From the human T2T-CHM13v2.0 reference genome, Homo sapiens, in the NCBI RefSeq assembly GCF_009914755.1, contig NC_060926.1: a stretch of 64,000 nucleotides of DNA. The stretch is one strand, 5' to 3'. Positions 1 to 64,000 of this stretch are shown one piece after another. Position 1 is the first letter of the stretch; every line of letters starts with the position of its first letter. The notes below the pieces were generated by a model. It was not told the origin of the DNA. It saw only the letters and a program-made list of their open reading frames with translations, and did no database searches. The position numbers and the translations under genes are program-made.

Positions 1-812
1 AAGCTGGAAATGAGATGTTTCACATATTACTTGTACAAAAAAGCAGTAAAAGTTGAATAGTTTGTTTCATCAAAATGTTCCCACATCAGAAGACCCTATG
101 TCAAAAAGTCACACACATCAAACATCACATAGTAGAATAAACCAACAATAAAAGCCCTTAAATAATCTGTCCAAGATCACATGATTATAGTGGCAGAGAC
201 AGGTTTCAAATCCAGGTCATTCTGACTGCTAAAGCCCATTTTCCTTCCACAGAACAAGGACCTGATTTTCGTTCATGCAAGTATGACATTTCTGTCACAA
301 GGAGTAAGTGAAAATGGCCCATGGTCAATGCATTTCTTCTATTTTATTACCAGTTTTCCACCTAGTAGAAATGGGTCACTTCTCAAGAGGATACCAAGCA
401 GACTTAGAATGAAATAGCTAAATTATAATGTTTAAACTAATAAAATGGTTACTACCAGACTTAGAACTTCTATTTTTAAAATAAGTTATTTAGACTAATA
501 ACTTATTAGTCTAAACATAATTATTGAAATTATTTTTAGACTAAAAATTAGTCATAATTTTAATAATTAAAATTTAGTCTAAAAATAATTACTGAAATGA
601 TCTTGGTAAATATTTTTGTATATTCTAAATAAAATTGAATAAAATCCTGTAATTTTAGGAATCATTTGATATGAAGCAAGAGCACAAAAATAGGACAGAG
701 ATAAAACATGACAAAAATTTTTATGGCTACCGACAAAACATACACACAGAGTTTAAATTCAGTTTAAGAAGCCAGAACTTGTAAGTAAAATCCAGAACAA
801 ATGTGGTATTTA

Positions 813-947
<135 letters not shown>

Positions 948-1852
948 TTAGAATATTGGCAACTGTTTAATGGAAATACCCAGTTTTCAAGACATTATTC
1001 CAGTCATGGCTTCAACCCCATCTTTGATTGTGACCACAGAATAAAATCCATGTTTCTACACGGTATTTAAGACCCACAGAACATCCTACCCCACCCTACC
1101 TTCTGTCCTCACTGGATCACTCTGAATTGCTGAAATATACCACTTCTTCCACACCTCTGGGATTATGCTCATGTTTGTCCCCTGGTCTAGCCAGTCAGTA
1201 TTCTCTCTAACGCAAATGCTTAACACTAGATCCTACTAAGGTTCAGCTTACACAAATGACTACTCTGAGGAGCCCTCCTTGACAACCTGACCACACAAAA
1301 TCAAATCTGCTCTTCTCTATCATATTCTTAGCACTTTGACTATGTCTTTATAATAACACTGATTATAAGTAATTATCTGTCTCCTTTATGCAGAGATCAA
1401 GAACTGCATCTTTCATTGTTGTATTGCTAGGGCCTGCTCTGCCTAGGACACTTGATAATTATTTACTCAGTGAGCCATTTTTATATTGTATGATTATGAA
1501 CTTATAACAGCCGTAAGTTACATTAATTTCATCCTGAAGGAGTATATACTCTGATAATTTCCCAGTTAAAAAAAAAAAAAAAAAGAAGTCCTCTAACAGA
1601 AAGAGACAATTATGAAGTCAAAATATCTAGGGACATAAAATCTGTAATACCGTAACATATGCTATTAGAAACAGAACCCAAGACAAGGATGAAAATGTCT
1701 GAAAGACCTGAAAGGAGACTTAGAACGTCATCTAGTTCAATTCATGAAGAGGTAATAAATCAGAGCCATATGCCATTGCTGTAACATGGTCACTACTACT
1801 TACTGAAAAAAAAAATACACATATGATTTCTTACTTTTAAATCCTAACTTAC

Positions 1853-1900
1853 CAACAGGTCCATTCCAAGGAATATCTGATAATGAGAGGGCTACGGAAG
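1853..1900 (-). CDS. PNPT1: PNPT1 exon 7 (48 nt), after a 95-nt intron
   Basis: tttttaag|CT...TTG|gtaagt; ASVALSLSDIPWNGPV. Confidence 0.97.
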
Positions 1901-1995
1901 CTTAAAAAAGGAGAAAAATCAGGGCCGAAATTAAAATTTCATTGCTTTAAAAAAATTTTTAATCTGATAATTTTAATCTCTACTTTTATACTTAC

Positions 1996-2059
1996 CGCCA
2001 TTAATTGCTAGGACATCAGGCTCATTTACACCATCTACTGCTAACAGATTACACAGAAC
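1996..2059 (-). CDS. PNPT1: PNPT1 exon 6 (64 nt)
   Basis: ttttaccag|GTT...GCG|gtaag; [21 protein letters not shown]. Confidence 0.97.
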
Positions 2060-2265
2060 CTGGTAAAAGGGAAAAAATTTGATTTGGAAGGGTTATCATT
2101 TAGGTTAACATCCTGACCTAAAATACAAGAGCACTATATGGCTAAAAGCAGGGGCTTTGTAGCCAAACCTCTTAATTTTGGCTGTCATTAAACGAAATGC
2201 TTGACATTGGATAAATTACTTAAATTAAACCTCAAAAGCTTCCTCATCTTTAAAAGGGAAAAACA

Positions 2266-4777
<2,512 letters not shown>

Positions 4778-4927
4778 CTATCTTTTTTCAAAAACGTAAT
4801 GTAAAATATAACAGTATCATAAAAAATTCTTATGTTCTTTATAATGTTTACTCTAGGAAATATTACAGAGATTCATTAAGTAATTTTTGATTGATCTGGC
4901 AACTAAAAAACCTAAAGCAGAATCTAC

Positions 4928-4977
4928 CTGTGTATCATAGAAGTAGCCAGCTGGAAAGAGCGGTCTAATTGAACGAT
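4928..4977 (-). CDS. PNPT1: PNPT1 exon 5 (50 nt)
   Basis: ttggcag|AT...CAG|gtagat; DRSIRPLFPAGYFYDTQ (conserved PNPase DRxxRPLFP motif). Confidence 0.97.
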
Positions 4978-5352
4978 CTGCCAAAAGAAAAAAAAACACA
5001 TTAAACCGTACTGACAGAGTTGCTTTACAGTTCAAAACGTTTGAACTAATATAGATAGCCATTCAATATGTTTTCAAGAAAAATCCCCTTGGACTGATTT
5101 ACTAAGAGGGACACAGATAAATGTCAGTGCTTCCATTATTACATACCATGCCCTAACAACAAAAAACAAACACAGAAGAAGCACATTAACAATAAAGATT
5201 GGGGAGCAATTTTTCATTCTGGTTCCACAGGCAACAGTTACATATATAAGCAGAGCAAAGAGACTTAAGACCAATAGCAGACCAAAAGAAAATGCTTCCT
5301 TGCTACTTTGTGTCTGAAGACTGTATATAAATATACATAAAATAGCAATTTC

Positions 5353-5614
5353 TGGCCGGGCACAGTGGTTCACGCCTGCAATCCCAGCACTTGGGAGGCT
5401 GAGGCGGGTGGATCACGAGGTCAGGAGTTCAAGACCAGCCTGACCAACATGGAGAAACCCCATCTTAACTAAAAATACAAAAATCAGCCAGGCATGGTGG
5501 TGGGCACCTGTAATCCCAATCACTTGAACCCGGGAGGTAGAGGTTGCAGTGAGCCGAGATCGTGCCACTGCACTCCAGCCTGGGTGACAGAGCAAGACTC
5601 TGTCTCAAAAAAAA
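5353..5614 (+). mobile_element. AluS with a short internal right-arm deletion
   Basis: TGTAATCCCA joins directly to ATCACTTGAACC; TSD-like aaa(t/a)agcaatttct flanks. Confidence 0.85.
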
Positions 5615-6071
5615 GCAATTTCTGGGTAGAAGAGCTATAAATTACATATGATCCCACAATATGTAGGGATGTTAAAGATTTGAAAGATTATGGACATATT
5701 TCAGTAGCTGATGAACATAATGTTTAGGAATTACTATTCTGAACATGAAAAAATGTACTAGGAATAGATTCAACAAAGTAGAGGCATGGGCCAAAAAATT
5801 CATATGCTCAATAGAGATTTACTCATTTAGTCAACAAATATTTATTGAATGCCTATTCTGTGCTAAGCAGTATAACAGGTACTAGGGATTCAACCCTGAA
5901 GAAATAAAAGTTTTTTCTTTCACAGTGCCCACATTTGAGTGAGGGAAGAGAAGGAGTGAATAATCTTAGGTGGTGTTAATGCTATGAAGGAAAACTTAAG
6001 ACTTATTGTAGAACACAGATGCAAGAGAAGAGATGCTAACATAGGCATACCAGAGAAGATGAACGCCTCTA

Positions 6072-6257
<186 letters not shown>

Positions 6258-6387
6258 CTAATTCTCCTGAGGTTGCTAACAACACAGTCTAGACTCAGAG
6301 TAGAAAATGTTATTTACTTAGCATTTTGTATCTTTTGGGGAGAGGAAAGTTGATAGAAATGTTTCTGCAAAGTGATTTTAAAAAACG

Positions 6388-6688
<301 letters not shown>

Positions 6689-6862
6689 TCTTCTACTCAA
6701 CAGTAAAAGTGGAAGAAGACTCACTATTTGCCACAGATGCTCATTCTGATCAAGTCAAACATTGCTTTTTTTTGGTATCAACTCTGTTAAATATAATTGT
6801 ACACCCCTTTTCATAATAGAAGGGAGCTATAAAATTCTCATGAGCTCATTACTAAATATACA

Positions 6863-7195
6863 CAGTTGTCTCTTGGTATCCCTGGGGGATTGGTTCTAGG
6901 ACCTCTTGCAGATATCAAAATCCATGGATGCTCAAATCCTTGATGTAAAACACCATAGTATTTGTTTATAACTTACGTATATCCTCTCATATACTTTAAA
7001 TCATCTCTAGATTACATATAATCCTTAATACAATGTAAATTCTACATAAATAGTTTTTATACCGTATTGCGTAGGGAATGACAAGAAAAAAAGTCTGTAC
7101 ATATTCAGTACAGATGCAATTTTTCCCCCAATATTTTCGATCCATGGTTGGTTGAATCCATGGATGCAAAACCCAAGGACATGGAGGGCTGACTG
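6863..7195. mobile_element. MER2 (Tigger/TcMar DNA transposon)
   Basis: CAGTTGTC...GGCTGACTG termini, 3' TA, ~335 bp, recognisable internal sequence. Confidence 0.8.
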
Positions 7196-7500
7196 TACTT
7201 GCAGAGTCATACTGAAGGGAAACTATGAGGGCAATGAATTCATTGCTTATTCAATGTCAAAGTACTCATGCACTTCCAATCTTCTTGTCAACTTACGCAC
7301 CTGGACGTTCCAAATTCTAAAGTATGCTTAATCCTAGTATTTGTTTATGAAGCAGTTTATACTCTTTTAATGAATCAGTATCAAAAAACTAGGAAAAATT
7401 CTTTGTTGTGCAAGTTTGTATTTTCCACTCACTAGACACTGGACAAAAATATTATACATTCTACACTTTACTCAGACCATATTACAGTTCAGATAAATCA

Positions 7501-7626
<126 letters not shown>

Positions 7627-7990
7627 TCAGATATTAGCATCTAAGTAGCAACTGAATAAATCCTTACTCCAATTAAACTCAAGAAAAGATATCTAATTCT
7701 ACGACACGATTATGAAATAAAAAATATTCACAAGTAGTCCAATCTTGATCTCTGAGCTTTTCAAAAGCTATGGAATCAAAATAAGGAAAGATTAACAGGT
7801 AATTTAGTCATATTCAATGAATTGAATAGTATTCTCTACTTCTTATGTGGCTATACATAAGGAAAAATTCCCCAATTATTACTATAGAAGAAAATACCAA
7901 AATCGCTTTCTCTAGAAAAGCACAACAGAATTTATTAACGCATAAAACAGAAGCCCAAGTTTGGAAAGGATGTTAAAGGTCACTTAATAC

Positions 7991-8597
<607 letters not shown>

Positions 8598-8788
8598 TCA
8601 CTTAATACATGCAGTGCTCTGGACTCTGGTTGTCTGGAATGATTCTTGCAGTAGAAATTATCTTAGTAGTATCTGAATTAATTTCCAGTACCAAAATTCT
8701 AAGTAGTTACACGATGTTGTAGTTACACATTTAGTATGAGTCTCCGTAACCATTTTTAAGATGAATTTTAAAAATCTGGACTTTTTAC

Positions 8789-8849
8789 CTGTACTACAGC
8801 AGAGCCATCTGCAAATCTGGCCAGCTTTCCAGAAGATATTTCTAATTTC
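8789..8849 (-). CDS. PNPT1: PNPT1 exon 2 (61 nt)
   Basis: tttaaacag|G...CAG|gtaaaa; (R)[20 protein letters not shown]; phase matches exon 1. Confidence 0.97.
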
Positions 8850-9179
8850 CTGTTTAAAAATAAAAATGCAATACAAGAAGACTTAGGTCATCTGTACAAT
8901 TCCTGCTTAGTATAAAATAATAAAAGATTCTAAGGGAAGATTCTAACCCCCAACCCACCCACTCCACCAACAAAAAGGGGCAGAATCCATGATCATTATC
9001 AAAAGTAAAAGTGGAATTTAAGAGTGGCTTAAAGAAGAATACGGAAACCAAGGCACAGGATTGATCTGAACAGGAAAGTCTTTTGGAGGTTCAGAAGTTA
9101 ACTGCTTCCCTAAATGTTAATTCCCATGTACCATCTATTTTTTTTTTGAGGTGGGGGGTGGTCATTGTGCCTTGTATCT

Positions 9180-9917
9180 TCTTTTTCTTTTCTTTTTTTT
9201 TTTTTGAGACAGGGTCTTGCTCTGTTGCCCAGGCTGGAATGCAGTGGCACAATTACAGCTCACTGCAACCTAGAACACCTAGGCTCAAGCGATCCTCCAA
9301 CTCAGCTTCCTGAGTAGTTGGGACTACATGTGCACACCACTACACTTGGCTAATTTTAGTTTTTGTATGGATGAGATCTTACTATATTGTTTAGGCTGGT
9401 CTTGAACTCCTGGCCTCAAGCAATTCTCCTGCCTTGGCCTCCCAAAGTGCTGGGATTACAGGTATGAGCCACTGTGCCTGGCTCCATTTACCATCTTAGT
9501 ACAGTCTCTTATCATCTCTCACCTTGTTGACTACAGTAATGTTTTAACATACAAACAGGATTGTTTCCCTACTTAAAAATCCTTTAGCCAGGCGTGGTGT
9601 CTCCCACCTGTAATCCCAGGACTTTGAAAGGCTGAGGCAGGCCTGATCACCCGAGGTCAGGAGTTCAAGACCAGCCTGGCCAACATGGTGAAATCCCATC
9701 TCTACAAAAAATATCAAAATTAGCTGGGCATGGTGTTGCGTGTCTATAATCCCAGCTACCAAGGAGGCCGAGGCAAGAGAACTGCTTGAACCCAGGAGGG
9801 GGAGGTTACAGTGAGCCGAGATTGTGCCAATGCACTCCAGCCTGGGTGACAGAGTGAGACTCTGTAACAAAAACAAAACAAAACAAAACAACAACAACAA
9901 CAACAACAAAAAAAAAC
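9180..9917. mobile_element. Inverted Alu pair (- 9180-9483, + 9586-9917) in PNPT1 intron 1
   Basis: Opposite-strand Alu dimers about 100 bp apart. Confidence 0.88.
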
Positions 9918-9989
9918 TTTAGAATTTCTCCCAATGCTTTTAGGACAAAATATAAACTCCTAAATATTGCCTATAAGGACCTTCATGTT

Positions 9990-11325
<1,336 letters not shown>

Positions 11326-12924
11326 ATATACATGAAATAGGCAGCACTATTAGCCTTATTCCCTAGTTTCAGCAGAGAATGCAAAAAGAGGTTACTGATG
11401 TCTTGAAACAGACCAGCAAAACTTGTCAAAGAGCTCAAGATTCATCAAAAGGTGTTTTGAGATGAAACCAAGTCAGTGACCCCTGAAGATACAGAGAAAG
11501 ATGTTGTGTCACATGAACTCAGTTTCGGCAACATTCTATCATAGTCTGGTGCTGAAAATGCACAAACCAAACACAAGCATGTAGACAGGCCCAATGCCCT
11601 ACCCCAAGTAAGATTATTCTGTCTTTCACATACCAAGGAGATGAAGGAACAACCCTTAATATTTTCACCTGTTAAATACCTTTGCCAGAAGCCTGAGTTA
11701 ATGAAAAGCATATTTATCTATTCAGTTAGACTCATTTTGTTAAGTTTGAAAGTCAGAACAAAGTATGTACATTTAATATATGTTAATAAATACAATGATT
11801 TTGTAGTGTCAAATTCTTGACTCTGAAATATTAGTTTTTTTTTAAAATCAGGGAATATTTGAGAAATTCTAGTTGGGTTTCTATTTATTCAACACAGATG
11901 TTATAATGATGAAAGCCTACAATAAAATGGGTCTCCTGTGACTAATGGGAATGAGGTACAGAGAGGCTGATGCTGGATTAATATGTTGAGTAGATGGAAG
12001 GAATGAGATACTCAAAACCAGTCACACTGTGTAGTATCACAGACCTGCAACAACCTATAGCTGAAATCAGTATTAAGTAATGGTTTCATGAGGCAAATGT
12101 AAATTTGACATCTTGAAATTTTGTTTAACCCTGAGTAACATGCCACCAGTACTTCTCAAAACTTACCAGGAACTGGCATTCTGTCTACCAATGTAAATTC
12201 TGAATACCTAAGTGATCTCTGTGAAGGGGAGTGGAGGATCTTTAACTAGACAGAAGTGGGCCCAAAACACAGGGAAGAAAAACTGTGAAAGCTACAGTTC
12301 TACTCTACTAACGGGGCTACTGCCTTAGCATTTTGCCCACTGTGGCATATTCTGTTGAATATCCTCAGTGATTTGATACATAGTAGATGCTCAATAAAAG
12401 CTTGCTGAAATGAAAATTAAACACCTGCCTCCAAGGTTACTGTAAGCATTAAATATACTATCTGAAAAACACCTACAATAATTATATAATCTTCCAGAAT
12501 GCAGTAAAGAATATATATGATAACAAATATAATGTGCCTGGTACATAGTAGTCACTCAATAAATGTTGCCAATGGCAAACAAGACAAAAATGAAAGAATT
12601 TATCCAGCAGGTATGATATTTTATTAGTCTAGTTATTTCAACACATGACACGAGTTTAAAAAGAACTACCTACAAAAGAGGAACAGGTTGATTAATAAAT
12701 GAAAGAGTCAAAGTAGATTATTTATGGAAAATATGGAGGGCAGCAGCTGCATCTTGTTTTCAGTATCTAATGCCTATCTCACAGTATGTGTCTGTTGAAT
12801 GAAATGTTCTGGGCATTTCTTTGAAGCATGTGTAGTCCTTGAAGAATGGAAGAGATGTCCACTTCCCTCAAAAATCAGAATTAATGAATGCTGGGAGTGG
12901 AATAAGCCTTAGAGATAACCTAGT

Positions 12925-12983
12925 CTAGAGGTGACCAAACTACAGCTTGTGGCCTATTTCTATATTACTCTTCAATTAAAAAT

Positions 12984-13036
<53 letters not shown>

Positions 13037-13430
13037 GAGACAAGAGTTTCACTCTTATCACCCAGGCTGGAGTGCAATGGCACGATCTCTGCCACTGCAA
13101 CCTCTGCCTCCTGGGTTCAACCGATTCTCCTGCCTCAGCCTCCCAGGTAAATGGAATTACAGGTGCTTGCCACCACGCCCAGCTAATTTTGTATTTTTAG
13201 TAAAGACGGGGTTTCACCATTGTAGCCAGGCTGGTCTCGAACTCCTGACCTCAGGAGATCCACCCACCTCAGCCTCCCAAAGTGCTCGGATTACAGGTGT
13301 TAGCCACTGTGCTCGGCCATTTTTTAAAATATTTCTAAAGGGTTTGTAAACACATACACACAGTGTGTACCCCAAAAAGCCTAATATATATATTATCTGG
13401 TCCTTTATAGAAAAGTTTGCAGACCCTTGA
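12925..13430. mobile_element. MER58-like hAT element split by an Alu and a (TA)n tract
   Basis: ...caaactacagc...; 3' end tatctggtcctttatagaaaagtttgcagaccc. Confidence 0.6.
12988..13035 (+). repeat. (TA)n joined to poly(T) of an Alu
   Basis: Direct reading. Confidence 0.95.
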
Positions 13431-13951
13431 TGGAATCCACTCTCCACACTTTGCACAAGAAAATGGTGAATTAACCTGTTCAATGTCAATTACTTATCAA
13501 AGTTAGAGTGCGAGACCTGGATTCAAAATGATTTTTTTGCTTTTTGTATGAACTGGGGTCCAAATTTTTTCAAAGTACACGTAAAAAATTTAGATATATG
13601 AAGTTTGCATTAGCAATTCCATTTATTCTAAGAAGGATTAAAGCAAACTTTTTTTTTAAAAAGCGGTCCCCTAAAAAAAAGTATGGGCTTTGTAAGCAAA
13701 AAACAGAAATTCAAAAACCACCTAGTCCCATAATACTAACTTTTTTATAGACTCTTAGAAAGTTATCTAACCTTTTTTGAGCCTCTGTAGTCTTAACTAT
13801 AAAATGAGGGTAATAGTACCTTTACGACAGGTTTAAAAAGATTGCGAGGATCATATAACTGGCGTTCAAAAAACTGACTTTTCCTTTTCCTCCTAACCCA
13901 GGGTCATAGTGGTCACACTTTAGGCAATCAATTAGATTGGATGACATGATA

Positions 13952-14470
13952 TCTTGTACTCCTAACTTCAAGTCATCCTTCCGTCTTAGCCTCCCAAAGT
14001 GCTGGGATTACAGGTGTGAGCGCCTGACCTTTTGCCATCTCTTTGCATCGATCTTTGCTTTTGTTTCTCTCTGTGTGTCTCCTTGCCTCTCTCCCTGTCA
14101 CTGTCTCTCTCTCTCCCCTGCCTCCCTCTTGGTCTCTTTTTTTTGCTGTCTCTTTCTGATGACCTTGTTCCCATCTCTGTGCGTGTGTGGCTCTCTCCCT
14201 GTCCATCTCTTACCATCTCTGCCTTCCTCTCCCAGGTCTTAAACGAATATTTCCACAATGTCTGTGAACTGGACCTGGTGTTCAACTTCTACAAGGTAGG
14301 CTCCTGGTGAAGAGGAGGCTGAAGGAGCCCGAGGAGTGGGACGTGGGGGACCCGTGGTGCACTAGCCACCCGGAGCCTCTGCTGAGGTCTGTGTCCCAGC
14401 TCGAGGGGCATCAGAGCCCCAGCTTCCAGGGTCCGGGCCAGCATCCCGGGGGGCCTCGTCTCACCCACGT
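13952..14470 (+). pseudogene. Unprocessed AP2S1 gene fragment: exon 4 (14236-14295) with flanking intron sequence, inside PNPT1 intron 1, antisense to PNPT1
   Basis: cctctcccag|GTCTTAAACGAATAT...TTCTACAAG|gtaggc = 60 nt, VLNEYFHNVCELDLVFNFYK (AP-2 sigma residues 90-109); CT-rich then GC-rich flanks unlike the host intron; outer boundaries estimated. Confidence 0.88.
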
Positions 14471-14795
14471 CAACTCGTTATTCCTAGGTGGAATGTTTCC
14501 CACTTAAGAGCCCAGTGGTCCCGGAAAGTAAAGAGATCGGAAGTCAGGTGGACGGACAGAGTCGGATGGAGCAAAGAAGCCCGGCACACACCAACAGAGA
14601 GAACGACATAGCGCGGGAAGGAGGGTCCGAGGAGACACATTCCAAACCCGGAAAGGGAAATTTGGAATTTAGGTTTAGGGTAAGGAGAGATTAAATAGAG
14701 CTGGGATACCGGGTTTCTACCCTGGGAGATGAATACGCTCAAGCTGGCTGGACAAGACACCTTATGACAATACAGTGAACGCACGTCACTCCTTA

Positions 14796-15000
<205 letters not shown>

Positions 15001-15015
15001 CACTCCGCAGACCGT

Positions 15016-15025
15016 GGGGCGGAGC
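15016..15025 (+). promoter_or_regulatory. GC box (Sp/KLF)
   Basis: GGGGCGGAGC. Confidence 0.7.
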
Positions 15026-15032
15026 CTGATGG

Positions 15033-15044
15033 AGTTTCGTTTCC
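15033..15044 (-). promoter_or_regulatory. ISRE / IRF-binding element
   Basis: AGTTTCGTTTCC (GGAAACGAAACT on - strand); PNPT1 is an established type I interferon-inducible gene. Confidence 0.8.
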
Positions 15045-15852
15045 GCGGTGCCCGAGGGACGCCGGGGTAACGGAAACCTTGGCCACCTTCTACGAAGACT
15101 AGAGAGGGTCAAACCTATCAGAACGCGATTATGTTGCAAACGATCTTTGTCTTTATGTGCCAACGAAAGGCAATTAGATAAATAAGGTTTTTGTGTGTGT
15201 ACTATCGTAATTTAAAGGAGAAGTCCTAGAATAATGTAAATGTTTAATATGCAGAGTAAATTTATATTTACTTTTAATACTAGAAGTCATAGAACAACAC
15301 ATTATTATTATTTGGATCTGTGAACTAAGAATTAGAATTTGGGTGGTGGGCCTTGGAAAGAGATCTCCTTCTCCCCTTCTCCGCCCTGGTTTTTATTTTA
15401 AAAATTTCACATAGCAGATATGTTACTACAGCGATTTGTGTTAACCAATTTACAGTAAATTCATTTTTCATCGACTTGTAATTTTAGAAATCTTTATTGT
15501 CACTTCTGATTCATTTTCATTTCCATTGCTAATAATTAGCAATTTATATTTCTGTCCCTTTTGGTCGAACTCTTAAATGCAAAATGCCAGCTACTGTTTG
15601 AAGTAAATATTTTGTAAAATGAAAAAAAAAAGTTTTTGGGATTTGAAAAATTTTTAGAGAATGGATAAATTTCTTCCACCCCATTAATCCATTCTGTTAG
15701 AAATTCTTTATGTTTTTCCTTGAATGAACCAATGGGCATTTTCATATTATGATGTAAATTTTTTGTGTAAGGTGATAACCCCCTTACCCCAAAGAAAACC
15801 AAACAACAAAAACCCAACACTCATTCAAACAGTTTTAAGAATTAAAAACGTT

Positions 15853-16443
<591 letters not shown>

Positions 16444-16673
16444 AAAAATGTTGATCCGTGATGATTTAAAAAAGAAAAAAGAATGATGAGCTCTAAACAG
16501 ACAAATGATTTGCTGGCAAAGCAGTTTTCTGACACCTTGCTTTCATGAGCTATTATTACTGATTTGGGATTTCCATTCCAATAGAGGGATTACCATTAAC
16601 TTTGTTTACAGATTTTTAGTGTTAAAGCAGTTTTTGCGTCTCCTCCCTTTTACTTTACCTTGAGTTGCCACAG

Positions 16674-16766
16674 AGTTTTCCAGACCAATCTATTGAAATC
16701 TCTCATGAAGATAAATCTCTCAGAAAACCTACTTGCCACAATTGAACATGACTTTTGATTTATAGA
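16674..16766 (+). pseudogene. Best-preserved fossil LRR exon (93 nt, phase 2-2, one stop)
   Basis: pyrimidine tract + ccacag|A...GA|gtaaga; VFQTNLLKSLMKINLSENLLATIEHDF*FI fits LxxLxxLxLSxNxLxxIxxxF. Confidence 0.65.
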
Positions 16767-17000
16767 GTAAGAATACAAAATCATCTTTTTGTTAATATAC
16801 TTAATTACTATGTAATCATTTTCATTTGGGCAGTATTGCCTAATAGTTTAGAGCATAGACTTGGAGTTAGTCCCAGCTGGTTCCAATCTTGTCTCTGTTA
16901 ATTACCAGTTGTGTGACTCTAGCTCTCTGAGCCTCAGTTTCCCCATAAAAACAGATAGTAATATGAATCTAATAGGGTTTTTGTAAGGATTAAAAGTGTC

Positions 17001-17310
<310 letters not shown>

Positions 17311-17357
17311 GTGTCAGATGATATAATAGTACCTAGCACATTGTCAACACTCAATAA

Positions 17358-17561
<204 letters not shown>

Positions 17562-18294
17562 TAGTAGAGATGGGGTTTCATCATGTTGGCCAGGTTGGTC
17601 TTGAACTCCTGACCTCAGGCAATCCACCCGCCACGGCCTCCCAAAGTGCTGGGATTACAGGCATGAGCCACCGCGCCCAGGCTTATCCAGACTTTTCTTA
17701 ATTCTTCCTCCAGTTTCCAGGTATTCTGAACATTTTTCTCTTCTTCAGAACTCCTTGAACTCCTTGAATCGGTTAGCTTTTATCCAGCCAGAAGTGATGG
17801 AAAGCAGCATTTACCTATTAAGAATCCCCCACCCCCATTTCCTCACACAAATCTGATATAATTCAAATAGTAGTAATTGGATAGTAAACTCAAAAGCAAA
17901 TGTAGGCACTAAAATCTTGCAGCAGAGCTTTATTATGAAGATATAGATGATACAGAATGCGTTTATATGTTTATATTAAGCATTTTTAGATTAGCGTAGA
18001 AAGAAAAATATAATAAGTTTAAATTCTTGTAGTTGTTACTACTGAAGCTATAATCCGTGAGGTTCAGTCTGAGATGTTATTCTGCAAGTAGAGTTATGTC
18101 AAGTGTAGTTCAACAGCCAAAATATAATTTAAAAGGGATTTATTTACCTATGACTGCTGAAGGACATTAAAAATGATCCAACTTAAATCCACCAGCAACT
18201 TCTCAGATCTCCTTTTCCCTTTTCTTCAAACTCTGATGAACCTGCATCAAAACAGTTAATACCACTGCATGTTCTGAATAAGCAACTACGTTAA

Positions 18295-18643
<349 letters not shown>

Positions 18644-19539
18644 TAGTTTGTAGTTTAGTTTAGACAGGATATACATTTATATTGCTTTTATGACTAAAAG
18701 CTGTAACAATATGGAAGTTATATTTTGTTATATAGTAACATTATAATTAAAAGTATCAGCAGTCCCTGAAGTGTTCAGGAAAAAATTCTTCTCTTGAAAG
18801 AATGTAGCCTACTCAACTTTAAGAAAGTCTGTGCTACACCACTACCAGAAGGATCTTCTTTCTCAATCACAAATAGAATTGTGTCTCCATCCTGATTAAA
18901 TTTTTTCAGTGGCTTCCTAAATCTTTAAGGATAAAATTTAAACTGCTTTGTATAGACTATAAGCTTTTCCTTTCCTATTGGCCTCATCAACTTTTTCTTA
19001 CTACCCTATTTCCTTCCCTTCCTCTTTTCACTTTATACTCCAAGTAAACTGAACTGCTTGTTCCCTTGCAATACTTCTCCTGCATCTGTGGCTTTGCAGG
19101 TATGATTCTCTGTGCTTGGCACACACTCCTCACATGCATCAATCAAACAAACTCAGTCTTCAGTACTATCCTCTTTACTTCCCTAGGCAGACTTATGGAT
19201 ACAATCTATGTCTGTCCTTCCACTTTATTAATGTATTTATGTAGTTATTAATTCATCTGTGCAAGTGAATGTGGGAATAGGTATTGCATAGTGGTTAAAA
19301 GTGCTGGCTCTGGCATCAGATTGCCTGGGTTTGCATCTTACCTCTTTCCCCTCCTAAACATGTGACTCTTGATAAGATACTTACCCTTTCTATGCCTCAG
19401 TTTCCTCTTTTATAAATGGGAATGACAGTAAATACCTACCTCCCAGGGTTGTTATGCAGACTTAAGGCAGTCTTATTTTTATGAAACTAAGGATAGTCCC
19501 TGGCACATGGAAAGCATGATAAGGTGCTCTAATATTTAT

Positions 19540-20560
19540 TGAATACTTACATTATGCCAGGGTCTGTGCTAGGCTTGAGACCATAGAGATGTCAAGAGAG
19601 CCATAGGGCATAATCCTTGCTTTATGGAGCTTGCATTCTAGCGAGAGACTGACAAAAACCCAATCAAACATATAAACAGATAAATTAGAATGTGGTTTAT
19701 GGAGCTTGCATTCTAACGAGAGACTGACAAAAACACAATCAAACATAAACAGATAAATTGTAATGTGGTTAATACTAAGAAGGAAATAAACTAGGTAAAA
19801 AGAGAATAATGGGATGGAGAGAGAACAAACTTCAAAAACAGTGGCCAGGGAATGCATTCCTGAGGAGATATTTTAGCCAATCCCAAGGATGAGAAGAAGA
19901 CACCTTCTGAAACATGGGGGCCAGGTGGGAGCAGTGACTTGTAGCAGGAGGGGTGCCCTGAGTCAGGAGAGAATTTGGCTTCTCTGAGGATGTGGAAAAG
20001 CCAGTGTCACTAGACAGTAGTAAGCAGGAGAGTAGTAAGCAGGTGGGTACGAAGTAGAAGAGGAAGGCAGAGCATAGCACGGGGTTTGGGAAAACAGCGG
20101 AAAGTTTAAACAGGGAAGTAGCAGGATCTAGTGTACATTTTAAGATGGTCCCCTCTGGCTGCCAGGTCTAGAATGGATCAGAGGAGGACAAGAGAGAAAT
20201 GTTGTGATTTGGACTAATGTGGTGGCATGGACTGATGTGGCGGCAGGGGTGACAAGAAGAAAGGATGGGCAGATTGTAATATATTTTAGAGGTGGAATTG
20301 ATCAGACTTGCTGATGAATTGGATACAGAGAGAGAAGAACTAAGACCATTAATAGGCTCAGATGGGTCAGAAATGCAATGTCTGAGACACCAGAGCATAG
20401 CTGTCAGCAGATATTTGGATCTGAGTGCAGGACACAGAGGAGAGGACTAGGCTAATGTAAATATAAAAGTAATCACTGTGGGAGTAGAGATTAGAGAGAG
20501 AGTGAGTAGAGAGAAAAGAGAAGAGGGCCTGGTCTGAACCCTGAGGAGGGAGAGGCTGCA
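19540..20560 (-). mobile_element. L2 fragment (further L2 pieces near 1050-1480, 34385-35270, 36420-38700, 41540-41925)
   Basis: atatttattgaatacttac...ccagg...tgtgctagg 3' end and purine-rich L2 body. Confidence 0.7.
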
Positions 20561-20614
20561 TGGCTATGAAGTTGGAGCCAGTGTTGTGTTGATGCAGGAG
20601 GAGCGTGAGAATGT

Positions 20615-21070
20615 ATTATGCTAGTATTTTCCATTTGCTCCCGTCCATCCGTTCTCTACCTTCCTTGGCTTTGCTCTGTGCCCCAGGGAACTGATCATTA
20701 TGGATTGCAACACCCCAACTCCCTGGCCCTCTGGCTATTGGTTGGATCAGCCAATGGAAGTACCAGCAGGAGATACAAGAGGAGAGACACACTAAAAATT
20801 AGGAAGCCATAATTCATTATGGCAAGGCAGTGGCTGTATTTCTCTGCCACTGTGGCTCCTACTGGGCAGGCCCTGCTTGCCCGCTTCCAGCTCTCACTCC
20901 AATTCTACTGCTTCTCCTCCTTGCTGCTCCGGCATTAACACTTCCCCATGGGTGCTAATGCCTCAGTGCTGCAGCACTCTTCTTAGTCCTGGAATCTGCC
21001 TGCCACTCTGTAACTAGTACTTTCCTAAAATTCTGTTCAGAATTCACATGAGTATGCAATCTGTTTCCTG
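20615..21070 (-). mobile_element. LTR33-like ERVL LTR
   Basis: ctccctggccctctggctattggttggatcagccaatggaag...cagcaggagat. Confidence 0.55.
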
Positions 21071-21384
21071 CTTCCCTTGCCACCTCAGAGACACCTTGGA
21101 GACGCCTCTCCATACTGTCTCCTAGCAGGAAGTCATTGTTAGTTGTCACTAGCAGCTTGTTAGCCTGGAGGTGGGAAGTCAGGGGCTTGTGCTGTCTGTT
21201 GTTCTGATTAACCCTCAGTATCAGGCAGGCACTATGTCTCAGGGTCTTGGGTGCTGGTGGCATTCTCTGTGTTCATACCCCCATCCCAGATGTCATTCTG
21301 AGCCCAGCATTCTTTCTGTCCCTTCCCCAGGGGTAGAGAGTCTTGTTCTGTTTCTTCCCTGAGCTGCAATCAGTTTCCACAGCT

Positions 21385-21590
21385 TTTTCTTTCTTTTTCT
21401 TTTTTTCCCCTCCCCTCCCCTCCCCTCCCCACTCCCCCTCCCCTCCCCCTCCCCTCAGCCTTCCCCCTCCCATCCCCTCCCCCTCCCCTCCCCTCTCTCC
21501 CCTCCCCTGCCCTCACCTTTCTCCTTTCTTTTCCCTCTTCTCTGCCACCCTCCCACCTTCCCTTTCTTCCTTCTTTCTCTCTCTCTTTTG
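21385..21590 (+). repeat. Polypyrimidine (CCCCT)n-like low-complexity tract
   Basis: Direct reading. Confidence 0.9.
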
Positions 21591-21997
21591 GGGGAGGGGG
21601 ATCTCACTATGTTGCCCAGGCTGGATTCAAATTCCTGGGCTCAAGGGGTGCTCCCACCTCAGCCTCTGGAGTAGCTGGTACTACAGGCATGCTCCAGTGT
21701 GCCTGGCTGCTTTTCACAATGTCTTAGGCTAATGGTGTTTGTTGCCTTCCCACAGCACCTAAGGCTTCTATTCCTTTGGAGAGACAGGGAAGAAGCATCC
21801 AGTGAGGGTTCTGCCTTTCCCACAGTGACTGTGTCCCCCTTCCCCAGGCCTACACCATGAGGGACACTCTCAGGATTCTTGCTCTTACCTGAGTCTTTTT
21901 TGTAAGGTCCAGTGAGGTCCATGGAGACAAGCTTTTGAGTGATTGCAAATTCCTCTTGTGTCTATGGTCCCCAGGGGTTCTATATTCTCTGGGCAGC

Positions 21998-22790
<793 letters not shown>

Positions 22791-23541
22791 TAGCCCATAC
22801 TCAGGTTTTAGCAATTAAAGTATTTGGTTGAATTCTTCTTCTTGCCAGTGTTTGGTGGTGACTGCTCCAGGTGGCAAGAGCTCATGCCCCAGCTCTCTTT
22901 GCAGGTGCCCGTCTTTCCTAAGATTTCCGGTTAGTAGGTTGTTCTGTCTCTTCAGCTCTCTGATGCGCTCAAGAAGAGTTGTGAATTTTCCGATGGTCTG
23001 GCTTTGTTGTTGTTACTGTTGTGATTGTTTTTGTTGCTCTAAGAGTGGGGTGCTCTTTCCAGATTTCTACAGCTTAAGCAGAAGCCACAGGCCTCTCAAA
23101 GCTTAAGCAGAAGCACAGGCCTCTCTCTCCTCTCTACTACTCAGGGAGGTGAAGAAAGAGTCTAATTTGTTCATTCCCAAGTTAGTTTTTTTTTTTTTGC
23201 TTCCTCCTGCTTCCATAATTCTTATGCCTCTTCCAGGATTGGGACATAGGATAATAGAATAGAGGAAGGAATGAAATAATTCAATTTCTGGAGCCGATGG
23301 AATTCTTCTTTGACCAACACTGGATGTTTTTCATTTCTACCATTACTACAGACATCTAAAATCTGGCCATGATATGGGTTATAGGTATGGGTTACATGGG
23401 TGACCTCTGCTAGGACTGCCAAACTAATGCCGTTTCCCAGTGTGAGTACTCTCTGGGTGATCTTTTGTGACTCTCCCAGCCTCTGCTCCTGGTAGTCTAC
23501 TGTACTTGTACAGCTTTTTTTTTTTTTTTTTTTTTTTTTGA

Positions 23542-23700
<159 letters not shown>

Positions 23701-24099
23701 TAGTAGAGATGGGTTTTCTCCATGTTGGTCAGGCTGGTCTTGGAACTCCTGACCTTAGGTGATCCACCCACCTTGGCCTCCCAAAGTGCTGGGATTACAG
23801 GCAGGAGCCACTGCGCCCGGCCCTATTGCACAGCTTCTTACTGCTGAGATCCTCTTGTCTTGGCTCTTAGCTCTCTTAGGTGAAGTACCTTCAAAATGGA
23901 TTTCTTGGGTTCTTTTGGACCACAAACTCATACATCCTTGTCCCCCAAATAGGTAAAATTATAGCTTGTTTGAACTATTGATCTCTATTCTTGCTCTGCC
24001 ATTTCTGGTGGCTTCAGGTAGCCTCTGTCTTCCAAATTCTCTGTGGGAAGCAGGCACTAGTGTCCATATTCTTAAATGTTCCTGGTATGGCCACTTTGC

Positions 24100-24810
<711 letters not shown>

Positions 24811-26078
24811 GCTTAGTCTAGCTCTAGGGGACATATGGCAAGACTTCCTGATAACTCTGTTCCTGGGCCTGGGCTTGGCTTCTAACTCATGATAGCACAG
24901 GACTATTGTACAGCTTAATAAATGTCTAGTTGGAGAGGGAGATGCCAATCTTTTCCTCATTCTCTACTGTGGTTCTCTTGGGCTCCCATTGCTTAGTTTG
25001 GAGGGTAAGATAGGGAAGAGGGACTCTGACTTCCTCCACAGAGAGGGGAGAAAAATGTCACATCATTTCTAACTAGGCTGGCAACTCTCTACCTCAATGC
25101 CTCTCATCAATCTGTGTTCCAAATTTCTACTATTCTGCTTTTTGGCTGGAATGAGTGATAGGAGTTAATAATTATGGACTAGTTCTGCTATCTTAGATTT
25201 TATAGAGTGTTGGGGCAATTATTACTCATTGTTTTCAGTTTTAGAGCCTTAACTCAAATTCTGAAACCATGGGAAAAGCGCTCATTCAACATCCGGTTAT
25301 ACACAGAGGAGGAGGAAAATTTCTTTCATTGGGATGGCAGAGAGTGTAAGGCTGAGAACGGATGCAGGTGAATTAGTTTCCTTCCCTCTCTCCCTCCCTT
25401 CTTTCCTTTCTTTCTTCCTTCCTTCCTTTCTTTTTTTTTTGACAGAGTGTCATTCTGTTGCGCAGGCTGGAGTGCAGTGACACGATCTCGGCTCACTGCA
25501 ACCTCCACCTCCTGGATTCAAGCTAGTCTCCTGCCTCAGTCTCTCTAGTAGTTGGGATTACAGGTGTGTGCCACCACACCCAGCTAATTTTTTTTTTTTG
25601 TAGTTTTAGTAAAGATGGGGTTTCACCATGTTGGCCAGGCTGTTCTCGAACTCCCGACCTTAGGTGATGCACCTGCCTCTCAAAGTAGTGGGATTACAGG
25701 CATGAGCCACTGTGCCCAGCCAGATGCAGGTGCATTAGAAGATTTGCTTAAGGGAGGATGGGAAAAATTTATTTGGCTTCAGTCTCTAGTGAATTTTGAG
25801 GCAAGGGGAGCAGCTGAGAGTAAGGGGGGAAAGAAGGTATGTGAAGTTAAGGGAGGAAGTGATTTTGGGGGATGGAAGAGTAAGTCTATTCAAGAAACAC
25901 AGTTGGATTGCTGGACAGTGGTGCCTTGCTACATGGCCTTTGAAGTTTGTGATCATGAATTTCAAGAGAAACCAGTCTATTCAGTTGGGTGACTTTTTTT
26001 TCTAGCAAATTGTACCTGTTTGGTGCAGGCATGGAAAAAGCAAATGGTAGGATTCATCTGGGGTTGGGGTTTTCTAGG

Positions 26079-26749
<671 letters not shown>

Positions 26750-26827
26750 CTAGGCAAGGATGACTGAGGGAGAGAGGGGCAAAGGAGTTATGGATGTTTG
26801 CAGAAGAGTGATTATAAGGAGGGGACC

Positions 26828-27618
26828 CCGTCTGAGAAGTGAGGAGCCCCTCCGCCCGGCAGCCGCCCCGTCTGGGAAGTGAGGAGCGTCTCCGCCCGGC
26901 AGCCACCCCCTCCGGGAGGGAGGTGGGGGGGTCAGCCCCCCGCCCGGCCAGCCGCCCCGTCCGGGAGGTGAGGGGCGCCTCTGCCCGGCCGCCCCTACTG
27001 GGAAGTGAGGGGCCCTTCTGCCCGGCCAGCACCCCGTCTGGGAGGTGTACCCAACAGCTCATTGAGAACGGGCCATGAAGACAATGGCGGTTTTGTGGAA
27101 TAGAAAAGGGGGAAAAGTGGGGAAAAGATTGAGAAATCAGATGGTTGCCGTGTCTGTGTAGAAAGAGGTAGACATGGGAGACTTTTCATTTTGTTCTGTA
27201 TTAAGAAAAATTCTTCTGCCTTGCGATCCTGTTGATCTGTGACCTTACCCCCAACCCTGTGCTCTCTGAAACATGTGCTGTGTCCACTCAGGGTTAAATG
27301 GATTAAGGGCGGTGCGAGATGTGCTTTGTTAAACAGATGCTTGAAGGCAGCAGGCTCCTTAAGAGTCATCACCACTCCCTAATCTCAAGTACCCAGGGAC
27401 ACAAACACTGCGGAAGGCCACAGGGTCCTCTGCCTAGGAAAACCAGAGACCTTTGTTCACTTGTTTATCTGCTGACCTTCCCCTCCACTATTGTCCTATG
27501 ACCCTGCCAAATCCCCCTCTGCGAGAAACACCCAAGAATGATCAATAAAAAAAAAATAAAAAAATAATAATAAATAAATAAAAATAAAAATGAAAAATAA
27601 AAAAAATAAAAAAAAATA
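26828..27618 (+). mobile_element. 5'-truncated SVA (VNTR end + SINE-R + A-rich tail), probably SVA_C/D
   Basis: GC-rich VNTR units, HERV-K LTR-derived SINE-R ending ...gaatgatcaataaa; TSD ATAAGGAGGGGACC at 26814-26827 and 27619-27632. Confidence 0.95.
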
Positions 27619-28110
27619 ATAAGGAGGGGACCATGAAATCTAGGCTAGACAAGGCGCTGTGGACATGAAGCCAAGAGAAAGTTGATGAATAGTGAGAAAT
27701 GGTGGGACCAATGGATCAAATGTTGAATTATAGCAATGAGGATAAAAAGGTGGTGGTTGTTTTCAAGGTTCATTCGTGTTATAGTATATATCACTACATT
27801 CTTCCTTTTTGTGGCTGAATAATATTTCATTGGATGGATATACCATGTTTTCTTTATCCACTTATCAGTTGATGGACATTTGGTTTGTTTGCAGAAATGT
27901 GAATTATTGGATTTTTTTTTTCCCAGTTAATTTTTACTGGGCTTCTGACATTTGCAGTTAAAAAAGTTTCACATACTGGTGAGTGTGAATGTCATAACAA
28001 TGTCAATTGCACAGAGTTTTTATAGGGATTATATATGTAATGGACACTGCTGCACTATCCAGAATACAGACTGTGTACTTGGGAAAATCAAGGAAGAGTA
28101 CATTCACACA

Positions 28111-28525
28111 TTTAGTTATCCAATTGGTCCAGAGCCCCAGAACTGCTCAGTTTGTTTGTCCCTAGGGAAGATACAGAAAATGTATCTGCTACTGCTCTTT
28201 TCATTGTCTGTGAAAAGTAAGCATTTATCTAAAAATTATGCTTTCTTACTTAATTTTTGTGTTTTACTTTTTAATATATATTTTTTAAGAAACAAACACA
28301 CCTATTCCTCATTGTCATGGGTTCAGTAAGAAAGCTGTGACTAGATAGCACTGCTGGCCCACAGTTTCTGCTCTGAGGAAAGCAGTAACAGAGGTTAGAA
28401 CATTTCCCTCCTTTGGAATGGTCACCCAGCTCTGCTGGTGCAGGTAGCAGATATCTCTTCTGTATCTTCCCTAAGAACGAACAAACTGCACAGTTCTGGG
28501 GTTCTGGGCCAACTGGATAACTAAA
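28111..28525. repeat. Inverted duplication, arms 28111-28195 and 28440-28525
   Basis: Manual alignment: 11 mismatches and 1 gap over 86 columns. Confidence 0.92.
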
Positions 28526-29441
28526 AACTCCCACTTTAAGGCAGAAGGTAGCAGCAGGTTAGATATGCCTGGATGATATTTGCTGCTGCAGTCTTTTTGT
28601 TTTTAATTGACAATAAGGGATAGTAAAAACCTTTTTCAGCCTGTTTTTGTCTCTTGGTGTACTGAACTTTTCCTTCATTCCAACACAAGACAATCAGAAA
28701 GGGTCTGCCTCCAGAAAGGATCACCCCTAATTTTTTCCAGATCTTAAAACAGCAAGGTTCAATGTTTAGACCCTCAGTGTCATGAGTGTTGCTCTGTGTC
28801 ATGCTACCGCCAATGACCATTTTGGTTATTTGCTACTTCTACCACCACCCATCATTGTCATTATTCCTAGGGAATAGATTTTTCTTGTGCTGACCACACT
28901 CCTGATGCTTTCGTACATGCAACTCAGTCACAAACTGCTACAGAGAAAGTTTTACTGGTTTGTGATAAACAGAATCAATTCACAAGTAGTCTTTGGTGTT
29001 TACTTGTGTGTTCTTAGATTTTAACTAAATGCAGTGCCCCCCTCCACACCCCATACCACTGGATTGTTGTCTAACTTTTCACATTGGTTAATTGTTCTTA
29101 GGATAGTGGGGTCATTGTTCCTTCTCACAAAACAAAACAGTTTCTTTAAAATCAGGATGAATGAGCAGTAATTGAGCATAAAAGCCTGACCTTGCCAACA
29201 GTGCATTGCATGCTTAGTCAAATTAGTTTAGACCATTACAGTTTATATTAATTGTGTTTGTCATTTGTAATTAATGTGAATTAAAATTTGGGGAATTTTA
29301 GAATTGTTTTGGTCAATTATGCTAGTGGGAATTACAGAACATATTAACGTGTTCTCTTGCTCCTTAAAATTGTTCTGTGTTTCTGTGTTTTGTTAATAGA
29401 ATAATTATGTCTTTGACCTGATTTTGGAATAGGCTATCTTT

Positions 29442-29744
29442 TGTTTTTTATTTTTTATTTTTTTTGAGACGGAGTCTCGCTGTCGCCCAGGCTGGAGTGC
29501 AGTGGCGCGATCTCGGCTCACTGCAGGCTCCGCCCCGCTGGGTTCACGCCATTCTCCTGCCTCAGCCTCCCGAGTAGCTGGCACTACAGGCGCCCGCCAC
29601 CTCGCCCGGCTAATTTTTTGTATTTTTAGTAGAGACGGGGTTTCACCGTGTTAGCTAGGATGGTCTCAATCTCCTGACCTCGTGATCCGCCCGCCTCGGC
29701 CTCCCAAAGTGCTGGGATTACAGGCGTGAGCCACCGCGCCCAGC
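29442..29744 (-). mobile_element. AluY (Ye-like)
   Basis: CpG-rich, 2-bp deletion in the GACAGAGCGAGAC tract; TSD TGGAATAGGCTATCTTT at 29425-29441 and 29745-29761. Confidence 0.88.
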
Positions 29745-31297
29745 TGGAATAGGCTATCTTTAATGTTAGCTCGGGGATAATGTGGAAACCATTCTTCACC
29801 CAATTTTCTCTGGTTTCCTTTGACAGTTGGCATAAGTCTGATCGGGAGAGAAGCAATCCATACATTTGAATTTTGGCTCATTGTGTAAGATGATAACATT
29901 GAGCCAAATTTAGAATGTCTTAGAGTAACTTGAGACTTTCTACTGAAATATGCTTACTGTGTCTTGGATATGAAACAGGTGGCTCAGCAGACAAGCATGA
30001 GCTGTTGTAATAAATGGACTATTATATGCAAAGAACCTTTACATTATCATCGTTAACCCTCATTAAAATCACAAGCTTTTAGCTTCTCACAGCTTATTTT
30101 CTTTTAAAGAGATGATGTTCAAGGTCATGCTGTAGTCTTTGAAATGTTTACATTTAAAATAAAACCTCGAGGGCCGGGCCGGGTGGCTCACGCCTATAAT
30201 CCCCTCACTTTGGGAGGTTGGGACAGGTGGATCACGAGGTCAGGAGTTCAAGACCAGCCTGGCCAAGATGGTGAAACCCCCGCCTCCACTAAAAATACAA
30301 AGATTAGCTGGGCCTGGTGGCAGGTGCCTGTAATCCCAGCTACTTGGGAGGCTGAGGCAGGAGAATCGCTTGAACCTGTGGGGCGTAGGTTGCAGTGACC
30401 CCAATGCACTCCAGCTGGGTGACAGAGTGAGCCTCCATCTCAATAAATAAATAAATAAATAAATAAAGCCTCTGCTTATTCTTGTGAATCAATCTTATGA
30501 GAGAGATGGATTTGAAGTTGAGCAGTAGTATCAACTTTAATTTTTTTTTTTTTTTTTTTTCTGAGATGGAGTCTCCCTCTGTTGCTCAGGCTGGAGTGCA
30601 TTGGTGCAATCTTCGCTCCCTACAACCTCCACCTCCAGGGTTCAAGCAATTCCCCTGCCTCAGCCTCTCCGGGTAGCTGGGACTGCAGGCACGCGCCACC
30701 CTCCCAGCTAATTTTTTTTGTATTTTTAGTAGAGATGAAGTTTCACCATGTTGGCCAGGCTGGTCTCCAACTCTTGACCTCAGGTGATCTGCACACCTCA
30801 GCCTCCCAAAGTGCTGAGATTACAGATGTGAGCCACCGTGCCTGGTCAACTTTAATATTTTATTGTCCTTTTCAGTCTCTCATATAGCTTTCAAAAATTA
30901 TTGAGTTCACAGAAATCCACTCACATTTGCAGTTTCTCTTTCTTTTAGCAATCCTTATCTCTTTTTTTCCTGGTTCTCATACGCATCATTCTCAATATCA
31001 CTAACCATGCATGGAGCCTATATCATTACGTGAGAAAGTACAGCAATTTCTTTAGTAAATGTGTTCACATTTCATCCCTTTCAATACAGACTCTGATGGA
31101 CTCTAAGCAAAGAAATGCCAGGGTGAAAAGGGTGTACGAGATTTCTCTTAGGCTTCTGCCTGGTTCTCATTAGGCCTTGTTTAATTTGGTTTTGGCTCTA
31201 GCTACATAGCCCAGTTTAATTTACCTCCCCTGCCCCAATATTTTCTTGTGGAAAATTTTAGTTTTAGTTTTTAACTTTTGTAAAATTTGGTTGCTTT

Positions 31298-32693
<1,396 letters not shown>

Positions 32694-32788
32694 TTCACAT
32701 TTATCATTTTATTTAATTGTAGAGCATGGCCATGCAGACTTGGCCTAATATAAATTCATGAGCAATGTGCAACTGGGAATTCAAGTGA

Positions 32789-33124
<336 letters not shown>

Positions 33125-33717
33125 TAGGTGTGAGCCGCCGCGCCTGGCGAGACTCTGTTTTCTCTTGAGAAATTTGCAAGGAGACATATGAGTATAATGA
33201 GTCTATATTTTGAGATATAAACTTATTCCTCTTTCCTAATATTTTATGCTATCCTACCATTGTCCCCAACCTAGGAAGTAACTAGGGTACTTTAAGTGCC
33301 CCTAGGAGAGATTGTTAAAAAGAAGAAAGAAAATAATAAATACTTTTTGAGTTTCAAAATACATACAGACCATATTTTGAAAGAAATGCTTTGTGAGAAA
33401 AGGGGCATAAAGTTCTGCATGCCATAAAAAGTAGATTAAGAAGAATATGGAATGATGTGAGGAGCATTTTTCCAGTATTTTGAAAAGACAGCCTAGAGAG
33501 AAGATAAATGCAGGTTGGAGAGGGGTGGTCATAGGGACTTAAAACTTGAGGATCTGTAATAGAGGAGACTTGAGCTGAATGAGTTTTCAGTCCCCCAAAG
33601 AGCCATATTCACTTGTGCCTCAGTGATTTTGCTTATGCTGCTTATACGTTTGTATGCGGCTCAGCTGATGTTTCTGTTGGGAGGCCTGCTTTAGCCTACC
33701 CGAGTCTACCGAGTTTC

Positions 33718-34347
33718 TGTAATAAGTAAAGGGTTAACTCAGTAGGCCTGGGTTCCTCAAATTCTGCACATTCCAAAGGTCTTCAGGAAGGGTCCTTGAA
33801 TGGTTCCTGGGAGGTAACCTCTGAGCCCTTAAAATATCCTTTCTGATAAGACTGTCTTTGTGTACCTGAGACTTTGGTTTACGTGGCTAGTTTATGCTAA
33901 CAATGTGATTTATGATAAATGCCTGTTTTTGTGTGACTGAGGCCCTGGGCCACACTGTATCAGTTTGACCTCTGGAAGGAGGCTGGAGATAGAGTAAGTA
34001 GAGTTGGTCATGCAGGTATCCCACACCTATGTGACTGACCCCAATAAAAACCTCTGAACAAAGGCTTTGTGGGGTTCCCTGGTTGGCAACACTTTGTGCT
34101 TGTTATCACGAATTGTTTAACTGGGGGAATTAAGTGCTGTCTGTGAGATTCCTCTGAGAGATGACAACTGGAAGCTTGTTCTTGGTTTCTCATGGAGTCT
34201 GCCCTATATACCTTTTTTTTTTTTTTTTTTTTGCTGACTTAAGTCTGCATTCTTTTGCTGTAGTAAACCATAATTGTGAGTGTAATAGCTTTTCTGAATC
34301 CTGTGAGTCCTTTCAGTGAATCATCAAACCTGAAGGTGATCTTGACA
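33718..34347 (+). mobile_element. MER77-like ERVL solo LTR
   Basis: TGT...aaagggttaactcagtaggcctggg start, internal AATAAA, CA end. Confidence 0.7.
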
Positions 34348-35973
34348 CTTTTTGATAATTTTTTTCTGTAACAATTATCACACTGTTCATTCATTCATTC
34401 ATTCATTCATCCATCCATCCATTTAACCAATGAACTATTGAAGCCTGCCATGTCCCAGGGATTGTGTTAAGCCTAGAGGTATAGGAGTAAACATAATAGG
34501 CACAATTCTTACCATCAGCGAGTTTATAGTCTGGTGGTGAAGGAGAGAAGTAAACAGATAAATACAATTCAGCGTAGTAGCAGCTATGATGGGCATAGTG
34601 CAGGGTGCCATAGGGAGCAGAGAGATAAGAGGCCAACACAAACTAGTGAGGAGGGTGTCAGGTCAAGCTTCCTAGAGTAGGTGAAGAGCTGCTTGCTAAG
34701 TAGGCAAGTGATAAAGGGGTAGAAAAGAGTGATTAAAGCAGAGGCAACACATATATAAAAACCAGGAAGTGAGAAAAGTGAAGTGATTTTATTTTATCTG
34801 GAAAGGAATTTTTGTGGTTGTTGTTTTGAGACGGAATCTTGCTCTGTCACCCAGGCTGGAGTGCAGTGGCGCGATCTCACTGCCACCTCAGCCTCCTGGG
34901 TTTGAGTGATTCTTGTGCCTCAGCCTCCAGAGTAGCTGGGATTACAGGCACCTGCCACCACGCCTGGCTAATTTTTGTATTTTTAGTAGAGATGGGGTTT
35001 CACCATGTTGGCCAGGCTGGTCTCAAACTCCTGACCTCAGGTAATCCACCTGCCTCATCTTCCCAAAGTGCTGGGATTACAGGCATGAGCCACGGCGCAT
35101 GGCCTGGAAAGGAATGTTTGAGGGAAAAAGTGGCAAGAGATGAGGCTGGAGAAATATGTAGTGGCCAGAGTCAAGTAAGCCATGGTATGCTTCTCTTAAA
35201 CGGATGTGAAGAAGTCTAGATTTGGGAGAAAAAAGGTGAGTTCAGGTTTGGTCATGTTGATGTTGTTTAATGGTTTCTTCTTCCCTTCATCTGTAAGTTC
35301 CATAAGGTCAGGCAATACTATTTATTAAATATAACTTATTCTGTTGTAAGCCAATAGTATCATTCCTAAGATGCTTATCACTACGAAAAGTATATTATCA
35401 AAACCATTGTTTCCGGAGATTAAGGAAATTAGGAGTTGGAGAATTTTTAGAGGGGCAGTATCAAAGTTATTTTTGCTGCAGGGATTTCAATAATAAAGGA
35501 ATTTTGAATATAAATATCTTTAGTTATTAGATGCTAAAAATAATAAATTATTTTAAAACTGACAAAATAAACTTCTTCACTTTCATTACATTCCACTCCC
35601 TCCACTTATTCTTTTCTTTAATCTTTGGCCTTGACCTGGCAATTTTACTTGCAGCATACCTCGTAAACATCAAAGGTAAACGTAAGAGCAAACGCATTGC
35701 CCAGGTGAATAAATACCTTAGAGTAGCCACTCATTCCAGCAAAGTGGCTTTGTGTCCTATGCTTTTATACATGTAGTCAGCATCAGTTCTGTATCACGAT
35801 CAAATTATTAAAGTACTGATCACATTATGGCCTAGGGAAATTATGAAAATTAGCACTATTGGAGAAATGGTTGCTATCCATTCCCCCATGATATGAAATG
35901 GCATCTTTGTAATACACTCAATTCCTATATATATTTTGTTTGTTTGTTTGTTTTGTTTTGTTTTGTTTTTTGA

Positions 35974-36270
<297 letters not shown>

Positions 36271-37587
36271 TAAAACAAAACAAAAAAACTCTTCAGGAGA
36301 TTCTGATATTTAGCCAGCTTTGTGTATGATGACTATAGATGATGTAAAGATATGTACTATAAGTCAGAATTCCTCTCTAGAAAATCAGTCCTGAAAGTGA
36401 GATGGCATGAACACAGCATTTCAGTTTAACCAACATTTATTGAATGTATGAGACACTGGGCTAGGAGATGGAGCTATAAAGATTAGTAAGTCATGGACTT
36501 TGCCCTTAACTCTGTTAATGAAAGAAACAAACACACAGCCAGGTAGCTTCAAAAGAAACCATGGTGGTCCGGCATGGTGGCTCATGCCTATAATCCCAGC
36601 ACTTTGGGAGGCGGAGGTGGGCAGATTACTTGAGGTCAGGAGTTTGAGACCAGCCTGGCCAACATGGTGAAACCCCATCTCTATTAAAAATACAAAAATT
36701 AGCTGGGCGTGGGGGTGGGTGCCTATAATCCCAGCTACTTGGAGGCTGAGGCAGGAGACTCGCTTGAGCCCAGGAGGCAGAGGTTGTAGTGAGCCAAGAT
36801 CACGCCATTGCACTCTAGCCTGGGCGACAGGGCTAGACTGTCTCAAAACAAACAAACAAACAAACATGGCAAGGTGCTATGATAGAAGCCCTGTGCACAG
36901 ACTTCTGCTTGCTGAAGAATTCCAGGAAAGCTTCCTGAGAAAGATGAATTTTGAACTCAACCAGAATGACATCACCAGGTACAGAAGTGGAGCTGAGGAT
37001 GCCAGAGGCCACTCCTGGCCCGACTCATTGTATCCTGTGTGACTAGCACTCCTGGGGTAATGCAATGGGGGCAGTTCTGGAAGAGGGGTCTTGAAGGGAA
37101 GATCAGCCCAGGCAGAACAGAGGTGGAGAACTGTAAAACAGCAGAGTGTGTTTAGGGAACTGGAATCAGTTTGCTCTTACTGTACTGTAAACTGTAGATG
37201 GAAAGTGGTAAGATGCAAAACTAGAGGATGGGTGATTCTGTGCTGTGGATCCGGGACTGCACTCTGTAGGCAGTGGAGAACTATAGGTGGGTTTAAGTAG
37301 GAGAGAGATGTAAAGGTCTGAATTTCCAAGATGTCTCCTGTGGTAGTGTGGAGGGTGAACTTGAGGGGGTAAGATCAGAAGACAAGAAAGAGACTAGTTG
37401 CTGTAGTTCCGTGAGTGATGAGGATGACAAGAACTAGGGCATTGCAAGAGGGCAGAATGGGTGTGAATGTTAGAGATGTTCAGGGCATCCAGAATTTGGT
37501 TTATGATTACAGTAAAGGCTGAGGGGAAGGGGGGACTCCAGGATGACTCCCAGGTTTCTGAGAGATTTAGAGTGTGAGAGAAGATGA

Positions 37588-37930
<343 letters not shown>

Positions 37931-38897
37931 TTAACCACCTTGTTCTGTAATACAAGGTTGAAAGTAATAAATGACACAGAGGAAACAGAAATAGAACTCA
38001 GAGGAATAAAATAAAAAAAGACTCAGAAGAGGATAAATAATTTCTGGTTTGCAGAATTAGGAAAGATAGAATCATAGAGAAGGATTGGTCTAGGCCTTGA
38101 AGGATTGGTAAGATTTGGATATGGGGATATGATGGGAGGGAATTGTCCAAGTGAAGGCACAGTCACCCTCAGGATATTGTTTGGGAACAACTGAGACTTC
38201 CTGTTTGTGTGACTATAGAGTAAGCTAAAGCCAGATGAGGAGGATGTGGCTACCACGGTAAGTCGGAGCCAAGTCCTGAAAGGCACTGGGGTTCTGTCTC
38301 TAATGAGCACTGGGCTTCGCATTGGGCTTCGCATTAGGCAATACTTTGAATGGGACTATGCTTTAGGAAAAATAATCTCAGGTATTATATAAGATACATT
38401 AGAAGTAGAAAAATTAAAGGCAGAGAGGAGTCAGGACACTACACCAGGATGCCAGAGACAGGAATGGAGAGGAGGGACCAGTGACTAAGAAGAGCGGGAA
38501 ATTATTGCCTTTGAGAGTGTGGCTCAGGTCAAAGGTTAAAGATGGTTGGATTACAAGGGATTGAGAAGATGGTACTGCCTCTATAGAAATAAAGGCGTCT
38601 AATAGAAAAACAGGTTTATACTGAACCCCTAGATCTGGCTCTGAACATTTAGGTACGTGCTGTACTAATTTGAATCCAGAGAGATCCATGTAGTGGGTCA
38701 AGACACTTTACAAAGTGCAAAAGTTAGCTTTACGAAATGTCAAGTAAATGGAAACAAGGCCAGTTCTTTCTTTTTCTTTCTTTCTTTTCTTTTCTTTTTT
38801 TTTTTTTTTGAGATGGAGTTTTGCTCTTGTTGCCCAGGCTGGTGTGCAATGGCACGATCTTGGTTCACTGCACCCTCCGCCTTCCAAGTTCAAGTGA

Positions 38898-39101
<204 letters not shown>

Positions 39102-39497
39102 TGATTTCTACAAAAGTCTTATGTGTTTTCAAACGAGACCAGCATAATATTTACAACTTGAGGTAATCTCAAGAGTTCACTAGAATTCTATATTAATAAA
39201 TTAATGGATTGTTAAAGTGCTTTGGATTCTATAATGTAAGTAAAGATACTTTCTGCCATCATAAATAATTGATTGAGGCAAGCAAGAATCATCAATGGAT
39301 GCTTAAACTAGTGGGTGAAAATTCGAAGAGTAACAGATATTTACACGATCTAAAATTTAGCTTTCTTCCATTTTTCTTCATATTTGTTTTTAATGCACAA
39401 ACCATTCGCCAGCTTCAAAGAGTTAAAAGAAAATAATGGAAATCTCATTTATTGTTCAGCATACTGGCAGCCTTTGGACACTAGGAGAATTCATTTC

Positions 39498-39511
39498 CCA
39501 CTAGAGGGCGC
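39498..39511 (+). promoter_or_regulatory. CTCF core motif
   Basis: CCACTAGAGGGCGC, consensus match in non-repetitive DNA with its CpG retained. Confidence 0.75.
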
Positions 39512-39959
39512 TCAGGTGTTGCTTAATTCACCTCTTCAGGTTTTTGCGACCTCCTTTGTAACTCAAACTGTAAAATGGAATTTTAAGTTTTATATTTGTG
39601 GGTGAACTTAACTAACATTTTAGGATTAATGTAGCAACAACATTTTAAAGCTTTGGGGTTCATATTAAAAATAATTACCCAAATGACAGCAATCAAAACT
39701 CCCTCCAAAAATAAAAAATAAAAAATAAACTTCCACCATCCCCCAAATCAATTGTTTTTGTTTTCCAGCAAACATTTCTGGTCCTGGTTCATCGCAGGTT
39801 TGAGAGGCACGGTTTCTTCTCCATTATTTACCTACTCTAGAACCACTTTATAGAAGGTGGAGGTGGGGTGGGTTGGCCAGGGTGAGATAAACTCTCAGTT
39901 TCAGAATGTGGTGCAAGGCGCTGACACTCTTGTGAGTCCTGCCTTACATTAGACTATGC

Positions 39960-40148
39960 GAATGGTTCTCAAAGTGGCAGTCCCCCCACCAAGCAACGTC
40001 AGCATCACCTGGGAACTTGTTAGAATGCAAATTCTTGGGCCCCACCCCAGACCTATTGAATTAGAACTTCTGAGGGTGGACCTATTGGTCTGTATTTGAA
40101 CAATTTCTCTGAGTGATTCTGATGAATGCTACCGTTTGAGACCCACTA
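39960..40148. mobile_element. MER5A (hAT-Charlie)
   Basis: tggttctcaaagtg...catcacctgggaacttgttagaatgcaaattc...tttgagacccact. Confidence 0.8.
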
Positions 40149-41136
40149 AGCTAGATACTTGGTTTTTACAGGGCAAACTGCTTTTGGGCAATCAGAGCTC
40201 AGGTTTTATCGGTTGGTGCCCTCTCTAAGAATCAGGAACAGACTCCCTCCAGGCTAGGTCTCAGACCCTTAGGCAAATGGCAGTCAGGGTCAAGGTGGTT
40301 TTCTACCTGCTTCAAGTTTCTAAAGAGAACTTGTCTTTCACCAGTCTCAGCAGGGGCACCAGTCCATAGACCATTCACATATAGACGGCACCATGAGAGT
40401 CAGTTAAGAATTTATGGCCAGGTGCAGTGGTTCACGCCTGTAATCCTTGCACTTTGGGAGGCCGAGGTGGGTGGATCACCTGAGATCTGGAGTTTGAGAC
40501 CAACCTTGCCAACATGGTGAAACCCCATCTCTACTAAAAATATAAAAGATTAGCCAGGCATGATGGCAAGTGCTTGTAATCCCAGCTACTTGGGAGGCTG
40601 AGGCAGGAGAATCGCTTGAACCTATTGGGGTAGGGGGTGGAGGTTGCAGTGAGCCGAGATTGTGCCATTGCACCCTAGCCTGGGATTTTCTTTTAATCCC
40701 AGCTCTCCCGCCTAATAGGACTGACTGTGAGCAAGTTACTTAACCTCTCTTTAAATTTCACTTTCTTTCTCATTTGTAAAATATGGGTGATAATAATCAT
40801 CTAACAGAGTTAGTGTGAGAGAAAGGAATACAATCAGAAGGTAAATTGTGGAAATAAGGCACCATTATCTGTATATTACTGTTCCAGGAAATGCTGTAGT
40901 TATAGGGTAGTTCTAGCCACATGATAGGGCTAGATACACATTAGTTCCCTTTCTTGCAAAGCTTTGTACCTTTTGAGTATTCAGGACCCTTTTAAATTGT
41001 CAGAGTGGGCTGGGACTGGTGGCTTATGCCTGTAATCCCAGGACATTGGGAGGTCAAGATGGGAGCATTGCTTGGGCCCCGGTTTTCAAGGCTGCAGTGA
41101 GCTATGATTGTTGCCACTGTGCTCCAGCCTAAGCAA

Positions 41137-41171
<35 letters not shown>

Positions 41172-44100
41172 AATGAAATAATAAAAATAAAATAAAAAAA
41201 TAAAAAATAAAAAATAATCACAGTGAATTATGTTCTTGTACTGTTTACTTCCAGCTTCACACTCCAGCTCCTGGATATCTGGAGTGGTTGGGAGAGGGTT
41301 CTATTTTCCCTCCTTTTCTCACACAGGGGTCTTTTGAGCCAGATTTTTTATTCTTTTCCCCTCCAGATCACAAAGCTTATACTTTTATTGCAGAAAATCT
41401 GCAATATTCAATAAAGCATAAACAAGGAAATGAACATCACCAGTCCTTCTCCAGAAGAAAGCATCATTAATGTTTTGGAGTATTTCCTGCTAGACTTTCC
41501 CCCCTCTGCTTATATAAAATTGCTATCATAACTCACGTTCAATTTTCCTTGCTGCCTCAGGGCTTCTTTAGATGCGATTCTCTTGGCCGGGCACGGCTTT
41601 CTCTGGCTTTGGTTGCTCCTTCTTTCCCTACCCTTTCCTCCCATCCCAGCCCACCCGGATGCTTCAGATAAGGTGAGGTCTCCCTGCTAGACGCTTTCAA
41701 AGCGTGCTGTGCTCACTCTGGACAGCGTTCCTCATGGTCTGTAATTATACATTTACCTATGTGATGGTGTGAGTTGTCTCTGTCCGTGGCTGAACTGCAA
41801 GCTCTGGGAGAGTAGGAGCTGTGTCTGATTTACTCACAACCGGATGCCAAGTGCCAGCACAATGCTGGACACATAGAGTGCCCGCAACAAATCATTTTTG
41901 AATGAGTGAATAAGTAAATGAAGAATTTTGTAAGCATTTTTTCCGCACTGGACATGATTTTATTTTATTATTTATTTATTTTGGGCGTGATTTTAACTGG
42001 TGGATGTCCGGGGATAGATGAGGTGTTCTCTCAGGATTTCAGATAACTCCATGGATGTCTGAAGCAGCCTGTTATGGCGGAAGGATTCCTGTTCTGGAAC
42101 TAAAGAAAACCGCGTCCCGCTTTTTGCTTTACCAGTTCCTCTGATCTCGAGCAAGTGACTGAGCGTCATTTTCCTTAGTTACTCTGCTTCTCTCCCAAAG
42201 AATCTCACACATTAAATAAAAAAGTGCATGACAAAGCCCTTCTCAACTGCAAAGGTCCATAAAAATATGTAGAGAAGGTTGTTCAAAAGATATTTTGCTT
42301 TATAGATAAATGGAGCCACTTGCTAATTAAATTTGCACTGAGGCACTAACTTTGAAACTTAAAATTGATTGTTTCCAAGACAATCTCCCGTTTCAAAGCT
42401 TAATAATTAGAAATAATTGTGAGTCTAAATGTCTTTACTAGCCAAAATACATTAACTACTACTTTATTTCTTAAGGGCAGACATTGTAGAGTTTGTTTCC
42501 ATTTTGTAAAGATTGCAATAAATAATTATGATATGTTGTGACAATAGAAACTTAGATTTATGTTTCTTTCAAATTTCATTGTGCTGAGGTAGTCAAGATA
42601 TTTTTTGACAGACTAGCCAATGAATGTAAATTACATAGATTATTTTAAGAACAAACCTTAGTTTTAAATTTTTTCTTTTTTTAATAAAGTAAGCTTTTTA
42701 CTGATGTATAGTGTACATACAAAAGAGTGCTTAAATCATCAGCATTTTGAGGGATGTTCACAAATGAAATAGGCCTAATGTAATCAACAGTAAGATAAAA
42801 AAATAGAACATGCCCAGTATTTAGAAGCCCCTCCCCCTATGCCTTTCCAGATATCACCCCAGGAAGAAAACCTTTATTCTGACTTCTGTCGTCAGAGACT
42901 CGTTTTTCTGGTTTTAAGCCTTTACAAATGAAGCCATACACTGTGTTGTAACCGTTTATGCTTGGCTTCTTTTACTCAAAGTTATTCATCCATTTTGTTG
43001 CCTGTAACAGTAGTGTGTTATTCTTTTTTCTTCTTTTTTACACTGCAGGAATATGTTTATTTTTGAGATCTATTGCGCATCATGATGAATATAGTTAATA
43101 ATAGAACATTGTACATTTCAAAATTGCTAACAGTGTACATTGCAAATGATCTCACCCCAAGAAATGTTAAATATGTGGGGTGATGTATATGTTAGCTGGG
43201 TTGACTCAATTATTTCACATTGCATTCAAAGACCATAATAGCACTTGGTATCACATTACATATATAGAATTATAAATGGTCAGCTTTAAAATTTTTCTTA
43301 TTTATATTTATTTATTTATTAATAAAGACCGGATCTTGCTATGTTACCCAGGCTTGTCTTGAACTCCTGGGATCAAGTGATCCTCCAGTCTTGGCCTCCC
43401 AAAATGTTGGGATTACAAGCCTGGGCCACTGAACCCACCCAAACCCTAGTTTTTGAATATACTCTATACCTTATTCAACAAGAAAGGAATATGGTAAAAT
43501 TTGGAATTTCCAAAATGGAGCTAATATCTTTGTGATATGATTAATATTCATATTTAAAGGTTGGATGAAAGAAAGTTTTCCACCAAGGTCTTGGATGCCA
43601 AGAATTAGAATAAGTAACCCCTATAACTAAGTTTTTTTGATTGATTCTGTAGTTTTCCATTGTATCTTAAATAATTTCCTTTCTGTTTTAGGTTATATGA
43701 TGGTGCTTGAAATGTATATACATTGAGGACATAAAACATCTTGGAGAACAGATAAGAATTGAAAGTATGGTAGAAAGAAAGACCAGTCTCTTACTATCTG
43801 TGAAAATTTGTGAGTTCATGGATAAAATGAGGCAGTGTTTGCTGATTTTATCTTTTAATAACTCCAACACACTCTACTGAAAAAGAAACATTTTTCTTTT
43901 CTTTCTTTGTAACACCAATTAGTAAACACATAGCATTTTAGAAGAGGAAAATACTTTAAAAGTTCATTGTCCTTGTTTCATAGATAATATCTAACATTTA
44001 CAAAGAAATTTACAATTGCTTCCAGATAACATGATTTCATAGAATCCTGAGAACTCTATTATTACCCTCAATTTAAAATGAGGAAGTGGAGACTCAGAGG

Positions 44101-44554
44101 ACTTAAATGACTTACCTAAGGTCACAGAGATAAACATAATAATGATGGATAATATTAATTGAGCACTTACTCGATGCCAAGCCTTCCTCATGCATGATCA
44201 CATTTAATCCGCAGAATATTCTTATTACCTCTTACATAATATGTGACAAGCTAGCATTATAAATCTGTGCTAAGAAACTGGCATAACTGACTTTTTTTCC
44301 TGGATGCTCTTCTATAGACACAACCTAAATATTAAATAAAATCAATATGATTTTATGTATTTAGGATAGTATCACATTGTGTATGTATGATGTTGATTGG
44401 TTAAGTAAATAGTATTATAGTATTCTCATTTTACAGATGAGATATTATGGACATGGAGAATTAAAGACTCCCATAGTAGTACTGTGCTAGCTGACACTGA
44501 TGAGCAGAGGCAAGAATCCAGTTCTTTTCACCACACTAGCTTCCTTTTCTCTGA

Positions 44555-45890
44555 GATGTGTCTCAGAATGTGGAGTGGGCAATTGGTGACTTGGATCCAA
44601 AGCTAAGGACAAAGAGGCACCAAGAATCTCATATTCTGAGTATTGCAGGCCAAGTACCTCCTCCAGGTTTAGTAAGAGTCAGGCAAACTGACTGGGCATT
44701 CCCCTAATCATCGTCTGAGACTCAACCACTTCTTATGCCCAATCCATCTACACTTTTGACTAGACAGGGAAGACAGGCATGTGATGAGAGTGTCAAGTCT
44801 TTGGTGAAAAGTACAGTGGCTCCTGCTTTGAAGCCAAAGACTGGGTGCCCTGAGGACCATCTACAGAGAGTGGGATTAAATGAGAAGAATGACATCTTAT
44901 TTCTTAGCTCACACCAGCTGATCTGACCTCAGTGCCTGTGAGAGTAAGGGAATGGAGAATTGAGATAATGAAGCAGAGAGAAGTGAGGCAGTGGAGCAGG
45001 CTGCACCCATCTGGTGCTATGACAGTGCTGTATGGGTATTCCAGGGGTCAAGAAGCCACCATGGAAGTAGCCGGACTTGATTTGACCTGCCAGTACTCTA
45101 CTCAAAAGGAGTTGGGGGGAATGCCAGGGGAAGCAACTGAGGGTGTAGTAGAGGAGCTGGGTGGAGGGTGCTCCCACAGCAGGAAACTCTGCCCTGGGGA
45201 GACTCCTGCAAGTCCCCAATGTAGCCCATGGAAGAGCCAGTGTTGGGACACCCACCACACAGAGACTAATCGACATCACCAGCCAAGAGAAGACCACAGC
45301 TGCAGCACTGAATGAGACACTGTTCCTTTCTATCTCTGCATCTACTACAAGCCACCACCCCCAAAGCCCACAACTCAAGAGGGAATGAAGGTGGAGACTG
45401 TACTCCTTTTCCATTTCAGGTCCTGGCCACAAATGCCTGAGCTATCTACAGGAAGGGAGGATTGGACTTCTTCATTTCAAAGCTGTGAGAGAGCTGCGCA
45501 GAATGTTGTTAAGCGGTGAGAAAGGGAGGTTCAGTGGAGCATGGTTAAGGTAGTAATTGGGGGAAAAAAGGATACTTTATACTTGCACTCTACTGAATTC
45601 AGGTTGTGTAGAATAGACATTACATATGCCTCTCTCTCTGTATATAAATATAATAACCAATATTTATGTATAGCTTTGCATCCTTTTCAAATATGCAGAA
45701 AGTCTTATGGGATGATATTATCAGGAACCAAGTAGCATTTTAAAAATTATTGCATATCCAAGTGATGAAATTAAGGAAACATGGGCCAAAAAAAAAAAGG
45801 TAACCTCCTCTTTTCTTCTGAGTTTTCCTTTTGCCCCAGCAGATGTGTTGGCATCTGACCTGCCGGGATGCTAAGACATCCTGACTGATA
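44555..45890 (+). pseudogene. Possible decayed protein-kinase-like exons downstream of the 7TM fossil
   Basis: GDLDPKLRTKRHQESHILSIAGQ (44585-44653), DTLYLHSTEFRLCRIDITYASLSV (45571-45642), VLASDL-G after a strong acceptor at 45839; kinase subdomain V-VII order. Confidence 0.35.
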
Positions 45891-46259
45891 GACCATTAGA
45901 TTCAATCAAACAGTCAGTATTCAATTAGTACCTTCCATGGCAAATACCATAGGAATGAAAGAGTATATAAAAAATGGTCCTGGCCAGGTACAGTGGCGCA
46001 CACCTGTAATCCTAACACTTAGGGAGGCTGAGGCAGCTGGATCACTTGAGTCTAGGAATTCGAGACCAGCCTGCACAACAGGGTAAAACCCTGTCTGTAC
46101 AAAATATACAAAAAATTAGCTGGGCTTGGTGGTATATACCTGTAGTCTTGGCTACTCAGGAGGCTGAGGTGGGAGGATTGCTTGAACCCAAGAGGTCGAG
46201 GCTGCAGTGAGCCATGATCATCCACTGCACTCCAGCCTGGATGATGGAGTATGATCCTA

Positions 46260-46323
<64 letters not shown>
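46260..46323 (+). repeat. (CT)n(CA)n compound microsatellite at an Alu tail
   Basis: Direct reading. Confidence 0.95.
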
Positions 46324-46327
<4 letters not shown>

Positions 46328-46826
46328 CCCTGCTTTCAAGGTGGTGACACTCTAGATAAACGTACACTCATTAAAGATAGGGCAGCATATGACAAGTGCC
46401 ACATGAATCAAAGTGACAGCAAAGGTAATGTATGGCTTTAGATTACCTAGAGACCCTCTTGCACTGGTTGCCTGACTGGAAAAGGTGAGGCTCTAATGGT
46501 GCCATGAAGGATGGGTGAGAATAAGAGTGCAAGGCTAAAGGGCTGCTACATGAGCAAATGAGCAGAGACCAGCGTAGCTGGGAAGTCACATTTGGGGACA
46601 CTGAGTCCCCCTCAAAGAAATTCTGTAACAGCATCCTTTGCAAGTCCTGGAAAACCCAACTAAAACTGGCTTGTATTAGGGCATTTATTAGTTCATATAA
46701 CTAAAGAGAACTAGAGGTAGAGTGTGCAGGAGTGTGTTAATTTGGGTTGTAGCTCTGTTTCTATGTGAGCCTCACTGCCCTCTCTACCTTCAGCCTGTTA
46801 TTCTTGGTTGTTAGATGGCTCCCTGG

Positions 46827-48466
<1,640 letters not shown>

Positions 48467-48888
48467 CTGTCCTATAGGATTTCTTATTTATATCCAGAAT
48501 AAAGTTGCTTCTTTTTAGCCATTGAACAAAAGTTCTCAGATTTTCTCTGATTGTGCCATCTTTAAACACAGGGGCTGGGAGAATAACAGCTACTATGTGG
48601 CTTAGGTCTAGGTTACTGAGCCAATGTCTGTTTCAAGGGGAATAGGATGATGATGACTGGCTTAGACAAATTAGGATACACCTAGAGCTAGAGCTGCGGT
48701 TGTTGCATGGTTCAAACAGCATGGTTGATTCGTAGAAAGGAGTGGATAATATGTTGGGAGGCAACTACAAAGTCCTCAGCATCCATCTATGTGAACATCG
48801 TCATGCTTCTCAGGATCCATCTATATTATCCTCCTCCTTACCCAAAGACTGTCACATGGTCACGTGTGTTACAACCCTTCTCTAATGA

Positions 48889-49209
<321 letters not shown>

Positions 49210-51627
49210 TGATCAGCCTGGTCTCGAACTCCTGACCTTGTGATTCGCCCACCTCGGCCTCCCAAAGTGCTGGGATTACAAGCATGAGCCACTGCGCCCG
49301 GCCTCCACTTCTAACATAACTAATATGGAATTGTGAATAAAGAACTGGATAATTTCAATAAAACACTCATTAGGAAGAGTGGATGGACGACAATACACAG
49401 TTTCCCTGGTCCACAGCACATATTACATCCTGCTGGAAATGAATTTTAAGTTCTCCCTACCCTGGTTGTAAGAGAGAGTCTGGGTAGCAAGAGTAAAGTA
49501 GGGTCCCCATCATTAATTGCTGCCAGATTGTGGAGGGCCTTTTGGAATGGTAGCCTGTAGGCAATGGAGGAAGAAAGAAGATCATTCAAGGTTTTTGCAT
49601 AGAGTAGTGACGTGATTTTGGTTAACTTAATTTTGGAGGCATTATCCAGTATAAATTAATAAATCCCCTTGAAATAATGCCCTGGGGACACAGAAATGTT
49701 AACTGATTCCACAGTAAAAGCCCATGTATAATCTAGGTTTGTCTCTTTCCAAATAGAAATTATAAGTTGTTTCCAGGAACCTACGTGGAACAAGCAGGGT
49801 GGTTCACATTGTGTCACTTCCTTGGTATTAATTCCAAACTAGAATGAAAAAGCTTTAAGCCTCTTTTGAAAAGATTTGTAATAGAAGTAGACTTGGTAGG
49901 TGGAGAGTGACTGGGACTAAGTTTAAATAGAAAAAATGAGAAAAAAATTACTAGAGAAAGCATTTTTGGATAGCTATAATCCTTCACTTACTTATGCATA
50001 GTGAAGGAAATAATAAAAAATTGTTTAAATTATTTTACTATTGTAAGTCCTGCATAAGTTAGCTAGCTACAAGGTTGTATGGGCTGCGAAACATTTGTAC
50101 TTTAAACAGGATCGAGTTGTGGGATAGGTAAAGCTGTGAGCCATTGCACTACCTGCTATTGTGAGGGGCTTTTCGTAGTTTAGGATATGAGGAATAAAGC
50201 CTATGAGATTTCTTCTCAGATGGCCTGGAAGAAATCCAAAATGGAAAATGGTAGAAAAACAGAGTATTCCTATTTGAAATTTCAGATATTATGATTTAAT
50301 TTGCATTTGACTTATTTCTGAAAAACACAGTAGAAACACCCCCATAATAAAGTTATGTTATTCCTCTAGTCTACAGACTTGAGTATGGGTGAGTGAAATG
50401 TATAAAAGAAAACATTTTTTGAGGTAGGAATAGATTCATCATTGAGTTCCTCTGCCAAATTCAGAATTAGATAGTGGAAAAATTCTATTTATTTTGAGTT
50501 TGTTAATCTGCCAGCAAACTGTTGGGAAAAATAAAGACAAGCCAGATGAGGACTTGGGTTATGGAATGAACCATAGATGACATATGAGTGAACTTTTTAA
50601 GAGAATATAGTTGTTCCTACTTTTATTTCCTGTTTGTAGTTTAGAGTGTTTAATAACTTTGATTTGCAGTGTGCATTTCTACTGTACTAAACTGTAGCAG
50701 CAAAATGGATAACACAGCATATTGCTGTGTTGAAATTAACCTTAAGTAAGGGTCAGGAAATTGAAAATATCACGTTTCCATAGTAACACTAATTTAGTCA
50801 GATCACACATGTTGTTTCTGAGCCATTAGTTTACTCTTATGATATTCTGGATGGGAACACAATATTTACTCTGGAATGTGGTTAAGTTCATGTTACAATG
50901 CAAAGCAATTTCATATTTTCTTTATGTCCATTTTAAATCCTTTATTATGGTTGGTTTGATATCTGATTCCTTGTGCTATTTGCAAAATGCAAAAATGTAA
51001 CAGTTTTTTAAAAAGTTTCTGAAGATAATTAAATAGGAAATCATGAATATATCATATTTATATAACAATTATGGAAAAATTGTAAGAAAGAGGAACTGGA
51101 TTTTGAAAGTTTGCATCAGAATTTTTGGGTAATTGTTAGGTAATTTATTTGGTCTTCCAACTGGGTGGCTCTGACTTGATCTGATTTTAGTTTTCATGGT
51201 TGTCAAATTCCATATGATATCTAGTAGGGATTTTCCCCATCTTCTTTTGAATTCCAAATTCATGAATACTGCTATAGCTCTGTCTTTGGCTGACATTTCA
51301 GGCCCACTTTTCCATAAAGAAGCCTCTCACCCCACAACTTCATAGGAACTATTACCAAGATAATGACCTATAGAAAAGGGCAAATCTGCCTTCCAAGTGG
51401 GCCCTTTCTCAGTGCACACACCAAGCACATTCCTATGCCTGCCTGTACACATGAGTCTTGTGTGTGATTCAAATCTGCTTCTTAGTAAAATGACAAAATG
51501 CTGCATGTCATATCTTTGAGGCTATTCATGACTATCACATCGATTTTCAGCTGTGCATTTCTGGGATAAATCTCACTTGATCATAGTATATAATTCTTAC
51601 TATATGTTGCTGGATTTGGTTTGCTAG

Positions 51628-52003
<376 letters not shown>

Positions 52004-52171
52004 TAGTTTTCTTGTAACATTCATGAACATTAGAGTGTACTGTATTACCCAAACTCTCATTCAGTTCACTTAAGAAAAACAAAAGCAATGAAGAAAATCA
52101 CAATCATGCCTTTTGGTATTGTAAATATGAATACAATTTATTTGGTTGATTGGACAGTTTCTTTCTTTCTT

Positions 52172-52202
<31 letters not shown>

Positions 52203-52323
52203 TCTTTCTTTCTTTCTGACACGGTCTTGCTCTGTCACCCAGGTGGGAGTGTAGTGGCATGATCATGGCTTGTTGCAGCCTCCACCTGTTGGGCTCAAGT
52301 GATCCTCCCGCCTCATTTTTTGA

Positions 52324-52524
<201 letters not shown>

Positions 52525-53206
52525 TGAATGCCTAATATGCTAGGCTTGTGCTTGGTACTGGGGGTATTGATGAGTATTGAAAGGTAGTAGTTACATAGTG
52601 GGTAAGAGTAGTTGGATTTGGGTCCTACCTTTACTACTTCCTAACTGATGGACCACAGACAAATTACTTAAACCTGTTTCCTCATCTGTGAAATGTGGCT
52701 ACTAATAGCATGTAATATAGGATTGCTGTGAAGTTTAAATTAAGAATACAGGTAAACAGTGCCTGATACTTAGCTATCAGTAGATACAGTTTAGCTTTAT
52801 TATTATTTGTTTTTCTTGTACCAGAACTTACATACATCATTTCATTTAATTCTCATAACAGCCCTGCTGAGGAGCTTAGTATTAGCTCCATTTTCATAGC
52901 TGAGAAACCTTTGCTTCTAGAGGCTAACCAACTTACCTGAGATCACAGATATGGCTACTGGTAGAAGCATAACTCACATCCAGAATATTCTTGACTGCCA
53001 AGCTAGTGTTAAAAAACATATAGTCTTTCCCTGGCTTAAAGGAGCACTCACCTAGATTTTCCAGGTAGCCCTGTCCAATTATTAGTTTAGATTCTTTAAG
53101 TTTCCAGAGAAGATGTTTTGGTGCCATATTCCAGTGACTTGTTCCCCTAAAGTCAGTTAAAAAAAAAAAGTCTAATACCAATGTCATCTATTGTATTAGA
53201 ACTCTA

Positions 53207-53238
<32 letters not shown>

Positions 53239-53245
53239 TTTTTGA

Positions 53246-53404
<159 letters not shown>

Positions 53405-55212
53405 TAGTAGAGACGGGATTTCCCCATGTTGGTCAGGCTGGTCTCGAACTCCCAAGCTCAGGTGATCCACCCACCTCGGCCTCCCAAAGTGCTGGGATTA
53501 CAGGCGTGAGCCACCACACCTGGCCTAGAGCTCTATTTCTTCCTTAGTATACAGAAGAAATGTATCTGTCTATGTGGCAACCTAAAGTGAAGGTATTCTG
53601 GTAGTTTCTCTGACATTTACCTAGAGAATTCATTGTTAAATGCAGGAAAAGCACATACTATATAGAAAGCTTGGTTTTTCTGGATTTCTCTTCAAGGTTA
53701 GAAAGCTCAATTAAGGATCTTTTATTATCTTTCTAGACCCTCTCTCTGCCCTTGATTTTGATCCGTGTTTGACCAAGGATTTTTTTCCAGGGTCTCTGAC
53801 TACCTGTTCATGGGTTTGGTTCCCACCTTGCTATACTTTCTAAGTGCTCCGTTTTCACATCACTTGAAGGGCCTCAGAGGTCCCCTCAAAATAAAGCCTT
53901 ATAAGCAATATATACTTAGAACTGAAGTTTCTAGGAAAGATGGGTGAATACCTAAAAATGAGAAAACTTTCTGAAAGGAAAAAAATCTTTATTTTAAAGG
54001 AAAAAAAATTCCAGTGCATACCAAATATGACACAAAGCTGATACCCACCCAGTGGCCAGATATGTTTTCCTGAGGGATTTCCTTGTGTTTATTCCTCTAG
54101 CATTTTTTCATTCCTGACTTTTGGGGTGGCCCTTCTGTGAAGAGTTTCCTCATCCCAGCTGTTATGATGTTTAATCTAGAGTTGCCAACTTCTGATCCGG
54201 CGGTTCCAAGACACAGGGTGAGGAAAACAAAGCTTTCCAGTATTTCTGAATCTGAACCCCCACCCGCATTGGAATTACTGCTTTAATCTCTGGTCAATCC
54301 TGAATTGTTTTCAACCCTAGCTTTATCTCTCCTCTCCCCCGGAATAGCAGAAGAATTACTAATGGTAAAGATCTATGCCCATGTCCAGGGTTCAAATTAC
54401 TTATGCTCCGCACAAACCTCAATTTATGTCTCTTTTCTTTTTCTTTCCCTCCCCTCCCTTCCACCCAAGTAAACTATGGTGTCTTTGGGTCTGTGTGTGT
54501 GAAATAATTTACTTTCAAGAGCTTTTTACTTTTTTAAGATAAAAATTAGATTATAGTTTTTTAAGCTAACTGGGGTTATTTTTTCTTAGGAAAAACAGAG
54601 TAATCATTAAACAGGCTAACCATCTGGTTTTGATCCTAATGTTAGTCCATGAGATGGCTTGACACTTTAAATAAGCAAAGTCATGGCTTTTCGTTTAGAA
54701 ATATGCAAGGATGGCTACTCCTGGCTCCATCCTGCCCTTGGCCTGATTGTTTAATGTTAAGGTGGAATGATCCTGACTGGTCCTCTGTTTTATGCCTGAC
54801 CTGCTGCAGCACTAGTCAGATAAGGAATTAGGGAAAAGCAGAATTATTACTCAAAGGCAGAAAACAAGGCACAGATTTATATGAAGAAACAGCTCCTTTT
54901 TCCAAATATGGAGAAACACAAAACTTACAGTACGGTAACATGTTGCTTTTTTCTGGTACATTCAACTAGTACTGTGAATGAAGCTACCTCTGGCAATGAA
55001 AAGTATTTAGGAAATCAAATGGTAAAGTAGGAAAATGGTGTTTTTTAGTTCTCTTACTGTCCCCAAGTTTCTGGTATAACATGACTATTCCCACATGGCT
55101 TTGTTTAAGGACACCCCCCTCAAAGCCCCCACAGATTTGCCTTTAGACCATACCCCTTGCTCTGGATCTTTTCCTCACCCTACTGTCCTTGGTAAGGATG
55201 GATAGCCACTGA

Positions 55213-55455
<243 letters not shown>

Positions 55456-57486
55456 TGAACTCCTGACCTCAGCGGATCAGCTCACCTCGGCCTCCCAAAG
55501 TGCTAGGATTACAGGTGTGAGCCACCGTGCCCGGCCACTGACCTGAAATAGTTGAGTGTCCCCTTCCCTTATGTATCTGCTCCCAGCTAGGCATAGCCAG
55601 CTAGCTTGCTGGAAAGATAAATAGCAGGAATATACCACTTTGCACTTTAATAACAGGAATCTTTTAGAATTAATTTCTGATCCCCAAAGAAATTCTGTAA
55701 ATATAACAAATTAGTGGAAATTTTAGGTGATGTCAGGCTAATTGAACCTGCCTGTCTGGGAGCAGGCAGGTTTTCTAGTGTCCCATAGTATATTATATAT
55801 AAGGTTAGAGCTGCCTTTGAATGTTCACTTCTTTTCTCTTGAGAAAAATCCCTATTCCTTCTATTGAAAGGTCTTAATGAAAGCTTCAAAGAAACATGCA
55901 GGTTTCTAATGAAAGAAGGGTGGGTCCTTATTAGAAAGATGTTTTAACCAAAAAATACAAAATGTTTAAATGGTGTTCCAAATACTTCATAGCAGTCTAG
56001 ATAAGAAAAACCCAGATTCCTGTATTGTTTCTGCAGTATTACGCTAGCTCTTTTATATGATTGACAGCTAATTCTCTTGTTTATGTTTCCCTTCTTTTTG
56101 CCTTGTCCTTATTATTTATATGTTTGTTTTGATATATGAAAGAGCATTCCTTCCAAATAGAAAGTCAGAAAGTTGAAGTTTTCCTACTATAAAACAGGTT
56201 AGTTGTTTGTTTTTGTTGTTTTTCTTAAGAATTAGGGTAGAAATCTACCTTTGGCAGAATGGAAAATATTTAGGAGGGTTGAGTCACATTTGTACTATTA
56301 TTGTATTGACATTCTATTTTGACTTATCTTTCAAATAACAAACATTGTGGAAACCTTTTATGAACTTGTGTTGAGTGAATTTGAATATCTGACTTAGAGA
56401 CTGGGCATGACTTCTTTGGAATGTTTGTGTTTATGAAGATATACTTTGTCTGCCTAAATTTGTTTACCTCAATTTGTATAAAAATGAATTTCTGAGAATT
56501 TAGGAAAATAATTCCTTTCTATTTAAACATTAACATGTGTTTCTTTAATTGTACATTAATATAAAGCATAATTATTTTGCTTAGTATTAAGAAGCTACGT
56601 TGATTAAATACTAAACTATTTTTGGTTTATTTACTCATTTTCAGTTGTCAAAATAAGTATAATTGGAAACAGCTGCCTTCATATTATTTTTGACAGTTCT
56701 TCACAATTGAATCTAAAATGGGTAACTAAGAAAATGGGCCTTTTCTAATTACAATTTTTCCTAAAATATACATTCAGATTGCTCTTCTGTAAATGAGAAG
56801 CAGACAGATATTTTCTGTGGCTTCCTCATTTTTATGAATTGATTAGCCTCATTTGGCTATTTTACACATATTAGCAGATTTCACTATTCTCTGGCATGAT
56901 TAAAATGTGGTAGAAGACTAGTGAAGTGTTTCTTTATCCTTTTAGTCTTGTCTTCAAGCTGCACTTAAACTTCTTTTCATTATCAAAACAACTTAATAAT
57001 GTGATTTGATATTAGCAAGAGATTTGAAATTTTTCCATATCTTAATAGTATCTTAATAACTTCTGTGATTAAATAAGTACGTTTATTTTAGCCGTTCTTA
57101 GGATTAATTTATCTAATGCAAAGTGAGCTCTTGATTAATTTAGAAATTAGGAAGCTAGAAATATTTTTTAAAATACCAGTTTAATATAAAATGCTATACT
57201 ATTAGGCAATTTTTTCTTCTAAATTTATCCCTACAACACTTCTAACTTTTTAAATGAATTTAAAAAGAAATACTGTGTTCCTCTCCCCAACCCCCCACAC
57301 CAGAAAGTCTGGCCAAGACCAAAAGAAATATAATCCAAGGTACCTCACTTGCATTCGAAAGCATGGGAAATGCTTGTTTTACTGCTCATGCTAGGATTCC
57401 ATTCCTACGCATGTATTACATAACTCACAAAGAAGGAATTGGGCTCCAAAGGACTTTGATTTTTTTTTTTTCACTTTGATTCTTTT

Positions 57487-57517
<31 letters not shown>

Positions 57518-57624
57518 TTATACTTTAAGTTTTAGGGTACATGTGCACATCGTGCAGGTTAGTTACATAAGTATACATGTGCCATGCTGGTGTGCTGCAC
57601 CCACTAACTCGTCATCTAGCATTA

Positions 57625-61563
<3,939 letters not shown>

Positions 61564-61611
61564 TTATTTTGCTCGTTAGTTGATGCAGTTTCTTCCTAGT
61601 CTTGATGGTCT

Positions 61612-62628
61612 TTACATTTTGGCATGATTTTGCAGCGGCTGGTACCGGTTGTTCCTTTCCATGTTTAGTGCTTCCTTCAGGAGCTCTTTTTGGGCAGGCC
61701 TGGTGGTGACAAAATCTCTCAGCATTTGCTTGTCTGTAAAGTATTTTATTTCTCCTTCACTTATGAAGCTTAGTTTGGCTGGATATGAAATTCTGGGTTG
61801 AAAATTCTTTTCTTTAAGAATGTTGAATATTGGCCCCCACTCTCTTCTGGCCTATAGAATTTCTGCCAAGAGATCCGCTGTTAGTCTGATGGGCTTCCCT
61901 TTGAGGGTAACCCAACCTTTCTCTCTGGCTGCCCTTAACATTTTTTCCTTCATTTCAACGTTGGTGAATCTGACAATTATGTGTCTTGGAGTTGCTCTTC
62001 TCGAGGAGTATCTTTGTGGCGTTCTCTGTATTTCCTGAATCTGAACGTTGGCCTGCCTTGCTAGATTGCGGAACTTCTCCTAGATAATATCCTGCAGAGT
62101 GTTTTCCAACTTGGTTCCATTCTCCCCATCACTTTCAGGTACACCAATCAGACGTAGATTTGGTCTTTTCATATAGCCCCATATTTCTTGGAGGCTTTGC
62201 TCGTTTCTTTTTATTCTTTTTTCTCTAAACCTTCCTTCTTGCTTCATTTCATTCATTTCATCTTCCATCGCTGATACCCTTTCTTCCAGTTGATCACATT
62301 GGCTTCTGAGGCTTCTGCATTCTTCACGTAGTTCTCGAGCCTTGGTTTTCAGCTCCATGAGCTCCTTTAAGCACTTCTCTGTATTGGTTATTCTAGTTAT
62401 ACATTCTTCTAAATTTTTTTCAAAGTTTTCAACTTCTTTGACTTTGGTTTGAATGTCCTCCCATAGCTCGGAGTAATTTGATTGTCTGAAGCCTTCTTCT
62501 CTCAGCTCGTCAAAGTCATTCTCCATCCAGCTTTGTTCCGTTGCTGGTGAGGAGCTGCATTCCTTTGGAGGAGGAGAGGCGCTCTGATTTTTAGAGTTTC
62601 CAGTTTTTCTGTTCTGTTTTTTCCCCAT
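61612..62628 (-). pseudogene. L1 ORF1, premature TAG at 62082-62080 (codon 183)
   Basis: MGKKQNRKTGNSK...; frame length 1017 nt to the normal TAA. Confidence 0.92.
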
Positions 62629-63076
62629 CTTTGTGGTTTTATCTACTTTTGGTCTTTGATGATGGTGATGTACAGATGGGTTTTTGGTGTAGATGTCCTT
62701 TCTGTTTGTTAGTTTTCCTTCTAACAGACAGGATCCTCAGCTGCAGGTCTGTTGGAGTACCCTGCAGTGTGAGGTGTCAGTGTGCCCCTGCTGGAGGGTG
62801 CCTCCCAGTTAGGCTGCTCGGGGGTCAGGGACCCACTTGAGGAGGCAGTCTGCCCGTTCTCAGATCTCCAGCTGCGTGCTGGGAGAACCACTGCTCTCTT
62901 CAAAGCTGTCAGACAGGGACATTTAAGTCTGCAGAGGTTACTCCTGTCTTTTTATTTGTCTGTGCCCTGCCCCCAGAGGTGGAGCCTACAGAGGCAGGCA
63001 GGCCTCCTTGAGCTGTGGTGGGCTCCACCCAGTTCGAGCTTCCTGGCAGCTTTGTTTACCTAAGCAAGCCTGGGCA

Positions 63077-63268
63077 ATGGTGGGCGCCCCTCCCCCAGCC
63101 TCGCTGCCGCCTTGCAGTTTGATCTCAGACTGCTGTGCTAGCAATCAGCGAGACTCCGTGGGCGTAGGACCCTCCGAGCCACGTGCGGGATATAATCTCA
63201 TGGTGCACCGTTTTTTAAGCCCGTCGGAAAAGCACAGTATTCGGGTGGGAGTGACCCGATTTTCCTGA
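63077..63268 (+). other. L1 antisense ORF0, truncated to 63 aa
   Basis: MVGAPPPASLPPCSLISDCCASNQRDSVGVGPSE...RFS*; stop created by a 9-bp tandem duplication. Confidence 0.8.
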
Positions 63269-63608
63269 TTTTCCAGGTGCTGTCCATCACCCCTTTCTTT
63301 GATTAGGAAAGGGAACTCCCTGACCCCTTGCGCTTCCCGAGTGAGGCAATGCCTCGCCCTGCTTCGGCTCGCGCACGGTGCGCGCACCCACTGACCTGCG
63401 CCCACTGTCTGGCACTCCCTAGTGAGATGAACCCGGTACCTCAGATGGAAATGCAGAAATCACCCGTCTTCTGCGTCGCTCAGGCTGGGAGCTGTAGACC
63501 GGAGCTGTTCCTATTCGGCCATCTTGGCTCCTCCCTCAGGACTTTGATTTTACATGGCAATATGGTAAGCCTTAAAGAACACTGTCCTGTGTGTTGATAG
63601 CCCTGTAG

Positions 63609-63881
<273 letters not shown>

Positions 63882-64000
63882 TGACTAATTTTTTTGTATT
63901 TTTAGTAGAGACGAGGTTTCACCATGTCGACCAGGCTGGTGTTGAACTCCTGGACTCAAGTGATCCACCTGCCTCGGCCTCCCAAAGTGCTAGAATTACA

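What the first reader, a model, noticed from the sequence alone, without database searches (positions are those of the whole stretch)
13952..14470. A captured genomic piece of AP2S1 (exon 4 plus introns) inside PNPT1 intron 1
Seen: a 60-nt exon with intact acceptor and donor encoding VLNEYFHNVCELDLVFNFYK with no substitutions relative to the AP-2 sigma sequence I recall, flanked by intron-like CT-rich and GC-rich DNA, starting abruptly inside an Alu fragment, with no poly(A) and no obvious TSD. Established: AP2S1 is on another chromosome; processed pseudogenes lack introns. Inference: a recent ~0.5 kb templated insertion (DNA or pre-mRNA patch during break repair). It adds CpG-rich DNA about 330 bp from the exon 1 donor, offers a ready-made exon to antisense transcripts, and could confound AP2S1 exon 4 read mapping.
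Basis: partly seen in the sequence, partly recalled or inferred. Interest (0 to 1): 0.75.

Follow-up and report, generated by a model that had tools for sequence, protein, structure and literature searches.

The report
AP2S1 gene fragment patched into PNPT1 intron
A 515-base unspliced piece of the chromosome-19 gene AP2S1 (part of intron 3, exon 4, most of intron 4) sits in the first intron of PNPT1 on chromosome 2, most likely as an old scar of DNA break repair with no sign of a function.

Summary
Window 13952-14466 (+) matches one other place in this genome, chr19 49664922-49664403 (-), with 9 substitutions in 514 aligned bases, one 6-bp deletion and one extra T. Pfam exon hits and splice junctions show the chr19 locus is AP2S1. 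The copy holds the last 289 nt of intron 3, all of exon 4 (14236-14295, 60/60 identical) and the first 171 of 191 nt of intron 4.

chr19 is the donor: its Alu is complete there and cut at the chr2 breakpoint. There is no target-site duplication, poly(A), poly(A) signal or visible microhomology, and the flanks are unique to chr2. The best fit is a class-2 templated sequence insertion, meaning a fragment captured during end-joining repair. DNA versus pre-mRNA template is undecided.

- The 1.75% divergence points to an age of millions of years, not a very recent event.
- The insert is GC-rich but CpG-poor (observed/expected 0.34).
- The unchanged exon is expected by chance (P = 0.33), so it shows no constraint.

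It is a new member of a known kind. The practical point is a 127-bp stretch identical to AP2S1 exon 4 and its splice sites.

The parts
13952..14466 (+). Whole inserted block: a copy of AP2S1 (chr19 49664922-49664403, minus strand), antisense to PNPT1
   Evidence: Only long non-self match in the genome. 9 substitutions in 514 columns plus 2 indels. It is the only long high-identity block (521 columns, 96.9%) between the window and 26 kb of chr19; the other HSPs listed in the output are under 100 bp or at most 83% identical.
13952..14029 (+). Truncated Alu piece (5' end of an Alu, antisense), copied from AP2S1 intron 3. It carries a 6-bp deletion relative to the donor.
   Evidence: In chr19 the Alu continues about 230 bp upstream of the breakpoint to its poly-T end. 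A profile of 71 Alu hits shows the deleted hexamer is ancestral.
14030..14235 (+). Unique CT-rich 3' part of AP2S1 intron 3, with the polypyrimidine tract and cag acceptor
   Evidence: Aligned to the donor with 2 substitutions (14127, 14202) and one extra T (14137). The annotation supplied with the finding places a RefSeq 'silencer' at 14168-14227, inside this part.
14236..14295 (+). AP2S1 exon 4 copy, 60 nt, 20 codons
   Evidence: 60/60 identical to chr19. 20/20 residues match AP-2 sigma 90-109. Pfam PF01217 positions 86-110 score 27.3 bits at both loci.
14296..14466 (+). First 171 of 191 nt of AP2S1 intron 4 (69% G+C)
   Evidence: In the donor, 20 nt and then exon 5 follow the breakpoint. 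4 substitutions (14330, 14337, 14344, 14447).
13951..13952 (.). Left junction
   Evidence: Window ...CATGATA|TCTTGT against donor ...GGCTGG|TCTTGC. No shared base across the junction.
14466..14467 (.). Right junction
   Evidence: Window CTCACCC|ACGTCA against donor CTCACCC|CAGGGT. No shared base, no TSD, no A-tail.
14797..14978 (-). PNPT1 exon 1 (context). Its donor is 330 bp from the insert's right end.
   Evidence: Annotation supplied with the finding. The ATG at 14957 and the GT donor at 14796-14795 were read.
14214..14303 (-). Candidate 90-nt cryptic exon on the PNPT1-sense strand, made of antisense AP2S1 sequence (hypothetical)
   Evidence: A pyrimidine-rich tract with CAG|G (AG at 14305-14304) and ATG|GTAAGA (GT at 14213-14212) were read. 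It is not among the RefSeq exons listed for PNPT1.

Best explanation
A double-strand break in the germline of a human ancestor, about 0.5 kb downstream of the PNPT1 transcription start at the edge of its CpG island, was repaired by end joining. The repair captured a free copy, about 520 bp long, of AP2S1 intron 3 / exon 4 / intron 4. This is a class-2 (L1-endonuclease-independent) templated sequence insertion.

The donor on chr19 stayed intact. The copy lies antisense to PNPT1 and has since drifted neutrally to 1.75% divergence. It has no demonstrated function.

What is shown: donor identity, direction of copying, single-piece structure, and absence of L1 hallmarks. What is inferred: the break, the end-joining route, the germline timing and the neutrality. 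Whether the captured molecule was a DNA fragment or a cDNA of unspliced pre-mRNA is undecided; I put it near even.
For: Donor and identity: one long match in the genome, on chr19, with 9 substitutions in 514 columns.

The chr19 locus is AP2S1:
- Four PF01217 exon hits lie in order on the minus strand.
- Junctions were read. The first hit starts after cag with the residues that follow the initiator Met, so the copied exon is the fourth, assuming one upstream exon (not located here) that supplies the start codon.
- The peptide equals AP-2 sigma 90-109.

Direction: the Alu is complete and the intron runs on into exon 5 in chr19, while both are cut in chr2.

Not L1-mediated: no TSD of 5 bp or more, A/T runs of at most 2, no poly(A) signal on either strand, and target ...GATA|ACGT... 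is not TTTT/A.

Simple event: both flanks are unique to chr2 apart from a repeat tail at 13368-13440. There is no other chr19 piece in the window, no RNA gene inside, and no terminal inverted repeats bounding the block.

Not an assembly chimera: the copy differs from the donor at 11 sites.

Known mechanism: Onozawa & Aplan 2016 (PMC5110952, whole text read) define class 2 by the absence of TSD, poly(A) signal and tract. They list intronic sequences among the templates.
Against: - The empty target site is not available, so the positive end-joining signatures (microdeletion, filler, microhomology) could not be scored. With no target loss assumed, microhomology is 0 bp at both junctions, which is uninformative (chance about 0.56 per junction).
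- No ape or other human assembly could be searched, so the age rests only on 9 substitutions.
- Against an RNA template: the piece is fully unspliced although intron 4 is only 191 nt, and none of the 9 differences is the A-to-G change expected from editing of an Alu-containing pre-mRNA.
- Against a DNA template: nothing specific.
- The experimental inserts cited in the review were 73-414 bp (median 191). At 515 bp this one is above that range.
Confidence: 0.8

Rival explanations
1. Replication-based template switching (FoSTeS/MMBIR): a stalled or broken fork in PNPT1 intron 1 switched to the AP2S1 locus, copied about 520 bp and switched back.
For: It would also give a copy-and-paste insert with an intact donor and no TSD or poly(A). 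The review names template switching and break-induced repair as mechanisms that remain possible.
Against: No microhomology at either junction in the no-deletion model. The event is a single interchromosomal piece with no further rearrangement in the flanks.
Confidence: 0.1
2. L1 ORF2-mediated retrocopy of an unspliced AP2S1 pre-mRNA fragment (class-1 TSI or semi-processed retrocopy) whose hallmarks have decayed.
For: The donor lies wholly inside a transcription unit and is colinear with the pre-mRNA.
Against: No TSD of 5 bp or more, no A or T run longer than 2 at either end, no AATAAA/ATTAAA, and the target is not TTTT/A. At only 1.75% divergence a 10-40 nt A-tail would still be visible.
Confidence: 0.03
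3. Assembly or sequencing artefact (a chimeric join of chr19 reads into chr2).
For: None found.
Against: The copy differs from chr19 by 9 substitutions and 2 indels. A chimera would be identical. The supplied annotation places a RefSeq functional element inside the block at this locus, which suggests (by inference) that it is also present in the assembly on which that element was defined.
Confidence: 0.01
4. The block has been co-opted, either as a regulatory element (silencer) or poison exon of PNPT1, or as an exon of an antisense transcript.
For: A RefSeq 'silencer' at 14168-14227 lies inside it (supplied annotation). Intact AP2S1 splice sites lie on the plus strand. A plausible acceptor-donor pair delimits 90 nt on the PNPT1-sense strand.
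Against: No listed transcript uses either exon. Substitutions are spread as expected by chance: P = 0.33 for an untouched exon and P = 0.48 for an identical run of 127 or more. No conservation data are available.
Confidence: 0.06

Closest known systems
Class-2 templated sequence insertions / TSIPs (Onozawa & Aplan 2016, PMC5110952, read)
   Same: A few hundred bp copied from a distant, transcribed locus. The donor is intact. No TSD, poly(A) signal or tract. Intronic sequence is used as template.
   Different: Polymorphism is unknown here, and the 1.75% divergence suggests an old, probably fixed insertion. It is longer than the experimental range of 73-414 bp. The positive end-joining marks cannot be scored without the empty site.
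LAIR1 / LILRB1 exon-plus-intron inserts in antibody switch regions (Lebedin et al. 2022, PMC9457163, passages seen; the Tan 2016 and Pieper 2017 papers cited there were not read)
   Same: An exon with its flanking introns from chr19 is copied, not cut, into a break in an intron of another gene. The exon keeps working splice sites.
   Different: Those inserts are somatic, occur in B cells at programmed AID/RAG breaks, lie in sense orientation, and are spliced and selected. This one is germline, antisense to its host gene and shows no sign of use.
NUMTs: mitochondrial DNA captured at nuclear breaks (mentioned in PMC5110952)
   Same: Capture of an extrachromosomal fragment by end joining, without TSD or poly(A).
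   Different: The donor here is nuclear.
Processed pseudogenes / class-1 TSIPs (L1-mediated)
   Same: A gene-derived insert at an unrelated locus.
   Different: Introns are retained, and there is no poly(A), no TSD and no L1 endonuclease site.

Membership tests
Class-2 templated sequence insertion | Insert templated from a distant genomic locus, with the donor locus intact (copy, not cut) | tested here: met
   chr19 donor present and continuous through both breakpoints.
Class-2 templated sequence insertion | No target-site duplication of 5 bp or more | tested here: met
   The only shared 5-mer in the 40-nt flanks lies 31 and 34 nt from the junctions.
Class-2 templated sequence insertion | No poly(A) tract and no cryptic poly(A) signal | tested here: met
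   A/T runs of at most 2 at the ends. No AATAAA/ATTAAA on either strand.
Class-2 templated sequence insertion | End-joining marks at the junctions (microdeletion, microhomology, non-templated bases) | tested here: inconclusive
   0 bp microhomology seen. Deletion and filler need the empty allele, which no tool here holds.
Class-2 templated sequence insertion | Derived from reverse-transcribed RNA (proposed for the class) | not testable with these tools
   The donor is inside a transcription unit but the copy is unspliced. No A-to-G differences.
TSIP (polymorphism) | Present in some humans and absent in others | not testable with these tools
   Only one human assembly is held. The Onozawa 2014 and 2015 papers are not held.
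Class-1 TSIP / L1-mediated retrocopy | TSD, poly(A) 10-40 nt, insertion at TTTT/A | tested here: not met
Processed pseudogene | Introns removed | tested here: not met
   284 nt of intron 3 and 171 nt of intron 4 flank the exon.
Segmental duplication | At least 1 kb at 90% identity or more (definition recalled) | tested here: not met
   The block is 515 bp and homology stops sharply at both ends.

The most novel reading that the evidence does not exclude
The patch was reverse-transcribed from a spliceosome-engaged, still unspliced AP2S1 pre-mRNA. Its 3' end lies 3 nt past the CTCAC motif, whose A sits 24 nt before the exon-5 acceptor and is the likely intron-4 branch site. If so, this would be a fixed germline case of nascent RNA templating break repair at a promoter-proximal site in a human ancestor.
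Probability: 0.12. Interest if true: 0.6.

Novelty: new member of a known kind. Interest (0 to 1): 0.3.

Why it matters
It is a clean, datable example of a rare mutation type. One long-read study counted 15 polymorphic templated-insertion candidates beside 8004 insertions in 11 people (PMC8082928, passages seen). Here both breakpoints are resolved, the donor is known, and an intact exon was carried along.

Practically, 127 bp around AP2S1 exon 4 exist twice in the genome. Short reads or capture baits for that exon can therefore cross-map.

The insert also sits 330 bp from the PNPT1 exon 1 donor, where a cryptic exon or a regulatory effect is conceivable but unshown. It does not open a new question.

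Tried and rejected
- Earlier findings of this scan were not open to the session.
- The two primary TSI papers (PMC4419790, PMC4040595) are not held. Their insertion lists and supplements, which might name this locus, were not seen.
- Literature searches, none of which turned up a description of this insert:
  - 'AP2S1' + 'PNPT1': 6 papers, judged unrelated from their titles and abstract openings.
  - 'AP2S1P': 4 papers (3 listed), zebrafish-habituation studies of ap2s1 by title and abstract, not a pseudogene name.
  - 'AP2S1' + 'exon 4' + 'pseudogene': 0 papers.
  - 'templated insertion' + germline + pre-mRNA + double-strand break: 5 papers, judged unrelated from their titles and abstract openings.
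- Rfam on 13800-14600 gave one sub-threshold hit (SNORD94, 15.5 against 60 bits, E = 0.59), so a small-RNA retrocopy is rejected.
- The intron-4 part folds no better than shuffles (z = -0.9).
- No inverted repeats bound the block. Two short inverted near-matches span the junctions, but 15 such pairs occur in 1 kb, so I treat them as chance.
- Reverse direction (chr2 to chr19) is rejected by the truncated Alu and by the exon context.
- Polarising the differences was possible only in the Alu part. The T at 13984 and the 6-bp deletion are derived in chr2, the T at 13982 is derived in chr19, and 13957 is ambiguous.
- One call failed on a frame error of mine and was corrected.

Full report
**What is there.** Reading window 13500-15100 shows a 60-nt open exon at 14236-14295. 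It is preceded by a long CT-rich tract ending in cag and followed by gtaggc. It translates to VLNEYFHNVCELDLVFNFYK, which matches residues 90-109 of PDB chains named AP-2 complex subunit sigma at 20 of 20 positions. My first try failed on an off-by-one frame error.

A DNA search of the window's own genome with 13900-14520 returned the self-match and one other long match. That match is chr19 49664403-49664922 on the minus strand, 97% identical, covering window 13952-14466. The remaining 45 rows were Alu-type matches limited to the first part of the query.

**The donor is AP2S1, and the flanks are its introns.** A Pfam PF01217 (clathrin adaptor small chain) search of the genome found four hits in order on the minus strand of chr19:

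| chr19 coordinates | Profile positions |
|---|---|
| 49671819-977 | 1-53 |
| 49665297-434 | 45-90 |
| 49664571-645 | 86-110 |
| 49664287-388 | 108-141 |

The same search found the chr2 copy with the same score as the third hit, 27.3 bits.

Reading the junctions shows that the first hit begins directly after cag with the residues that follow the initiator Met. Intron 3 is 666 nt and intron 4 is 191 nt, by my arithmetic from the junctions printed.

The block carries three donor parts:
- the last 289 nt of intron 3 (284 nt in the window after a 6-bp deletion and a 1-nt gain),
- exon 4,
- the first 171 nt of intron 4, stopping 20 nt before exon 5.

**Direction and simplicity.**
- In chr19 the left breakpoint lies inside a full-length antisense Alu that continues about 230 bp to its poly-T end. 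In chr2 only the last 78 nt of that Alu are present, next to non-Alu sequence. The right side of chr19 runs on into exon 5. The copy therefore went from chr19 to chr2.
- The chr2 flanks 13368-13951 and 14467-14800 have no other home in the genome, apart from a repeat tail at 13368-13440.
- A local comparison of the whole window with 26 kb of chr19 found no second long, high-identity block.
- Rfam found no RNA gene in the block.

**Junctions.** Left...CATGATA|TCTTGT in the window against ...GGCTGG|TCTTGC in the donor. Right: CTCACCC|ACGTCA against CTCACCC|CAGGGT.
- There is no TSD. The only shared 5-mer of the two 40-nt flanks lies more than 30 nt from the junctions.
- There is no A or T run longer than 2 at either end, and no AATAAA or ATTAAA on either strand.
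- No inverted repeats bound the block.
- If no target bases were lost, microhomology is zero at both junctions. The empty site is needed to be sure.

**Age and selection.** The copies differ by 9 substitutions in 514 columns (1.75%, Poisson 95% interval 0.80-3.3%). Leaving out three CpG sites gives 6 in about 486 (1.2%; 0.45-2.7%).

Against recalled genome-wide divergences (human-chimpanzee about 1.2%, gorilla about 1.6%, orangutan about 3%, macaque about 6.5%), the event falls in the great-ape period. It is not in the recent human past. No ape genome could be searched here.

The untouched exon has P = 0.33 by chance, and a 127-bp identical run has P = 0.48. Nothing therefore indicates constraint.

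In the Alu part, a profile of 71 Alu copies polarises three changes. The T at 13984 and the 6-bp deletion arose in chr2. The T at 13982, a CpG loss, arose in chr19. Site 13957 is ambiguous.

All three CpG-site differences (13982, 14330, 14447) are CpG in chr2 and TpG or CpA in chr19. This would fit a less methylated setting next to the PNPT1 CpG island. That is an inference from three sites.

**Composition.** The insert is 55% G+C with CpG observed/expected 0.34. Its intron-4 part is 69% G+C with 0.40. The chr2 flank towards exon 1 has 0.79 and the exon 1/promoter stretch 0.96. The other flank is 33% G+C. The block therefore landed at the edge of the CpG island, but it is not itself CpG-rich.

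**Mechanism.** Onozawa & Aplan 2016 (PMC5110952, whole text read) separate templated insertions into two classes:
- Class 1 is L1 ORF2-mediated, with a TSD of 5 bp or more, a poly(A) tract, a poly(A) signal and a TTTT/A target.
- Class 2 has none of these marks and shows end-joining marks instead. It is interpreted as a patch at a double-strand break, probably from reverse-transcribed RNA. Other routes are not excluded.

All three negative criteria of class 2 are met here, and the class-1 criteria fail. The positive end-joining marks cannot be scored.

A close analogue in form is the LAIR1 exon with flanking introns copied into antibody switch regions (PMC9457163, passages seen).

DNA versus RNA template stays open. 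The donor lies inside a transcription unit, but the copy is unspliced, and it shows none of the A-to-G changes that editing of an Alu-bearing pre-mRNA might leave.

Template switching during replication is the main rival (0.1). L1 (0.03) and artefact (0.01) are poorly supported. A chimera would be identical to chr19, and this copy differs at 11 sites.

**Consequences.**
- The AP2S1 exon lies antisense to PNPT1, so PNPT1 pre-mRNA never presents it. The supplied gene table lists no plus-strand transcript here.
- On the PNPT1-sense strand the block offers a pyrimidine-rich acceptor (AG at 14305-14304) and an ATG|GTAAGA donor (GT at 14213-14212), delimiting 90 nt. In the PNPT1 reading phase this reaches a TGA after seven codons. 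It is not among the listed PNPT1 exons and remains hypothetical.
- A RefSeq 'silencer' (14168-14227, supplied annotation) lies inside the block. I could not check how it was defined.
- Reads lying wholly inside 14203-14329 cannot be told apart from AP2S1 exon 4.

**Novelty.** Four literature searches found no description of this insert. The two primary TSI papers and their lists are not held. The kind of event is known and rare: 15 polymorphic candidates beside 8004 insertions in 11 genomes (PMC8082928, passages seen).

Verdict: real, correctly spotted, ordinary in kind, and old rather than recent.

Noticed in passing
window 14460-14466; donor chr19 49664403-49664383: The insert ends 20 nt before the AP2S1 exon-5 acceptor, 3 nt past a CTCAC motif whose A lies at -24. 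This is about where the intron-4 branch site is expected. It is a post hoc observation and may be chance.
   Followed up: partly
window 14214-14303, minus strand: On the PNPT1-sense strand, a plausible acceptor and a GTAAGA donor delimit a 90-nt candidate cryptic exon. It would bring a TGA into the PNPT1 frame. It is not in the listed transcripts.
   Followed up: partly
window 13939-13949 / 13968-13978 and 14340-14347 / 14464-14471: Short inverted near-matches (10/11 and 8/8) span the left and right junctions. 15 such pairs occur in this 1 kb, so they are probably chance.
   Followed up: partly
window 13982, 14330, 14447: All three CpG-site differences keep the CpG in the chr2 copy and have lost it in the AP2S1 donor. 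This fits lower germline methylation beside the PNPT1 CpG island.
   Followed up: partly
window 14168-14227: The RefSeq 'silencer' of the supplied annotation lies wholly inside AP2S1-derived sequence. It contains one diagnostic base (14202). Cross-mapping with AP2S1 intron 3 in the underlying assay cannot be excluded.
   Followed up: no
G000 C17:60971198-60971617 and C1:213722491-213722928: Two intronless, stop-free full-length PF01217 matches (207 and 176 bits) elsewhere in the genome. They look like retrocopies of sigma-adaptin genes and are unrelated to this insert.
   Followed up: no
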